From Longimicrobiales bacterium (GTDB taxonomy: Bacteria > Gemmatimonadota > Gemmatimonadetes > Longimicrobiales > Gaopeijiaceae): DNA of 64,000 nucleotides. The position numbers and the translations under genes are program-made. Shown piece by piece: positions 1 to 64,000 of the stretch. The notes under the pieces were generated by a model. That model was not told the DNA's origin. It worked only from the letters and a program-made list of their open reading frames with translations, and did not search any database. The stretch is from positions 1,088,001 through 1,152,000 of the forward strand of contig OZ250165.1 in assembly GCA_965238005.1 (NCBI GenBank), in the 5' to 3' direction. Each line of letters begins with the position of its first letter. The first letter of the stretch is position 1.

Positions 1-326
1 CCGCAACCAGGGGAGCCAGCGCCGCCAGCTGCGTACCGATTCGGCTCCCGTTAGGCGTGAAGGACCTATTCGTGGACTGGCTGGACCGGCACTTCCCGGA
101 CCGGAAGGAGAAGGTCCTGAACCGCATCCGGGCCATGCGGGGTGGGCGCCTCAACGATCCGCGTCTGATGTCGCGGATGCGGGGGCAGGGGCCGATGGCC
201 GAGCAGGTGATCGAGCTGTTCAGGGTGGCGCGTCGGCGTGTGGGCCTCGCCGGGCGGCCCCCGGCTCTGTCCACTGAAGCCTTCCGGCGCCTGGGAGCCG
301 TCGAGCAGCTGGGCTTAGGGGTTTGA
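1..326 (+). CDS. PA0069/Rv2578c-family radical SAM protein, C-terminal part (runs off the left edge)
   Basis: Open frame from base 3 reads ..IRLPLGVKDLFVDWLDRHFPDRKEKVLNRIRAMRGGRLNDP..RMRGQG, the typical C-terminus of this family. Confidence 0.8.
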   Translation, partial: ATRGASAASCVPIRLPLGVKDLFVDWLDRHFPDRKEKVLNRIRAMRGGRLNDPRLMSRMRGQGPMAEQVIELFRVARRRVGLAGRPPALSTEAFRRLGAVEQLGLGV

Positions 327-1040
327 GGCGCCGTCATCCCCGATGCCGCTGTCGGGACCGCGGCCGGGTGCCGCTTCCCCGCCTCCCTTGAGAGGCTCTT
401 CCAACCGGCCATGGGCCATGATCCGGAGAACCCACACGCCCGCCGACAGGCTTGCCCCCATGATCAGAATCCCGGTGGCACGGAAGGGCCCTCCCACCAT
501 GTTGTCTTGTTGGAGTAGGCCCAGTGTGCCGAGTAGATAATTCCAATCGTGTCCGGGTGCGCCCGGGAAAGGAGAGACCAGCGGCAGGAGCTGCGCCCTG
601 GCGTCGGCCGCGTACGGGGCGATGTGAGTGAAGTTGGTACCGAGCCAGAAGAGGGCGACGGTGATCGCGAAGAAGTCCTTCTGGCGATAGAACATGAAGC
701 CTGCGAAGACCGGGCAGAGGCATTGGAGCATGGTGCCCCCGGCCACCGTCAGGAAGTCGCTTCTGGACCACATGAAGAGCAGGTGACCGGCTTCGTGGAT
801 GGCGAGGTTCAGCCCCCCGAAGATGCTCGAGTAGTCCTCGGCTCCCAGGTGCCGGTAGAGGATCCAAGCAAGGGGCAGGAGCAGGGGAGCCCGATACCAC
901 CAGACTTTGCCCTGGGCTGCTGCGGCCGTCGCTTCACGGACCCGGTCGAGGAGCTGACTCCGGTTGAGGACTCCGGATGGTCCATCGCCCTCCGTTCGTG
1001 ACTCAGTGTAGCGGATCCGGAAGCTCGGTCCTTTCGCCAT
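315..1040 (-). CDS. Membrane protein with HExxH motif (M50-peptidase-like, function unknown)
   Basis: Several hydrophobic segments; IHEAGH, AGG and HDWNYLL motifs. Confidence 0.6.
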   Translation of the reverse strand: MAKGPSFRIRYTESRTEGDGPSGVLNRSQLLDRVREATAAAAQGKVWWYRAPLLLPLAWILYRHLGAEDYSSIFGGLNLAIHEAGHLLFMWSRSDFLTVAGGTMLQCLCPVFAGFMFYRQKDFFAITVALFWLGTNFTHIAPYAADARAQLLPLVSPFPGAPGHDWNYLLGTLGLLQQDNMVGGPFRATGILIMGASLSAGVWVLRIMAHGRLEEPLKGGGEAAPGRGPDSGIGDDGASNP

Positions 1041-1180
1041 GGACTTGAAGATCGGCTCTTTCGCTATGAACTCAACTAGAGTCCAGTTTGGCGATCAACG
1101 GCAGAGGGCGGTTCAGCCCTGCGAGCCGCGTTCACCTGGCTCATTGGGCGTTTCCCCTACGACAGGCCCCCTGGGGAGGG

Positions 1181-1942
1181 CTAGCTCGTCTCGACCAGGT
1201 GGACCACGTCGCCCTCTGCGAAGAGTGCTCCCGGGTCGGGAAGGTCGATGTCGGAGTACAGTCCGGGAGGAACGCCGATGTCCGCGAGATAGAGCTCACC
1301 GACGTGCGCCCGTGCCGGACCCGAAACCAGCCCCGTCTTCGGGAGGGCCAAGGTGAGGGTGGCCGTGGCCCGTACCGTTGACTCGTGCACGTCTCCGCTC
1401 GTGGCGTCCATTCCCGAGGGAACGTCCAGAGCGAGGATCGGGGCTCCCGCCGACCCCGACCAGCGGATGAGGGCCTCGGCCCCGCCATGAGGAGCGCCAC
1501 GAAGACTGTAGCCGATTACACCGTCGATGACGAGGTCGGGAGCGGTGCCGTCCGGGGTGGCCACTAGCTGTCCTGAAGAGACGACCTCGACACCGAGGCG
1601 GTGAAGGATGGCCAGCTGCTTGGCCGGTACTGGTGCGAAACGGTCCGGCTCGTGGGCCAGGACCGTACGGATCGTCGCTCCCCATCCGTGAAGCCGGCGT
1701 GCGGCGACCAAGGCACCACCCCCGTTGCCACCGGGCCCGGCGAGAACCACCACGGTTTTTTCTTGCGGATCGCCGTCCAGGAAACGATCGCGGGCCAGCG
1801 CCGCGAGAGCCCGCCCGGCGTTCTCCATCATCTGGATGAGATCGATCCCGTAGTCCTCAACCATGGCCCGATCCACGGCGGCCATCTCCTCGCTGGTGAC
1901 GGCCGGTACGAGCTGCATGGGAATCTCGGGGATTTTTCTCAT
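1181..1942 (-). CDS. nnrE: NAD(P)H-hydrate epimerase (YjeF N-terminal domain)
   Basis: MMENAG, GPGGNGGG, DGVIGY, LDVPSG, TLTLALPK, LYLADIG motifs; start chosen at ATG 1942. Confidence 0.9.
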   Translation of the reverse strand: MRKIPEIPMQLVPAVTSEEMAAVDRAMVEDYGIDLIQMMENAGRALAALARDRFLDGDPQEKTVVVLAGPGGNGGGALVAARRLHGWGATIRTVLAHEPDRFAPVPAKQLAILHRLGVEVVSSGQLVATPDGTAPDLVIDGVIGYSLRGAPHGGAEALIRWSGSAGAPILALDVPSGMDATSGDVHESTVRATATLTLALPKTGLVSGPARAHVGELYLADIGVPPGLYSDIDLPDPGALFAEGDVVHLVETS

Positions 1943-2082
1943 CCGTTCGGGCTCCCCGGCCTCCGGGTGAATGCGCCGTCCTCGTGGCGCCACGCCCCGA
2001 TACTAGTCATTTTGGACCACGATCTTCCACCCCGAGTGGGTCGTTGGTGGTCACATGGTTACGGCCGCCCACGGAAAGGCGT

Positions 2083-3000
2083 ATGCCCGAGCTTCCCGAA
2101 ATCGTCGCCTACATCGACGCCCTCGAGAGCCGCGTCGTCGACCAGGTGCTGGAGAAGGTCCGGATCCGCACGCCGTCACTCCTTCGCACCTACGAGCCGA
2201 GGATCTTCGAGCTGGAGGGGAAGCGGGTGACGGGACTCCGCAGGATAGGGAAGCGGGTGGTGCTCGAGCTGGAGGACGGTCTCTTCGCCGTGATCCACCT
2301 CATGATCTCCGGACGCTTCCAGTGGAAGGAGCGAGGTGCAGCCATTCCCAAGAAGCGGGCTCATGCCGCTCTGGACTTCTCCAGCGGGACGCTCCTCCTC
2401 ACGGAGGCCAGCTCGCACAAGCGTGCCTCGCTCCATGTGGTCCGAGGAGAAGAGGCCCTCGCCGGTCTCGACCCGGGTGGGGTCGAGCCGCTGGAGGTGG
2501 GGCTCGAGGGGTTCCGCGAGGCACTGCTGAAGGAGAACCGTACACTCAAGCGAGCCCTCACCGACCCGCGTATCCTCAGCGGGATCGGGAATGCCCACTC
2601 CGACGAGATCCTCCTCAAAGCAGGGCTCTCACCCGTCAAGCGCACGGGCCAGCTGGACAACGAGGAAATCGAGAGACTTTTCGAGGCGACCCGCCGTTCC
2701 CTCACCGAATGGGTGGCGCGCCTTCGTGAGGAGTTCGGGGAGGACTTCCCGAACAAGATCACGGCCTTCCACCCCGCGATGGGCGCCCACGGGAAGTTCG
2801 GCGAGCCGTGCCCCCGATGCGGGGCGCCCATCCAGCGGATCGTCTACGGCGAGCGTGAGACCAACTACTGCGCACCCTGCCAGACAGGAGGAAAGCTCCT
2901 CAAGGATCGAGCCTTGTCCCGACTCCTGCGCGAGGATTGGCCCAGAACCCTCGAGGAGCTCGAAGAGGGGCTCGAGGCTCGCCGCGTCGTCCCGCCTTGA
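2083..3000 (+). CDS. Fpg/Nei family DNA glycosylase
   Basis: N-terminal MPELPE, R-x-GK, HLMISG, SGIGNAHSDE (H2TH) and CPRC..CAPCQ zinc finger. Confidence 0.92.
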   Translation: MPELPEIVAYIDALESRVVDQVLEKVRIRTPSLLRTYEPRIFELEGKRVTGLRRIGKRVVLELEDGLFAVIHLMISGRFQWKERGAAIPKKRAHAALDFSSGTLLLTEASSHKRASLHVVRGEEALAGLDPGGVEPLEVGLEGFREALLKENRTLKRALTDPRILSGIGNAHSDEILLKAGLSPVKRTGQLDNEEIERLFEATRRSLTEWVARLREEFGEDFPNKITAFHPAMGAHGKFGEPCPRCGAPIQRIVYGERETNYCAPCQTGGKLLKDRALSRLLREDWPRTLEELEEGLEARRVVPP

Positions 3001-3098
3001 TCCCACGGCGCCCCGACCCTCTTGATGGCTCGCGAACTTCGGCAACGGACCACTCTACCCCCGAGAAGGCAGTGGCCCCCGTGGCGGGCTTGCCGTCC

Positions 3099-3767
3099 CT
3101 ACTCCTCGTCGTTGTCCACTTCCACGTCCTCGACCTCCGCCTCCCGATGCCGGGCTCGGCGAGCCTTCCGTCCCTCCTTACGCCCCCGGCCCCGGCGTCG
3201 CTCCCGCGCTTGCCGCCGGGCCTCTTTCATGTCGCGCACAGCCTGCTCGAGGATCTCGTTCATCCTCGCCAGGTCCTCGGGCGCAGCGCCCCATTGGAAG
3301 GCCTGGTCGAAGGCGAATTGCGCCAGTTGCGAGAAGGACCTTGAAAGCTCCTTCATGTCACGGCCGAAAAAGCGATCCGTGAAGTGCTCCAGCCGCTCAA
3401 AGACTTCGTCGATGACGTCCTCGTTCTCGTCCAGATAGGTCCGCCCCTCTTCGGTGATGGAGTAGACCTTCTTTCCGTCCCCCTCTTCGGCCGTGACGTA
3501 TCCCTCGTCCTCCAACATCTGCAGGGTAGGGTACACCGATCCCGGGCTCGGTCGGTAGTAACCCCCCGATTCCTTCTCGAGCGCTTTCATGACCTCGTAC
3601 CCGTGCATGGGCTGCTCCGAGACGAGGCGAAGGATGACAAACTTCAGATCGCCGCGCTCGAAGATCTTCCACTTCGCGTGCCGGCGGCGGCGCCCGCGTG
3701 GCCCGAAGATGAAGGCGTCGAAGTCGAAACCGTAATCCGTTGCACAGAACATCTTCCCGATCCTCAT
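3099..3767 (-). CDS. PadR family transcriptional regulator
   Basis: RGDLKFVIL..PMHGYEVM..YRPSPGSVYPTLQMLEDEG..KKVYSITEEG. Confidence 0.93.
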   Translation of the reverse strand: MRIGKMFCATDYGFDFDAFIFGPRGRRRRHAKWKIFERGDLKFVILRLVSEQPMHGYEVMKALEKESGGYYRPSPGSVYPTLQMLEDEGYVTAEEGDGKKVYSITEEGRTYLDENEDVIDEVFERLEHFTDRFFGRDMKELSRSFSQLAQFAFDQAFQWGAAPEDLARMNEILEQAVRDMKEARRQARERRRGRGRKEGRKARRARHREAEVEDVEVDNDEE

Positions 3768-3780
3768 CTTTAGAGTTAGT

Positions 3781-3840
3781 ATATCGTAGGGATATCTCGC
3801 TTCATGGTATAACGATACACTTGTCGATATATCGTGTCAA
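3781..3840 (-). promoter_or_regulatory. Sigma70-like promoter of padR with overlapping palindromic operator
   Basis: Minus strand TTGACA (3840-3835), 17 bp, TATCGT (3817-3812); perfect palindrome CGATATATCG (3825-3834) inside the spacer; more GATAT half-sites at 3781-3796. Confidence 0.7.
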
Positions 3841-3928
3841 TAGAGGTCGGAAAAATCAAACGCCGGAAAGCCTTGTTGGCCCTCCGGCGTCGATGCCCGA
3901 GCAAGCGGGAGAGCGACTCCCGCGGTGG

Positions 3929-5206
3929 TCAGGGAGTTCGACCACCTCTCGGCTTGGCTCTCCGGCCGGTGGCTTTCGACCCCGACGACGAGGAGCCGGA
4001 ACGTGACGGCGCCGCTGCAGCGCCACCTGAGGTGCCGCCCCTCGCGCGAACACTCCCCGAGCTCGAGGCGCCGCTGCCCAGGCCCCGGGTGTAGCCGCGA
4101 CCTCTGACCGCTCGCGGACGACCCCCTGACTCCTGCTGGCGCCGACCAACCACCACGATGGTCGGGCGATAGGTGCCGTACGTCCCATACCCGAATCCGA
4201 ACCCTCCGTAGCCGAGGCCGTACCCGAATCCGTAACGATAGGGCGAGTAGTAGCCGTACCCGGCATACGGGGAGTAAAACGGGCTGAGGAAGAAGGGATC
4301 GTAGTAGAACGGGTCATAGTAGCGCCCGTATCCGAAACGGGCCCGCCCCGCCCGCCCATAGCGTCCTGTCGTGGTGTACTCGGACTCGGCCAGATCGGCG
4401 CCGCCCTCCCCGTTACGGTCCACCACGAAGTGCTCCGGGTAGGAGACCGCCACCACGATGTCGATGACACTCTCCGGCACGCCGGCGTCGGCCAGGGCGA
4501 TCAACCGGCTGGCATCCAGCGCGAACTGGTCGCCGCGCACTACGATCCAGGCCTCGACGGCCTTCGCGTCCATGTGCGAAGAGGCGTCCACCACGTCCTC
4601 GATCGTGAGAGCGGACGAAGCGGCGATGCGGGCCGACTGTTGGGCCATGGTCCGGCCCGCCACGATGCCTTCGAGACCGGCCGCCTCGACGGCCTCGAGG
4701 GCAGCCAGCTGATATCGGAGCACCCAGGGGACGCTCTCTCCGGCCACGTCCACGGTCCTCACGTCCAGCCACTCGTACGGGGACACCATGGACATGAGAC
4801 CGGCGGAGGTCCGCTCCACACCGCCCTCGCACACGAACTCCGCACTGAGATAGACGCGATGGCCGTCGTCCGAGAACGACGTGCGCTCCCAGCCGTCACA
4901 CCCCTCGCGGCTCGTCCGGCGGCTCATGCCGTCGGCCCGGATCGTCTCCTGAGACGCGATCTCGCCGTCGGCCACCGTCAGCATCTCCACACCGTCGTCC
5001 CCGGCCACGGGGTGAAGACACAGCATGGGCGCGTCGGCATCGTCGGGCCCGGCCACGGGCTCCCAGCATCCGAGCCAGGGGAGCCAGCGGGCGTCGTAGT
5101 CCTGATCCTGGGCAAGTGTCGGTGCCGCGGTGGTCAGCAGCAGCGCGCTGGCCAGAAGTCCCCCGCCGATCACGCCCCAGATATCTCGATGTGTGCTCAT
5201 CGTCAC
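3929..5206 (-). CDS. Secreted hypothetical protein with Tyr/Gly-rich and Gly/Ser/Arg-rich C-terminus
   Basis: Signal peptide ending ..APTLA-Q; RWLPWLGCW motif; low-complexity tail. Confidence 0.75.
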   Translation of the reverse strand: MTMSTHRDIWGVIGGGLLASALLLTTAAPTLAQDQDYDARWLPWLGCWEPVAGPDDADAPMLCLHPVAGDDGVEMLTVADGEIASQETIRADGMSRRTSREGCDGWERTSFSDDGHRVYLSAEFVCEGGVERTSAGLMSMVSPYEWLDVRTVDVAGESVPWVLRYQLAALEAVEAAGLEGIVAGRTMAQQSARIAASSALTIEDVVDASSHMDAKAVEAWIVVRGDQFALDASRLIALADAGVPESVIDIVVAVSYPEHFVVDRNGEGGADLAESEYTTTGRYGRAGRARFGYGRYYDPFYYDPFFLSPFYSPYAGYGYYSPYRYGFGYGLGYGGFGFGYGTYGTYRPTIVVVGRRQQESGGRPRAVRGRGYTRGLGSGASSSGSVRARGGTSGGAAAAPSRSGSSSSGSKATGRRAKPRGGRTP

Positions 5207-5218
5207 TGTCCCTTTCGG

Positions 5219-5980
5219 TCAGCGGCGTACCGACAATCCCAGTGTAGCCTGGAAGCCACCGAGATCGATGCCGTCGAAGTCCACGAAGTCCCGTCCCATA
5301 TCCATGCTAGCCCACGAGTAACGCGCCTCACCGGTCAGCACCACCCTCGGGCTCAGTGAGAGGTCCACGCCGGAGAATACGTGCGCCGTGCCCGTCGTGC
5401 CCTCGGAGTCGAGGAAGGCGTTGAAGACGTCCAAGGTCTCGAAGTCCACGAAGTCGCCTTCCTGCTCGAAGCGGTACCAGACCGCGCCGCCGCCCAGGCC
5501 TACGTAAGGCGACCAGCGCTCCGGCACCCGCACGAACCGACTCACCGAGCGGCCTCGGTCCCGGAGGTAGTATTTTGCACTGAGCGTCATAGGGACGCGA
5601 AGGAAGGTCGTGGTCTGCTCGATGGGGAGGTCGTCGAGATCCACCCAGTCCCGGAACTCCGAACGCGTGCTGCTTCGGGTGAGGCCTACGCCGACCGCGA
5701 TGTCGAGACGCTCGGTCGCCCGGATAGCGAAATCCGCCCCCCACGCTGACGACGCGAAGTCGCTCGTGCCGAGGGTGAGGATGTCGCGGGCGAAGTCGAA
5801 GACCTCGCTGCCTGCTTGAGGACGCGCGTATCCGGCCCTTATGCCGACGGACATCGTGGGCCTACGAAAGAGGAAGCCGGGGCCGCCCGCCTGCGCCGAG
5901 GCTGCCATTGGAAGCGAGATCATGGCAGCGACCGCTGCGAGGAGAACTCTCCCCTGAACCCGATTGCGGTGAGCGTTCAC
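5219..5980 (-). CDS. Outer-membrane beta-barrel protein
   Basis: GGAGG then GTG 5980; signal peptide ..ASA-Q; amphipathic strands, PYVGLGGG, C-terminal FQATLGLSVR. Confidence 0.75.
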   Translation of the reverse strand: MNAHRNRVQGRVLLAAVAAMISLPMAASAQAGGPGFLFRRPTMSVGIRAGYARPQAGSEVFDFARDILTLGTSDFASSAWGADFAIRATERLDIAVGVGLTRSSTRSEFRDWVDLDDLPIEQTTTFLRVPMTLSAKYYLRDRGRSVSRFVRVPERWSPYVGLGGGAVWYRFEQEGDFVDFETLDVFNAFLDSEGTTGTAHVFSGVDLSLSPRVVLTGEARYSWASMDMGRDFVDFDGIDLGGFQATLGLSVRR

Positions 5981-6281
5981 GTTGCACCTCCAGGCGATGA
6001 CCCGACGATGGACGTTACCTCCGGGCCATCCCGCGGACCAGGGCAATGCGTTTTGAGCTTGGCTCGACTACAGCCTCTACGGGCAAGATGCATGCCGATG
6101 ACCGAATCCCTGGAAGACCGCGTGTTTGTTGACTCGACAGGTCGTTCGTGTGACCGATAAGCGGGACACCGGGTGTCACCCGCCGTGGACGGTGCAGGGC
6201 GGTCCCTCTGGTTCCGACCGCGGCGCGAGCCTATCCTACTGGCCACTCTTCTTTCTCGCTTCTTCTTGCAGGATGGATCGC

Positions 6282-8689
6282 ATGTCTTCCAGATGCCGTA
6301 CCTCGTCATTGCTCATCTGTCTGCTGCTTGCCGTCTTCACTTCACTCGTCGCTCAGGATCGATACGCCAGCTCGGTGGGCGTCGTAGACGGCGACGTGCT
6401 GGTCATGAAGGCCACGTTCGGTCTGGGCCCGGCCTCGGTGTACGTCTATCGGCCCGGTGCGGACGGCCTGTGGCAGTTGGCCGACCGGCTGAGTTCCGCC
6501 GACGGAGCGGCCACGGGTGAGGGCTTCAGCCCGTCCATGACACTCTCCGGCGAGCTTCTCCTGGTGGGGGCTGGCGATGCGGAAGGCCGGTGGGGTGCCC
6601 ATACCTTCCGACGGCGCCCTGGGGCCGACTGGGAGAGGGCGGAAAGTGTCGCCCTCATCGCGGGCGGCGAGGATGCAGATCATGCGGCCGCCCGCACGGA
6701 CGGTGGCCTCCGACGGGAGTCGTGCCTTGGTGTCTCTCGTCGGTGGACCGAGGCGCGCCGCCGGTGTGCGCGTCTTTGAGCGGGAGGACGGATCGGAGAG
6801 CTGGATCCAGCGCGCCCGCTTCGAGCGCACAGCGGTGGAGGGGAACGACCGGTTTGGTGCCGCTCTCGCTCTTGCCGGCGACGTCGCGCTCGTCGGCGCG
6901 CCCGAGCACGGTGAATCGGGCGTGGCCTACGCTTTCGTACGGGATGCGCGTTCCGGTCAGTGGCGGCAGGAGTCGATTCTGTCAGCTGATCGGTACAGCC
7001 CATTGGGCAGTCCTGTGACTGCGGCGAGCCGGTTCGGCACCAGCTTGGCGTTCGATGACGGGGTGGCGCTGGTAGGAATCCCTGGCACTGGCGAGACTAC
7101 CGGGAGCGTGCGTGCCTCTTTCACGCGAACCGGGGAGCGGCACTTGGACCGTGGAGCAAGGCTTGTCGTCGCCCGGTGGGTCCGCAGGCGACGGGTTCGG
7201 GACGAGCCTCGCGCTTTCTGGGAACGAGCTCCTGATCGGACCGCCGGGAGCTCGCGAGGGACGCGGGGCCGTGCATCTCTTCGTTCGGGATTCGCGAGGT
7301 GCCTCCTGGCGGTCCGCCGGCGAGCTGCCCGCGTCGGGGGCGGGGTCGGGGGCCGCCCTGGGAGCGACTGTCGCTCTGGGGGGTGACGTGGCCGTGGCCG
7401 GAGCGCCCGGCGCAGCCTTCGGGAGAGGACAGGCCGCCGTCTACTCGCGAGCGTCCGACGGCGGTTGGAGCCAGGCCGACTGGCTCAGCTTGATCTCGGA
7501 TCTGAACATGATCGCCGGTGAGGAGGTGCCTTGCACCGAAGGGCGGGCGGAGCAGTTCGAGTGCAGCGACGTGGATCTCCTGGCCTTCCTACCGCTCACT
7601 GAGCTGGGCCTTCGCCCCGGGCCCGGTGGTCCCCTGGGGGGTGTCTCAGACGTATGGGGCTGGACCGATCCGGATACCCGACGCGAGTACGCGCTGGTGG
7701 GGCGCCGTGGCGGTGCCGGCATTGTCGACATCACGAACCCTTCCTCCCCCACGTATCTCGGACTGGTGCTGGCCGAAGGGGGCTCGGCTCAGGACATCAA
7801 GGTGTACGCCGATCACGCCTTCTTCATCGGCAGCGGGAACACGGGAATGCCCGTGTTCGACCTCACCAGGGTTCGGGACGTGACTGATCCTCCGGTTACC
7901 TGGGAGGTCGATGGTCGTTACGAGGGGATCGCCGCTGCCCACAATCTCGTCATCGATACGGAGAGTGGCTTCGCGTACCCCGTGGGCGCTACGGGCGGAG
8001 GCGACACGTGTGGCGGCGGATTGCACATGATCGACATCCGCGAGCCCGTGAATCCGACCTTTGCGGGGTGCTACACGGATACCGAAGGACTCGTCTGGCA
8101 GGGCCGGACACACGACGCCCAGTGCGTCGAGTACAGCGGACCCGACGGGGACTTCCACGGACGCCAGATCTGCTTCGCCTCCAACGAGACGGCTCTTCGC
8201 ATCGTGGACGTCACCGAGAAAGACGCCCCCGTGCCTCTCGCCGCGGCGACCTACCCAGGGATGGCCTACATCCACCAGGGATGGCTGACCGACGACCAGC
8301 ACTACTACTACATGAACGACGAGCTCGATGAGCTCACCGGATTCGCGCCCACCACCCGGACCTTGGTGTGGGATGTGGCGGAGCTGGACGACCCCGTGCT
8401 AGTGAGTGAGTACTTCGGTCCGACCAAGGCGACCGATCACAACCTGTACATCAAGGGCGACCGCATGTACCAGGCCAACTATCAAGCCGGGTTCCGAATC
8501 GTGGACATCAGTGATCGGGAGAACCCCGAGGAGATCGGCTTCTTCGACACGACTCCGTACGAGGGCAATCCGCCGACCATGGGTGGGGCGTTCAGCGCGT
8601 ACCCGTACTTCGAGAGCGGAACGGTCATCGTGACCAGCTCCCGGGAAGGGTTGTTCATTCTTCGACCGGCCAGGAGACCATTCTTCTAG
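6282..8689 (+). pseudogene. Choice-of-anchor B family protein with FG-GAP repeats, split by two frameshifts (~6660, ~7115)
   Basis: Three overlapping ORFs give consecutive parts: signal peptide, FG..GAP repeats, DVWGWTDP, HNLVID, THDAQC, YIHQGW, DHNLY. Real lesion or assembly error is unresolved. Confidence 0.75.
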
Positions 8690-8879
8690 GAGCTCGACCG
8701 GGGATAGGGAGCGCACTCCGTGTGAGGTGATGGTGGGTCGGGAACCGACGCACCACCGTTCAGCCTGGGGTCTTGGGATCACGACGTCACGATCTTATCT
8801 TTGAAGATTCATCTGACGGCGAGTGTCCGGGGTGGTCTCGCGACGGTCGTCGGTGCGTACATCCGAGTAGGGGACGGAA

Positions 8880-9263
8880 ATGAAGCGTATTTCCTTGACG
8901 TTTGCCGGACTCGCCATTGCCTTCATGGGCGCTTCCAGCCTTCAGGCTCAGGAGGCACTGCCTGAGGGCGTGACCGAGGCGATGGTCCAAGAGGGCCAGA
9001 CGATCTTCATGGGTGCAGGCCTGTGCGCCGTGTGCCACGGAATGGACGCCTCCGGGGCCGTGGGTCCGAATCTCACCGACGGCGAGTGGCTCACGGGCGA
9101 GGGGACCTACCCGGAGCTCATCGACCAGATCACCAAGGGAGTCTCCATGGCGGAAGTCAAGAACGCCCTTGGTATGATCATGCCTCCCAAGGGTGGCTCG
9201 GCTATCACCGATGACCAGGTGAAGGCGGTCGCCGCATACGTCTGGACGCTTACCCACGGCTGA
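8880..9263 (+). CDS. Monoheme cytochrome c
   Basis: Signal peptide, CAVCH, GPNLTD, distal Met in MPPKGG. Confidence 0.92.
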   Translation: MKRISLTFAGLAIAFMGASSLQAQEALPEGVTEAMVQEGQTIFMGAGLCAVCHGMDASGAVGPNLTDGEWLTGEGTYPELIDQITKGVSMAEVKNALGMIMPPKGGSAITDDQVKAVAAYVWTLTHG

Positions 9264-9371
9264 CCGACCAAGCGAGACTGACCTGCGAGAGCCCGCCGGA
9301 CTCGTGTCCGGTCGGGCTCTCTGCTTTGTGAGATCCTCTGGAGTGTCAAGCGAGGGACGCGTTCGGGTCGA

Positions 9372-9420
9372 TACTTTGTTCTGCAGAGTACTTGTCGCCA
9401 TTAACTTCTGCCCCTAGCAT
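9372..9420 (+). promoter_or_regulatory. Palindromic operator plus sigma70-like promoter of the membrane protein/wHTH operon
   Basis: TACTTTG-N5-CAGAGTA (9372-9390) next to TTGTCG (9392-9397), 17 bp, TAGCAT (9415-9420). Confidence 0.55.
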
Positions 9421-9427
9421 TGGTGAC

Positions 9428-10084
9428 ATGTCCCGGACACGTCATCGTCCCGAGTCCGACTCCCACCTAGAGTCCGGCTCCTACCTCGACTCCGATCCGC
9501 GTGTTGCGCCCGTGGAGCTCCACGCGCGCGCCATGGACAACCTCGCGTACATCCGCGAGACGATCGAGAGCTCGGTGCAGTTCACAACCCTGTCCGGCTT
9601 GGGGTCCATACTGCTCGGGGTGGTGGGGCTGGCTGCTGCGCCCGTCGCCTCGAGTCAGCCCACCCCCGGGAGGTGGCTGGTCACCTGGCTCCTGGCGGCG
9701 GCGCTGGCAATCCCTCTGGGGGGATCCGCCGTAGTGCGGAAGACCAGGAGGGCGGAGGTATCGCTCTTGAGCGGGCACGGGCGCAGGTTCGTGCTGGGAT
9801 TTGTGCCGGCCATGGCCGTCGGGGCGCTAGTCACCGTGGCTCTGTTCCGGGAAGGGCTCGTTCACCTGATGCCCGGCTGTTGGCTGCTCATGTACGGGAC
9901 GGGTGTGCTCACGGCCGGGATGTTCTCCGCGCGCATCATTCCCCTCATGGGCTTTTCGTTCATGCTGGTGGGGACCGGGGCGCTCTTCGCCCCGCCGGCG
10001 TGGGGCGACTCCTTCATGGCGGTGGGGTTCGGAGTGATTCACCTGTCATTCGGGATCATCATTGCGAGGAGGTACGGTGGCTAG
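9428..10084 (+). CDS. Integral membrane protein, hypothetical
   Basis: About six hydrophobic helices; AMDNLAYIRETIE N-terminus; overlaps the start of the downstream regulator. Confidence 0.8.
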   Translation: MSRTRHRPESDSHLESGSYLDSDPRVAPVELHARAMDNLAYIRETIESSVQFTTLSGLGSILLGVVGLAAAPVASSQPTPGRWLVTWLLAAALAIPLGGSAVVRKTRRAEVSLLSGHGRRFVLGFVPAMAVGALVTVALFREGLVHLMPGCWLLMYGTGVLTAGMFSARIIPLMGFSFMLVGTGALFAPPAWGDSFMAVGFGVIHLSFGIIIARRYGG

Positions 10085-10451
10085 TCCAAAACCGCGGCCA
10101 CCGGAGGAGCGAGGGCGACCCGCGCTGATGAGCGTCGCAGGTAAAGGCATCGGCAGTCCCATGGCCCTCGACCGGGTCATTCACGAGCGCCTCCGCTTGG
10201 GCATCGTGAGCGCTCTGACCGTCAACGCTACCTTGACCTTCAAGGAGCTCAAGGATGCCCTGGGGGCTACCGACGGCAATCTGAGCGCGCATGCCAGGAA
10301 GCTTGAAGAAGCCGGCTACCTCAGGTGTGCGAAGTCCTTCGTCGACCGGGTCCCGCGGACCGAGTACTCCCTGACGGATCTCGGACGCGATCGCTTCGAG
10401 GAGTACCTCACCCACCTCGAGGCGCTCATCCGAACCGCCAAGGGCGCATAG
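10077..10451 (+). CDS. Winged-helix transcriptional regulator (MarR/ArsR-like, HTH_34 type)
   Basis: LDRVIHERLRLGIVSAL..LTFKELK..TDGNLSAHARKLEEAGY..PRTEYSLT. Confidence 0.9.
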   Translation: MASPKPRPPEERGRPALMSVAGKGIGSPMALDRVIHERLRLGIVSALTVNATLTFKELKDALGATDGNLSAHARKLEEAGYLRCAKSFVDRVPRTEYSLTDLGRDRFEEYLTHLEALIRTAKGA

Positions 10452-10574
10452 CGCCCTTCCAACCTGCGAGACCCCCCAGCCGTCCAATCCTGTGTGCCAG
10501 ACAGGCGGAGACCGCTGCGAGTTCGGTACCGAGCTTTCGGCCGAGCATCGTCGGCTTCACACGGTCCGTAACGG

Positions 10575-10637
10575 TCGAGGATGGGTAGGGCTCACTCGAG
10601 GATGGGTCGGGCTCAGTCGAGCATGGGTCGGGCTCAA
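10575..10637. repeat. 3 x 21-bp intergenic tandem repeat
   Basis: tcgaggatgggtagggctcac / tcgaggatgggtcgggctcag / tcgagcatgggtcgggctcaa. Confidence 0.85.
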
Positions 10638-10706
10638 TAGGTCGGCGGTAACGACTCTCCCCCGATCCCGTTGCGGGACGGGCAGCCATCCCCGATCCTC
10701 CCCGCT

Positions 10707-11969
10707 ATGGAAGAATTTACCTCCGACGAAGGACGGGTCCTAGACGCCCTCGACCGCGACGGCCTTCTGGACTCGATCCGTGCCCTGGTTGCCATTCCGA
10801 GCCTCGGCGGCCACGAGACCCATGCTCAGGAGTGGGTGTCCGAGCTGATGCTCCGGATCGGGCTCGAGGTGGATGTCTGGGACCTCGACTTCGAGGCCCT
10901 GGCGCAGCATCGCGCCTACGCCGTCGAGTGCGAGCGCGACCGTGGCCTCGGGGTGGTCGGTCGACTGGGAGAGGAGGCCGGCGGCTCCAGTCTCATCCTC
11001 AACGGTCACGTGGACGTCGTCCCTCCCGGTCACGAAGACCGGTGGTCCGGCCCACCGTTCGATCCGTGGGTCGCGGACGACAAGATCTACGGCAGAGGCG
11101 CCGTGGACATGAAGGCGGGCCTGTGCTCCGCCATCTTCGCCGCCAAAGCCATCCAGGACGCCGGCGTGAAGCTGGCCGGCCCGCTCCTGATCGAGAGCGT
11201 CATCGGAGAGGAGGACGGCGGTGTGGGTACGTTGGCCACCATCCTCCGGGGGTACCGTGCGGAGGGGGCCATCGTGATGGAGCCCACCAACCTCGAGGTC
11301 GCCACCACGGGTGCCGGCTGCTTCAACTTCCGGGTGCGGGTGCCGGGTCAGGCCGCCCACGGCGCTCTCCGATCGGAGGGCGTGAGCGCGATTCGGAAGT
11401 CGCATCGGGTCCTCGAAACCCTGGAGAATCTGGAACGGGAGCGGAACGCCGACGGTGACCCGATCATCCCCGGAGAACTGCCGTTCCCCATCTCCGTCGG
11501 CACGGTCTCGGGCGGCGAGTGGGCGTCGTCGGTGCCGGAAGAGGTCGTGCTGGAGGGGCGGTACGGTGTGCGCCCCGGAGAGGACCCGGCACAGGCGCGG
11601 GCGGCTCTGGAGTCCGCCGTGGCCGACGCCGCGGAGGAGGATCCGTGGCTTCGCACCCATCGGCCCGAGGTCGAGTGGTGGGGTGGCCGGTACGAGGCGT
11701 CACGGGTGAATCCCGATGTCGGAGTCGCGGCCGCGGTGCGCGAAGCCCACCGGGCGGTGACCGGACGGAAGGCCCAGGTCACGGGCGTGCCCTACGGATC
11801 CGACGTGGCGCTGCTCGTGAACCACGGGGCGACCCCCGCGGTCCTCTACGGACCCGGCGACGTACGGAACGCCCACGCTCCGGACGAGTTCGTCCCCATC
11901 GAGGAGGTGGTCATCGCGGCCCGTACCCTCGCGATCACCGCGCTCCGTTTTTGTGGGGTGAGGGAATGA
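10707..11969 (+). CDS. ArgE/DapE family M20 deacylase
   Basis: LNGHVDVVP, GRGAVDMKAG, IGEEDGG, YGPG..AHAPDEFV. Confidence 0.92.
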   Translation: MEEFTSDEGRVLDALDRDGLLDSIRALVAIPSLGGHETHAQEWVSELMLRIGLEVDVWDLDFEALAQHRAYAVECERDRGLGVVGRLGEEAGGSSLILNGHVDVVPPGHEDRWSGPPFDPWVADDKIYGRGAVDMKAGLCSAIFAAKAIQDAGVKLAGPLLIESVIGEEDGGVGTLATILRGYRAEGAIVMEPTNLEVATTGAGCFNFRVRVPGQAAHGALRSEGVSAIRKSHRVLETLENLERERNADGDPIIPGELPFPISVGTVSGGEWASSVPEEVVLEGRYGVRPGEDPAQARAALESAVADAAEEDPWLRTHRPEVEWWGGRYEASRVNPDVGVAAAVREAHRAVTGRKAQVTGVPYGSDVALLVNHGATPAVLYGPGDVRNAHAPDEFVPIEEVVIAARTLAITALRFCGVRE

Positions 11970-12103
11970 GCGGACCGGGTTCAACGGCCAATGAGGAAGC
12001 GTTGACTCCGGACGTTCTTCTATGGGCTGGATCGGGCACCGTCGTCCAGATCAGGTTGGTCGTGACCGGACATTACAGCGACGCCGTCTACGCCGTGGGA
12101 GGG

Positions 12104-12337
12104 TCAGCGGCCGAGGGCGACGGAGTCGTGCTGGGCCGCCCGAACGTTGGACTTCTCCAGGGCATCGAGGGCCTTGCCCACTCCACGCGCTCCAGGAATC
12201 GGGAGGGTGGTGATGATGCTGTCCTTTTGACGGCGCGTCAGGGTATCGGCGGGGTTGTCGCCGGCGTTCCCGCCACCGGAGCAGCCCAGCAGGACGATGG
12301 TCATGCCGGCCAACGCCGTCAGCGCAACATTTCTCAT
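12104..12337 (-). CDS. Small lipoprotein
   Basis: GGAGG then ATG 12337; MRNVALTALAGMTIVLLG-C lipobox. Confidence 0.75.
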   Translation of the reverse strand: MRNVALTALAGMTIVLLGCSGGGNAGDNPADTLTRRQKDSIITTLPIPGARGVGKALDALEKSNVRAAQHDSVALGR

Positions 12338-12390
12338 TGTGCACCTCCAGCACATATCACGAAATGACGGGAGCGGAACCAGGAGAAGCA

Positions 12391-12906
12391 TCACTCGAGG
12401 TCCCGAGGTCGCGTGAAGCTTCTCAGGCGTCCGCAGTCGCTTCGCACCTCTTCCCAACGATCTACCTCCAAGTCGATTATCGCCAGGGCGGCGGTTGAAA
12501 ACTTGGTGCGCATGAGGTCGAGCTCGGCAGCGTCTCCGTCGGCACAGAGCACGTGGGCCAGGATGGCCGTTCCGGGGTTGTGGCCTACCATGAGGATGGA
12601 CTCGACCGTGTCAGGCACCGCCCGAACGAGGTCGAGCAGCTGTTGAGGCGCCGCCAGGTAGAGGTCGCCGTCCCAGTCGATCTCGGGCTCGACGTCCAGC
12701 TCCTCCATCACGGCCGCCAGCGTCTCCCGGGTGCGGGCGGTGGTGGAGCAGAGAACTAGGTCCGGTCGGTGACCGCCCTCTCGGAGGTACGCACCCATCA
12801 ATGGGGCCGCTCGTTTTCCCCGGCCGTTCAATGGGCGGTCGTGATCGGCCACCGACGGATCGGCCCAGCTCGACTTGGCGTGACGGAGCAGGTAGAGAGT
12901 CCTCAT
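12391..12906 (-). CDS. sixA: SixA-like histidine phosphatase
   Basis: LYLLRHAKS, DHDRPL, RTRET, MVGHNP. Confidence 0.85.
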   Translation of the reverse strand: MRTLYLLRHAKSSWADPSVADHDRPLNGRGKRAAPLMGAYLREGGHRPDLVLCSTTARTRETLAAVMEELDVEPEIDWDGDLYLAAPQQLLDLVRAVPDTVESILMVGHNPGTAILAHVLCADGDAAELDLMRTKFSTAALAIIDLEVDRWEEVRSDCGRLRSFTRPRDLE

Positions 12907-12946
12907 GCCTATACCCATAAACATTTGGCGCCCAACGTGCTAGTAT

Positions 12947-12974
12947 AAAAGAACCGCCCCGGGGGGCGGTTTTC
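12947..12974. terminator. Terminator-like GC hairpin between the divergent sixA and ppk1 genes
   Basis: AAAAG-AACCGCCC-CGGG-GGGCGGTT-TTC; U-tract is stronger on the minus strand. Confidence 0.4.
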
Positions 12975-12998
12975 GCTTCTCCGACAGGGGGGACCACC

Positions 12999-15164
12999 GT
13001 GGAAGACGTCGCGACCAAGGATCTCGCGGCCATCGGGCCACGCTCGCGCAAGCGCTTCATCAACCGGGAGCTGTCCTGGTTGGCGTTCAACGAGCGTGTC
13101 CTCGAGGAGGCGATGAACGAGCGGCACCCCCTTCTCGAACGCGTCAGATTTCTCTCCATCTCCGGCACCAACCTGGACGAGTTCTTCATGGTCCGGATCG
13201 CCGGCCTGAGGGCGCAGGTACAGGCCGGCGTCACGTCTTTGAGCCAGGACGGGAGAACGCCCCTCCAGCAGTTTCGCCAGGTCAACAGCCGGGCGGCGAA
13301 GCTGATGACGCGGCAGCAGGAGATCTGGCAGGTCCTCTGCGAGGAGCTTGCCGCAAGGGGAGTGTCGGTCCTCCATCCGTCGGATCTCAGGACGAAAGAC
13401 GAAGAGTGGACGGACGACTATTTCATCCGTCAAATCTTTCCGGTGCTCACGCCCCTGGCCGTGGATCCGGCTCACCCCTTCCCGTTCATACCCAACGGTG
13501 GACTGTGCCTCGCTCTCTCCCTTCGCCGTCCGGAGAGCGGAGAGCGGATGTCGGCGTTGCTGCCCCTCCCGTTGCAGATGCACCGCTTCGTGCGCCTCCC
13601 CGGGAAGTTGAAGAAGCCGCGCTTCGTGAGAGTGGAGGAGCTGATCTGCAGACACCTGCACACGCTCTTCCCTGGGTTCGAGGTGGAGGAGGTGGAGCAT
13701 TTCCGGGTCCTCAGGGACTCCGAGGTGGAGATCCAGGAGAAGGCGGAGGATCTGGTGCGGGAGTTCGAGTTGCTGGTCAAGCGCCGGAAGAGGGGATCGG
13801 TCATCTCCCTTCGCGTGTCGACTTTCATGTCCAAGGAGATGAGGGACTTCCTCATCATCGAGTTGGCAGCCGAGGCGAACAGTGTGTTCCAGGCCGGGGG
13901 CCTCTTGGGCCTAGGAGATCTGGCTGAGCTGATCACACGCGACCGCCCTGACCTCGTCTTCAGCCCCTTCACCCCACGCTTTCCGGAGCGGATTCGAGAC
14001 TTCGATGGAGACCACTTCGCGGCCATACGAGCGAAGGATCTGCTGGTTCACCATCCGTTCGAGAGCTTCGACGTGGTCGTACAGTTCGTCCGCCAAGCGG
14101 CCCGCGATCCGGATGTCGTGGCCATCAAGCAGACGCTCTACCGGACCAGTGACGACTCCCCTATCGTGCGCGAGCTCATCGAAGCGGCGGAGGCCGGAAA
14201 GAGCGTAACGGCGCTCGTGGAGCTGAAGGCTCGATTCGACGAGGAGGCGAACATCCGCCTGGCGCAGAAGATGGAGGCGTCAGGCGTGCATGTGGTCTAC
14301 GGCTTCATGGACCTGAAGACCCACGCCAAGCTTTCCCTCGTGGTGCGGCGGGAGGAGAGCGAGCTCCGCTCGTACGCCCACATCGGCACGGGCAACTACC
14401 ATCCCGGCAATGCGCGGGTGTACACAGACCTTTCTTACTTCACCTGTGACGAAGACCTCTGCGGCGACGCCGCTCGGGTCTTCAACTTCACCACCGGGTA
14501 CGGCCGCCCGCAAAATCTGAACAAGCTCGTGGTCGCCCCTTTCGATCTGCACGACACCCTCGTGAAGCTCATCGAGGAGGAGATGGCCCACGCCGAGGCC
14601 GGTCGACCTGCCACCATCTGGGCGAAGCTGAACGCCCTGGTGGACGGCAGCATCATCGACACCCTCTACCGAGCGTCACAGGCGGGGGTCCAGATCTCTC
14701 TCGTGGTCAGGGGGATCTGTTGCCTACGACCGGGGATCCCGGGCCTCTCTGAGAACATCACCGTCAAGAGCATCGTGGGACGCTTCCTGGAGCACAGCCG
14801 CATCGTCTGTTTCGGGAGCGGGCACCCGCTGCCATCAGGCTCCGCGAAGGTCTTCATCTCATCGGCGGATTGGATGCCTCGGAACCTCTATCGGAGGGTC
14901 GAGCACCTCGTCCCCATCGAGAACCCCACGGTCCACAGTCAAGTCCTCAACGAGATCATGCAGGCCAACCTCAGGGACACTCTCCAGAGCTGGTACCTTC
15001 AGCCGGACCGGACATACGAGCGCGCCGCGGCGGATGACGATCCCTTCGACGCTCACAGCTACTTCATGACCAATCCGAGTCTCTCGGGGCGCGGGAGCGC
15101 CGTCGCCGACTCGTTACAGCAACTCGAGCTCCACGCTCCCGCTGAGCCCATCCGAGAAGGTTGA
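12999..15164 (+). CDS. ppk1: Polyphosphate kinase 1
   Basis: NRELSWLAFNERVL, NLDEFFMVR, AHPFP, IKQTLYRT, KARFDE, KTHAK, GTGNY, GRFLEHSR, SADWMPRN. Confidence 0.97.
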   Translation: MEDVATKDLAAIGPRSRKRFINRELSWLAFNERVLEEAMNERHPLLERVRFLSISGTNLDEFFMVRIAGLRAQVQAGVTSLSQDGRTPLQQFRQVNSRAAKLMTRQQEIWQVLCEELAARGVSVLHPSDLRTKDEEWTDDYFIRQIFPVLTPLAVDPAHPFPFIPNGGLCLALSLRRPESGERMSALLPLPLQMHRFVRLPGKLKKPRFVRVEELICRHLHTLFPGFEVEEVEHFRVLRDSEVEIQEKAEDLVREFELLVKRRKRGSVISLRVSTFMSKEMRDFLIIELAAEANSVFQAGGLLGLGDLAELITRDRPDLVFSPFTPRFPERIRDFDGDHFAAIRAKDLLVHHPFESFDVVVQFVRQAARDPDVVAIKQTLYRTSDDSPIVRELIEAAEAGKSVTALVELKARFDEEANIRLAQKMEASGVHVVYGFMDLKTHAKLSLVVRREESELRSYAHIGTGNYHPGNARVYTDLSYFTCDEDLCGDAARVFNFTTGYGRPQNLNKLVVAPFDLHDTLVKLIEEEMAHAEAGRPATIWAKLNALVDGSIIDTLYRASQAGVQISLVVRGICCLRPGIPGLSENITVKSIVGRFLEHSRIVCFGSGHPLPSGSAKVFISSADWMPRNLYRRVEHLVPIENPTVHSQVLNEIMQANLRDTLQSWYLQPDRTYERAAADDDPFDAHSYFMTNPSLSGRGSAVADSLQQLELHAPAEPIREG

Positions 15165-15265
15165 CGGAGGCCGGACAGCGGTAGGAAAGTCCTTGCCCAA
15201 AGCAGGCTCTTGAGTCGGTATTCCTACAGGCCTGTCTCGACAGTTCACCGCCTCGAGGAAGCACA

Positions 15266-17335
15266 ATGAGCGAAGACGAGCTGACACCACCGGAGCCGAC
15301 GCCACCCACGTCACCCCCGGAGTCTTCAGGTGGGCCGCCGCCGCATCCCGAGGCGTCGAAAGGCGCCCCGGCGCAACAGTTCCGGCAGGGCACTAGAGAC
15401 GACCGGAGTGGGGCACGCCTACCCTGGCCGCCCCCGGGGTTCGAGTGGTTACAGGGAGTTCTCTGGAAGATCACGACGCTGGCCTGGCTAGGAAGCATCG
15501 TCCTGGTGACTCCCCTCATCTGGTCCCTAGCCACACCCTAAGAGTTCTGGAGCCTCGGCCCGCTGGAGGACAACTGGGCCCTGGGGCTGACCATAAGCCT
15601 CGTGGGCGCCGCGATTCTGTTCGTGGCGTTCTTCCTCCTTCAGTCTCTGGTGAGGGCAGGTGGGCGTGCCGCCGACCTTGGGTATGGCTTCCTGACCATC
15701 GCCGAGGTCGCCACGGATCTCCGTCGTGACCAGGGGTTCCTCCTCATGGGGAAGCGGCACTTTTCTCGGTTTTCCGAGGCCGACCGGACCCAGCTAACCA
15801 AACTGCGTCTCGCCGCGGCGGCCTTGATCCTCGCTGGTGCTCTCTGGCTCGCTGTGGGCTTCTCGCTATCCGTGGTGCTGGCCGCCCGTGAGCTTCTCAC
15901 ACAGCGAGAGATCTGGCTGGTGACCTTGGGACCGACGCTCGTGTTCCTCGTGTTCGGGGGAACCCTCCACGGATTCCAGTTCGTCCGAGTCCGACTGGCC
16001 TTGTCGGCCTGGCGGGCGCAGGAAGGCGGCATCGAGCGAATCCGTCAGGAGGTCGTGGCCTGGACGAACGAGCTGGAGGAGGCGGGGGACCAGTTGGTCA
16101 TGGGGGCGGGTTCCCTCGGTCAAGGCCGGCGTTTTCGAAGCGCCGCCTTCCTGGTGGTGCTCCTCTTCATCGTGGTCGTCGTCCCGACCATCACGGTCTC
16201 CCTGGCCAGCTCTGTGGGTCCCGTTCTGGCGGAGATCGCCATCCCCCAGTTCCTCTCCGTCCAGGAGATGGCGGGAGCGGCGGAGGCGCTTCGCCGCTAT
16301 CGCGTGGACAGTGATCCTACCATCGACGCCTTGGAGGCGGGGCGGGCTATGAACAACGTGGCCTTTGTCGGTTCCGCTGTGCCCCACCCAGAGCACCTCG
16401 AGCTACCACCTGCCACGCACTACGCGACCCCCTGGTTCCCCAGCTCCAATTTCCCAGACATCTTCCAGGAGGGTGTGGGGCGGGACCTCGTCCTGCAGAT
16501 CGAGGGCGGCTTCTCGAGCGACGAGCTCGACGCGCTCCGCCAGGCGGCTTCCCATCCTGCGCAGAACGATCTCTATCTGATCACGAGGGCGGAGCGGATC
16601 GACATGGTGTCCACCAGGTGGATCACTCCGTTCCCCGACAGCCTGACGGTGTTCACCCTACCGTTCCCCCACTTCACCGAGGTGCGCTACGCCGCGCTGG
16701 CGCGAGTGGCGAAGGCAATTGTCGAGCAGGTCGAAGGGCAGCCGGATCAGGCCGAGACGTCCATCCGCGAGATCATCTCCGCAGGCTTCCTGCTCGTCGA
16801 TGAAGGACCCACGCTCATCGACAACCTGGTGGGGGTCGTGGTGGCCAACATCGGGGGAGACGCGCTGGAGGGGCTCTACGAGGTGCAGAGCCGGGACGGT
16901 GAGCTGGAAACCCTCCGGTGGGCTCGCGAGTCTTCGGCGAACGCGGCTCACGCTGCACGATTGGGCCTGACGGAGGAGGACATCCACACGATTCTCAGGG
17001 GCATCCCCGACATCGTGGAGAACGAGAGCGCCCTGCGTGGCCTGAGGTGGGAGTACCTGGCCACCTTCAACTTGCTGGCACCGTGCATCAACCTCCAGAA
17101 GATGGTCTTCGGGCCCGACGAGACGTATCAGGAGTGGCTCGATCGAGTCCAGGCGTCCCTCGTGCGGCTCCTGGGGGATGGAGCACTCTTCGAGCTGGCC
17201 AATTCCGGGGCGTTCGCAGGTCGTCAGGAGCCCGGCGCCCTCGCCCGCCTCATGACGGTGACGTTGGGGAGCCAGACTCGACCGGGTAGCTGTGTGAACC
17301 TGATCTCCTCCTTGGAGTCCGGCGAAGCGATCTGA
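15266..17335 (+). pseudogene. Large membrane protein interrupted by an in-frame TAA (15539-15541)
   Basis: ORFs 15266-15541 and 15602-17335 are in one frame; the text reads through as ..SLATP*EFWSLGPLEDNWALGLTISLVGAAIL.. Confidence 0.65.
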
Positions 17336-17352
17336 CCGTAAAGGATCCGCTC

Positions 17353-18726
17353 GTGAGAAGAATGCTCGTTTTCTGCGTGACCACGGGCCTCCTGTGGTTC
17401 TTCGCTCCCGCAGCGGGTAATGCTCAGACCAGCCTGGCGGACGCCTACCGAGGCCCGGCGAACCGGCTCATCGACGCGGCCCTCGCCGACAGCGCCGCCT
17501 ACGACCGCCTCACGGAGCTGGTCGACCGATTCGGACATCGCTTCAGTGGCTCCTTGAGCCTCGAGCGCGCCCTGGACTGGATCCTCGAGGAGATGGAGGC
17601 CGACGGCCTCGACAACGTCCGGGGCGAGCCCGTCATGGTCCCGCACTGGGTCCGTGGGAAGGAGTCTCTGCAGATGATGGCACCGGTGGCCCGCGACCTT
17701 CCCATGCTGGGACTCGGGGGGAGCATCGCCACGCCACCCGCGGGCCTTCGGGCCGAGGTCATGGTCGTCGGGAGCTTCGAGGAGCTCGAGGAGCGAGCTC
17801 CGGAGGCTCGCGGTCGGATTGTGCTCTTCAACGTTCCCTTCACGACCTACGGGGAAACGCGTCCGATTCGCAGCGACGGAGCGGTGGCCGCCGCCCGGGC
17901 GGGCGCGGTGGCCAGCCTTATCCGTTCCGTGACCCCGTACTCCCAGCAGACTCCCCACACCGGCGCCTTGAGCTACCAGGACGGCGTTCGGCGCATCCCC
18001 CACGCGGCAATCACGGTGGAGGACGCCGAGCGGATCCAACGCATCGTGGATCGCGGAGAACGGGTGGAGCTTCACCTGTACATGAGCGCTGAGACGCTCC
18101 CCGACGCCCCATCGAGGAACGTCATGGCAGAGATCGAGGGGAGCGAGCTCCCGGGCCAAGTGGTGGTCCTCGGCGGGCACATCGACTCGTGGGACGTGGG
18201 CCAGGGCGCCATGGACGACGGTGGGGGCTCGGTCGCCGCCTGGGAGGCGATCCGGCTGATGAAGGTGCTTGGGCTGCGCCCGAGGCGCACGGTGCGGGCG
18301 GTGCTCTGGACCAACGAGGAGAATGGCGGTGCAGGCGGCCGGGCCTATCGCGACGCCCGCGTGGCGGATGACGACCAACACGTGCTCGCCATGGAGTCAG
18401 ATGGCGGCGTATTCAAACCCTTGGGCTTCGGGTTCACCGGCCCTGACGAGGCTTTCGCCATCATCCAGGAGATCGGCACGTTGCTCGAACCCATCGAGGC
18501 CGGGCTGATCACCCGGGGCGGGGGAGGGGCTGACATCACACCCCTCATGCAGGGTGGGGTGCCCGGCATGGGCCTATCGGTGGACCGGACCCGTTACTTC
18601 TGGTATCACCACACCGATGCCGACACCATCGACAAGCTGGACGCCCGGGAGATGGCGCTTTGCGTGGCAACGATGGCGGTGATGGCCTACGTGGTTGCGG
18701 ACATGCCGGATCGGCTACCGCGTTGA
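17353..18726 (+). CDS. Secreted M28 peptidase (carboxypeptidase Q-like)
   Basis: Signal peptide, FGHRFSGS, PHTG, GGHIDSWD, GAMDDGGG, NEENG, HHTDADT. Confidence 0.93.
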   Translation: MRRMLVFCVTTGLLWFFAPAAGNAQTSLADAYRGPANRLIDAALADSAAYDRLTELVDRFGHRFSGSLSLERALDWILEEMEADGLDNVRGEPVMVPHWVRGKESLQMMAPVARDLPMLGLGGSIATPPAGLRAEVMVVGSFEELEERAPEARGRIVLFNVPFTTYGETRPIRSDGAVAAARAGAVASLIRSVTPYSQQTPHTGALSYQDGVRRIPHAAITVEDAERIQRIVDRGERVELHLYMSAETLPDAPSRNVMAEIEGSELPGQVVVLGGHIDSWDVGQGAMDDGGGSVAAWEAIRLMKVLGLRPRRTVRAVLWTNEENGGAGGRAYRDARVADDDQHVLAMESDGGVFKPLGFGFTGPDEAFAIIQEIGTLLEPIEAGLITRGGGGADITPLMQGGVPGMGLSVDRTRYFWYHHTDADTIDKLDAREMALCVATMAVMAYVVADMPDRLPR

Positions 18727-18727
18727 G

Positions 18728-19603
18728 CTAGGAGCCAGGCCAGCGCCTGGGCTGCGTCACAACGACCGGCTGGAGGGACTCGGAGGGGCGTCGTGCTTCC
18801 CTCGTTGCCAGATCGAACCGGTCTCCGGGCGATAGGAAGTAGAAGAGGCCCGAGCCTCCGACCATGCTCTGGTTGTCGTAGATGAGGACGTAGCTCTGCC
18901 CGATGACTTCGAACTCATCACCTTTTACCACGATGGCCGTGTCCTCGTCGATCCCGATGCCCAGCAGCTCGGTGTGGGCGCGGATGATCTCAATGAGATC
19001 GAACTGGCGGTTGCGCCTCAGCACGTGCTGATCAATGGCCGTGTTCCGGAGAAAGCCGAAGCCCTCTTCGTGATCTCCCATCATGATCGTGTTGGTGCCT
19101 GTATCACCCCGGACCAAATAGGACCCCTGAATGGTTGCGCCGGCCGAGGAGCCTCCGATGACGCCGCCCCGCTCCAGGAGGTTCCAGAGCTCCTCTTCGG
19201 TCCTGGTTCCCAGATAGGAGTCGGCCAGCCGCCACTGACGGCCCCCGGGGAACCACACCCCATTGGCTTCTCGGATCGCCTTTACGAACTCGTCGGAGTC
19301 GGCTTCCGCCCGATCCTTCGTGTGAAGAACCTCGAGGTTGGTTGCGCCCACGTCACGCCACGAGTTGAGGCCCTGGTAGAACTGGTCGTATTCGTCGTCG
19401 CCCCCAGCCGTGGGGATGACCACGATGGCGGCGTCAGGGCCACCGGCCAGGTCCAGAAAGCGCTCCATGATGCCCGGGTCCCGCATGGCTCCACCCACGA
19501 TGACGAGGGAGCCGTTGGATGGTCCGACGTCTTGAGCGCCGAGCTGTGGGGCGAACCAAAGGAGCGTCAACAGTGCCAGGGCGCCGAGGGCGGGTCGATA
19601 CAT
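18728..19603 (-). CDS. Cyanophycinase-like serine peptidase (S51) with signal peptide
   Basis: IVGG, IPTA, GGRQ, GGSSAGA nucleophile motif, IDQH, GIDEDT. Confidence 0.88.
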   Translation of the reverse strand: MYRPALGALALLTLLWFAPQLGAQDVGPSNGSLVIVGGAMRDPGIMERFLDLAGGPDAAIVVIPTAGGDDEYDQFYQGLNSWRDVGATNLEVLHTKDRAEADSDEFVKAIREANGVWFPGGRQWRLADSYLGTRTEEELWNLLERGGVIGGSSAGATIQGSYLVRGDTGTNTIMMGDHEEGFGFLRNTAIDQHVLRRNRQFDLIEIIRAHTELLGIGIDEDTAIVVKGDEFEVIGQSYVLIYDNQSMVGGSGLFYFLSPGDRFDLATREARRPSESLQPVVVTQPRRWPGS

Positions 19604-19701
19604 GGTTCTCTCCGATCCCAGGTTCAATGCGAAATGACGGATAATGCGGTCGGCCGCCGGCAAACTCCGGCTTGGCTGAGGGGGGGCGGAGCTCTGACCG
19701 C

Positions 19702-20049
19702 TCACGCGGTGATCAGCGACCTCTCACGACTCGCGCGACGTAGGACGGCCTGGACCCGGTTGACCGCCAACGGCGGATCGATGGGCTTCTTGATGTAGTC
19801 GTCGGCGCCGGCGGCCAGGAGGAGGATCTGATCGTCCGGGTCCTCGGAGGCGGTCATGACCTGGAACCGAACCCGGCCGCCCGACTCCATGGGCCCGATC
19901 GTGACAAGCTCGGCCTCGGCCTTCACCGCCTCGAGAAGGACGAGGCTGGTCAGCTCGACCATGGCCCATGCCTTGACTCCCAGGTCCTGCTTCTGGGCCA
20001 GCTCTGGCTCGTCCGTCGATCCAATCCTTGGAGGGCCAGCCCACTCCAT
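19702..20049 (-). pseudogene. Remnant carrying only the C-terminal half of a receiver domain
   Basis: VMTAS..LAAGADDYIKKPIDP..RVQAVLRR is present; acidic pocket and phospho-Asp strand are not recognisable. Confidence 0.6.
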
Positions 20050-20134
20050 GGCTGGGGAGGACTCGACGGAAACGGAAGGAGGCGGTGGACGGCGATGTGA
20101 CCCGACCCTAGTCTACCGAAGCTCGTCCGGGTCC

Positions 20135-21082
20135 ATGGACCGCCGTACAACCCGTTCCCACGACCACTCCACTCCGTTCTCCGTGACGTTCGGCATTCAT
20201 AGCACAGAGTCCCTCCTCGAGGGTCTGAGGAGAGAAGTCCACGAACAGATCCAGCGGGCCTTGGACGATCTGTCGCAGACGACCGACCTCGGTCGGGCGG
20301 CGCACGGGGCTCGGCGGATCGTCAAGCGCGCCCGTGCGCTCCTCAAGCTTGCGCGGCCCTCGCTCGCCCCTGACGCCTATCTCCGCGGCAACCTCACGAT
20401 GAGAGATGCGGGGAGGTGCGTGGCTCCCATTCGCGACGGCGACGTGCTCGTCGAGACGGCTCGATCGGTAAGCGGACAAGGGCAGGAGGCCGAGCTCGAC
20501 TCGGCTTGGGCGCGACTTCTCGAAGAGCTCCAGGAGGAGCGTGATTTGCTTTTCGCCACGGCCCCTGGGGAGGACGGGCCCCTGGCGCGGGCGCGGGACC
20601 TGCTCCGATCGGTCGCCATCGACTGGCCGGAGGCAGGCGAGCTCGACGATCGGGAGCTGCTGCGCACGGGCCTGGCCACGTCCTACGAATCGGTCCGAGC
20701 TCACGCCGAGCGGGCCTTCGGTGAGGGCGCGAGCGCCAGCGCCCATCACGAGCTGCGAAAGAAAGCGAAGGACCTGCGGCACCAGCTCGAGTTCCTGAGC
20801 CCCGGCTCGCCCGAGACGCTGGTCCCCATGGCCGAGGGCTTCCACCGCCTCACCGATATGCTGGGAGATGCCAACGACATGGCGGTGTTGGCGACGTACG
20901 CCAGCTCGGCGCGATCCGTCACCCGTAGACAACGCTCCGCCCTCCTCCTCCGTCCGGAGGAGCGTCGGCAGGACATTTGGGAGGAAGCGGGACCGTTGGG
21001 GGCGGGTCTCCTCGCGGAGGAGGCCGGTGACTTCGTGGGGCGGGTGGAGGAGTGCTGGCCGGAATCTCGGCCTCAGGGGTAG
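20135..21082 (+). CDS. CHAD domain protein
   Basis: HGARRIVKRARALL, RDGDV, HELRKKAKDLRHQLE, LGDAND. Confidence 0.85.
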   Translation: MDRRTTRSHDHSTPFSVTFGIHSTESLLEGLRREVHEQIQRALDDLSQTTDLGRAAHGARRIVKRARALLKLARPSLAPDAYLRGNLTMRDAGRCVAPIRDGDVLVETARSVSGQGQEAELDSAWARLLEELQEERDLLFATAPGEDGPLARARDLLRSVAIDWPEAGELDDRELLRTGLATSYESVRAHAERAFGEGASASAHHELRKKAKDLRHQLEFLSPGSPETLVPMAEGFHRLTDMLGDANDMAVLATYASSARSVTRRQRSALLLRPEERRQDIWEEAGPLGAGLLAEEAGDFVGRVEECWPESRPQG

Positions 21083-21726
21083 AGGCGCTTCGTGTCCCAT
21101 CTCCCGTCCACTCTCTCGAAGACGAGCCGGGCGTGGAGGCGATTGAGTCGTCCCTGCCAGAACTCGATGCGCTCGGGCACGACCCGGTACCCTCCCCAGA
21201 ACTCCGGGAGCGGGACGTCCTGGTCCTCGAAGCGCTCCTCGATCTCCGATACCCGCTGCTCCAGCTCGGACGGGTCGTCCAGGGTGTCACTTTGCCGGGA
21301 CGCCCACGCCCCGATCTGGCTACCCCGGCTCCGGGTCCGGAAGTAGGCCTTGGACTCCTCTTGGCCGATCCGCTCCACCCTACCCTCCACCCTCACCTGT
21401 CGTTGGAGGACGGCCCAGTACAGCATGAGGGAGGCCCGGGGATTCGCGTCCAACTCCCGCGCCTTGCGGCTTCCGTAGTTGGTGTAGAAAACGAAACCCT
21501 CGGCGCTGAACGCTTTCAGCAGAACCATCCGCGAGGAGGGTACTCCCTCCGGAGTGGCCGTGGCCAAACAGGCCGACTCGGAAAGCATGATCCCGGACTC
21601 CCTCGCCTCTTCAAACCATTCGCCGAACAACTCGATGGGGTCTCGGTCGGCCGTCGACTCCGGAAGGCCCCGGGTGACGCCTTTCCCCAGGGTTATGACG
21701 GACTTCAGCGTGGACTTGATGGACAT
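21073..21726 (-). CDS. pdxH: Pyridoxamine 5'-phosphate oxidase
   Basis: PSSRMVLLK, FYTNYGSRK, RQVRVEG, SQIGAWASRQS, WGGY, EFWQGR, RLYP. Confidence 0.95.
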   Translation of the reverse strand: MSIKSTLKSVITLGKGVTRGLPESTADRDPIELFGEWFEEARESGIMLSESACLATATPEGVPSSRMVLLKAFSAEGFVFYTNYGSRKARELDANPRASLMLYWAVLQRQVRVEGRVERIGQEESKAYFRTRSRGSQIGAWASRQSDTLDDPSELEQRVSEIEERFEDQDVPLPEFWGGYRVVPERIEFWQGRLNRLHARLVFERVDGRWDTKRLYP

Positions 21727-21785
21727 GGAACCAACGCTAGCGGGGAGGGCGATGGTACGGTAGTGGGGCTTGGAACTGCGGTTCC

Positions 21786-22376
21786 CTAGAGGCCAAGCAG
21801 GGCCTCGCCCAACGTCAGCGCTTGGGCGATCGCCTCTGAACCCTTCACCTCCGCGAACGGGATGGGTTGAGGCGGAGGGCTTTCGGGCTTCCGGAGGCCG
21901 AGCTGCCACCACCCCACGTCGTGCCATCCGTCCAGCTTGTAGCCCACTTGCTCGTAGACGCCGACCCTCTCGAATCCCAGGGACTCGTGCAGGGCTACGC
22001 TCGCCTGGCTGGGAAGGGCGACCCCAGCGAACGCGTTCACGAAGCCCTGGATGCGGAGGATCTCGAAGAGGGAGGTGTAGAGTCCTGTCGCGACTCCCCG
22101 GCGTCGAGCGTCGGCGTGGACGTAGGCCGAGACTTCCACGGACCACTGATACGCCAGCCGCTCTCTGAAGGCGGTGGCGTAGGCGTATCCGGAGACGCGT
22201 CCGTCCCGGTCGCAAACCAGCCAGGGGTAGCGGTCGAGCGTCTTCCGGATTCTACCGGCCATCTCCGCCGGCGAGGGTGGGGCCTCCTCGAAGGAGATCG
22301 GAGTGTCCACGACCACGGGCGTGTAGATCTCGAGGATCTGGCTGGCATCCGTCTCGGCGGCGAATCGAATCCTCAC
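21786..22376 (-). CDS. Phosphinothricin/arsinothricin N-acetyltransferase-like GNAT (ArsN1/Pat family)
   Basis: ISFEE, GYAYA..RERLAYQWSVEVSAYV, ASVALHESLGF, VGYKLDGWHDVGWW. Confidence 0.85.
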   Translation of the reverse strand: MRIRFAAETDASQILEIYTPVVVDTPISFEEAPPSPAEMAGRIRKTLDRYPWLVCDRDGRVSGYAYATAFRERLAYQWSVEVSAYVHADARRRGVATGLYTSLFEILRIQGFVNAFAGVALPSQASVALHESLGFERVGVYEQVGYKLDGWHDVGWWQLGLRKPESPPPQPIPFAEVKGSEAIAQALTLGEALLGL

Positions 22377-22387
22377 GGTGTGGCGGG

Positions 22388-23440
22388 CTACGGCTCGTAG
22401 ACCTCCGCCTCCGGGAACGTAAGGGCGAACCCGTACCAGCGAGTGAACACCTGCATGGGCCGCTCCGCCTCCAGCTTGGTGCCGTCCGGAGCGAAGAGCG
22501 CGCCGGCGCGGACGTAGCGTCCATCGCTCAGTCTGAGCAGGACGCCGTCCCAGGTCGCCGTCTCGGCGTCCGTGTAGAGGGACAGGACAGAGTTGGCGGT
22601 CGGCTCGATGTGGACCAGCAGGCGCCGACCGTCCAGCTCGTCGAAGACGAATCGTCCAAGCTCTTCGACCACGGCCATGGGGAAGTACTTCTGGGCACCC
22701 TCCGTCCAGGCCCCGAGGCCGATGTCCATGCTGGGCCTCCGAGGATCTTCGCCGCGCATAGTGGCTCTGAGCCGGTCGGACAGACCTCGAAAGCGCTCGG
22801 TCAGGGGCGCCCAGCGACTCCTGCGCCGAATCGGCCGGTTGGAGAGGGCCACCTCCAGATCGGGGTGGGCCTCCAAAGCTTGGTCCACCGTCCCCTGCAA
22901 GAGGTTGAAGATTGGAATCTGCTGTCCCATCAACGGCCCCTGAAGGGCCAGCCCCGACACGTGGTGCCAGTAGGTTCCACTCTCCCGGTCCCACAGGACG
23001 GAGCCACCGTTGAAGAGGCCGCGATATTCGAAGTGGTGCACCCGACCATCGATCGTGGGCGTCATACTGACCCCTGAGTTACAGGCGGGTCAGAACGAGA
23101 CCATCCACGGCTCGCCGTCGATCTCTCCCTGGGCCGTGTGGTGGTAGGCCATCTGGTCCGTGACCAAAGCCAGACGGCCTTTCGAGTGCTCCATGATGAG
23201 CACGCGCGTCTGCACCTGCAGTAGCCCTTCGTCCAACGCCTCCCGGAGTGGCCGCGTGTCCGTGACATCGAAGCGCACGTAGACGGTGGAGTCGAGAAGC
23301 ATCGCCCGATCGACCTCGAACTCGGCGCTTCCGGCCTCTACGATCTGCTGTGCCGCAAAGGGCAGGGGAACGAGCAGTGGGAACGCCAGAGAGGCTGCGG
23401 TGCAGATCGCCGCGGCATAGCACCAACGTTGGACCTTCAT
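22388..23440 (-). CDS. Secreted DUF3179-family selenoprotein (350 aa, Sec117, U-P-A-C)
   Basis: ORFs 23090-23440 and 22388-23065 are in one frame, joined by a single TGA: AYHH..PWMVSF-U-PACNSG..GLFNG..WDRESGTYW..G.AL.GP..WYGF..FP. Confidence 0.88.
23057..23074 (-). promoter_or_regulatory. Candidate bacterial SECIS hairpin for the UGA at 23092-23090
   Basis: GGG-GUCA-GUA-UGAC-(G)-CCC begins 15 nt 3' of the UGA, with G at the start of the apical loop. Confidence 0.55.
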
Positions 23441-23603
23441 GGCGTTTCCGCCTGTTCGTCGGGAGCGGACAGGACTGCGCTCGGCTCCGTGTGAGCCTGA
23501 TCCACGTTAGCACCGGAGCGACGAGTTGGGAAACCCGGAAGCACCGGCACTCGCACGCGGGTCTGCCAACTCGGGAGGGCCCCCTCGAGTCGACCGGCGC
23601 CCC

Positions 23604-24561
23604 ACAGAGTGGCACCGGTTCCACGTCGTGGATCCGTGCCAAGTCCACCTTCAGCACGCCGTCGTTTGCGTCGCGGTCGAACATGTCGCCGAAGCGGGCG
23701 CCGAACCTCACTTGGTGAACACGATAGGAGGAACGGGCGTGCACGGTCTGGGAGAACGTCTCGCCGAAGCCCGTCAGGAGAACGAGAAACTCGGCCTCGC
23801 ACTGCTCCAGATCCTCGGCCGTCTGTCCCCAGAGCGGGCTGGACTCGCCGATGGGGTGGACGATGGTCCAGGCCAGGGGGAAGATCGCCACCTTCTGCCG
23901 TTCCAGGGGGAGCTCCTGGTAGGTTCGGCTGCGGCCGTCGGGTGTTCGCTTCGAGAGGATGACCCTCGCGGACAGCTCGATGATCTGGTTCTTGCGGCTG
24001 TTCACGATCCTGAACTCGAAGGCGGCACCCCTCGTGATAGGGAGCGATGAGCGCGTTGCGACTGAAGATGATGCGGGCGTTGGGCCGGGCGAAGCGGGCG
24101 AACATGATGCCTGCCGCCAGCCCGAAGGTGAGGAGGCCGGCCAGAGACTCCAGCGTCGCCACTACGTCCGCCGGCCAGACAGCGGGTGTGACGTTGCCGT
24201 ATCCGATGGTGGCAAGGGTGTAGACGCTGAAAAAGAACGCCTCGCCGAAGGAGCCCAGCGCCGACGTGGCCTCGACGCCGTCCAGCGCTCCCGGGCCCAG
24301 GGCGACGTAGATCGCCGCGAACAGGGCGTTCACCAGGATGTACCAGACGCATGCCAGGCCCAGGAATCGGGGCCAGGAGATCTCCAGGAGGAAATGGTAA
24401 ACGGAGAGGGACTCAAGGAACCCGAGCCCTGTGCGCCGGACGTTGAAGGTCCCGTCGCGGTTGAGGAGCCTACGGCGACTTTGCGACGAGACGACGTTTC
24501 CGAAGCCGAGGTCGAGATCGATCTCCGAATTCCGACGGTTAGGCGGCGGTGTCTCAGCCAT
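23604..24561 (-). pseudogene. Inward-rectifier K+ channel (KirBac-like), frameshift near 24030; 3' end approximate
   Basis: DGTFNV, FFFSVYTLATIGYG filter, ARFARP; continues in another frame as FEFRIVNSRKNQ..WTIVHPI..SPL..SQTVHARSSY. Confidence 0.8.
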
Positions 24562-24588
24562 GATCTGACCTCGGTGGCGCTACACGGA

Positions 24589-25602
24589 TCAGGTCCGTGC
24601 CAGGCGTCGTGCCTCTCTGAAGCTGACCAGCGTCCGGGTGTCCTCGTGCCAGAGTGAGAGACGAAGGGTCTTGATCCCGTCCCAGATCGTGATCCTGGTC
24701 ACGTTCTGGAGCTCTGGGACGGCGTCCATGCATTCCTGGAGCTTGTAGTTGGGGATCCGCGCGCTGATGTGGTGAACATGATGGATCCCGATGCTGGCCG
24801 TGACCCACTGAAGCAGCTTTGGAAGCGCCAGGTGGGAGCTTCCCTCGAGTCCCGCTTCGAAGTACGACCACTGCTCGTGCTCGTGCCAGTACGTATCCTC
24901 GTATTGATGTTGTACGTAGAAGAGCCACACCCCGGCGGTGACCGTGAACAGCAGAACCGGGAGATGGACCAGGACGAAGGCCTTCAGCCCGATGGTGAGC
25001 CACATGAAGGTGACGATGCCGGCGAGCGCGGCATTTGTCTGCCAGACGCTGGCCCATGCGCGCCTCCAACGCCTGGGGATGTCCCATGGGTAGCGATGCT
25101 TGACCACGAAGAGGTAGAGCCCGCCGAGCCCCAGGAGGACCACCGGATGCCGGTAGGCCCTGTATCGAAGCCGTCCGAGAAGCGACTTGTCGTAGTACTC
25201 ATTCACGGTGAGCGTGTCGATGTCTCCGAAGCCCCTGAAGTCCAGGTCACCGGAGTGAGCGTGGTGGTAGGCGTGGGTCTTCCGCCAATAGCGGTAGGGT
25301 GTGAGCGTCAGGACTCCGATCCAGAACCCCACCGTGTCCGCCACCTTCTGGGACTTGAAGTACGATCCGTGCCCACAGTCGTGCTGGATGAGGAAGAGCC
25401 GCGTGAGGAACGCTGCCGCCAGCACTGCCAGCGCCAAGGTGAGCCAGTAACTCACCGACAGGGCGCGATACGCGGCGTACCAGCAGAGCAAATACGGTGG
25501 GGCCGAAGTGAGGAGTTGGGTGACGCTACCGCGCAAGTCCGGGCCGTGGTACGGCCCGAGAAGTCGGCGCCAGTGCTCGGCAGTCTCTTGCTCGGTCCTC
25601 AA
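24589..25602 (-). CDS. Membrane fatty acid desaturase
   Basis: His boxes HDCGH, HAYHH, HHVHH and FYVQH; TTG start overlaps the upstream TGA (TTGA). Confidence 0.92.
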   Translation of the reverse strand: MRTEQETAEHWRRLLGPYHGPDLRGSVTQLLTSAPPYLLCWYAAYRALSVSYWLTLALAVLAAAFLTRLFLIQHDCGHGSYFKSQKVADTVGFWIGVLTLTPYRYWRKTHAYHHAHSGDLDFRGFGDIDTLTVNEYYDKSLLGRLRYRAYRHPVVLLGLGGLYLFVVKHRYPWDIPRRWRRAWASVWQTNAALAGIVTFMWLTIGLKAFVLVHLPVLLFTVTAGVWLFYVQHQYEDTYWHEHEQWSYFEAGLEGSSHLALPKLLQWVTASIGIHHVHHISARIPNYKLQECMDAVPELQNVTRITIWDGIKTLRLSLWHEDTRTLVSFREARRLART

Positions 25603-26399
25603 CTGAAGCTGACTCCCAGGGCCGAGGGGAGGGAGGCCACGGAGTCGAGGATCAGGTCCGGCTTCGGAGAGCTCCGGGAGAGATCGTCCTCCTGGAACTT
25701 GCCGGTTCGGACCAGGACCGCCGCCGCGTCGCACGCCTGTGCGCCGGCCACGTCTGTACCGACGTCATCGCCCACGACGGCCATGTTGAAGAGGTCCACG
25801 CCCATGGAGTCCGCCGCCGCCTGGAAGAAGGCCGGGCTGGGTTTTCCCATGACCATGGCTTCCTGTCCCGAGGCGTACTCGAGCGCCGCAACGAAGGCGC
25901 CGGCGTCCAAGGCCAGCCCCTGACCGGTGTCCCAGTAGGGGTTACGCTGGAGAGCCACGAACTCGGCGGCCTCCATGATGTGACGAAACGCCCGGTTGAG
26001 GCGGCCGAAGTCCCACCCGGCGCCCAGATCGCCAACGATGACGGCCTGTGGCGACGTCTCGTCTACCGTGAAGTGGTCGAAGTCGGCGTGCGTGGCTTCG
26101 GGAACGCAGAGAGAGAGGCTCCAGAGGCCCTTTTTCTCCAACCAGGACGCTGCGGCCAGCGGGGCCGTGAGCACCTCTTCCGGATCCAGATCGACGCCCA
26201 GGCGATGCATCCGCTCGACGAGGGAGGCGCGGGACATCCGGGTGGTGTTGGTTCCGAAGCGCATGGGTAGACCACCTCGCCGCAGTGCGGCTATGGCATC
26301 CGCCGCCCCGGGGATGAGGCGGTCGCCGACGAAGATCGTTCCATCCAGGTCGAGGAGAACGCCTTGGATGTCCTCGAGCTGCTCCATGTCCTGTGCCAT
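25599..26399 (-). CDS. HAD-IIA hydrolase (LHPP-like)
   Basis: DLDGT, TNTT, LDAGAF, GKPSPAFF, VGDD..DV.GA, VRTGKF. Confidence 0.9.
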   Translation of the reverse strand: MAQDMEQLEDIQGVLLDLDGTIFVGDRLIPGAADAIAALRRGGLPMRFGTNTTRMSRASLVERMHRLGVDLDPEEVLTAPLAAASWLEKKGLWSLSLCVPEATHADFDHFTVDETSPQAVIVGDLGAGWDFGRLNRAFRHIMEAAEFVALQRNPYWDTGQGLALDAGAFVAALEYASGQEAMVMGKPSPAFFQAAADSMGVDLFNMAVVGDDVGTDVAGAQACDAAAVLVRTGKFQEDDLSRSSPKPDLILDSVASLPSALGVSFS

Positions 26400-26553
26400 C
26401 TATCGACGATCCCCCGTGTGAGTCCCCTGCGTCACGACCGCGGTCCAAAGTAGGCTGCCTGGCAAGGAGGGTCCATGGCGTACTTCCCCCGGGTCGGCTT
26501 GGTTCCTAATGTCTTCGGGACAGTAACCGATCTTCTCGTCCGGGAGGAAGGGC

Positions 26554-27003
26554 ATGTCGATCTGGCGAAGCGCCTTGTCGATTCTGGGCGCGTTCTTCGT
26601 GGTGGTGGTTCTAGTGGGGCTCGCGACCGCTCTCTCCTCGAACCTCATGCTGCGAGGTATGGGTCCCGACGTGGAGATCACGGTGGCGTACCTTGTCGTG
26701 AACCTGACCTACAGCGTGTTGATCGTGGTAATCGGGGGATACATAGCCGCCACCGTCTCGGATCACTCACCCCTGGGACACGCGGCTGGGCTGGCGGGCT
26801 TCATGATGGTCCTCGGCCTCTTTTCGTGGCTGGTGGTCAACCGGGGGGACCCGGCTCCCGGCCAGCCGTCCTGGTACCCCTTCGTCATCGGTGTCCTGGT
26901 TCCTCCAGCCGCGATCCTGGGCGGGATCCTCGTCACCCGTCGCACCCGCACCAAGACACACTTCAGTAGGCGGGCGCGGGAGGCCGCTTCCACGGACTCA
27001 TGA
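26554..27003 (+). CDS. Small four-helix membrane protein
   Basis: Four hydrophobic segments, QPSWYP; purine-rich RBS upstream. Confidence 0.75.
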   Translation: MSIWRSALSILGAFFVVVVLVGLATALSSNLMLRGMGPDVEITVAYLVVNLTYSVLIVVIGGYIAATVSDHSPLGHAAGLAGFMMVLGLFSWLVVNRGDPAPGQPSWYPFVIGVLVPPAAILGGILVTRRTRTKTHFSRRAREAASTDS

Positions 27004-27056
27004 GCCGAGCGTCGAGAAGCTTGTGGGTCGACTCAGCCTGGACCCATCTTGAGCGC

Positions 27057-27245
27057 ATGACCACCGAACGGACCCGCCAGCTCACGGCCATCATGTTCGC
27101 GGACATGGTGGGGTACACCGCCCTCATGCAGGAGAACGAGGAGCGGGCCCACGCCCAGCTTGAGCGGCAACGAGACGTGTTTGCCATCACGAACGAAGGC
27201 CTCAGCGTTCCCACCGAGCCCCAAGTGTGGGCGAGGGCGGCGTGA
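27057..27245 (+). pseudogene. Class III adenylate/guanylate cyclase remnant (internal deletion)
   Basis: RQLTAIMFADMVGYTALMQENE (first strand and helix) is joined directly to a C-terminal-like VFAITNEGLSVP. Confidence 0.7.
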
Positions 27246-29030
27246 ATGGAAAGAGACGCTTCCGCAGTGCAGAAGTTCGTCGCGGAGCTCAAGCGACGCC
27301 GGGTCGTTCGCGTCGTTGTGATCTATGTGGCGGCGATGTTCGCGCTGCTGCAAGCGGCCGATATCATGCTCCCTGCTCTCGGGCTGCCGGGTTCCGTCAT
27401 GCGGCTCATCGTCATCACGACGCTCGTGGGGCTGCCCATCGCGATCGCGGGGTCGTGGCTCTTCGACATCACGTCCGAGGGCATTGTCCGCACAGCTGGG
27501 AGTCAAGGCGAGTCACCGGCTCCAATGCGTCTCCTGAGCGTCGGATCCTCGCTCGTGCTCGCGGGGGTCTTGGCTGCGGGCGCGCTCGGGTGGTTCCTCA
27601 CCGAAGCGACTTCCGTGGCTCCCGCGCCCATTGCGAGTGGCGGCGCGATCCGATCGATCGCCGTTCTGCCCTTCGAAAACGTGGGGAACAATCCAGAGGA
27701 TGCCTACTTCACCGTCGGGCTGTCGGACGAGTTGCGCTCTCGCCTGTCCCGCGTGCCGGAGCTCGACGTTGCCGCTCGAGCATCCTCTCTCGCCGCCATG
27801 ACGGGAGTGGCAGACCACGCAGCCGTAGCCTCCGCTTTGGGCGTACGCAGCGTGCTCGCCGGCACGGTGGCGAAGAGCGACGCCCGTGTTCGGGTCCAGA
27901 CGAGCTTGTTGTCCGCCGATGGAGGGGAGATCTGGAGCGCGGAGTACGAGCGCCTCATCAACGACGTCTTCGCGGTGCAAGACGAAGTGTCGCGCTCGAT
28001 CCTCGACGCACTCGAGCTACGATTCGCCGATGGCGAATTGCCCGTGATCGATGAAGTGCGCACTACCAACCAGATGGCGTACGACAAGTATTTATGGGGC
28101 CTGTTCACGTTGAATCGTGGTACCGAAGCCGGGATCCTGGCAGCGATCTACAACTACCAGATGTCGATTGCACTGGACTCCACATATGCGCCCGCCTGGG
28201 CAGGTGCCGCAGACGCGTACGCGCGGGCCTCTGAGATCCTTCCTGATCGGCAAGCCCGTGACGCCCTCGACGTGGGTGCGAGCACCGCCTTGGAAGCGCT
28301 GAGGGTCGACCCGGAGTCGAGCGGGGCGCACTCGGCGATGGGGCTCTTCCTGTCGAGGTCCTGCGATTGGGCCGGCGCCGACGCGGAGTTCGAGCGAGCA
28401 TCGGCGAGTGGGCCCACGTCATCACTGACCCTCCTGCGCCAGGCCCTCGCATTCGCGGGTGCCGGACAACACGAGCAGGCCGTCGCCACCGTTCGAGCCG
28501 CTGAGCGCGTGGATGGGCTGTCGTCGACCGTGAAGCTCGCCGCCGCCCGAGTATTTGCCGCTTCGGGGCGGCTGGACCAGGCGATCCGCGAGGCTCAGGA
28601 TGGGATCCGGCTGAGCCCGGACGACGAACGCATCTGGACCGAGATCGGGTTCCTGTTCCTCGCAGAGAACCGCTACGGAGATGCGGGGGACGCTCTAGCG
28701 CGCATACCGGAGGTGAGAGGGTTCGATCCGGAGCTGACGGCCACATTCGTGGCCAGTGCCGAGCGCTTCGCCACAACCGGGCAGCCCCAGGAGATCCCCG
28801 CCGGACTGAGCGCGGCGCTGGGCGAGCGATCGGTCGACCTGGGACGGTATCAGTTGGCAGTCGGTCAGTACGACTCGGCCATCGCCACACTGCAGCGGGC
28901 AATCGACCTCCGTGCTTTCGGAGTAGCGACGCTCGTCCGGCTGCCGGACGTGGATGCGATCAGGGCGGACCCCAGGTTCCAGGCGATGCTCGTTGAGATG
29001 CATATAGAGGCGCAGCAACCCAGCAACTAG
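27246..29030 (+). CDS. Membrane-anchored TolB-like/TPR protein
   Basis: ELKRRRVVRV N-terminus with three TM helices, SIAVLPFEN, VAARASS, DVFAVQDEV, TPR helices, IRADPRF. Confidence 0.85.
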   Translation: MERDASAVQKFVAELKRRRVVRVVVIYVAAMFALLQAADIMLPALGLPGSVMRLIVITTLVGLPIAIAGSWLFDITSEGIVRTAGSQGESPAPMRLLSVGSSLVLAGVLAAGALGWFLTEATSVAPAPIASGGAIRSIAVLPFENVGNNPEDAYFTVGLSDELRSRLSRVPELDVAARASSLAAMTGVADHAAVASALGVRSVLAGTVAKSDARVRVQTSLLSADGGEIWSAEYERLINDVFAVQDEVSRSILDALELRFADGELPVIDEVRTTNQMAYDKYLWGLFTLNRGTEAGILAAIYNYQMSIALDSTYAPAWAGAADAYARASEILPDRQARDALDVGASTALEALRVDPESSGAHSAMGLFLSRSCDWAGADAEFERASASGPTSSLTLLRQALAFAGAGQHEQAVATVRAAERVDGLSSTVKLAAARVFAASGRLDQAIREAQDGIRLSPDDERIWTEIGFLFLAENRYGDAGDALARIPEVRGFDPELTATFVASAERFATTGQPQEIPAGLSAALGERSVDLGRYQLAVGQYDSAIATLQRAIDLRAFGVATLVRLPDVDAIRADPRFQAMLVEMHIEAQQPSN

Positions 29031-29058
29031 CTTGTGAGCACCCGCGACTCGGAGAGTA

Positions 29059-30348
29059 CTAGGCTTCTGCTTCCACCAGGTCCTTTGGCCCCCACGCTCG
29101 CTCCTCGTCGTCCACGCCCCTGAGGATGAGGTAGGAGATTGCGATCCAGGCGAGCAGGCTCCCCATCGCGGCCGGCCGGCCGAGGCCCAAGGTCTCCGCC
29201 ACGAACGCGAACATCGCGGGGCCGATGATGGCCCCGAAGCGCCCGACCATGCTGTAGAGTCCATAGAACTCCCCCAGCCTTGTGGGCGGAGCCAGGATGA
29301 GCATGTACGGACGATCGGCCGTCCACGTCCCTCCCAGCGCGACGCCAGCGATGCAGCCAATGGGCCAGAACCACGCCATCGGCAACCCGAGGACGGGCAC
29401 GGCCACCGCTCCCGCCAGGGCCACCGCCCAGAGCGCCAGAACCACGTTGAGCGTGCGCTTCGGACCAATCCGATCCACGACCATCCCCAGGACGAGGCCA
29501 CCCACCACCGCCGAGGTGATCGCCACTAGCAACAGCACCTCCGCTCCCCTCTCGGTGAAGCCGATCTCGTTCACCGTGTAGATGCCGAGGAAGAAAATCA
29601 CCGTGTTGGCGGCGTCGGTGTAGAACACCCACTCTACCAGGAACCGTCCGAGCCCGGGATAGCGCGGCAGATGACCGATCGTGTCCTTCACCTGACGCAG
29701 CGCGCGTCCGATTGCGCCGGGGTCGAGTCGAAGGTTCCCCGGACGCTTGGACTCCCTCACGAAGAGAAAGATGGGAACGGCGAAGAACAGGAAGAGGAGC
29801 GCGGTCAGCCGGAAGACACCCACGTACCCGATCCGGTCCAGAAGCAGTAGCCCGGTGAGCACCCCGATGAACGAGCCCAAGTACCCGATGCCCACCCCGA
29901 AGCCTCCGACGATGCCCCGCGTCTGTGGCGTGCTCACGACCGAGAGCGTCGCATCGTAGAAGATCAGGCTCGCCTGGAAGAAGTAGTTCGCGATCACGAA
30001 GAAGACGAGCGTAATCATCAGGCCGCCCGTGCCCAGTGCCGCCGTGAACCCGACGCAGACGATCGTGCACACCATGAGGAACGGAAGACGACGTCCGGCC
30101 TGGTCCGAGAGGGCCCCAAGAATCGGAGCACTCAGGAAGACCATGACCATCGTAAGACTGACGGCGAAGCCCCAGGTCGCGTCTGTCCCTCCCATGACGT
30201 TGACCACCCACAGGGAGAGATAGAAGGACACGATGTTCATGGAGAAGATTGTGTTGGCCAGATCGTATAGCGCCCAGGACATGACCGGGCGGGTCAGGAC
30301 GGCCTTCCACCCCACCGGAGCCGCCGCCCCTTCGGCTGTGGTACTCAT
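29059..30348 (-). CDS. MFS transporter (UMF1/Atg22-like)
   Basis: WALYDLAN, PILGALSD, FYDATL, GIGYLG, GEFYGLY; about 12 TM helices. Confidence 0.9.
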   Translation of the reverse strand: MSTTAEGAAAPVGWKAVLTRPVMSWALYDLANTIFSMNIVSFYLSLWVVNVMGGTDATWGFAVSLTMVMVFLSAPILGALSDQAGRRLPFLMVCTIVCVGFTAALGTGGLMITLVFFVIANYFFQASLIFYDATLSVVSTPQTRGIVGGFGVGIGYLGSFIGVLTGLLLLDRIGYVGVFRLTALLFLFFAVPIFLFVRESKRPGNLRLDPGAIGRALRQVKDTIGHLPRYPGLGRFLVEWVFYTDAANTVIFFLGIYTVNEIGFTERGAEVLLLVAITSAVVGGLVLGMVVDRIGPKRTLNVVLALWAVALAGAVAVPVLGLPMAWFWPIGCIAGVALGGTWTADRPYMLILAPPTRLGEFYGLYSMVGRFGAIIGPAMFAFVAETLGLGRPAAMGSLLAWIAISYLILRGVDDEERAWGPKDLVEAEA

Positions 30349-30599
30349 CAGTACAGGTACCCGCGTCAGATATACAGCAGCATGCCAGCCTCCTCCGATC
30401 GATTGTCCGGATCATCGTGGGGATCGAATACGTCGTCGATGCTCAGGTCGAACTCCTCCCGATTCCGCATGATGTTGCCGACGTGGATGCCCACTCGCAC
30501 CGGAAAACGCGGGTCCTGGTGCAATCAATGCCCGTCGGACCGCGACCGCGCATCGTGACACATCCACAGATCTCTTCCATCCGCTAGCGTCCCGGTTCC

Positions 30600-30717
30600 G
30601 GACCGTCAGGATCGCCCTGCCCGCGTGCAGGAGAGCGTATCCCGGCCTTGCCCTCAGGGCCCTGATCGCCGCACGCGTCTCCCGCACTCCGCCGTCCACC
30701 CATTCCCATGCTGCCAT
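30600..30717 (-). pseudogene. Possible short remnant of an ABC permease
   Basis: WEWVDGGVRETRAAIRALRARPGY resembles the 'DLRYALRSLRRxPGF' N-terminal motif of MacB-like permeases; very short. Confidence 0.3.
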
Positions 30718-30798
30718 CGGATCCCCTCCTCGCCGGGGCTCAAGCATTCGACAGGGGGCGGCGCCGGAGGGCCGCGGGCTGGCGGGCTTCATGAGCTA

Positions 30799-31338
30799 CT
30801 ACTCCTCGTCTCTGTAACGGCCGGGCGCCCGGTTGAACTCTTCCGATCCACCCTTTGGGATGCTCAGGGTCTTCCAGTCGTCTCCAGCGTAGTGCATGGC
30901 GAGCTGCACGATCTGTCCCACGTGATAGGCGTAGTGGGAGAGCTGGCGCACGATGGCGCGACTCACGGTGAACGGCTCGCCTCGGATGGTCACCGAAGTC
31001 AAGAGATGAGCGTCGGTGAGGTTATCGAGCTCCCCGAGGGTGAGATCCCAGGCGTCCTGCCATCGCTCCATGAGGGCTTCCCGCGTGTCTTCGTCGCCAA
31101 TGACGAACTCCGTGTCCCTGTGACGGTCCGGCTTTTCACCGTCCGTGGTCATGAAGTCCCGCCACCTCGAGCGCATGTTGCCGGCCATGTGCTTCACGAG
31201 GATCGCCGGGCTGTTGCTCTCCGGACCGAGCGACCAGAAGAAGTCCGCGTCGGAGACCTGGGCCAGGGCCCTCTCGGCCAACCGTTTCAGGCGACGGTAC
31301 TCAGTTCTGAGATCGTCCAGCGGGGTGGGATCGGACAT
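30799..31338 (-). CDS. DUF1572/DinB-superfamily protein
   Basis: SNSPAILVKHMAGNMRSRWRDF.TTDGEKPDRHRD.EF, HYAYHVGQIV, LSIP. Confidence 0.9.
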   Translation of the reverse strand: MSDPTPLDDLRTEYRRLKRLAERALAQVSDADFFWSLGPESNSPAILVKHMAGNMRSRWRDFMTTDGEKPDRHRDTEFVIGDEDTREALMERWQDAWDLTLGELDNLTDAHLLTSVTIRGEPFTVSRAIVRQLSHYAYHVGQIVQLAMHYAGDDWKTLSIPKGGSEEFNRAPGRYRDEE

Positions 31339-31599
31339 GGCTCGCCGTCTCGTCGAGTGTGGAAACTTCACGGAGTGCTTCCCGTAGATCAGTCCGACGA
31401 AACAACGTCCACGAGACCGGAAACAGACATGATCGCAGTCGCCTATCTTGCCGTCCACCTGCTCGTCGGATCCGCCGTCCCGGCTCCTGTGGGACGGCCC
31501 GTCCTACGCGGGGGCTAGTAGGGCACCTCGGTTATCGACGCGACCGGTAGATGGGTGGGCCGGCCACGTACATGGGCGCTCGCCCCGTGCGGCGAACCC

Positions 31600-32976
31600 T
31601 CAGGCTGCGAACCACCCCCTGCGGTTCCCGAATGCGTAGACCGCTGCGCCTGTGGCGAGCGTGGCAAGAGCCGCGCCGGTAGGAAGGGGAGCTCCCAGGA
31701 GGCCGTTGATCCACGCGGCGATCGTCATCCCCAGAAAGATCAACGCCGGAAGCGGATGCAGGGGTGCGCGAAAGATCTCCGGTCCGATGCTCTCCACTCG
31801 GTCGGCACGTCCAGCCCGGCGCCGGAACACGAACAGCGTCGCCACGGTGAGCCCGTTGAAAAGCAGCAGGGACGACCCGATGTAGACGAGCAGGGTCTCG
31901 AAGGCGCCGGTCAGGGCCAGCGCTGCCGCCAGAACGCCTTGGGCCACGATGGCCACCACCGGCACCTGTCTCTGATCGGAGATGCGACCCAGGAGCCGTG
32001 GCGCCACCCCGTCCCGAGCCATGGCGAAGTAGATCCGCGGGCCCACGGCAGTCATGGCGCTCACCGAACCGAACATCGCCAGGGCGATAAGGCTCGTGAC
32101 GGCCAGCGAGCCCCGGAAGCCGAATAGCCTCTCCGCGGCCAGCTGTCCCACGGCGATGGCCGGCTCCCATTCGGGTTGGGGCAGGGCGTAGAAGAAGAGC
32201 GCGTTGATGAGGAGATAGACCGTCATGACGAAGAGCGTCCCCCCGAGCATCGCCCTCGGGAGGTTCCTCCCCGGGTGGTGTACCTCTCCGGCGATGTACG
32301 CGGCGGCGTTCCATCCGGCGTACGCGTAAGTCACCTGCAGGAAGGCCACCCACGAGTTTCTACCAGGCTCGGCACGGGCCACCAGCCCCGACCACGAGCC
32401 GTTCCCCGTCGAGAACCCGGCCAGCACCATGATCCCGATGGAGCCCACAACCATGGTGGCCAGCACCGTCTGGAAGCCACCGCTCCAGCGGATGCCCACC
32501 GAGTGGACCAGTGTGAGCAGGAGGACCATCATCGAAGCCGCGGCTGCCCCCTGGCTGATCCCGAGCCCTTCGATGAGCGGCGCGTCGGCGTTCCATCCGC
32601 CGAGCAGGGGGGCCAGGTAGGCGATCACCCCCAACGCCGACGCCGCCATGGCGGCCGAGAACCCCACCACGAACGAGGTCCAGCCGCTCAAGAAGCCCCA
32701 GACCTGGCCGAGTCCCCGGGTCAGGTAGCGGTATTCGCCTCCTGACGTGGGCATGTGGGTGGCCAGCTCGGAGTAGCAGAGCGCGCCGCAGAGGGCCAGG
32801 AAGCCGGCGGCGGCCCACACGCCCAATGAGCCCAGGGCGCTCCCCGTCGCCACGCGCACGAAGGCCGGGACCGTGAAGATTCCGGAGCCGATCATGTTGG
32901 TGACGACGAACGCTCCGGCCGCCACGGCCCCCAACGTGCGGACCAGACCGTCCGCGCCGACCTCTCGTTCTGACAT
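31600..32976 (-). CDS. APC family amino acid permease
   Basis: NMIGSGIF, GALCYSEL, GGEY.YL, AYAGWN, PRIYFAMARDG. Confidence 0.92.
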   Translation of the reverse strand: MSEREVGADGLVRTLGAVAAGAFVVTNMIGSGIFTVPAFVRVATGSALGSLGVWAAAGFLALCGALCYSELATHMPTSGGEYRYLTRGLGQVWGFLSGWTSFVVGFSAAMAASALGVIAYLAPLLGGWNADAPLIEGLGISQGAAAASMMVLLLTLVHSVGIRWSGGFQTVLATMVVGSIGIMVLAGFSTGNGSWSGLVARAEPGRNSWVAFLQVTYAYAGWNAAAYIAGEVHHPGRNLPRAMLGGTLFVMTVYLLINALFFYALPQPEWEPAIAVGQLAAERLFGFRGSLAVTSLIALAMFGSVSAMTAVGPRIYFAMARDGVAPRLLGRISDQRQVPVVAIVAQGVLAAALALTGAFETLLVYIGSSLLLFNGLTVATLFVFRRRAGRADRVESIGPEIFRAPLHPLPALIFLGMTIAAWINGLLGAPLPTGAALATLATGAAVYAFGNRRGWFAA

Positions 32977-33072
32977 CAGACGGCGATCTCCCTTTCGGTC
33001 CTGGACGGTCTGGCCGCGTTGCGCACCTCGGGGGGGCGCAAGAGTCGGACCACTGCGGCCTCCTAGAGGCCT

Positions 33073-34740
33073 CTAAGCCAGTCCCACGATCTCGCCGTTG
33101 TCCTTGATCGACATGCCCACCGCCGCGGGCCGGGCCGACAGGCCGGGCATGGTCATGACGTTGACCGTCTTGGCGACGACGAAGCCCGCTCCCGCCGAGG
33201 GAGTCACATCGCGCACCGTGATCTTGAAGCCGGTGGGCCTCGCCAGGAGAGCGGGGTTGTCGGAGAAGGAGTACTGGGTCTTGGCGATGCACACGGGCGC
33301 GCTCCGCATACCGAAGGACTCGAGGCGGTCGAGGGCTCGTGCGGCCTCGTCCAGGAAGTCTACTCCGTCCGCCCCGTAGATCTCGGTGGCGATGACACCG
33401 ATCTTCTCGCGCAGGCCCATGTCGTCGGGATAGAGAGGCCGATAGTCGGCTTGTCCGGAATCGATCACCTCGCTCACGACGTCGGCGAGCTCCAGGCAGC
33501 CGGTTCCGGTCTGTCCGTGCGGGTCGGCCTCTACGGCCAACACCCCGAAGGCCTCGCACGCCTCGAGGACCGCCGACACCTCGGCGTCCGTGTCAGTGGC
33601 GAAGCGGTTGATGGCCACCACCGGCGGTACGCCGAACTTGCGAAGATTTTCCACGTGCGCCTGGAGGTTCACCAAGCCGGCTTTGAGGGCCTCCAGGTTC
33701 TCCGCCTTCAGGTCGTCCTTGGCCACGCCGCCGTGCATCTTCAGGGCCCGAATGGTGGCTACGACCACCACCGCCTGAGGCTCGAGGCCCCCCACGCGGC
33801 ACTTGATGTCGAAGAACTTCTCGGCTCCGAGATCGGCCCCGAACCCCGCTTCGGTCACCACGACGTTCCCCAGGGCCAGTCCGGCCCGGGTGGCGATGAG
33901 GGAGTTGCAGCCGTGGGCGATGTTGGCGAACGGCCCGCCGTGGACGAAGGCCGGAGTGCCGCCCAGCGTCTGCACCAGGTTGGGGTTGACGGCCTCCTGG
34001 AGGAGCAGCGTCATGGCGCCGGGGGCGTCGAGCTCGGCGGCCCGGATGGGCTCTCCTTGACGCGTGGAGGCCACGATGATGTTGCCGAGCCGGGCGGTCA
34101 AATCCTTCAACGAGTCGGCGAGGCAGAAGATCGCCATGATCTCCGAGGCAGCGGTGATGACGAAGCCGTCTTCCCGCGGAATCCCGCCGGTCCGGCCGCC
34201 CAGACCCAGAACCACGTGCCGCAGCGCCCGGTCGTTCATATCCACCGTCCGGGGCCAGGTGATCTGGCGATGGTCGATGTCCAGGCTGTTGGGCCGGAAC
34301 AAGTGGTTGTCCAGCATTGCCGAGAGAAGTCCGTGGGCCGAGGTGATGGCGTGGAAGTCACCCGTGAAGTGCAGGTTGATGTCCGCCATTGGGATCACCT
34401 GGGAGTATCCCCCGCCCGCCGCTCCGCCCTTGATCCCGAAGACCGGTCCCAAGCTGGGCTCTCGTAGACACAGGACGGGGTTCCGCTCCCGAAGGGTCAG
34501 GGCGTCGACGAGCCCCACGGCCATCGTGGATTTGCCTTCGCCGGCTGGGGTGGGGCTCATGCCCGTGACCAGAACGAGCTTCCCGTTCCGGTTCTCCCGG
34601 TCGTTGATCACGTCCAGGGGCACTTTGGCTTTGTAGTGCCCGTAGGGCTCGATGTCCGTGGCTCCGAGCCCGACTTTGGCCGCGATCTCGGTGATGGGCC
34701 TCAACTCGGCGGACTGTGCGATCTCGATATCGGTCAGCAT
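33073..34740 (-). CDS. fhs: Formate--tetrahydrofolate ligase
   Basis: PTPAGEGKST, GIKGGAAGGGY, LHFTGDFHAI, HGGPFANIAHGCNS, TEAGFGADLGAEKF, KTQYSFSD. Confidence 0.97.
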   Translation of the reverse strand: MLTDIEIAQSAELRPITEIAAKVGLGATDIEPYGHYKAKVPLDVINDRENRNGKLVLVTGMSPTPAGEGKSTMAVGLVDALTLRERNPVLCLREPSLGPVFGIKGGAAGGGYSQVIPMADINLHFTGDFHAITSAHGLLSAMLDNHLFRPNSLDIDHRQITWPRTVDMNDRALRHVVLGLGGRTGGIPREDGFVITAASEIMAIFCLADSLKDLTARLGNIIVASTRQGEPIRAAELDAPGAMTLLLQEAVNPNLVQTLGGTPAFVHGGPFANIAHGCNSLIATRAGLALGNVVVTEAGFGADLGAEKFFDIKCRVGGLEPQAVVVVATIRALKMHGGVAKDDLKAENLEALKAGLVNLQAHVENLRKFGVPPVVAINRFATDTDAEVSAVLEACEAFGVLAVEADPHGQTGTGCLELADVVSEVIDSGQADYRPLYPDDMGLREKIGVIATEIYGADGVDFLDEAARALDRLESFGMRSAPVCIAKTQYSFSDNPALLARPTGFKITVRDVTPSAGAGFVVAKTVNVMTMPGLSARPAAVGMSIKDNGEIVGLA

Positions 34741-35049
34741 TCTGGTTCCGTGTCGGTCGATTCTGATTCTCGCCGTGTAGGGCCTCCCGAGGTTCCTGTC
34801 GGCCGACCGGCTGCGCTTCGGGCACCCAAGTCTGCGAAGCGGCCGTTCAGGCTGGGCTTTTCGCCAGAATTCTGCAAGAGGGGAGGCGGGAGGGAGGCGG
34901 GAGCGGAGGACTCTGGAGCGCGTTCCTATTCGCAGAGATATACGTATCTTTATATCGTGAGTATACGTACGGAGGTTGCAATGTCCAAGAAGGCCCGGCA
35001 ACGCCGCGAGACCCCGCCTAGAGGCCGGCTGAAGAAGTGCAGCGAGCCG

Positions 35050-36270
35050 CTAGACGTACTCCCGCACCGAGGTCCCGAGAGCCTCCAGCGCCGCGACGAT
35101 CTCCTCTACGTGCTCTCTCCCACGCGTCTCCAAATGCATCACGATCTCCACATCGCCTACGGTGATGTCAGCGAACGCGCGACGGTGGCCAATCTCAAGA
35201 ACGTTGGCACGGAGACCCGCTGCGACCTTGGTCAGTGCCGCTAGCGATCCTGGGCGATCCCGGACGGTGACCATCAGCCTGGCCAGACGCCCATCTGCTA
35301 CCAACCCCCGTTCGATGATGCGGGCGATCAGGTTCACGTCGATATTGCCGCCGCAAAGTACCGCGGCCACTACGTCGTCGGCCCCGACCGGGATCCGCCC
35401 ACTCACCAACGCCGCCAAAGGTGTGGCTCCCGCCCCCTCGACTACGGTGCGCTCGCGCTCCAGAAGCAGTAGGATCGCGCTGGCAATCTCCTCCTCCTCA
35501 ACGACGACGATGTCATCCACGTACTCCTCGATCAGAGGAAACGTGAGGTCGCCGATCCGCTTCACCGCGATGCCGTCGGCGATGGTCTCAGCGCTCTCGA
35601 TGTCAGTCACCTCACCCATCTCTCGCGAGCGATACGCCGAAGGTGCGGCCGCAGCCTCTACGCCGATCACACGGAGCGAAGGGCTCAGGGCTTTCGCGGC
35701 AACCGCGATTCCCGAGATGATCCCGCCCCCTCCGATAGGCACCACCACGTGCGTCAAGCCAGGCACCTGCTCGACGAGCTCCAGGCCGATGGTGCCCTGG
35801 CCCGCCATGATGGCCCGATCATCGTAGGGATGCACCATGGTGAGGCCCTCCTGATCCACCATGCGGCGGGCCTCGGCGAGTGACTCGGAAAACGTGTCCC
35901 CATGCAAGAACACACGCGCTCCATAGCGACGCGTGTTCGAACTCTTCACCAGGGGTATACCGATCGGCATCACCACCGTCGCAGGAATCCCGAGGCGCGT
36001 GGCATGGTACGCGACCGCTTGCGCATGGTTACCGACACTAGGCGTCACGATTCCCCGTGAACGCTCCTCGCCTGATAACTGAAGCAGCTTGTTGAGCGCA
36101 CCACGGTCCTTGAACGAGCCTGTGCGCTGCCGGGTCTCGAACTTGAGCCAGAGGGAGCATGCCAGCAGATCGCCAAACGCCGTCGATCTTGTGCAGGGGG
36201 TGAGCACCACCTGATCTCCCAGGCGCTCCCTCGCCTCGAGGATGTCAGGTAGGGTCAGGGATCGCGACAC
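35050..36270 (-). CDS. ilvA: Threonine ammonia-lyase with C-terminal ACT domain
   Basis: TGSFKDRGA, GNHAQ, AGQGTIGLE, PIGGGG, TIADGIAV, GGNID, DRPGSL. Confidence 0.9.
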   Translation of the reverse strand: MSRSLTLPDILEARERLGDQVVLTPCTRSTAFGDLLACSLWLKFETRQRTGSFKDRGALNKLLQLSGEERSRGIVTPSVGNHAQAVAYHATRLGIPATVVMPIGIPLVKSSNTRRYGARVFLHGDTFSESLAEARRMVDQEGLTMVHPYDDRAIMAGQGTIGLELVEQVPGLTHVVVPIGGGGIISGIAVAAKALSPSLRVIGVEAAAAPSAYRSREMGEVTDIESAETIADGIAVKRIGDLTFPLIEEYVDDIVVVEEEEIASAILLLLERERTVVEGAGATPLAALVSGRIPVGADDVVAAVLCGGNIDVNLIARIIERGLVADGRLARLMVTVRDRPGSLAALTKVAAGLRANVLEIGHRRAFADITVGDVEIVMHLETRGREHVEEIVAALEALGTSVREYV

Positions 36271-36587
36271 TGCCGGGACAGTCGAGCTGTTGTTGGGAAC
36301 GAGGTCCTCCTCGCGTGGTCGCTTGGTTGCAGACTCCAGTCCACGTTACAGCCAACTCATCGCACTGCGGTATGCCAGTAATCGAAGCGAGGGGTCAGGT
36401 CAACCGGCGAGGAGGCCGTTCCCAGCCCACGGTGCACGGTCGCCGTTCGCCCCTGCAAGGACGCGACGAGGGGACAGTGGTTGCGTCCGGTGTGTGCGGG
36501 CGGGCAGGTTGCTCCGCAGGCGACCCCTCGTCCTAGGACCAAGGGCCCGTGCAGCCGATCGAACACAAGCAACCGATGGAGGCCGTC

Positions 36588-37556
36588 ATGAAACTCGCAA
36601 CCGCCCTGTTCGCAGCCGCCCTGTTCGCGGCAACGTCGACGTCCGCGCAGGACACACTCCGGTTCACGCCGACGGTCGCGTATCCGACATTCGACGTGCG
36701 CGAGCCGGTTGCCACGATCCGGCCCGGCACGATCCTCATCTCCAACACGAATCATGGGGCGTATTACGATCCCGGCGGGGGGGATTTCCCGGGTGAGGTC
36801 GGCCCGTTCTGGATCGAGGGCGCAACAACGAACGACGTCTTGGTCGTGGAAATCCTCAAGGTCCGGCCGAACCATGACCTGGCCGGCGTCCAGCTCTACT
36901 CGGACTTCGGAGGCCTGGCGACCGACTCGCGTGTGCGCCTGCTGAACGATCCGATCCAGGCTCGTCGCTACGAGTGGAGCCTGGACATCGAAGCCATGAC
37001 GGGTACGGTCGAGCTTCCGGACTCCGAGATGGGCGAGATCACGATCGAGCTTCATCCGATGCTCGGCCGGGTCGCCGTGGCCCCCGGAGCCGGTGAGGCG
37101 TTCGCTGGGCTCTGGCCCGGCAACTTCGGTGGCAACATGGACGCACCCGAGGTGCGGGAAGGCACGACGGTATACCTGCCGATCTTCAACGACGGCGCGT
37201 ACCTCTACTTCGGCGACGGCCACGCCCGGCAGGGCGAAGGGGAGGTCAACGGTACGGGCCTCGAGACGTCGATGGACGTGATGCTCCGCATCGACCTCAT
37301 CAAGAACAAGACGATCGCGTGGCCGCGCTTCGAGGACGAGACGCACATCATGGTGGCCGGGAGCGCGCGGCCGCTCATCGACGCCTTCAGGCTCGCGCAC
37401 GTCGAGCTCATCGAGTGGCTCGTCGACGAGTACGGCTTTGGGAAGTGGGACGCCTACATGCTCGTCGGGCAGCTCGGCGAGAACACGATCGCCAACATCG
37501 TCGACCCGATCTACACGGTGGTCGCGAAGTTCCCGAAGGAGCACCTGCCGAGGTAG
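36588..37556 (+). CDS. Acetamidase/formamidase family protein with signal peptide
   Basis: GGAGG then ATG; GPFWIEGA, PMLG, FGGNMD, GDGHARQGEGE. Confidence 0.9.
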   Translation: MKLATALFAAALFAATSTSAQDTLRFTPTVAYPTFDVREPVATIRPGTILISNTNHGAYYDPGGGDFPGEVGPFWIEGATTNDVLVVEILKVRPNHDLAGVQLYSDFGGLATDSRVRLLNDPIQARRYEWSLDIEAMTGTVELPDSEMGEITIELHPMLGRVAVAPGAGEAFAGLWPGNFGGNMDAPEVREGTTVYLPIFNDGAYLYFGDGHARQGEGEVNGTGLETSMDVMLRIDLIKNKTIAWPRFEDETHIMVAGSARPLIDAFRLAHVELIEWLVDEYGFGKWDAYMLVGQLGENTIANIVDPIYTVVAKFPKEHLPR

Positions 37557-37836
37557 GTGCCTGGTGTTGACGCCACCCTGCCTCGGTGGAGACCCGCGCT
37601 CCTCGACACCGGCTGTCCGCCGGGCAAGGATGTTCCGACTCGACCGTGTGTCATCCCAGCGGGCGTCCCCGTTCGAACATCGCCGTGGGAAGTCTCGACC
37701 CGCTCATGAACCGGCCCTCGGGATGGTGCGGGAGGCACAGCGAGATCCTACATTCGGCGCCTAGGGCTGCCGTATCGGCGGCCCTTCGCCTTACGCCCGT
37801 CGCTTTGACGGTGCTCTCTGACGACAGTCGAGTTCC

Positions 37837-38822
37837 ATGACGCGATCCGACGAACACGAGATCATAGACCGGTGGAAGGATGAGCCCGCGCCGCTCCTTC
37901 CGGTCCTGCAGGCCCTCCACGATCGAGACGGATATCTGTCCGAGGACGCCCTGCGCGCCGTGGCCGCCGGCCTTCGCATTCCCATCGCCGACCTCTTCGG
38001 CCCGGTCACCTTCTACCATCACTTTGCCCGCGAGCCGGGTGGCCTCGACGCCCCGCGGGTGTGCACGGGACCGATCTGCAAGATGAAAGGGGCTGAGGAT
38101 CTGGTGGCCGCCCTGAACGGCGCCACGCCCATGCCCTGCTCGGGCCGCTGCGACGACCCCATTCCGGTGCTGCGAGGCCACCACACGCTGGTGGGCCTTT
38201 CGGCGGAGAGCCTGGAGTCTAAGCCGTCCCCTCTGCCGCCAGCCGCTCAGGAGTCTCGAGGGCAAGCATCCATTCCCCCGGAACCGGCCTCCCTATCCGG
38301 TCACCCATGGCTTCGAGGACCTCCCCACGGTCGTCAACAATGTGGAGACGCTGGTGTCCGCGCCGCCCATCGCGCGACACGGTGCGGACTCGTATCGGGG
38401 GCTGGGGGGCGGCGAACAGGCCGGCACCAAGGTGATAAGCCTCTCGGGTGATGTGGCCCGGCCGGGCAACTACGAGGTTCCCCTGGGCTTTCCCCTCATG
38501 GAGCTCATCGACGGCTGGGCGGGAGGAACGGGAGAGGGGCGCACGATTCAGGCAGTCACCATGGCGGGACTGTCGGGCGGTTTTCTCGCCGGTGAAGACC
38601 TGGACGTGACGCTGGACGAGCCGAGCATCCGGGCGAAGGGCTCGTTCCTCGGAGCGGGTGGGATCATGGTCTTCGACGACACCCGTGACATGATCGAGGT
38701 CTCCCATCAGGCCATGGAGTTCTTCGCTCACGAGTCGTGCGGCAAATGTTTCCCTTGTCGCATCGGCACCCAAAGGCTTATGGAACGACTGGCGGGTAAG
38801 GCGGGTTCCAAGGAGTTGGCTC
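37837..38822 (+). pseudogene. NuoE/NuoF-like (FdsG/FdsB-like) diaphorase subunit with internal deletion and 3' truncation
   Basis: LLPVLQALH..VTFYHHF..VCTGPIC..CSGRCD, then at ~38245 a jump in another frame to LRSLEGK..PPYP..TVVNNVETL..ESCGKCFPCRIGT. Confidence 0.85.
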
Positions 38823-40019
38823 TTGTACGGCAAGGCCGAGCGTGGGGCGATCTACTACACGCTCGGGATCACAGAGCACATCTGCGGCGTCGAGAACGTG
38901 CAGAGTCTATGCAACCTCGCCCTCCTGACCGGGAACATCGGCCGGGAGGGAACGGGCATAAACCCCATGCGCGGGCAGAACAACATTCAGGGAGCCGGGG
39001 ACATGGGCGCGCTGCCCAACAACTACCCGGGGTTTCAGCCGGTCACCGACCCGACCAATCAGGAGAAGTTCGAGAAGGCGTGGGGGACCAAGGTCGATCT
39101 CGAGAAGGGGATCACCAAGGTCACGGCCCTGGACATGTGTGGAGATCAGATCCGGGCCATGTACATCGACGGTGAGAACACGCTCATCTCGGACCCGGAC
39201 CGAACGCACTGCGAGCACGCCCTGAGGAGCCTCGACTTCCTGGTCGTCACCGACCTCTTCATGACCGAGACGGCCGAGCTGGCCAATGTGGTCTTCCCGG
39301 CCGCCGCCTGGGCCGAGGTGGACGGGACCCAGACGAACACCGAGAGGCGGATTCAGCGTCTGCGGGCGGCCGTACCGCCTCAGGGCGATGCCATGCCCGA
39401 CTGGTGGATCACTTCCCAGCTCGCGAGGCGCATGGGATTCCAGGGCTTCGATTACGATGGGCCGCACGAGGTCTTCAATGAGTGCTGTGAGCTGTCGGCC
39501 ATCTACCAGGGGGTGAACTGGGATAGCGTCGAGCACGGCGAATACCAATGGCCCGTCCCCTTCGACGGCCATCCCGGGACACCCCGACTGCACGAAGAGG
39601 AGTTCGTCAACGGCCGTGGCATCTTCACGGTCGCGGAGTACCGGGATCCGGCGGAGACCATCGACGACGACTACCCGGTGTGGCTCACCACGGGCCGCAG
39701 GCTGGCATCGTACCACACGCGCACCCAGACCGGGCGATCCGCCGGAATCGAGTACCTCCTGTCCGAGGAGGTCCTGGAGGTGCACCCGACGGACGTGGAG
39801 GAGTGGGGCCTCGAGGACGGAGGCTGCGCCATCGTCTCCAGCCGCCGGGGATCCGTACGGGTCAAGGTCCAGGCCAACAACCGCTCGCCGAAGGGAACGG
39901 TCTTCACCACGTTCAGCTTCAGTGACGTTCCCGTGAACGTGCTCACCGGATCCGGGTACGATCCCATCACGCAGACGGCGGAGTTGAAGGTCTGCCCGGT
40001 GCGTGTGGAGCCCGATTGA
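38823..40019 (+). pseudogene. Formate dehydrogenase alpha subunit, C-terminal half only
   Basis: GITEH..RGQNNIQGAGDMG..DLFMTETA..TNTERR..LTTGRRL..YHT..ELKVCPV; the N-terminal Fe-S and Mo/W-ligand region is absent. Confidence 0.85.
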
Positions 40020-40086
40020 CGGAGGTGGTGGTTGAAGGGGTTTCCGCTACTCGTCCTGCTGATCCTCCTACCTGCCAAGGCGCGGG

Positions 40087-40569
40087 CTACCCTGCGGGAG
40101 CTTCGTCTGCGGAGCCCCCTGTCTCCTGGGGAGGCTGATTGCGGTCCACAGGCAGGTCCGGTTCCACCAGCACCTCGGGGTCCGCCGCCGCGCGCCCTGC
40201 CGTGTCCCGGATCCCCTCCACGATCTCCTTGAGTCGGTCGTGGGCCTGGTTCATTTCCTCCCTGACGTCGTCCTCGCTGCGGATTCCACGCTCCAGATCC
40301 ACGGCCAGCCAGTTCAGCCGTCGCACCACGTCGAGAAGCAGCCTCACATGCGACCGAAGAGCACCGTACTGCCGATGGCGGAGCCGGGTCCTGGGCAGAT
40401 CACTGATCATGTCGGCGATCCCCAGAGCGTCTGCGGCCCAGATGATGGGAAGGAGAAAGAGCAGCCCCATGGTGACCCGCGCCAGCGGTTCGGTGAACAC
40501 GTAGATGACGACAGCGTCCAAGAGGGAAGCCGTGACCAGCACAACAGTGTAGAGAAGCTTGGATCGCAT
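40087..40569 (-). CDS. Hypothetical protein with two TM helices and a coiled C-terminus
   Basis: GAGG RBS and ATG; hydrophobic N-terminus. Confidence 0.7.
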   Translation of the reverse strand: MRSKLLYTVVLVTASLLDAVVIYVFTEPLARVTMGLLFLLPIIWAADALGIADMISDLPRTRLRHRQYGALRSHVRLLLDVVRRLNWLAVDLERGIRSEDDVREEMNQAHDRLKEIVEGIRDTAGRAAADPEVLVEPDLPVDRNQPPQETGGSADEAPAG

Positions 40570-40802
40570 ACGACCTCGGGTCAGTCTAGTTTTGGGTGGC
40601 CGTCCGAGCAGTTGGGTTTCTGGTTGTATGAGGAAGGTTAGCGGGACTCCTCCACCTTATCCAACGATGGCTCACGATGCCAGGAAAATCGTGCTTGGGT
40701 GTGCCGGTCCGCCCCGCTGTCGACCTTGGGGCGCCCTGAGCTAGTGTCCCGCTGCCAAAGTGTCTCGGCCAGTCGAGGGCACGGTGCATCCGCAACGGAA
40801 CA

Positions 40803-41774
40803 CTAGTTCGGATCAGGGATCTTGCCATCCAGGATGCTTCGGAGCGCCGCCCGGGAGAGATTTCCCCCCGAAACCACGCACACGATCTTGCCGCCCCCCG
40901 CCTGCCCCGCCATGGCGGCCGCCACGGGGGCGGCACCGGCACCCTCTGCGATAAGCCGGTTCCGGAGCACCAGAAGGCGAATCGCCTCGACGACCGCCTC
41001 TACCCCCACCACCAGTGAGCCGTTCAGGAGCGTTCGGGCCAGGGGCCACATCTCCGCCAGGACGCTCTTGCCTCCGATCCCGTCGATGAAGGTTGGAATT
41101 CTGTCGATGGCCGTGGGCGCTCCTTTGTCCAGGGAGGCCCGGAGGGGTGCTGCTGTCTCCACTTCGCAGGCGAACACCTTGGTGCCCGGCTTGAGCGCCT
41201 TCACCGCTGAAGCGATCCCACAGCTCAGCCCGCCGCCGCCATACGGGACGAGGATGGTATCGACGTCCGGAAGATCTTCGACGATCTCGAGGCCCGCGGT
41301 GCCGTTGCCCGCGATGACCGCAGGATCGCTCACCGGGTGGATGAAGAGGCCGGGGACGCCCGGATGGTGGTGGTTCACGATGACCTGCCACCACTCCTCG
41401 AAGGGGAGGGGGATGGCTTCGGCGCCGAGGCGGCGGATGGCTTCCATCTTGGTGTCGGGCGCCGTGTCGGGGACCACGACCCGGCAGGGAATACCCAGGC
41501 GTCGGGCGTTCCAGGCCACGCCCTGAGCCATGTTGCCGGCGCTGGCCGTGTAGACGCCGTCCGCGAGAAGCTCCGGGCCGGCCAGCGCCATGGCGTTCCC
41601 CGACCCCCTCAGCTTGAAAGAGCCAATGGGCTGCAGGCTCTCCAGCTTGAGATAGATCTCCGCGGGGGCGTCGTCCGCCGTCAGCGGCAGAAGTGGTGTC
41701 CGCAACGCAACGCCTCGGATGCGCTCGCGTGCCTCCCGGATGGCCTCCAGGGGGACGGGCTCGACGGCTCTAAT
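40803..41774 (-). CDS. Threonine/serine dehydratase-like PLP enzyme (probable ATT start)
   Basis: RTPL, KLESLQPIGSFKLRG, SAGN, PYGGGGL, EGAGA, SGGN. Confidence 0.88.
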   Translation of the reverse strand: MRAVEPVPLEAIREARERIRGVALRTPLLPLTADDAPAEIYLKLESLQPIGSFKLRGSGNAMALAGPELLADGVYTASAGNMAQGVAWNARRLGIPCRVVVPDTAPDTKMEAIRRLGAEAIPLPFEEWWQVIVNHHHPGVPGLFIHPVSDPAVIAGNGTAGLEIVEDLPDVDTILVPYGGGGLSCGIASAVKALKPGTKVFACEVETAAPLRASLDKGAPTAIDRIPTFIDGIGGKSVLAEMWPLARTLLNGSLVVGVEAVVEAIRLLVLRNRLIAEGAGAAPVAAAMAGQAGGGKIVCVVSGGNLSRAALRSILDGKIPDPN

Positions 41775-42786
41775 GGCGCAGGCCTCCGAGGGGCACCGAC
41801 ACCCCGACCCCCTCGGCCCGGGCACGCTCCAAGACGTAGTGGGCCGACACCAGATCCTCCACGGCGAGGCCCAGCGACTTGAACAGCGTGATCTCTTCGG
41901 CACTCTCGCGGCCGGCCACCTCAGCCAGCAGAATCTCTCCGATCTCTCCTACGATATGCGCGTCGTCGATGGCGCCCTCATCCTTGGGGAGGAGGAAGTC
42001 ACCTGCCTCGTTCTCGGTGGACTCCCGCCGGTCCACGAAGAGCCGGGAGCGAACGACGGCCTCGGTGTCGAGCTCTCGGGTGAACTTCACGCTGGAGCCG
42101 ACCGCGTTCACGTGGGTGCCCGGAGCGATCCACGCACCCTTCAGCACCGGCTTCCGGGCGGTGGTCACCGTGCAGATCACATCGGCGTCGCGAGCGGCAT
42201 CCTCGGCCGACGCCACCGCCTCCACGACGATGCCGTGACGCTCGCTCTCTCGCTCCGCGAAGGCTCGGCGGTTGGCCTCGGTGGGGCTGTACACCCGGGC
42301 CCGGTGGAACGGCCGAGCCTCCAGCATGGCCTCCAGGTGTGTCCGGGCCTGGACGCCCGAGCCCAGGATGGCCAGCTCGGTGGCATCCTCTCTAGCAAGG
42401 AGCTCCGTGGCCACGCCGCTCACAGCGGCGGTGCGGATGGCGGTCACCTCGCTGGCGTCCAGGATCGCGGTGGGGAGCCCGTACTGCGTGTCGAAGAGCA
42501 CGACCAGGCCCTGATGGGCGTCGTACGGTGTGCCGTGATTCCCGGGAGACACCATCACCACCTTGAGGCCCAGCGCAGAGGGAGAGCCGGACACGCCGGG
42601 CATCAACCCCAGGATTCCACGGTCCTCGGGCAGTCTCATGACCGAGCGTACCGGGTTGATCCCTTCGCCCCGCCCCAGGGAGCGGAGAGCGTCGGCCATC
42701 AGGTCCATGCACGCTCGCATGGGCAGGAGGCGACGCACCTCGGGTTGGGTGAGGATCAGGGTGTCTTGGTCGACCTGCGCGCTCAC
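41770..42786 (-). CDS. Ornithine cyclodeaminase/mu-crystallin family protein
   Basis: TAIRTAAVS, GSGVQA, HVNAVGS, LFKSLGLAVED. Confidence 0.93.
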   Translation of the reverse strand: MSAQVDQDTLILTQPEVRRLLPMRACMDLMADALRSLGRGEGINPVRSVMRLPEDRGILGLMPGVSGSPSALGLKVVMVSPGNHGTPYDAHQGLVVLFDTQYGLPTAILDASEVTAIRTAAVSGVATELLAREDATELAILGSGVQARTHLEAMLEARPFHRARVYSPTEANRRAFAERESERHGIVVEAVASAEDAARDADVICTVTTARKPVLKGAWIAPGTHVNAVGSSVKFTRELDTEAVVRSRLFVDRRESTENEAGDFLLPKDEGAIDDAHIVGEIGEILLAEVAGRESAEEITLFKSLGLAVEDLVSAHYVLERARAEGVGVSVPLGGLRH

Positions 42787-43445
42787 CCTCGCACCGCTTC
42801 CACGATCCGCACCGGCTGCTCCAGGATCTCGCCTCTCGTGTACTCGCTGTCCGAGGGGGCGGTGGCCTCGATGCGGTCGACGGCACGCACCACGTCCATG
42901 CCCCCTACCACCTGCCCGAAGACCGCGAATCGCTGCGTGTCGGCGTTGCGGGACTCACCGTGGTCGAGTCCCGGCTGGTCGCCGATGCAGATGAAGAACT
43001 CGGAGGTTGCCGTTCCCACGCCTCCCCGGCCCATGGAGATCGCGCCGTCGACGTGCAGCAGTCCGGTGTCTTCGGTGCTCTCGTGGGCGATGGGCGAAAA
43101 CGCCCCCCGGCAATGGTCGTTCACGCCGCCCTGGATGATCTCGATCTTCGGGTTGCCGTCGTCGTTGTCGTAGCGCACCACCCGGTAAAAGCTGCCCCCG
43201 TTGCTGCCCCCGTTGTAGTGACCGGCGTCGAGGTAGGCGAGGAAGTTGGCCACGGTGACGGGCGCCCGATCGGCGTAGAGCTCGAGGTCGATGTCGCCCA
43301 TGGCCGTGCGGAGTGTAATGGCCACCGAGCCTTCGAAGTCCTGGGCGGCAGAACGCGCGAACGGCATGGCCGACGCCAGGGTCAGCACGAGAAGCGCGGC
43401 CCGCCCGAACCTCCACGCCTTCAATCCTGTCCCCCGCTTCATCAT
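42783..43445 (-). CDS. Cyclophilin-type peptidyl-prolyl isomerase, exported
   Basis: APVTVANFL, FYRVV, IQGG, GAISM, SEFFI, FAVFGQVVGGMDVV. Confidence 0.9.
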   Translation of the reverse strand: MMKRGTGLKAWRFGRAALLVLTLASAMPFARSAAQDFEGSVAITLRTAMGDIDLELYADRAPVTVANFLAYLDAGHYNGGSNGGSFYRVVRYDNDDGNPKIEIIQGGVNDHCRGAFSPIAHESTEDTGLLHVDGAISMGRGGVGTATSEFFICIGDQPGLDHGESRNADTQRFAVFGQVVGGMDVVRAVDRIEATAPSDSEYTRGEILEQPVRIVEAVRG

Positions 43446-43542
43446 GCCTCTGCCCTCCGTCGCTCTGGTCAAGATCACCCTCCTGTGATATCTCGGCTGT
43501 CTTCCCCTCGGTCTCCGGCCGCCGGCGAGGCCAGCGCGGGCA

Positions 43543-44769
43543 TCATCCATCGTACGCTTCCAGCAGTCCGAGAACGTGGTCGATGTCGGCTTCCGTATGA
43601 TCCGCGTTGATCTGGGTACGGATCTCCTCGTCACCCTGGGGCACCACCGGGTAGGCCAGCCCCGTGACGAGTACGCCGTTCTCGTACAGGTAGTCCACGA
43701 GGGCCCGCGTCCTCTGAGTATCGCGGATCATGAGCGGGACGACCGGATGCTCCCCGGGGATGGTTTCCACACCGATGCGGGCCAACCCCTCCTCGAAGCG
43801 CCTGGTCAGGGCCCGGAGCCTCTCCAGCAGGGCCAGGCCCTCGGGGCTGTCCACGATCTCCAGGGACTTGAGTGCCGCCCGAGCCTCTCCGACGGTGATC
43901 GGGTTGGAGTAGATGTACATCTGTGAGCTCTCGCGGAGGAAGCCGATGACCGACTCGGGAGCCGTGACGTATCCGCCGTTCACACCGAAGGCCTTCCCCA
44001 GGGTGCCCACCAGGATGTCCGCCGACGGGGAGCCGGTGTACTCCTCGACTCCACGCCCGGTTCTTCCGAACGAACCCACTCCGTGGGAGTCGTCCACCAG
44101 CACGATCGAGTTTTCCTCGTAGGCGTGATCGTGACGGGCGGCGACCTCCATGATCTCGTCCAGGGGAGCGTGATCTCCCCTCATGCTGAAGATGCCGTCC
44201 GTGACGATGAGGGCCCGCTTGGCCTTGCCCGCCCACTCCTCCAACGCCTTCTCCAGGCCCGCGACGTCATTGTGGCCGTAGACGACCTTCCCGGCGGGCC
44301 GGGTCAGCCGCATGGCAATGATGATGCAGTTGTGATTGAGGGCGTCGCTGATGAGGACCGTCTCGGAGGTGACCAGTGGCGAGATCGTCGAGACGATGCT
44401 CGCGTAGGCCGACGAGAAGATCATGGCCGACTCCCGGGCGTGGAACTCGGCCAGCTTCCGCTCGAGATCGACGTGCGCCGAGTAGGATCCGCTTATGAAG
44501 CGAACCGCTCCCGGGCCAGCCCCGAACTCGGCGGATCCGGCCTCCTCGGCCCGGATGACTTCGGGGTGGAGGCCCAGACCCAGGTAGGAGTTGGAGTTCA
44601 TGCGCATGAACTCCTTGTCCCCTTCGCCTTCCAGCAGGAATCGGGGGCCCCGGTCTCCCTCGGCCCTTCGTACTCCCGTGACCACGGTCTCTGCCCCCTT
44701 CGTGGTTCCGGCCTCCTCGAGGCCCGCCACGTGGGCATCCAGCACACCGGCTATACGATCGAGCGGCAT
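43543..44769 (-). CDS. kbl: Glycine C-acetyltransferase (2-amino-3-ketobutyrate CoA ligase)
   Basis: NSYLGL, GAVRFISG, DALNH, DGIFSM, DDSHG, GTLGKAFG; follows tdh. Confidence 0.88.
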   Translation of the reverse strand: MPLDRIAGVLDAHVAGLEEAGTTKGAETVVTGVRRAEGDRGPRFLLEGEGDKEFMRMNSNSYLGLGLHPEVIRAEEAGSAEFGAGPGAVRFISGSYSAHVDLERKLAEFHARESAMIFSSAYASIVSTISPLVTSETVLISDALNHNCIIIAMRLTRPAGKVVYGHNDVAGLEKALEEWAGKAKRALIVTDGIFSMRGDHAPLDEIMEVAARHDHAYEENSIVLVDDSHGVGSFGRTGRGVEEYTGSPSADILVGTLGKAFGVNGGYVTAPESVIGFLRESSQMYIYSNPITVGEARAALKSLEIVDSPEGLALLERLRALTRRFEEGLARIGVETIPGEHPVVPLMIRDTQRTRALVDYLYENGVLVTGLAYPVVPQGDEEIRTQINADHTEADIDHVLGLLEAYDG

Positions 44770-44788
44770 CTTCGCTTATCTCCTCGGT

Positions 44789-45736
44789 TCACGGCCGCCG
44801 GCTCGAGAGCTCCTTGATCATGTCGGCCGTCGTGCTCGCCATGTCGTGTTTCGGTGTCCAGTCCCACTCCTCCCGGGCGGCGCTGTCGTCGATCCGGCGG
44901 GGCCAGGAGCGGGCGATGGTCTCCCGGACCGGATCGATATCGTAGTCGATCTCGAAGTCGGGAATGTGCTTTGTGATCTCCGCCGCCAGCGTCTTGGGGG
45001 CCAGCTGCATGGCCGTGACGTTGAAGGCGTTCCTGTGGACCAGACGACTCGGGTCGGCCTCCATGATGTGGATGGCCGCGCGGATGGCGTCGGGCATGTA
45101 CATCATGTCGAGCTGCGTGTTCGGTCCCAGGAAGCACGTGTACCGGCCTTCCTCCATGGCGTGAAAGAAGATGTCCACCGCCCAGTCCGTGGTTCCTCCC
45201 CCCGGGGGCGCCCCGTGGGAGATGAGGCCCGGATAGCGCACCCCGCGCGTGTCCACCCCGTACTTGAGGTGGTAGTAGTCGCACAGGAGCTCGGAGGCCA
45301 CCTTGGTCACCCCGTACATGGTGGTGGGCCTCATGATGGTGTCCTGAGGCGCCGGGTCGGTGGGGGTCGTGGGTCCGAAGACGCCGATGGAGCTGGGCGT
45401 AAAGACGGCGCAGCCCTGGTCCCGAGCCACCTCTAGGACCGAGTGCAGGGTGCCCATGTTGACCCGGTAGGCCAGCCGCGGATCCTTCTCGCCCATCGCC
45501 GACAGGATCGCCGCCAGATGATAGACCGTATCGGCGTGGTGGCGGATGGCCGCGTGGCCGACGGCGTGTTGATCCGTGGCGTCTAGGATCTCGAAGGGTG
45601 CGCCCTGGGCCAGGCCACCCTTGGGCATCCGGATGTCGGTGGCCAGTACCGCGTCCTCGCCGTAGCGCTCGCGGAGGGCGGGGACGAGCTCGGAGCCGAT
45701 CTGCCCACCGGCTCCTGTCACCAGGATTCTCTTCAA
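44789..45736 (-). CDS. tdh: L-threonine 3-dehydrogenase (SDR/epimerase type)
   Basis: TGAGGQIG, HLAAILSA, PSSI, YGVTK, PGGGTTD, MMYMPD, SWP..IDDS. Confidence 0.88.
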   Translation of the reverse strand: MKRILVTGAGGQIGSELVPALRERYGEDAVLATDIRMPKGGLAQGAPFEILDATDQHAVGHAAIRHHADTVYHLAAILSAMGEKDPRLAYRVNMGTLHSVLEVARDQGCAVFTPSSIGVFGPTTPTDPAPQDTIMRPTTMYGVTKVASELLCDYYHLKYGVDTRGVRYPGLISHGAPPGGGTTDWAVDIFFHAMEEGRYTCFLGPNTQLDMMYMPDAIRAAIHIMEADPSRLVHRNAFNVTAMQLAPKTLAAEITKHIPDFEIDYDIDPVRETIARSWPRRIDDSAAREEWDWTPKHDMASTTADMIKELSSRRP

Positions 45737-45951
45737 GTGTGTGCTGTACCTCGAAATGCGTGGGCGTGGATGGTCACCGGGACCCTCGTGGCGGGAGCGC
45801 TGGCAATCGGGAGCGCTGGCAATATAGACGTGCAGGATCGGAGCGTCGACCGAGGACTCCGAAAGGCGTTGTTCTGATCGCCGCGAACACTAGATTGGAG
45901 AGAGCGGTCGTCGTGCGAAACGGGGAAGAGTACCAAACCGGGATTCCATCT

Positions 45952-46638
45952 ATGAGAACCGACATATTTCACTGTGCAGGAACACTCGTGACGGCTGGGG
46001 TGATCTCCCTCGCGAGCGTCGGGTGCTCGGGCATGAGCACTACCCAGAGGGGAGCCGTGATCGGTGCGGGGGCGGGAGGCGTCGTCGGCGCCGTGATTGG
46101 AGATGCCGCGGGCTCCACCGCGAAGGGGGCCATCATCGGAGCGGTTGTGGGAGGTGCGGCAGGAGCCCTGATCGGAAGTCGGATGGACGACAGGGCCGAG
46201 ACCTTGGCCCGAGAGCTCGACAACGCCACGGTCGAGCGGGTCGGAGAAGGAATCCTGGTGACGTTCGGCTCCGGCATCCTCTTCGACTTCGACTCGTCAC
46301 AGCTTCAACCCGAAGCCCGCGAGAACCTCAGTGACCTCGCTCGTGTTCTCTCGGACGACCTGGACGACTACGAGCTGCTGGTCGCGGGACATACGGACTC
46401 GGTGGGCGCCGAGGCGTACAACCAGGCCTTGTCCGAGCGTCGTGCTCAAGCGGCTGCCGACTTCCTGACGACTCGGGGCATCCCGGCCGAGCTCACTCAC
46501 GTCCAGGGTCTGGGAGAGATGGAGCCGGTGACATCCAACGAGACCGAGGCGGGTCAACAGGAGAATCGCCGGGTCGAAGTCGCCATCTTCGCCAGCCAGG
46601 AGTACCAGGAGGAAGCCAGGCGCGTGACCGGGGACTGA
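45952..46638 (+). CDS. OmpA-family lipoprotein with glycine zipper
   Basis: Lipobox SVG-C, GAxxGA repeats, GHTDS, YNQALSERRA, NRRVE. Confidence 0.92.
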   Translation: MRTDIFHCAGTLVTAGVISLASVGCSGMSTTQRGAVIGAGAGGVVGAVIGDAAGSTAKGAIIGAVVGGAAGALIGSRMDDRAETLARELDNATVERVGEGILVTFGSGILFDFDSSQLQPEARENLSDLARVLSDDLDDYELLVAGHTDSVGAEAYNQALSERRAQAAADFLTTRGIPAELTHVQGLGEMEPVTSNETEAGQQENRRVEVAIFASQEYQEEARRVTGD

Positions 46639-46759
46639 GCGGAGGCAGTCCGCTGCGAGGCCTCGGGTCGGCGCCTCGCGGCCGACGGAAGGTCCCGTCG
46701 AAGTCGCCGCACGTGCCATTGCTGTCCACATCAGCACGAGGCCGTCCGTTGGATGCCAT

Positions 46760-47027
46760 CGGTGCCCCCGACTCCGGGCGACCGTCCACGGCGACGCTCA
46801 AGGTAACGAATACGGTCAAGATTCCGAGGAGGAGCAGAGCGCCCCGGAGCCCGGACGCCCCGTGAGCAGATGGCCGATCCCGACGAGCGAAGCGTACAGA
46901 AACACGATCCCGGCTGCCAAGCCCAGCCAGCGACGTCCGGCCGAGGGGCCCTCCGCGTAGATCCCCCGCTGCCGGACGAGGGACGCCGTCGCCAGGGGCG
47001 CGTCGGTGGCCCCCGTGGGGCCGTCAT
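46760..47027 (-). pseudogene. Probable sodium:solute symporter remnant (start codon plus C-terminal helices)
   Basis: ATGA overlap with the SDR stop, then in other frames WLGLAAGIVFLYASLVGIGHLLTG..LLLLGILTVF. Confidence 0.5.
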
Positions 47028-47779
47028 ACCATGAGGTCTCCGCCGGTGATGTCGTAGGCGGATCCGGTGATGTAGCCCGCCGCCTCGGAGGCTAGGAAGC
47101 AGACCAGGTCGCCTACTTCCTCGGGCCGACCCAGGCGCCCGAGGGGGAAGCTGGTGCGGTAGGCTTCCAACCGCTCGGGCATCGTGTTCTCGTGGGCCAT
47201 CTCGGTGTCGATGAGACCCGGGCAGACGGCGTTCACGGTGATGCCGTGGGGCGCTAGCTCCAGGGCCGAGGCTCGGGTGAGGCCGAGGACGCCGTGCTTG
47301 GACGCGGTGTAGTGGGCCCCACCCAGAGTGCTCACCGTTTTGCCGGCCGTAGAAGAGAGGTTCACGATGCGGCCGTACCCCTCCCTTTTCATCGGATCGA
47401 TCACGGCCTGGGTGCAAAAGAACACGCCTGTGAGGTTCACATCGAGGGTCCGCCGCCACTCCTCCTCGGAGATCTCCTCCAGCGGCGTCGGGAAGAGGAT
47501 CCCCGCGTTGTTCACTAGGATGTCGAGGCGCCCGAAGCGGTCCAGAGTGGTGGCCACCATCTCCCGGACGGCGTCCGACGAGGTCACGTCTGCCGGGGTG
47601 GGCAGCACATCTTCCCCCAGCTCCTCGGCCACCCGGCTCGTGGCCTTGGGATCCAGGTCGTTCAGCGCCACGGACGCGCCCAGCTCGTGGAGGCGCCGGG
47701 CGATGGCCCTACCCACGCCCCTGGCAGCCCCGGTTACCAGCGCGACGCGAGCGTCCATTCGGCTGACGACGCTCTCCAT
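47024..47779 (-). CDS. SDR family oxidoreductase (FabG-like)
   Basis: TGAARGVG, NNAG, YTASK, NAVCPG, ITG. Confidence 0.95.
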   Translation of the reverse strand: MESVVSRMDARVALVTGAARGVGRAIARRLHELGASVALNDLDPKATSRVAEELGEDVLPTPADVTSSDAVREMVATTLDRFGRLDILVNNAGILFPTPLEEISEEEWRRTLDVNLTGVFFCTQAVIDPMKREGYGRIVNLSSTAGKTVSTLGGAHYTASKHGVLGLTRASALELAPHGITVNAVCPGLIDTEMAHENTMPERLEAYRTSFPLGRLGRPEEVGDLVCFLASEAAGYITGSAYDITGGDLMV

Positions 47780-47790
47780 GGATCCTCCGT

Positions 47791-47902
47791 GTTCGAGATC
47801 GACCGGGTGCGAGATCGACGCTGTTCGAGATCAGCCCCATGCGAGACTAGCCCTGTGCGAGGTCAGCCCCGTGCGCGATCGGCCCCGAGCGAGATCGGCC
47901 CG
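47791..47902. repeat. 7 x 16-bp degenerate tandem repeat
   Basis: gttcgagatcgaccgg, gtgcgagatcgacgct, gttcgagatcagcccc, atgcgagactagccct, gtgcgaggtcagcccc, gtgcgcgatcggcccc, gagcgagatcggcccg. Confidence 0.88.
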
Positions 47903-48133
47903 CGTCGTCCACTCTGGCGAAGTGGCACTTATGATGCCCGTGGGCCGCCACCGGCGCCACCCCCGCCGCCACGGGGGGGCGAGCGGGGTTCGCTCAGCCG
48001 ACGAGCTCCTGAGGCAAACAGTTTCCGACGCTGGCCACGGGACCCGAACGGGGGCATTATTGACACCCTTTCCGGGTCAGCCCACCTCAGCGTGGCCCGA
48101 CCCTCGGCTCTTATTTCGGATGGAAGGATGGCC

Positions 48134-48919
48134 ATGGCAGAGTCGCCGCATGGACGCTTCGTCTGGTACGAGATGCTCACGGTGGACAAAGGCCCCACGA
48201 TCGACTTCTACAAGGAGGTCGTCGGGTGGGGCACGCAGGGTTGGGAGGCCGGCGAGCAACCCTACACCATGTTCACCATCGGCGAGGCCCCGGTGGGAGG
48301 AATCATGGATCTTCCCGAGGAGGCCAGGGCCGCAGGCGTCCCTCCGCACTGGCTGGCGTACGTCTCCACCTCCGACACGGACGCCACCGTCGAGCAGGCC
48401 AAGGAGCTGGGCGGCCAGGTCCTCATGGAGCCCATGAGCGTCCCCGAGGTGGGACGCATGGCCGTCCTGCGCGATCCCCAGGGAGCGGAATTCGCGGTCT
48501 TCACCGCCGAGGCCGACTCGCCGGGGCGCGATGGGCCGCCCCAGCTCGGCGAGTTCTCGTGGCACGAGCTCGCCACGTCCGACTATGAGGCCGGCTTCGA
48601 CTTCTACTCGGCCCTGTTCGGATGGGAGAAGACCACTGCGATGGATATGGGCGAGATGGGCGTCTACCAGATGTACGGGAGCGGGGAGTACGAGTTGGGG
48701 GGCATGTTCAACCTGCTTCCCGAGATCCCCACGCCCCCCCACTGGCTCCTGTATGCCAAGGTGCCCGACGTCGAGGCTGCCGCCGAGACCGTGAAGTCAC
48801 TGGGCGGCCAGGTGCTCAACGGACCCATCGACGTGCCCGGCGGGGATCGGGTCGTGCAGTGCATGGACCCCCAGGGGGCGGCGTTCGCGCTGCACTCGAG
48901 TGGAGGTGTACAAGCGTAG
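48134..48919 (+). CDS. VOC/glyoxalase family protein (two tandem domains)
   Basis: GRFVWYE..FY..GW..PPHWLAY..DPQGA occurs twice. Confidence 0.92.
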   Translation: MAESPHGRFVWYEMLTVDKGPTIDFYKEVVGWGTQGWEAGEQPYTMFTIGEAPVGGIMDLPEEARAAGVPPHWLAYVSTSDTDATVEQAKELGGQVLMEPMSVPEVGRMAVLRDPQGAEFAVFTAEADSPGRDGPPQLGEFSWHELATSDYEAGFDFYSALFGWEKTTAMDMGEMGVYQMYGSGEYELGGMFNLLPEIPTPPHWLLYAKVPDVEAAAETVKSLGGQVLNGPIDVPGGDRVVQCMDPQGAAFALHSSGGVQA

Positions 48920-49334
48920 GGGCCACGGTCCCTCTTGCATCGATCGAGGCGGCGCCTGCCGAGGGGGAACTGGTTTGGCCTCCCCAACAGGTGGCGGCAG
49001 TGCGCCTGCCAGCCGAAGCACGGGAGAGCGTCGGCGTAGACCATCTGGGCATCAATGGGAGGTCCACGGGCACCCTCCCGCCTTGTTCTTGACGCCTCAC
49101 TCGGGGCGGTGGTGAGGCTGGTCGACGCGCGCATCGTGGGTGGGAGATAGAGGGGAGTCCGAGCCGAAGGAGCCCGGTTTCCGGTTTACGAGGCGCACTC
49201 CCAACGCCCGACATCGATTACATTAGCGCGGACCTGAGTGATCTGACGGTGACGGACCCTCACTCTGTCCGGCTCGTGGACAGCCTGGTCTCGAAAGGCC
49301 GGTAACCGACGCCTCAACGGAGGTGCTCCCCTAA

Positions 49335-50750
49335 ATGCAGGTGCAGCCTACGCCAGTCGTGCTCCTCTAGGCGGACATCAGCGGGTACACGCGGTTCATG
49401 CTCTCCCACGAGAAGGCCCTGGCCCACAGCCAGATGATCATCGGAGAGCTGATGGAGACTCTGATCCGGGAGATCGAGTTTCCTCTGGAGCTGGTGGAGC
49501 TCGAGGGCGACGCGCTGTTCATGTACTCGCCCAAGACGACCACTGCCGAGGCGTGGGAAGGCCGGAGCCGACGGCTGGTCGAGCGCGTGCTGAGGCTATT
49601 CCAGGTCTTCGGCCGTCGTGTGGCCGAGATCGAGGCCTACAGTGTCTGTCGCTGTCCTGCGTGCTCCAACCTCAAGGAGCTGAAGCTCAAGGTCGTCGCT
49701 CACTCCGGAGAAGGGCTCCTCACGAAGGTGGGGAAGTTTCCGGTGCTCTCGGGCGTGGATACCATCAAGGCGCACCGGCTCCTCAAGAATTCGGTGGAGG
49801 CGGACCAGTATGTGCTGATGACCGAGTCCGCCCATCGTGATCTCCGTTTTCCCGAGGGCGCGGAAATCGAAGAGAGCGTCGAGGACTACGACATCGGGAC
49901 CATGAAGACGTACCTGTACTTCCCGGAGGAGTCCTACCATCTCGATGAGGAGGTGATCCGAGGGTCCTTCTCCGACTCCAACGTGGCCGTGCAGATTCTC
50001 CGTTATGAGGTTCAGCGGGAATACACGGAGGTGGCGAGCGACCCCTCTCGGGGCTTCCACTTCAACACGGGACTGGCAGCCACCGAGATGACGGAGTACG
50101 ACCCGGAACTGGTGGGCCGGATCCCGGAGAGCGTCGTGGCATCGTTCGCCGGGATGGGAAACCCGTTCAGCCTTGGAGAGCTCAGCGCAGGGGAGTACGT
50201 CGTGGACGTCGGTGCGGGAGCGGGGCTGGACACGCTGATCGCCGGGGAGATGGTGGGCCCTGACGGAATGGTGATCGGTGTGGACATGACGGCGGCCATG
50301 ATCGAGAAGGGCAGGGCGGCTGCGACCGACATGGGGATTGACCAGGTGGAGTTCCGAGAGGGTTTCGCCGAGTCGCTACCCGTGCCCGACGAGTGGGCAG
50401 ACGTCATCATCTCCAACGGTGTGGTGAATCTGGCTCCTGACAAGTCACTGGTCCTCAAGGAGATGTTCAGGGTGCTACGGCCAGGAGGCCGACTGCAGAT
50501 CGCGGACATCACGGTCTCCAAGGCCGTTCCGGAAGGAGCGAAACGAGACATCGACCTCTGGACCAACTGAATCGCGGGAGCTCTGCTCGAGACAGAGCTC
50601 CAAGCCACGGTCGTGGCCGCGGGGTTCGAGGACTTCGAGGTGACCTGGAGGAAGAACGTCTTCGAGGGTGCCCTCCGCCCCAGCAAAGAGGCGAAGGCTT
50701 TCGGTATCATGGGAGTGAATTTCCGGGCGTACAAACCGGCGGCATTGTGA
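49335..50750 (+). CDS. DUF2652-domain / ArsM-like SAM methyltransferase fusion selenoprotein (Sec at TGA 50568-50570; in-frame TAG at 49368-49370)
   Basis: ADISGYTRF, EGDALF, CRCPAC, LKVVAHSG, AHRLLKNSV, then SFAGMGNP, DVGAGAG, GVDMT, SNGVVNL, RVLRPGG, LWTN-U-IAGAL; 59 more sense codons follow and end at the next gene's start. Confidence 0.85.
50577..50601 (+). promoter_or_regulatory. Candidate bacterial SECIS hairpin for the UGA at 50568-50570
   Basis: Perfect 9-bp stem GGAGCTCTG / CAGAGCTCC with loop CTCGAGA, starting 6 nt after the UGA. Confidence 0.65.
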
Positions 50751-51196
50751 TGGATGGATTGGAACCACTTTGGACTTGCCCCAAGTGCGGGGGGCAGTTC
50801 GTGACCGAAAATCAGTGGCACTCCTGCGGGGAGGTCACTCTCGGACAATGGCTCGACGACCTGGGCCCCCGCGGCCTGGCCCTCTATAACCGCTTCGAGC
50901 AGATGATCGCCGCATGCGGCGAGTACCACGTGGCTCCTGCCAAGACCCGCATCGCCTTTCTAGGCCGGGTGCGTTTCGCCACCATCACCAAGATCTCGGA
51001 AAGAGGGATGACGTGGTCTTTTGCTCTGCCCCACGCCCTCGAGTCCGACCGCATCGATCGGATCGAGGAGGTGGTGTCGGGGTGGTACGTCCACTGGGTG
51101 AATGTCGTCGACTCCACTCAGCTCGATGCCCAGACCGAGGAATGGATCGAGGAGAGCTATCGGCTCATCGGGATGCAAGAACGCTTGAAGAGGTAG
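50750..51196 (+). CDS. DUF5655-like protein with N-terminal CxxC
   Basis: LWTCPKCG..F..NQWHSC, PAKTRIAF, WIEESY; TGATG overlap with the upstream stop. Confidence 0.75.
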   Translation: MDGLEPLWTCPKCGGQFVTENQWHSCGEVTLGQWLDDLGPRGLALYNRFEQMIAACGEYHVAPAKTRIAFLGRVRFATITKISERGMTWSFALPHALESDRIDRIEEVVSGWYVHWVNVVDSTQLDAQTEEWIEESYRLIGMQERLKR

Positions 51197-51197
51197 G

Positions 51198-51381
51198 GTG
51201 GCCGGGAGACTGGCCCGAGCCTCTCGAGGCTTTCGCGGACGAGATCGATCGCTTCCACACCATGCTCCAGGACCTGTCGAATCATCTGACCGCCGTCGAT
51301 CCGTCGAATCTGACTAACGATCAGCCGGGGCCGAGGAGTCCCGACAGGGAGTGGCCCGACGCTCCCGATGTCGTAAGATGA
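51198..51381 (+). pseudogene. Remnant of a DinB-like helical protein (5' end and middle missing)
   Basis: No start codon; FADEIDRFHTMLQDLSNHL joined to AVDPSNLTNDQPGPRSPD. Confidence 0.45.
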
Positions 51382-51418
51382 TGCACGAATGGAGAAATCG
51401 ATCGCTTAGGAGCGTCCA

Positions 51419-54082
51419 ATGAATTCGAAGCGCCTTTCCCTCCGACTCACGCTCGTCCTGCTCGCGGTTGTCATCGCCGGCTCCGGATCGGCGTTGGTGC
51501 CCGCACGGGCGATGGGCCAGGAGATCCCGACCCCCGAGAGCTTCTTCGGTTTCCAGATGGGTGCCGACCGCAAGCTCGCCGGCTGGGACAAGCTCGTTGA
51601 GTACTACAACCTCCTGGGAGAGCAGAGCCCCCGGCTCGAGGTCGTCGACATGGGGCCCACGACCATGGGCCATCCTTTCCTGGCCCTCTACCTGTCCTCT
51701 CCCGAGAACCTGGCCAGGCTCGACGAGCTCAAGCGGATCAACGCCACGCTCAGCGACCCCAGGGGCGTGCCGCAGTCGGAGATCGACCGTGCCATCTCCC
51801 AGGGGAAGGCGGTGGTGGTCCAGTCCATGTGCCTCCACTCCACCGAGGTGGCATCGGGGCAGATGGCGGCGGAACTCATGTACGACCTGGTGACGCGCAC
51901 CGACCAGGAGGTCATGCGCATCCTGGACAACACCATCGGCATCATGATTCCGTGCTTCAATCCCGACGGTGAGGTCATGGTGGTCGACTGGTACAACCAG
52001 ACCGTGGGCACCGAGTACGAGGGCGGGGACATGCCGTGGCTGTATCACAAGTACATCGGCCACGACAACAATCGGGACGCCTTCATGGCAAACACGGTCG
52101 AGTCTCAGTACGGGGCCGAGATCCTGTTCCGCGAATGGGTTCCCCAGGCCTACGTCGACCACCACCAGATGGGCGCCTATGGCGCCCGGATGTACGTGCC
52201 GCCCTACGCCGAGCCCATCCGTCCCTCAGCCGATCCACTGGTGTGGAGGGAGATGAGCTGGTACGGCGCCCACATTGCCTATAAGGAGGAGGAGGCCGGC
52301 AAGTCCGGCGTGGTGAACGCCGCCATCTATTCAGGGTGGGGCCACTTCGGATTCCACTGGATCACGCCCTTCCACAACATCGCAGGGATGCTCACCGAGT
52401 CGGCCAGCGCCCGCCTGTCGACGCCGCTCTTCCTACATGCCGATCAGCTTCAGGGCTCGGTCCGAGGCCTGCCCGAGTACGAGGAGCAGACGTCCTTCCC
52501 CAACCCCTGGCCGGGCGGCTGGTGGCGGGTGAGCGACATCGTTGCGCAGCAAAAGATCGCGGCCATCGCTACGCTGGACATCGCGGCGCGGAATCGTGAG
52601 ACGGTCCTGAAGAACGCGTACCTGAAGGCCAAGCGGCAGACGGAGCGTGGTGCGACCGGAAGGCCGGCCGCGTTCGTGATCCCCGCCGAGCAGCACGACC
52701 CCCTCACCGCCAAGAAGATGGTGAACAAGCTTCTGGGGCAGGGTATCGAGGTGCAGCAGGTGTCCCGCGGATTCATCCACGAAGGGCAGGTATACGGAGC
52801 CGGCACCTTTGTGGTGTCCATGGCGCAGCCCAAGATGGGCGTCATCCGCTGGCTTCTGGGGCGCACGCTCTATCCCGACAACTCGTACACGCGTAGTCGC
52901 GACGGAAACCCTATCCGGCCCTACGACTTGTCCACGGACAACATGGCGGAGTTCATGGGCGTTCGGGTGGATCCGGTGGACCAGGCCGTAGAGACAAGGC
53001 TCACAAAGGTGACCACCCTGATCGAGCCTGCCGGCCAGGTCACCGAGGGGCGTTTCGGCTACGTCCTCGATGGCCGGCTGAACGACAGCTTCGAGGCGGT
53101 CAACCTGTTGCTCGCGGCCAATGTGGGCGTGCGGCGCGTGGATCGACCGGCAGACGAGAGCCTCCGTCCCGGTGACTTCCTGGTGGACGCCGGCGCGCCG
53201 GACGCGATCGTGGCCGACGTTGCCCGCGAGACGGGAGTCGACTTCGCCGCCCTCGAGACCGACGCGTCGGGCGGCAGCCGCCCGCTCACCCAGCTCCGCA
53301 TCGGGATGTACCAGCGCTACTTCGGCGGCAACATGGACGAGGGCTGGACGCGCTGGCTGCTCGAGGACTTCAGCTTCCCGTACACGACCCTCATGGACGC
53401 CGAGATCAAGGACGGAGACCTTCACGACGACTACGACGTGATCATCCTTCCAGCCGACGGCGTGGCGCGGATGACGGGTGAGGAGAGCGAAGAGGGTGGG
53501 GGAGGCCGTGGGGGTGGGCCCGAGGCCTATCCGGAGGAGTACCGCAGCGGCTTCGGCCAGGAGGGGGTGGACGCCCTGGAGGCCTTCGTCGAGAACGGAG
53601 GCACATTGGTAACCTTTGCCGAGGCAGGAGCGCTGCCCATCGAGAAGTTCGGGCTTCCCGTTCGGAACGTGAGGGAGGGCCTGTCCTCCACCGAGTTCTG
53701 GTCACCGGGCTCTACGCTTAAGGTGAACATCGACAACACGCACCCCCTGGCGTACGGCATGCCCGACGAGGGCCTAGCCACATTCCTGGGCAACAACCAC
53801 GCCTACGAGATCGTCGCGACGCCGCGAAACGAACGGGCCGATCGGATCGTAACGTTCGTGGAGCGCGACATCCTTCAGAGCGGTTGGCTCCTCGGAGAGG
53901 CTGTCATCGCCGAGAAGGCGGCCATGGTCTCAGTAGAGCACGGCCAAGGGAAGGTCATTCTCATCGGCTTCAGGACGCAGCACCGGGCGCAGACGCACGG
54001 GACGTTCAAGCTGCTGTTCAACGCGCTCGTGGGCGGGCCGGACGGCTCGGCCGATCTGGCCATGGACGGAGGAGGGCTGTGA
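51419..54082 (+). CDS. Secreted M14 zinc carboxypeptidase with C-terminal glutamine-amidotransferase-like domain
   Basis: Signal peptide, LHSTE, NPDG, GHDNNRD, DHHQMG, PYD, MDEGWTRW, GTFKLLFNAL. Confidence 0.92.
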   Translation: MNSKRLSLRLTLVLLAVVIAGSGSALVPARAMGQEIPTPESFFGFQMGADRKLAGWDKLVEYYNLLGEQSPRLEVVDMGPTTMGHPFLALYLSSPENLARLDELKRINATLSDPRGVPQSEIDRAISQGKAVVVQSMCLHSTEVASGQMAAELMYDLVTRTDQEVMRILDNTIGIMIPCFNPDGEVMVVDWYNQTVGTEYEGGDMPWLYHKYIGHDNNRDAFMANTVESQYGAEILFREWVPQAYVDHHQMGAYGARMYVPPYAEPIRPSADPLVWREMSWYGAHIAYKEEEAGKSGVVNAAIYSGWGHFGFHWITPFHNIAGMLTESASARLSTPLFLHADQLQGSVRGLPEYEEQTSFPNPWPGGWWRVSDIVAQQKIAAIATLDIAARNRETVLKNAYLKAKRQTERGATGRPAAFVIPAEQHDPLTAKKMVNKLLGQGIEVQQVSRGFIHEGQVYGAGTFVVSMAQPKMGVIRWLLGRTLYPDNSYTRSRDGNPIRPYDLSTDNMAEFMGVRVDPVDQAVETRLTKVTTLIEPAGQVTEGRFGYVLDGRLNDSFEAVNLLLAANVGVRRVDRPADESLRPGDFLVDAGAPDAIVADVARETGVDFAALETDASGGSRPLTQLRIGMYQRYFGGNMDEGWTRWLLEDFSFPYTTLMDAEIKDGDLHDDYDVIILPADGVARMTGEESEEGGGGRGGGPEAYPEEYRSGFGQEGVDALEAFVENGGTLVTFAEAGALPIEKFGLPVRNVREGLSSTEFWSPGSTLKVNIDNTHPLAYGMPDEGLATFLGNNHAYEIVATPRNERADRIVTFVERDILQSGWLLGEAVIAEKAAMVSVEHGQGKVILIGFRTQHRAQTHGTFKLLFNALVGGPDGSADLAMDGGGL

Positions 54083-54489
54083 GCGCTGGTGTGGTGTCCC
54101 AGAAGTGTCTCGGCCATTGATCTCGCTGCGCTCGATCGTCTCGCGGTCAACTCGGCGCTCACGACGAGCATGAAGGTCGCTCGGCTTTTGCTTCCCGCCG
54201 GGGCCACATCTTGTCGATGTACGGTACGGCCGCCGGCGTCGTGCAGTTGGTCTGGCCGTGATCAACCTGGATGGCATGATCACCCCCAACGACATCGGCG
54301 CCTCCTGAGTGGCCTCGTTTGGGCAAATGATACCGAGGAGGCCGCGCGAGGTTTCTGGCGGATTCGCCGGGCGTGACTCCGGTGGCGTCGTCGCAGCAGG
54401 TGCGCGGCGGCGTCGCGGAAGGTGCGCCCACTGGCCCGCAGATGCCGGCCGCGGTATCCTGTGTGACTCCCCAACCCGGAGGCATCCGC

Positions 54490-56058
54490 ATGATGCAGCC
54501 CCATCTCATCGGCTTCGCTCTCCTGACACTGCTCCTACCGGCGACTCCTCTCAGCGCCCAGAGCCTCGGCACGATCGACTTCCCGACTTCAGGCTCGCCC
54601 GACGCGCACGCCGCGTTCATCCGTGGCGTTCTCTTCATGCACAGCTTCGAGTACGAGGATGCCGCCAAGGCCTTCCAGGCTGCCGAGGCCGCTCAGCCGG
54701 ACTTCGCCATGGCCTATTGGGGAGAGGCCATGTCCTACAACCATCCGGTTTGGCAACAGCAGGACTCCGTGGCTGCCCGCATCACTCTGGCCCGCCTCGG
54801 CGCCACTCCCGAGGAGCGTGCCGCGAAGGCGGGGACAGACCGGGAGCGTGCGTACCTCGCGGCAGTGGAGATCCTGTACGCCGAAGGAGAGGACAAGTGG
54901 ACCCGGGACCTGGCGTACCGTGATGCCATGCGGCGCCTCCATGAAGCCTATCCCGACGACGACGAAGCAGCCGCCTTGTACGCCCTGGCTCTGCTTGGCT
55001 CCGCTCATGAGGGCCGGGACTCAGCCACGTACATGAGAGCCGCGGCCGTAGCGCAGCCGATCCTGGAGCGGAACCCCGACCACCCGGGTGCCGTCCACTA
55101 CACGATCCACTCCTTCGACGATCCCATCCATGCACCCCTGGGTTTGTCCGCGGCGCGAGCCTACTCCGAGGTCGCGCCCGCCGCCGGCCATGCCCAGCAC
55201 ATGACGTCGCACATCTTCGTGGCAATGGGCCTCTGGGACGACGTGGTGGCCGCGAACGAGCGGGCCGTGGGCGTTCAGACGGCGCGGCTCCAGGGATTGG
55301 GCATGCGGGCCAACGTGTGCGGTCACTACACATACTGGCTCGAGTACGGCTACCTCCAGCAGGGCCGCCACGAGAAGGCGGCCGAGGTGCTCCAGCGCTG
55401 TTACGAGCGTCAAGGCGACCAGCCGACCGCCGGCGAGGTGGGCTCCTTCGTGCTGATGAGGGCCCGATACGTCCTCGACACGGAAGACTGGGCGTCAGCG
55501 GATCGATGGGCGGTCAAAGGGCTCACGACTGCCGAGTACGTCTTCACGGACGGGATCGCCGAGCTCATGGCCGGCGACGGAAGTGGTGCCGGCGCCGTGG
55601 CTGCCGAGCTGGGGCGCATCGCGGACAACGAGACCGGCGCAGCTCAGGCCGAGCGCGCGCGCATCCTCTCCCTCCAGCTCACCGCTCTTGCGGAGGTGGC
55701 CGACGGGCGGATCGACTCCGCCGTAGGGCTACTTGAAGAGGCGGTCCGCCGTGAGGCCGCTATGCCGTTCGAGTTCGGCCCTCCCCATGTCGTCAAGCCG
55801 TCCCACGAGTTACTGGGAGAAGTACTTCTGGAGGCGGGCGAGGCGTCTGAAGCTCGGGTCGCCTTCGCCAAGTCGCTCGACCGGACGCCCGAGCGGACGT
55901 CGTCGCTCCTGGGGATGGCCCGGGCGGCCCGGGCCTCCGCCGACGGCGCTCTAGTGAGCGAGCTCGTGAGGCGGCTCGAGGGCATCTGGCACGATGCCGA
56001 TGCCGCGCTCTTGGAGGCCAAGGGCATCCACAAGCTGACGTCTTGGGAGAAACGGTAG
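54490..56058 (+). CDS. Secreted TPR-like protein
   Basis: GGAGG then ATG; signal peptide; HSFEY, FAMAYWGEAM, HPGAVHYTIHSFD, HAQHMTSHIF. Confidence 0.85.
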   Translation: MMQPHLIGFALLTLLLPATPLSAQSLGTIDFPTSGSPDAHAAFIRGVLFMHSFEYEDAAKAFQAAEAAQPDFAMAYWGEAMSYNHPVWQQQDSVAARITLARLGATPEERAAKAGTDRERAYLAAVEILYAEGEDKWTRDLAYRDAMRRLHEAYPDDDEAAALYALALLGSAHEGRDSATYMRAAAVAQPILERNPDHPGAVHYTIHSFDDPIHAPLGLSAARAYSEVAPAAGHAQHMTSHIFVAMGLWDDVVAANERAVGVQTARLQGLGMRANVCGHYTYWLEYGYLQQGRHEKAAEVLQRCYERQGDQPTAGEVGSFVLMRARYVLDTEDWASADRWAVKGLTTAEYVFTDGIAELMAGDGSGAGAVAAELGRIADNETGAAQAERARILSLQLTALAEVADGRIDSAVGLLEEAVRREAAMPFEFGPPHVVKPSHELLGEVLLEAGEASEARVAFAKSLDRTPERTSSLLGMARAARASADGALVSELVRRLEGIWHDADAALLEAKGIHKLTSWEKR

Positions 56059-56155
56059 GGTCGGGGGAGCGCGGCGGCACCGACGGGAAGGACGGTCAGG
56101 GAAGGGGGCACCGAGCCGATTGACACCACCTCGGCGACGCGCGTACGCTCTCGCT

Positions 56156-56491
56156 ATGACGGACCATCGCACGGAGATCGTCAAGCGGGTCATGCGCTCC
56201 CTCGAGGAGACCGCCGACCCCGAGGCGCTGGTCACGGCGTATTTCGACGCCGAGCACGACATCGTTGTGGAGGCGACCCAGCAAACGCTGGAAGCCACCG
56301 GTGAGTCGGTCTCCGAGGCGATGATCGCCGAGTGCGTCGAGACCGAGCTCGTCGAGGCTCTGCGCTTTCCCAAGGGAGGGACGGGCGGGGGCCTACTGCC
56401 CACGCTCTATGTGCACCGAGGAGCGACGGCTGTGGCCACTACGGTGGCGGCCATGGCCACCGCGCTATTCTTACTCTTCCTCCTCTTCTGA
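56156..56491 (+). CDS. Small protein with C-terminal TM helix
   Basis: Acidic helical N-terminus and hydrophobic tail; 2 nt from the next gene. Confidence 0.6.
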   Translation: MTDHRTEIVKRVMRSLEETADPEALVTAYFDAEHDIVVEATQQTLEATGESVSEAMIAECVETELVEALRFPKGGTGGGLLPTLYVHRGATAVATTVAAMATALFLLFLLF

Positions 56492-56493
56492 GC

Positions 56494-57967
56494 GTGATAA
56501 CCGGTCGGCAGGCGCTGAGAAGCATCCGCAGCCGGTTCGAGAGGGCCAAGAAGGACTACGACCGGATCAGCCGCTACGTACGTGAGCTCGAGGAACTGCA
56601 CGGCAGCGCCCTGGAAGATGAGCGGGGGCTCCTCACCGAGTTGGCTGAAGCCTATCTACCCGAGCTCACCTACGACGCCATGGTGAGCGGCCTCGCACAG
56701 CTCAAGCTGCGGGTGGCGGAGATCCTTCGGCGCCAGGACGAGCACAAGGAGACCCTCCAGAACGAGATCCTGGCTCAGCGATCGCGACTCTCGGAGGCGG
56801 AGAGTGGGCTGGAGGCGCACAAGGCGCGGGAGAATGGAATCGAGCAGCGCGTCGCGGAGAGCCGGACGGCCGTCGCAGGTGCCCTCGCGGCCGATGAAGA
56901 GTACCGCGAGTGGGCCGAAGAGCACGCAGCGCTCATGGATCGCCGCGACAGGCTCAAGGCACGACGAGCACGACTCCTGGCCGTCGCCACCGTCGAGCGC
57001 CCCGCCTACGAGGGCTTCGCGCCGTTCCGCCACCTGAAGGAGCGCGCGTTCGGCGAGCCGGAGTACCGGGCAGGGTGGATCACGAGGCTCTTCGACCGAT
57101 GGCTCGCCCGTCGGCATCGACTTCCCGAAGCTGGACTGCAATCACCGAATCCTGAAGGTCGGTCCCCATCAGATTCAGGCCGAGATCGTGAGGAGCACCC
57201 GGCGAGCCGGTGAGCTCGAGGTGGGCATGGACGAGACGGAGCAGCGCGCCGCCGTGGCGGAAGCCCTTCCGGAGACGCTGGAAGAGCTGGTTGCGGCACA
57301 CGAGGACGTTGCCAAAGCCCGCGAGACCCGTGACGCGGTGCGCTCGGAGTACGAGGCCCGGGAGGGCGAGCTAAGGGAGCTCGCGGCCAACCGCGGTCGT
57401 TATCACGAAGAGGCCATCGAGCTCCATCGCCAGCACTGGGCGCGAAGTCCGTCCGGGAGCTCGAGGGCCTGGCACGGGAGACGCTGGGCGGGGAAGACGA
57501 CCGACTCGTGCGCCGGCTGGACGACGTTCGGCTACGCGTCGATCACCTCGAGAACCGCGGACGGGAGCGGCTCGGGGAGCTTGAAGAGGCAAGGGAGAAG
57601 GTGGACGGGCTACTCCGGATCGAAGAAGCCGGGTGGAGGGACTTCGGATCCTTCAGGTCCCACTTCCGTGACGCTTTCGCCCTGGATCCCCTCATCGACC
57701 AGTTCATGACGGGAGAGGCGTCATGGGGGGCGGTGGTCGACCAGATGAACGACTTTCACGCGCCCGACCTTCGGTCCCATGGCCGAGTCGATGCTTGGAG
57801 GGATCCTCTCGGAGCTGGCGGCTTCGTTCGTAGGACCGCCTGCGAAGCCTGTGGACCCCGATGAGCACACAGTCATATCGTTGGTCTTTCGTGACGCGGA
57901 CGGGAGGGTGCCCCGACGGGTGACCCGGCGCCGGACCGGTAAGGAAAGTGGCCGAGGCACGCCATGA
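56494..57967 (+). pseudogene. Coiled-coil hypothetical protein with about three frameshifts (~57115, ~57437, ~57790)
   Basis: E/R/L/A-rich heptad text continues across successive frames (..LARR/IDFPKLD.., ..HRQH/LGAKSVRELEGL..). Confidence 0.55.
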
Positions 57968-58950
57968 GCTTGGACGCAAGGGAAGCAAGCACGCCGCGTA
58001 TCCCGGGAATCCACCATGTCACGGCCATCTCGGGCCCGGCTCAGGCCAACCTGGACTTCTACACGGGTGTGCTGGGCCTCCGCCTGGTCAAACGCACGGT
58101 GAACTTCGACGATCCCGGCACCTATCATCTCTACTATGGTGATCGGGTCGGCACGCCTGGGACCATCATGACGTTCTTCCCCTGGGAGCGGGCGGAGCCG
58201 GGCCGGCGGGGGTCACGCTTCACGGACGCGACATCCTTTGCCGTTCCCGCGGAGTCAGGCGATTTCTGGGCTGGCTACCTCGAGCGGACTGGCGGTGCAG
58301 GTGTGGAGAGAGAGGCGCGCTTCGGTGCGGACATCGTGCGACTGAGGGACCCGGACGGATTGGTCCTCGAGCTGGTCGCCGGGGCCGATACCCGGGAGAC
58401 GCCGGGCGGCCTGCCCGTACATCCCGACATCCCCCCCGAGCATGCCATCCGGTCCTTCCACGGAGTGCTACTCGATGTGGCCGATCCAGACGCCTCGGCC
58501 CGCCTTCTCACGGACCTTTTGGGATACGAGCACATCGCCGAGGAAGGGGGACGCCTCCGCTTCCGTGCGGGTGAAGAAGAGGTGGGAGCGGTGATCGATC
58601 TCCTGACGGCGGGCTCCAGCGAAGACGGGCGCATGGGGAAGGGAAGCGTGCATCATGTCGCCTTTCGGGCCCGGGACGACGAAGAGCAACGGACCTGGCG
58701 GGAAGCGTTGGCGACGGCCGGCATCCCGGTGACGACCGTGCAGGACCGAAACTACTTTCGATCGATCTACTTCCACGAGCCGGGAGGAGTGCTCTTCGAG
58801 ATCGCGACCGACGGTCCCGGCTTCACGGCCGATGAGACCGAGGAGAATCTGGGCCGTGACGTGAAGCTTCCGGCATGGCTCGAGGGCCGCCGGGCCGAGC
58901 TGGAGTCCCGGTTGCCACCCATGACCATGCCCCACCAGAACGCCGGATGA
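57964..58950 (+). CDS. Ring-cleaving dioxygenase (MhqO/MhqA-like glyoxalase family)
   Basis: GIHHVTAI, LVKRTVNFDDPGTYHLYYG, VHHVAFR, DRNYFRSIYFHEPGGVLFEIATDGPGF. Confidence 0.93.
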   Translation: MSLDAREASTPRIPGIHHVTAISGPAQANLDFYTGVLGLRLVKRTVNFDDPGTYHLYYGDRVGTPGTIMTFFPWERAEPGRRGSRFTDATSFAVPAESGDFWAGYLERTGGAGVEREARFGADIVRLRDPDGLVLELVAGADTRETPGGLPVHPDIPPEHAIRSFHGVLLDVADPDASARLLTDLLGYEHIAEEGGRLRFRAGEEEVGAVIDLLTAGSSEDGRMGKGSVHHVAFRARDDEEQRTWREALATAGIPVTTVQDRNYFRSIYFHEPGGVLFEIATDGPGFTADETEENLGRDVKLPAWLEGRRAELESRLPPMTMPHQNAG

Positions 58951-59648
58951 GCGGCTCCGGCCCAGGCGCTGAATCGGCATTCGGATCCGCCCATGGGCAG
59001 AGCTCGGACGACCCGCACCGGGACAGCCCTTCGGTTCGCCTAGGCCCGGATCTCCAAGAGGCGGAGGCGGCCGTCATCCTGGTCCACGGCCGGGGGGACA
59101 GCGCCAGGGGGATTCTCACCCTCGCTCCTGACCTCGAGGCACCGAGAGTGACGTTCATCGCTCCCCAGGCCACGGCGTTCTCGTGGTATCCCCAGAGCTT
59201 CCTGGCTCCCATTCCCATGAACGAGCCATGGCTCTCGTCGGCCCTCGACCGTGTGGGCGCCGCTGCGAGGGAGGCGATGTCGACGGGACTCCCTCGGGAG
59301 AAAACGGTCCTGATGGGGTTCTCGCAGGGTGCCTGTCTGGCGCTGGAGTTCGCCGCCAGGAACCCGGCCCGTTACGGAGGGGTCGTGGCCTTCTCCGGGG
59401 GGCTCATCGGGCCCGAGGGGACGCCGCTCAGGTATGAAGGCTCCTTGGAGGGCACGCCGGTATTTCTGGGCTGCAGTGATGTGGATCCCCACATCCCCCT
59501 GGCTCGGGTCAACGAGTCGGCGGGGATCATGGAGGCCCTGGGCGGGCAGGTGGAGGAGCGCATCTATCCCGATATGGGGCATACGGTGAACACCGATGAG
59601 CTGGAGTGGGCTCGGACGGGTACAGAACGATCTCTAGAGGCCTGTTGA
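58947..59648 (+). CDS. Phospholipase/carboxylesterase (MhqD-like alpha/beta hydrolase)
   Basis: HGRG, WYP, GFSQGA, DPHIP, MGH; ATGA overlap. Confidence 0.92.
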   Translation: MSGSGPGAESAFGSAHGQSSDDPHRDSPSVRLGPDLQEAEAAVILVHGRGDSARGILTLAPDLEAPRVTFIAPQATAFSWYPQSFLAPIPMNEPWLSSALDRVGAAAREAMSTGLPREKTVLMGFSQGACLALEFAARNPARYGGVVAFSGGLIGPEGTPLRYEGSLEGTPVFLGCSDVDPHIPLARVNESAGIMEALGGQVEERIYPDMGHTVNTDELEWARTGTERSLEAC

Positions 59649-60001
59649 GGAAGTGGGGTGCGGCCGCGCGACCCACGCCTTCGGCGCGGGTACCCCCGTC
59701 TTGCGGTGACCAGAGAACGTCGCGGACCTGGTGTTCGGCGTCGTGCAGTGGTGTTCCGCGACACCTGAGCCGAAGGCGAAGAACGAACGATGACGAGGCG
59801 TAGCAGGGCGGCGTTCGCCGACGTACGGGTCGGGTTACGTGTAGATGCCTCCCGGCTCCACGCGCAGCGAGACCAGAGTGGGTCCGTCCCCGGCCCGAGC
59901 CGGATAGAGTCGAAAGAAGATCTTGTCCAACGCGTTAAGTCTAGAGTACTGTTAGAGATGCGGCTGATCCCCCAGGATCACACGCTTCCGAGGAGGCTCC
60001 C

Positions 60002-60448
60002 ATGGACCGGACGACCGTTCTCGTCGTCGAAGACAACCGAGACCACGCTGCCCTCATCGAGGCGGTGTTCGCTCGCGGGTTCTCGGAGGTGCGCGTGCAC
60101 GTAGCCGTCAGGGGCGAGGGGGCGAAGCGATATCTTCGGGGCGAGTGGCCCTCGTACGAGGACGACGAGGAGTACTATTCCCTCCCGACGATCATTGTGC
60201 TGGATCTCTGGCTTCCCGACACGACGGGCTTCGAGATCCTCGAGTGGATGAACGAGAGAGAGCGACTGGCCGACATCCCCGTCATCGTGTTCACCTCCTC
60301 GACCAATCCGGAGCACATAAAGAGAGCGTACGCTCTCGGGGTGCGCCGCTGCATGCAGAAGCCGCCGAACTTTGGCGACCTGGTGGAGGCGGTGAAGGAA
60401 GAGATCGCTGCGATGAGCGAGCCCACGTCCGGCTCGGCCGCCGGCTGA
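60002..60448 (+). CDS. Single-domain response regulator
   Basis: VVEDN, LDLWLP, FTSS, KP. Confidence 0.9.
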   Translation: MDRTTVLVVEDNRDHAALIEAVFARGFSEVRVHVAVRGEGAKRYLRGEWPSYEDDEEYYSLPTIIVLDLWLPDTTGFEILEWMNERERLADIPVIVFTSSTNPEHIKRAYALGVRRCMQKPPNFGDLVEAVKEEIAAMSEPTSGSAAG

Positions 60449-60730
60449 GCGCGAGTCGCTAACGTCCCGACCGGTCACCCGTTCAGCCGTACCCACTTCC
60501 GCCGCTCCCCCCCGGCCAATGCCGATCACCGATCCTCAGTCACCCCCGGGTTTCGCCAGGAGGAGCGAGAAGTCCTAAGAGCCAGGGTGGACACTCGCTC
60601 CATGGACGTCCGGTAGGCCTCCAGGTCCGTGCCCCGGGAGAAAAGGTAGATCGGCCCCTCATAGAACGAGTCGCCCGTGAAGAGCAATCCAGTGCCGGCG
60701 CGAAGGCTTGTAAACTCAGTCGGAGCACCT

Positions 60731-60752
60731 TACTTGGCACCGTAAAGTACTT
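60731..60752 (+). promoter_or_regulatory. Candidate operator similar to the one at 9372
   Basis: TACTTGG-N5-TAAAGTA-CTT, 16 of 22 positions identical to 9372-9393; lies just upstream of the AAGGAGG RBS. Confidence 0.5.
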
Positions 60753-60767
60753 TAATGAAGGAGGAAT

Positions 60768-61202
60768 GTGGACCGAGAGAGGACGATGGCACGGCTGAAG
60801 CGCTACGGGACGATGTACGCAGGTGCGGTGGTGGCCGTGGTGATTCTCGCCAACCTGGGGTGGGTCCCCGGCAGCGGGGAGCCAGGGCAGGGTCTCTTCC
60901 AGCACCCGTATCGACTTTCCATGGGCGTCGTCACGGTGATCCTGGCATCTTCGCTGGGAGCCTGGTCTGCGGCTTTCGGCATCCTTCGGGGGGGCTGGAT
61001 GTACGGCCTGGCAGCGTTGTTCGTCGGCGGGATCCTCACCGGCGTCGCCCTGGAGTTCACGCCCTACATACTCTACCCGGACGATCAGTACTCGGTGGCG
61101 TTTCTGTGGCTGATATCGGGTGCGCCAATGGGTATGATCGCCTGGGGAGCCTTCACTTGCGGCGCCAGGATGACCGGCGACACTGGAGCCGTGGCCGCTT
61201 GA
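60768..61202 (+). CDS. Four-helix membrane protein, hypothetical
   Basis: AAGGAGG then GTG; four hydrophobic segments; followed by a terminator. Confidence 0.75.
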   Translation: MDRERTMARLKRYGTMYAGAVVAVVILANLGWVPGSGEPGQGLFQHPYRLSMGVVTVILASSLGAWSAAFGILRGGWMYGLAALFVGGILTGVALEFTPYILYPDDQYSVAFLWLISGAPMGMIAWGAFTCGARMTGDTGAVAA

Positions 61203-61246
61203 TGTCGCGCGGGTGGCTCGCCCACCTCCAACTCCTCTCCCATCCG

Positions 61247-61271
61247 AAGGGCCCCTTCCGGGGCCCCTTTT
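61247..61271 (+). terminator. Rho-independent terminator
   Basis: GGGCCCC-TTCC-GGGGCCC followed by CTTTT. Confidence 0.7.
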
Positions 61272-61299
61272 CCGTTGCGCCATCTTCCAGGTGCGCATA

Positions 61300-61485
61300 G
61301 CCCGTAGGAGCCCTCGGGGCCACTCCCTCGTGGCGGGTCTGGCCTTCGTCTACGCGGCCTGGGCGATCATGGGAGCAGGAAGGGACGCGGTTTACTGGGG
61401 TAGCCTATTGCTCCTGGCGGGCATTCCCGTTTTCGTTTGGTTGAAGAGACGCTCTTCCCCGGAATTCGACGACACCCACTCATGA
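61300..61485 (+). pseudogene. C-terminal remnant of an APC antiporter (ArcD-like)
   Basis: [36 protein letters not shown], the last two helices of basic amino acid antiporters, lies directly before arcA. Confidence 0.7.
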
Positions 61486-61501
61486 TATCGGAGCCCCCGC
61501 C

Positions 61502-62845
61502 TTGGCTGTTGGCAGTCCAGACGAGCTGACGTCGCCTGCCCAGGAGCAGTTGGGGTTGGACGTCTCTCCCCCGGAGGGCCAGGAGGTGCAGCCGCCCGTA
61601 TTCGGCGTGGACTCAGAGGTGGGCCGACTCCGCAAGGTGCTGGTCCATCGTCCTGACTTGAGCCTTCAGAGACTCACCCCGTCGAACGCCCAGGAGCTCC
61701 TCTTCGACGACGTTCTGTGGGTCCGCAAAGCCAGGGAGCAGCACGATGTCTTCGTGGATCATCTGCGAGAACGGGGCGTCGAGGTGTACCTGCTGCGGGA
61801 TCTGCTCTCCGAGACGCTGACCCTGAACGAGCAAGCGCGCCAGGCCGCGGTCGAGCGGGTCGTGACGGAGATGACGGTAGGTGTCTCCCTCGTGGACGAG
61901 ATACGGGCGTACCTCCTCGAGATGGATCCGGATCAACTAGCTACCCATCTCATCGGTGGCCTTGCCCAGAGGGAGGTGGAGGGGCTGGACCTGGGCCGCT
62001 CTCTCACGGCCCGAGCCGAGGAGCATGCGGCGTTCATCCTGCCTCCACTCCCAAACTCACTCTTCACGCGAGACTCCTCGTGCTGGATTTCCGACGGGGT
62101 GACCCTGAACCCCATGTACTACCGGGTGCGCCGCCTGGAGACCGTGAACGTGGGCCTCATCTACACCGGCCATCCGCTGTTCGTGGGAGCCGACTTCGAG
62201 TTCTGGTACCCGCGGGAAGACGGGGACGGCGACCGGAGCGCCGAGGACTTCGGCCGGGCCTCCCTCGAAGGGGGTGACGTCATGCCCATCGGGAACAAGA
62301 CGGTTCTCATGGGCCTGAGCCAGCGGACCACGGCCCGCATGGTCGAGCTTCTCGCCAAGACCCTGTTCGACGCGGGCGTGGCCGAGCGTGTGATCGCCTG
62401 CGAGATGGATCGTGACCGGGCGCACATGCACCTGGACACGGTGTTCACCATGGTGGACGTAGATGCCGTCACGGTCTACCCGAATGTCGTGGATGCCATC
62501 AAGGCGTATAGCCTGCGGCCCTCGGATCGGGATGACGGGCAGCTGTGCATTTGGGAGGAGAAGAGCTTCCTCGACGCGGTGCAGGATGCGCTGGGCGTGG
62601 CCGAGCTACGTGTCATCGGCACGGGGGGCGACGAGTTCCAAGCCGAGCGGGAGCAGTGGGACGACGGAAACAACATTCTCGCCATCGAGCCGGGCGTGGT
62701 CGTGGCGTATTCGAAGAACGAGTACACGAACACGAGACTCCGGAAAGCCGGCATCGAGGTCATCACGATTGATGGGTCGGAGCTGGGGCGGGGCAGGGGT
62801 GGTGGGCATTGTATGACCTGCCCGCTCTTGCGGGATCCTGTATGA
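61502..62845 (+). CDS. arcA: Arginine deiminase
   Basis: [49 protein letters not shown]; start uncertain. Confidence 0.96.
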
Positions 62846-63843
62846 CGTTAGACCTGAGGGGGCGGAACTTCCTGAAGCTCGAGGATTTTGCTCCGGAGGA
62901 GATCCGATACCTCCTCGACCTCGCCGCCGAGCTGAAGACGGCGAAGGCGGGCGGCACCGAGGAGCCGCGCCTGACGGGCAAGAACATCGCCCTCATCTTC
63001 GAGAAGCCGTCCACCCGAACCCGATGCGCGTTCGAGGTGGCGGCGCACGACCAGGGTGCCTTCGTCACGTACCTCGGGCCCAGCGGCTCACAGATCGGCC
63101 ACAAGGAGTCCATAAAGGACACCGCCAGGGTGCTGGGCCGCATGTACGACGGCATCGAGTATCGGGGTTTCGGTCAGGCCATCGTGGAGGAGCTCGGTGC
63201 CTTCGCGGGCGTTCCGGTCTGGAACGGCCTCACGGACGAGTTTCATCCGACGCAGATCCTAGCCGACTTCCTCACCATGGAGGAGCACGCCGGGAAGCCC
63301 CTCTCGGACATCTCATACTGCTACCTGGGAGATGCCCGGAACAACGTGGGGAACTCGCTCATGGTGGGCGGGGCGAAGATGGGTATGGACGTCCGGCTGG
63401 CCGCACCAGAGGTGTGCTGGCCCAAGAGCGGACTGGTGGCCAAGAGCGAGGGGTTCGCCGCCGCGGCCGGAGGAACCGTCACGCTGACTGTGGACGTGGA
63501 GAAGGCAGTCAGGAACGTCGACTTCCTCTACACGGACGTGTGGGTGTCCATGGGCGAGCCCGAGTCCATGTGGGCGGAGCGGATCGAGTTGCTCCGGCCC
63601 TACCAAGCGAACTCCGAAGTGCTGGCCCAGACGGGAGATCCTCCGGCCAGGTTCCTGCACTGCCTTCCGGCGTTCCACGACCGCCAGACCGCCGTGGGCG
63701 AGGACATCTTCCAGAAGTTCGGCCTCGACGGGATGGAGGTGACGGACGAGGTGTTCGAGGGCGAGCACTCCATCGTGTTCGACCAGGCGGAAAACCGCGT
63801 GCACACCATCAAGGCCGTGATGGTGGCCACACTGGCCGGATAA
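62842..63843 (+). CDS. arcB: Ornithine carbamoyltransferase (catabolic context)
   Basis: [27 protein letters not shown]. Confidence 0.95.
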
Positions 63844-63855
63844 CCCCGGACGGTC

Positions 63856-64000
63856 ATGCGCATCGTCGTGGCCCTGGGGGGGAACGCTCTTCTGCGGCGA
63901 GGTGAGCCGCCGACCGCCAAGGTGCAGCGCAGGAACGTACGGATCGCGGCGAATTCCCTGGCACCCGTTGCCCGGGAGCACCAGCTCGTCATCACACACG
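63856..64000 (+). CDS. arcC: Carbamate kinase, N-terminal part (runs off the right edge)
   Basis: [25 protein letters not shown] after arcAB. Confidence 0.92.

Follow-up and report, generated by a model that had tools for sequence, protein, structure and literature searches.

A bacterial family of DUF2652-methyltransferase fusions with a predicted selenocysteine, and a probable young pseudogene among its members

An N-terminal DUF2652 domain and a C-terminal selenocysteine (Sec) methyltransferase of the ArsM lineage very probably define a bacterial protein family whose chemistry would be unlike that of canonical ArsM, and whose copy in the DNA analysed here, a stretch of 64,000 nucleotides from a Longimicrobiales bacterium (hereafter the window), is most likely a young pseudogene. 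The fusion of DUF2652 to a methyltransferase had been proposed in a sequence-only reading of the window and was borne out by the recovery of 16 fused homolog loci. Judged by these loci, the architecture is real and widespread in bacteria. The features of the locus are collected in Table 1.

Results

A conserved reading frame continues past an in-frame TGA

The ORF called with translation table 11 (49398..50570) ends with ..DIDLWTN at TGA 50568-50570. Past this TGA, the same frame continues as IAGALLETELQ...NFRAYKPAAL for 59 codons, up to the TGA at 50748-50750, which overlaps the ATG (50750-50752) of a downstream ORF that the ORF list starts at GTG 50747. The stop at TGA 50568-50570, the 59-codon continuation and the overlap with the next ATG had been described in the sequence-only reading and were seen again, as were the motifs GMGNP, SNGVVNL and WTN-TGA-IAGA. 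The frame that it claimed over 49335..50750 is present in its other details, except that an in-frame TAG at codon 12 (49368-49370) had been overlooked. Because of this TAG, the frame from ATG 49335 is not open.

Table 1. Coordinates of features at the DUF2652-methyltransferase locus (positions within the window).
Feature	Positions	Strand	Evidence or remark
Shine-Dalgarno-like GGAGG	49319..49323	+	Read from the sequence, 11 nt upstream of ATG 49335; function inferred
ATG, family start codon	49335..49337	+	Homologs of 407-416 aa start here or a few residues upstream
DUF2652 domain, class III nucleotidyl cyclase homology fold	49347..49919	+	Pfam PF10851, 91.2 bits against a cut-off of 22.1
In-frame TAG, codon 12, nonsense allele	49368..49370	+	Within strand 1 of the cyclase-like domain, two codons before invariant Asp14
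Codon 22, the next in-frame ATG beyond the TAG, where the table-11 ORF starts	49398..49400	+	Possible reinitiation site
CRCPAC (Cys105, Cys107, Cys110), the protein's only cysteines	49647..49664	+	Sequence; invariant in 16/16 fused homologs
ArsM-like SAM-dependent methyltransferase domain, including the 59-codon tail	49980..50747	+	Pfam Methyltransf_31, 4.9e-28
Sec-UGA, residue 412, Cys224 position of CmArsM	50568..50570	+	Homolog alignments and alignment to solved ArsM chains
SECIS-like hairpin 1, 9-bp stem, loop CUCGAGA	50577..50601	+	Folding, family pairing, compensatory changes
Second small hairpin, GCCAC-GGUC-GUGGC	50604..50617	+	Helix 3: 6/6 pairs change on both sides, 73.4% of cells pair
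True stop TGA of the read-through protein	50748..50750	+	Homologs end within a few residues, with TAA, TAG or TGA
DUF5655 gene, not part of the system	50747..51196	+	Pfam PF18899, 8.1e-10; start overlaps the stop of the read-through protein

Homologs were counted from HSPs that span residues 274-440, with the window itself left out and shorter HSPs dropped. On this count, the Sec column holds TGA in 16/16 fused homologs, and the 79 unfused HSPs carry 68 TGA, 10 Cys and 1 His, the last in a weak HSP. Taken together, 84/95 homolog HSPs have TGA and 10/95 have Cys (TGC or TGT), and more distant Cys forms were also seen. The tail beyond this column is 61.8% identical in the fused homologs, compared with 59.6% for the methyltransferase body, and 59.8% identical in the unfused homologs, which equals the value for the body. 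The homologs share the C-terminal motif FGTxGINFRAxKP, and tblastn alignments cross the TGA to reach residues 467-471 in four phyla.

All public gene calls stop at TGA 50568, as would be correct if the gene truly ended there and the open tail were a product of chance or a remnant. That reading is barely conceivable, given that the tail is conserved like the enzyme body and is aligned through the TGA in four phyla, that the ten Cys-bearing homologs carry on in frame past the Sec column, that the hairpin described below tracks the TGA, and that solved ArsM structures extend through this region.

The genome also carries the machinery for Sec insertion. Specifically, selA (462.8 bits), selB (354.9 bits) and selD (370.9 bits) each score above the curated cut-off, with selD carrying a TGA of its own, and ARAGORN finds a tRNA-Sec with the anticodon tca. 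Runs X1, X2, X4 and X5 report no alternative letters at 50568-50570. The proposal that this TGA encodes Sec has thus been supported by the TGA/Cys pair in the homologs, the conserved tail, the conserved SECIS-like hairpin and the Sec machinery of the genome, and on such comparative grounds TGA 50568-50570 is a genuine Sec codon at the level of the family.

A hairpin after the UGA tracks the Sec codon

The perfect 9-bp hairpin that had been noticed 6 nt after the UGA is indeed there: GGAGCTCTG (50577-50585) pairs with CAGAGCTCC (50593-50601) around the loop CTCGAGA, and the spacer from the UGA is ATCGCG. The 63-nt fold reaches -31.6 kcal/mol (z = -2.69). In the register of the family (helix 2), 97.2% of cells pair over 80 sequences, compensatory changes occur at 3/8 pairs, and the covariation score of 0.160 exceeds both the shuffles (0.113; none of 500 reached it) and the slid controls (maximum 0.112); these pairing statistics are inflated, because the structure was derived from the same 80 sequences and lies within coding sequence. 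Third-position entropy is 0.2-0.46 bits in the hairpin codons versus 1.2-2.0 bits in the adjoining codons. Only 4-6 of the 8 hairpin pairs form in the Cys forms (n=4). From these alignments, the hairpin appears to be held by synonymous-site constraint and compensatory changes, and it is missing in the Cys forms.

The window's own hairpin forms 7/8 of the family pairs, with one C.A mismatch, and has CGA or CUCGAGA as its loop where the consensus is GGA. Each of these deviations occurs singly in other TGA-bearing members, and their combination is unique among the 80 sequences. An Rfam scan of 49200-50900 gave only a chance miRNA match (E 0.78), a result with no bearing on a SECIS element either way.

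The methyltransferase resembles ArsM and keeps one of its cysteine positions

Among PDB sequences, the methyltransferase matches 5evj at 1.7e-25 and 4kw7/4fr0 at ~7e-24. The full-length model (pLDDT 86.3, pTM 0.78) finds its best Foldseek matches in ArsM 4fr0 (E 8.4e-18), 6cx6 and human AS3MT 8xt7. Of the CmArsM cysteines, Cys72 aligns with Met, Cys174 with Gly and Cys224 with the TGA when the window protein is set against the solved ArsM chains. Homolog counts at the Cys72 and Cys174 columns are biased, since the peptide patterns of the locus search select beforehand for Met or Thr at the first and for Gly at the second.

An ordinary ArsM that serves arsenic detoxification, with Sec merely replacing one Cys, would explain why ArsM and AS3MT structures come out on top in both the sequence and the fold comparisons, why NCBIfam NF008823 is among the top matches, and why JGI names some homologs 'arsenite methyltransferase'. 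We nevertheless regard this explanation as very unlikely. PMC5552862 requires of an ArsM at least three of four conserved Cys (44, 72, 174 and 224 of CmArsM); the window protein, which falls short of that number, keeps 1/4 of these positions, namely position 224 as Sec. Its NF008823 score of 218.7 bits is below the cut-off of 263, with intact homologs at 204-236. Furthermore, ArsR, ArsC, Acr3 and ArsB are all absent from the flanks of the 16 fused loci and from the window's neighbourhood, and related genomes carry separate, canonical Cys-Cys-Cys ArsM genes (L015, L016 and L020).

With Met at Cys72 and Gly at Cys174, the protein is therefore not a canonical arsenite methyltransferase, in agreement with the sequence-only reading, and the other ArsM cysteines are absent from its methyltransferase. 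That reading also called the domain Cys-free. This is correct for the window protein, which has no Cys in the whole methyltransferase part, but does not extend to the family, since in many fused homologs the SAM motif, VGCGAG, contains a Cys that is non-catalytic.

The N-terminal domain has a cyclase-like fold and a general DUF2652 cysteine cluster

An AF2 model of DUF2652 was made from an intact homolog (L034) rather than from the window's interrupted copy (pLDDT 86.6, pTM 0.85). Its best Foldseek matches are the catalytic domains of guanylate and adenylate cyclases, including 3et6_A (E 2.1e-10, TMq 0.68) and 1wc3_B (TMq 0.73). The ten best-ranked chains have TMq values of 0.68-0.73, except 2w01_B (0.66) and 3et6_B (0.67), with alignments that span about 200 of 210 columns. 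In this model, the N-terminal DUF2652 domain is predicted to fold like a class III nucleotidyl cyclase. Neither Asp14 nor Asp59 varies in the family alignments, and the Asp residues of ADISGYT and EGDA may correspond to the two metal-binding Asp of cyclases.

The three cysteines of CRCPAC are, as had been stated, the only ones in the protein, and no sequence in alignments A1, A3 and A4 deviates at His123. As the sequence-only reading proposed, the fused CxCxxC domain may bind a metal or metalloid, or may couple methylation to signalling. A standalone DUF2652 protein of the same genome has CSCHAC and VVHTGE; by this comparison, CxCxxC together with a His close by belongs to DUF2652 in general and is not a fusion-specific adaptation. 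PMC4886424, which treats DUF2652, mentions single-domain proteins and one polyketide-cyclase fusion, and does not contain the word 'methyltransferase'. The literature searched yielded no report of cyclase activity for any DUF2652 protein.

Gene neighbourhoods are not conserved

The 71 flank ORFs of the 16 fused loci and the window's neighbours include no conserved partner genes, and DUF5655 is absent among those 71 flank ORFs. Some homologs have other associations: L061, L107 and L082 are TusA-domain fusions, and a rhodanese adjoins L039.

The window copy carries a nonsense codon, and relatives carry deletions of the gene

Codon 12 aligns with Leu, Ile or Val in 18/18 homolog loci covering that column, and with TTG in a same-genus genome (G001). 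An assembly or sequencing error in an intact gene could account for a TAG that differs by a single base from the TTG of this sister genome. Such an error is highly improbable: the same A at 49369 is found in contigs of X1, of X2 (depth 8.6 of 11.6) and of X4 (5.1 of 5.1), with X2 and X4 coming from a different study than X1, and a 97% identical protein on another contig (P0002) is also called only from Met22. The T is found in a minor X2 contig and in X5. Pyrrolysine was considered as a reading of the TAG and rejected, as ARAGORN finds no tRNA-Pyl and the homologs have Leu, Ile or Val in the column.

Four different deletions of this gene are found among sister genomes and strains. About 936 bp are deleted in G001 and 1109 bp in G002, and the deletion joints in sequencing runs are 49296>50708, 49315>50427, 49729>50667 and 49834>50012. 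The 1.35 kb that follow the TAG in the window carry no other lesion and keep every column that is invariant in a 17-sequence alignment. Because the rest of the gene is intact, either its loss happened recently or it remains functional from ATG 49398. Of the sampled words, 5-9% occur in RNA runs X15-X20, a figure that makes no statement on expression.

In the second case, translation would start or reinitiate at ATG 49398, 27 nt after the TAG, and yield a crippled cyclase-like domain with an intact Sec methyltransferase. Besides the intact downstream sequence with all of its family-invariant residues, TAG is the predominant allele in the runs of both studies and thus has persisted. We consider a functional copy somewhat unlikely, however, since no clear Shine-Dalgarno sequence was seen before ATG 49398, the product would lose strand 1 and Asp14 of the N-terminal domain, and four independent deletion alleles in close relatives point to relaxed selection. 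Judged from these alleles, a young pseudogene is the most likely status of the window copy, which at best would give a product from ATG 49398 whose cyclase-like domain lacks its initial strand and the first of its presumed metal-binding Asp residues.

Discussion

We propose the following picture for intact members of the family. At the N-terminus, DUF2652 adopts a class III cyclase-like fold that carries a pair of invariant Asp residues and a cluster of three Cys plus a His; at the C-terminus, an ArsM-lineage SAM methyltransferase would retain Sec as its sole active-site chalcogen residue. By the standard bacterial route, the hairpin that starts 6-9 nt after the UGA would recruit SelB carrying Sec-tRNA, and translation would then continue for 59 codons to end at TGA 50748. 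Because one of the four ArsM cysteines is kept, the substrate may be a soft chalcogen or metalloid held on a single selenolate, instead of As(III) bound through a two- or three-thiolate site. In this genome, a change of TTG to TAG at codon 12 interrupts the gene, which is also undergoing deletion in sister genomes and strains. What the sequences and models show is the Sec codon, the SECIS-like element, the Sec machinery, the two folds, the missing cysteines, the nonsense allele and the deletions; how the enzyme methylates, what DUF2652 does and whether function is lost are matters that we infer.

A more ambitious proposal, which we hold to be decidedly doubtful, is that the DUF2652-methyltransferase proteins form a new functional class, in which a Cys3-His cyclase-homology domain works with a single-Sec methyltransferase, either by loading the selenolate with a chalcogen or metalloid substrate (S, Se, Te, As or Sb species) or by converting substrate binding to a cyclic-nucleotide signal. 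If true, then the whole 'one Sec, no Cys' ArsM-like clade would perform chemistry other than arsenic methylation. One possible reaction would be the methylation of persulfide or perselenide bound as Se-S or Se-Se, for which the TusA fusions L061, L107 and L082 and the rhodanese by L039 offer leads.

These findings bear on how such genes are annotated. The best 120 protein clusters all stop at ..DLWT[NGH] with 85-87% query coverage, and the fused 50%-identity representatives (P0121, P0123, P0124, P0126 and P0127) extend only to query residue 398-399. At least 120 protein clusters (90% identity, four phyla) are thus cut at the Sec codon in public sets, which hides the real C-terminus and the selenium dependence of these proteins from users of those sets. 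Homologs appear under public names such as DUF2652 protein, UbiE-type methylase and arsenite methyltransferase. An ArsM-type site reduced to a single selenolate would not work as the textbook enzyme does, and an arsM label on these genes would inflate environmental estimates of arsenic methylation potential. In addition, the locus offers an example of one genus in which a selenoprotein gene appears to have been lost in several independent ways: by a nonsense codon, by three partial deletions and by one complete deletion.

The family shares with canonical ArsM and AS3MT enzymes (4FR0, 4FS8 and 6CX6 for CmArsM, 5EVJ for CrArsM and 8XT7 for human AS3MT) a Rossmann SAM domain and the substrate-site region that follows it, an overlap reflected in the Foldseek match noted above (TMt about 0.58). 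Whereas canonical ArsM has four catalytic Cys positions and a large C-terminal domain, the window protein keeps only one of those positions, lies outside any ars gene context and lacks the C-terminal domain, because it ends 59 residues after the Sec; alignments stop at about residue 248 of 377-387. For the N-terminal part, both Pfam membership and fold agree with the DUF2652 and class III cyclase homology domains.

The closest catalogued selenoproteins are in Table 1 of PMC13188914. That table lists a Sec-containing arsenite methyltransferase with the motif UxxG (NF008823/PRK11873), credited to Fomenko et al. (2007, Science 315:387), with which the window protein shares the fold lineage, the Sec column (U-I-A-G, equal to Cys224 of CmArsM) and decoding by a UGA plus hairpin. 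Compared with this entry, the window protein scores below the NF008823 cut-off, has no equivalents of Cys72 and Cys174, and carries an N-terminal DUF2652 domain. The sequence-only reading left open whether the architecture was new; Table 1 of PMC13188914 contains no DUF2652 fusion, nor does the literature retrieved for DUF2652 describe this one, and the text or supplements of Haft and Tolstoy (2025) may mention one, but Sec at the ArsM Cys224 position (UxxG) had already been catalogued.

The same table has rows for ArsM/AhpD (NF041537), ArsM/DUF2284 (NF041536) and methyltransferase/UXPK-star (NF047649) from Haft and Tolstoy (2025). As here, an ArsM-like methyltransferase with a UxxG Sec is fused to a second module in these selenoproteins. 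These models are the best NCBIfam matches of the window protein, with scores far below the cut-offs (226.6/510 for NF041537, 216.2/575 for NF041536 and 216.9/460 for NF047649), and intact homologs are below as well. As far as the table describes them, the ArsM fusions contain two or three Sec residues, whereas the fusion described here has one Sec and, as its partner, an N-terminal cyclase-like DUF2652 domain.

The read-through frame and its UGA codon

At the level of the family, the TGA that closes the table-11 ORF is the predicted selenocysteine (Sec) codon. The sequence-only reading of this DNA had the end of the ORF, the 59-codon tail, the stop overlapping the next gene, the 9-bp hairpin and the CRCPAC cluster right, as both sequence and translation bear out. 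Its frame also holds in detail and begins at the start used by homologs, except that an in-frame TAG at codon 12, counted from that ATG, had been overlooked. The protein has three cysteines, at positions 105, 107 and 110 (CRCPAC), and no others; the 63-nt fold at the hairpin has -31.6 kcal/mol (z = -2.69).

Features of the gene under study, its surroundings and related loci (positions without a locus prefix are those of the window)
Feature	Position	Strand	Remark
Gene under study	49335..50750	+	ATG at 49335
Codon-12 TAG	49368-49370	+	strand 1 of cyclase-like domain, two codons 5′ of Asp14
Table-11 ORF	49398..50570	+	ends ..DIDLWTN at TGA 50568-50570
59-codon continuation in frame	to TGA 50748-50750	+	IAGALLETELQ...NFRAYKPAAL
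Perfect 9-bp stem	50577-50585 with 50593-50601	+	loop CTCGAGA; six bases 3′ of UGA
Next ORF	GTG 50747 / ATG 50750	+	start overlapped by read-through stop
Upstream gene	47687-48919		two glyoxalase/bleomycin-resistance-type domains (PF00903, PF18029)
Window's neighbours			OmpA-like, SDR, glyoxalase, DUF5655, M14-like peptidase
Strain deletion joints	49296>50708, 49315>50427, 49729>50667, 49834>50012		bridged by contigs of X1, X2, X5; flanking genes retained
Weaker 96-bp joint	49400>49497		X5, depth 2.8, 'between: not known'
selD (L122)	G000:C1:578521-579441		outside window; own in-frame TGA
Second ArsM-like gene, unfused	G000:C1:3644285-3644932	-	outside window; GVGNP / SNGV / WAA-TGA-IGGALLE
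Tandem Sec genes of L040	3001-4371; 4443-5231		fused; unfused paralog
TusA-like fusions	L061:2959-4059, L107:319-1395, L082:2884-4032		C-terminal PF01206
Hairpin region of L044	L044:4216-4287		12-nt deletion

Conservation of the codon and its hairpin

The read-through query matched 5357 of about 5.8 billion proteins, and the 120 best matches all combine PF10851 with methyltransferase domains, bearing out the proposed DUF2652-methyltransferase architecture. Most of these entries have 404-440 residues, and their coverage of the query is just 85-87%. All 13 that were aligned end at ..DLWT[N/H/G], and the 50%-identity representatives P0121, P0123, P0124, P0126 and P0127 break off at residue 398-399 of the 459-residue query. 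Among the best 150 matches at the 50%-identity level, no fused full-length Cys form occurs.

The DNA comparison covered 80 MAG loci from a peptide-pattern search and 30 loci of relatives from a pattern-free search, with codons counted only in HSPs spanning residues 274-440 and shorter HSPs left out. The aligned codon is TGA in 16 of 16 fused homologs and in 68 of 79 unfused HSPs, the remainder being Cys (10) and His (one weak HSP). One Cys row (L010) belongs to an unpublished genome (G025); omitting it gives 9 Cys HSPs of 78, and none of the conclusions depends on it. The tail, which ends in an FGTxGINFRAxKP motif common to homologs, is 61.8% identical among fused forms versus 59.6% for the enzyme body. 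The shared TGA and conserved tail uphold the Sec assignment of the sequence-only reading. In a quick tree (SH-aLRT, midpoint root), the Cys forms L068, L082, L089 and L107 are scattered within the Sec clade containing the window's gene, and L008, L010 and L097_187 form a separate clade in a distant branch.

The Sec genes that the reading had proposed to look for are all present in the 4.84-Mb genome: selA (462.8 bits), selB (354.9 bits), selD (370.9 bits) and a tRNA-Sec with anticodon tca. Because selD carries an in-frame TGA, SelD is itself probably a selenoprotein in this genome.

Among 80 TGA-bearing sequences, the element GCUCUGCU-GGA-AGCAGAGC, beginning 10 nt 3′ of the UGA, is nearly invariant in nucleotide sequence. 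For a structure derived from these same sequences and lying in a coding region, 97.2% of cells pair in its helix, both sides change in 3 of 8 pairs (U-A to G-C; G-C to U-A or C-G), all 6 pairs of a second hairpin covary, and the overall covariation score is 0.160 versus 0.113 for shuffled alignments, of which none in 500 reaches that value, with slid controls no higher than 0.112. Codons within the hairpin have a third-position entropy of 0.2-0.46 bits versus 1.2-2.0 bits in adjacent four-fold codons, and TGA forms keep a mean of 7.77 of 8 pairs versus 4-6 in four close Cys forms. The window's hairpin keeps 7 of 8 family pairs, with CGA/CUCGAGA where the family has a GGA loop; its deviations each occur singly in other TGA members (L090, L098; L046, L077, L097). 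In L044, a fused homolog from Dehalococcoidia, the TGA is kept and a four-codon deletion removes the 3′ arm, leaving 3 of 8 pairs, which may mean that the SECIS is defective or that a different structure is used.

Domains and candidate chemistry

The N-terminal part matches Pfam DUF2652 (91.2 bits). An AF2 model of this domain from an intact homolog (pLDDT 86.6, pTM 0.85) aligns along its entire length with the catalytic domains of class III guanylate/adenylate cyclases (E 2e-10, TMq 0.68-0.73), a fold in line with PMC4886424. Asp14, Asp59, Cys105, Cys107 and Cys110 occur in every one of the 16 fused forms, and His123 does not vary in alignments A1, A3 and A4. The CxCxxC/His cluster belongs to DUF2652 in general, since a standalone DUF2652 of the same genome has both. 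As a lead only, we take the CxCxxC spacing to be that of the As(III) site of R773 ArsR.

The C-terminal part finds its best matches among solved structures in ArsM chains (5evj, 1.7e-25; 4kw7 and 4fr0, about 7e-24), and its AF2 model (pLDDT 86.3, pTM 0.78) is closest in fold to ArsM and human AS3MT (4fr0, E 8.4e-18). Aligned to Cyanidioschyzon ArsM, Cys72 becomes Met, Cys174 Gly and Cys224 Sec. Only one of the four ArsM cysteine positions is kept; a published survey takes at least three of four as its criterion (PMC5552862). No NCBIfam ArsM-type model reaches its cut-off for the window protein or for intact fused or unfused homologs. As had been proposed, this is not a canonical ArsM. The T/M-G-U pattern at these columns is common to a large clade, with counts at the first two columns biased in the 80-locus set because the search peptides select for those residues; the unbiased search of relatives also recovers V/G/U forms and separate canonical C/C/C ArsMs. 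The genome's second ArsM-like gene also carries an in-frame TGA in the Sec column and falls into a more distant V/G/U subclade, found in relatives too (L011-L014, L017). In the Dehalococcoidia MAG L040, a fused Sec gene is directly followed by an unfused Sec methyltransferase paralog.

Neither the flanks of the 16 fused loci, with their 71 ORFs, nor the genes neighbouring the window's copy reveal a conserved partner or any ars gene, and ORFs on both strands of window 48600 to 49200 have no family matches. Three clade members, one Sec form and two Cys forms, end in a TusA-like sulfur-carrier domain (28.6, 31.7 and 27.0 bits versus a cut-off of 28.6). A short C-terminal extension bearing a conserved (A/L)xCE(I/V)P-type cysteine is present in many other unfused members. 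A rhodanese adjoins L039, peroxiredoxins lie close to L040 and L042, and L035 has a pyridine-nucleotide disulfide oxidoreductase as its neighbour. Together with the TusA fusions, these neighbours hint faintly at sulfur/selenium chemistry. We infer that the enzyme is a SAM methyltransferase binding its substrate, a soft chalcogen or metalloid, through a single selenolate.

A probably decaying copy in the window's lineage

The window's copy is a nonsense allele, and its lineage is losing the gene. Every one of the 18 homolog loci covering the codon-12 column has Leu, Ile or Val there, and the same-genus genome G001 has TTG. An assembly error at the TAG was considered and is ruled out, as the same A appears in contigs of runs X2 (depth 8.6 of 11.6) and X4 (5.1 of 5.1), from a study other than that of X1; a minor X2 contig and X5 have T instead. 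The Sec TGA is identical in all four runs (X1, X2, X4, X5). Outside the TAG, no family-invariant residue of the gene has been lost, so the lesion is young.

Sister genomes G001 and G002 lack about 936 bp and 1109 bp of the gene, respectively, and both joints are seen in the runs' contigs. Two further alleles occur in the runs: in X1 and X2 the gene is deleted completely (1411 bp), and in X2 177 bp are lost in frame, which corresponds to protein P0002. Co-occurring strains carry differing deletion alleles of this one gene (window 49296-50708).

Comparison with known selenoproteins

In Table 1 of a 2026 review (PMC13188914), arsenite methyltransferase appears among the selenoproteins verified by experiment, with motif UxxG and credit to Fomenko 2007. 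The same table has ArsM/DUF2284, ArsM/AhpD and methyltransferase/UXPK-star fusions, credited to Haft and Tolstoy 2025; the term 'DUF2652' is absent from the review. An ArsM selenoprotein is also catalogued in an older review (PMC9312934) and in the GOS paper (PMC2398784). The family described here is a real selenoprotein family whose DUF2652-fusion architecture is uncatalogued in PMC13188914 and whose kind is known.
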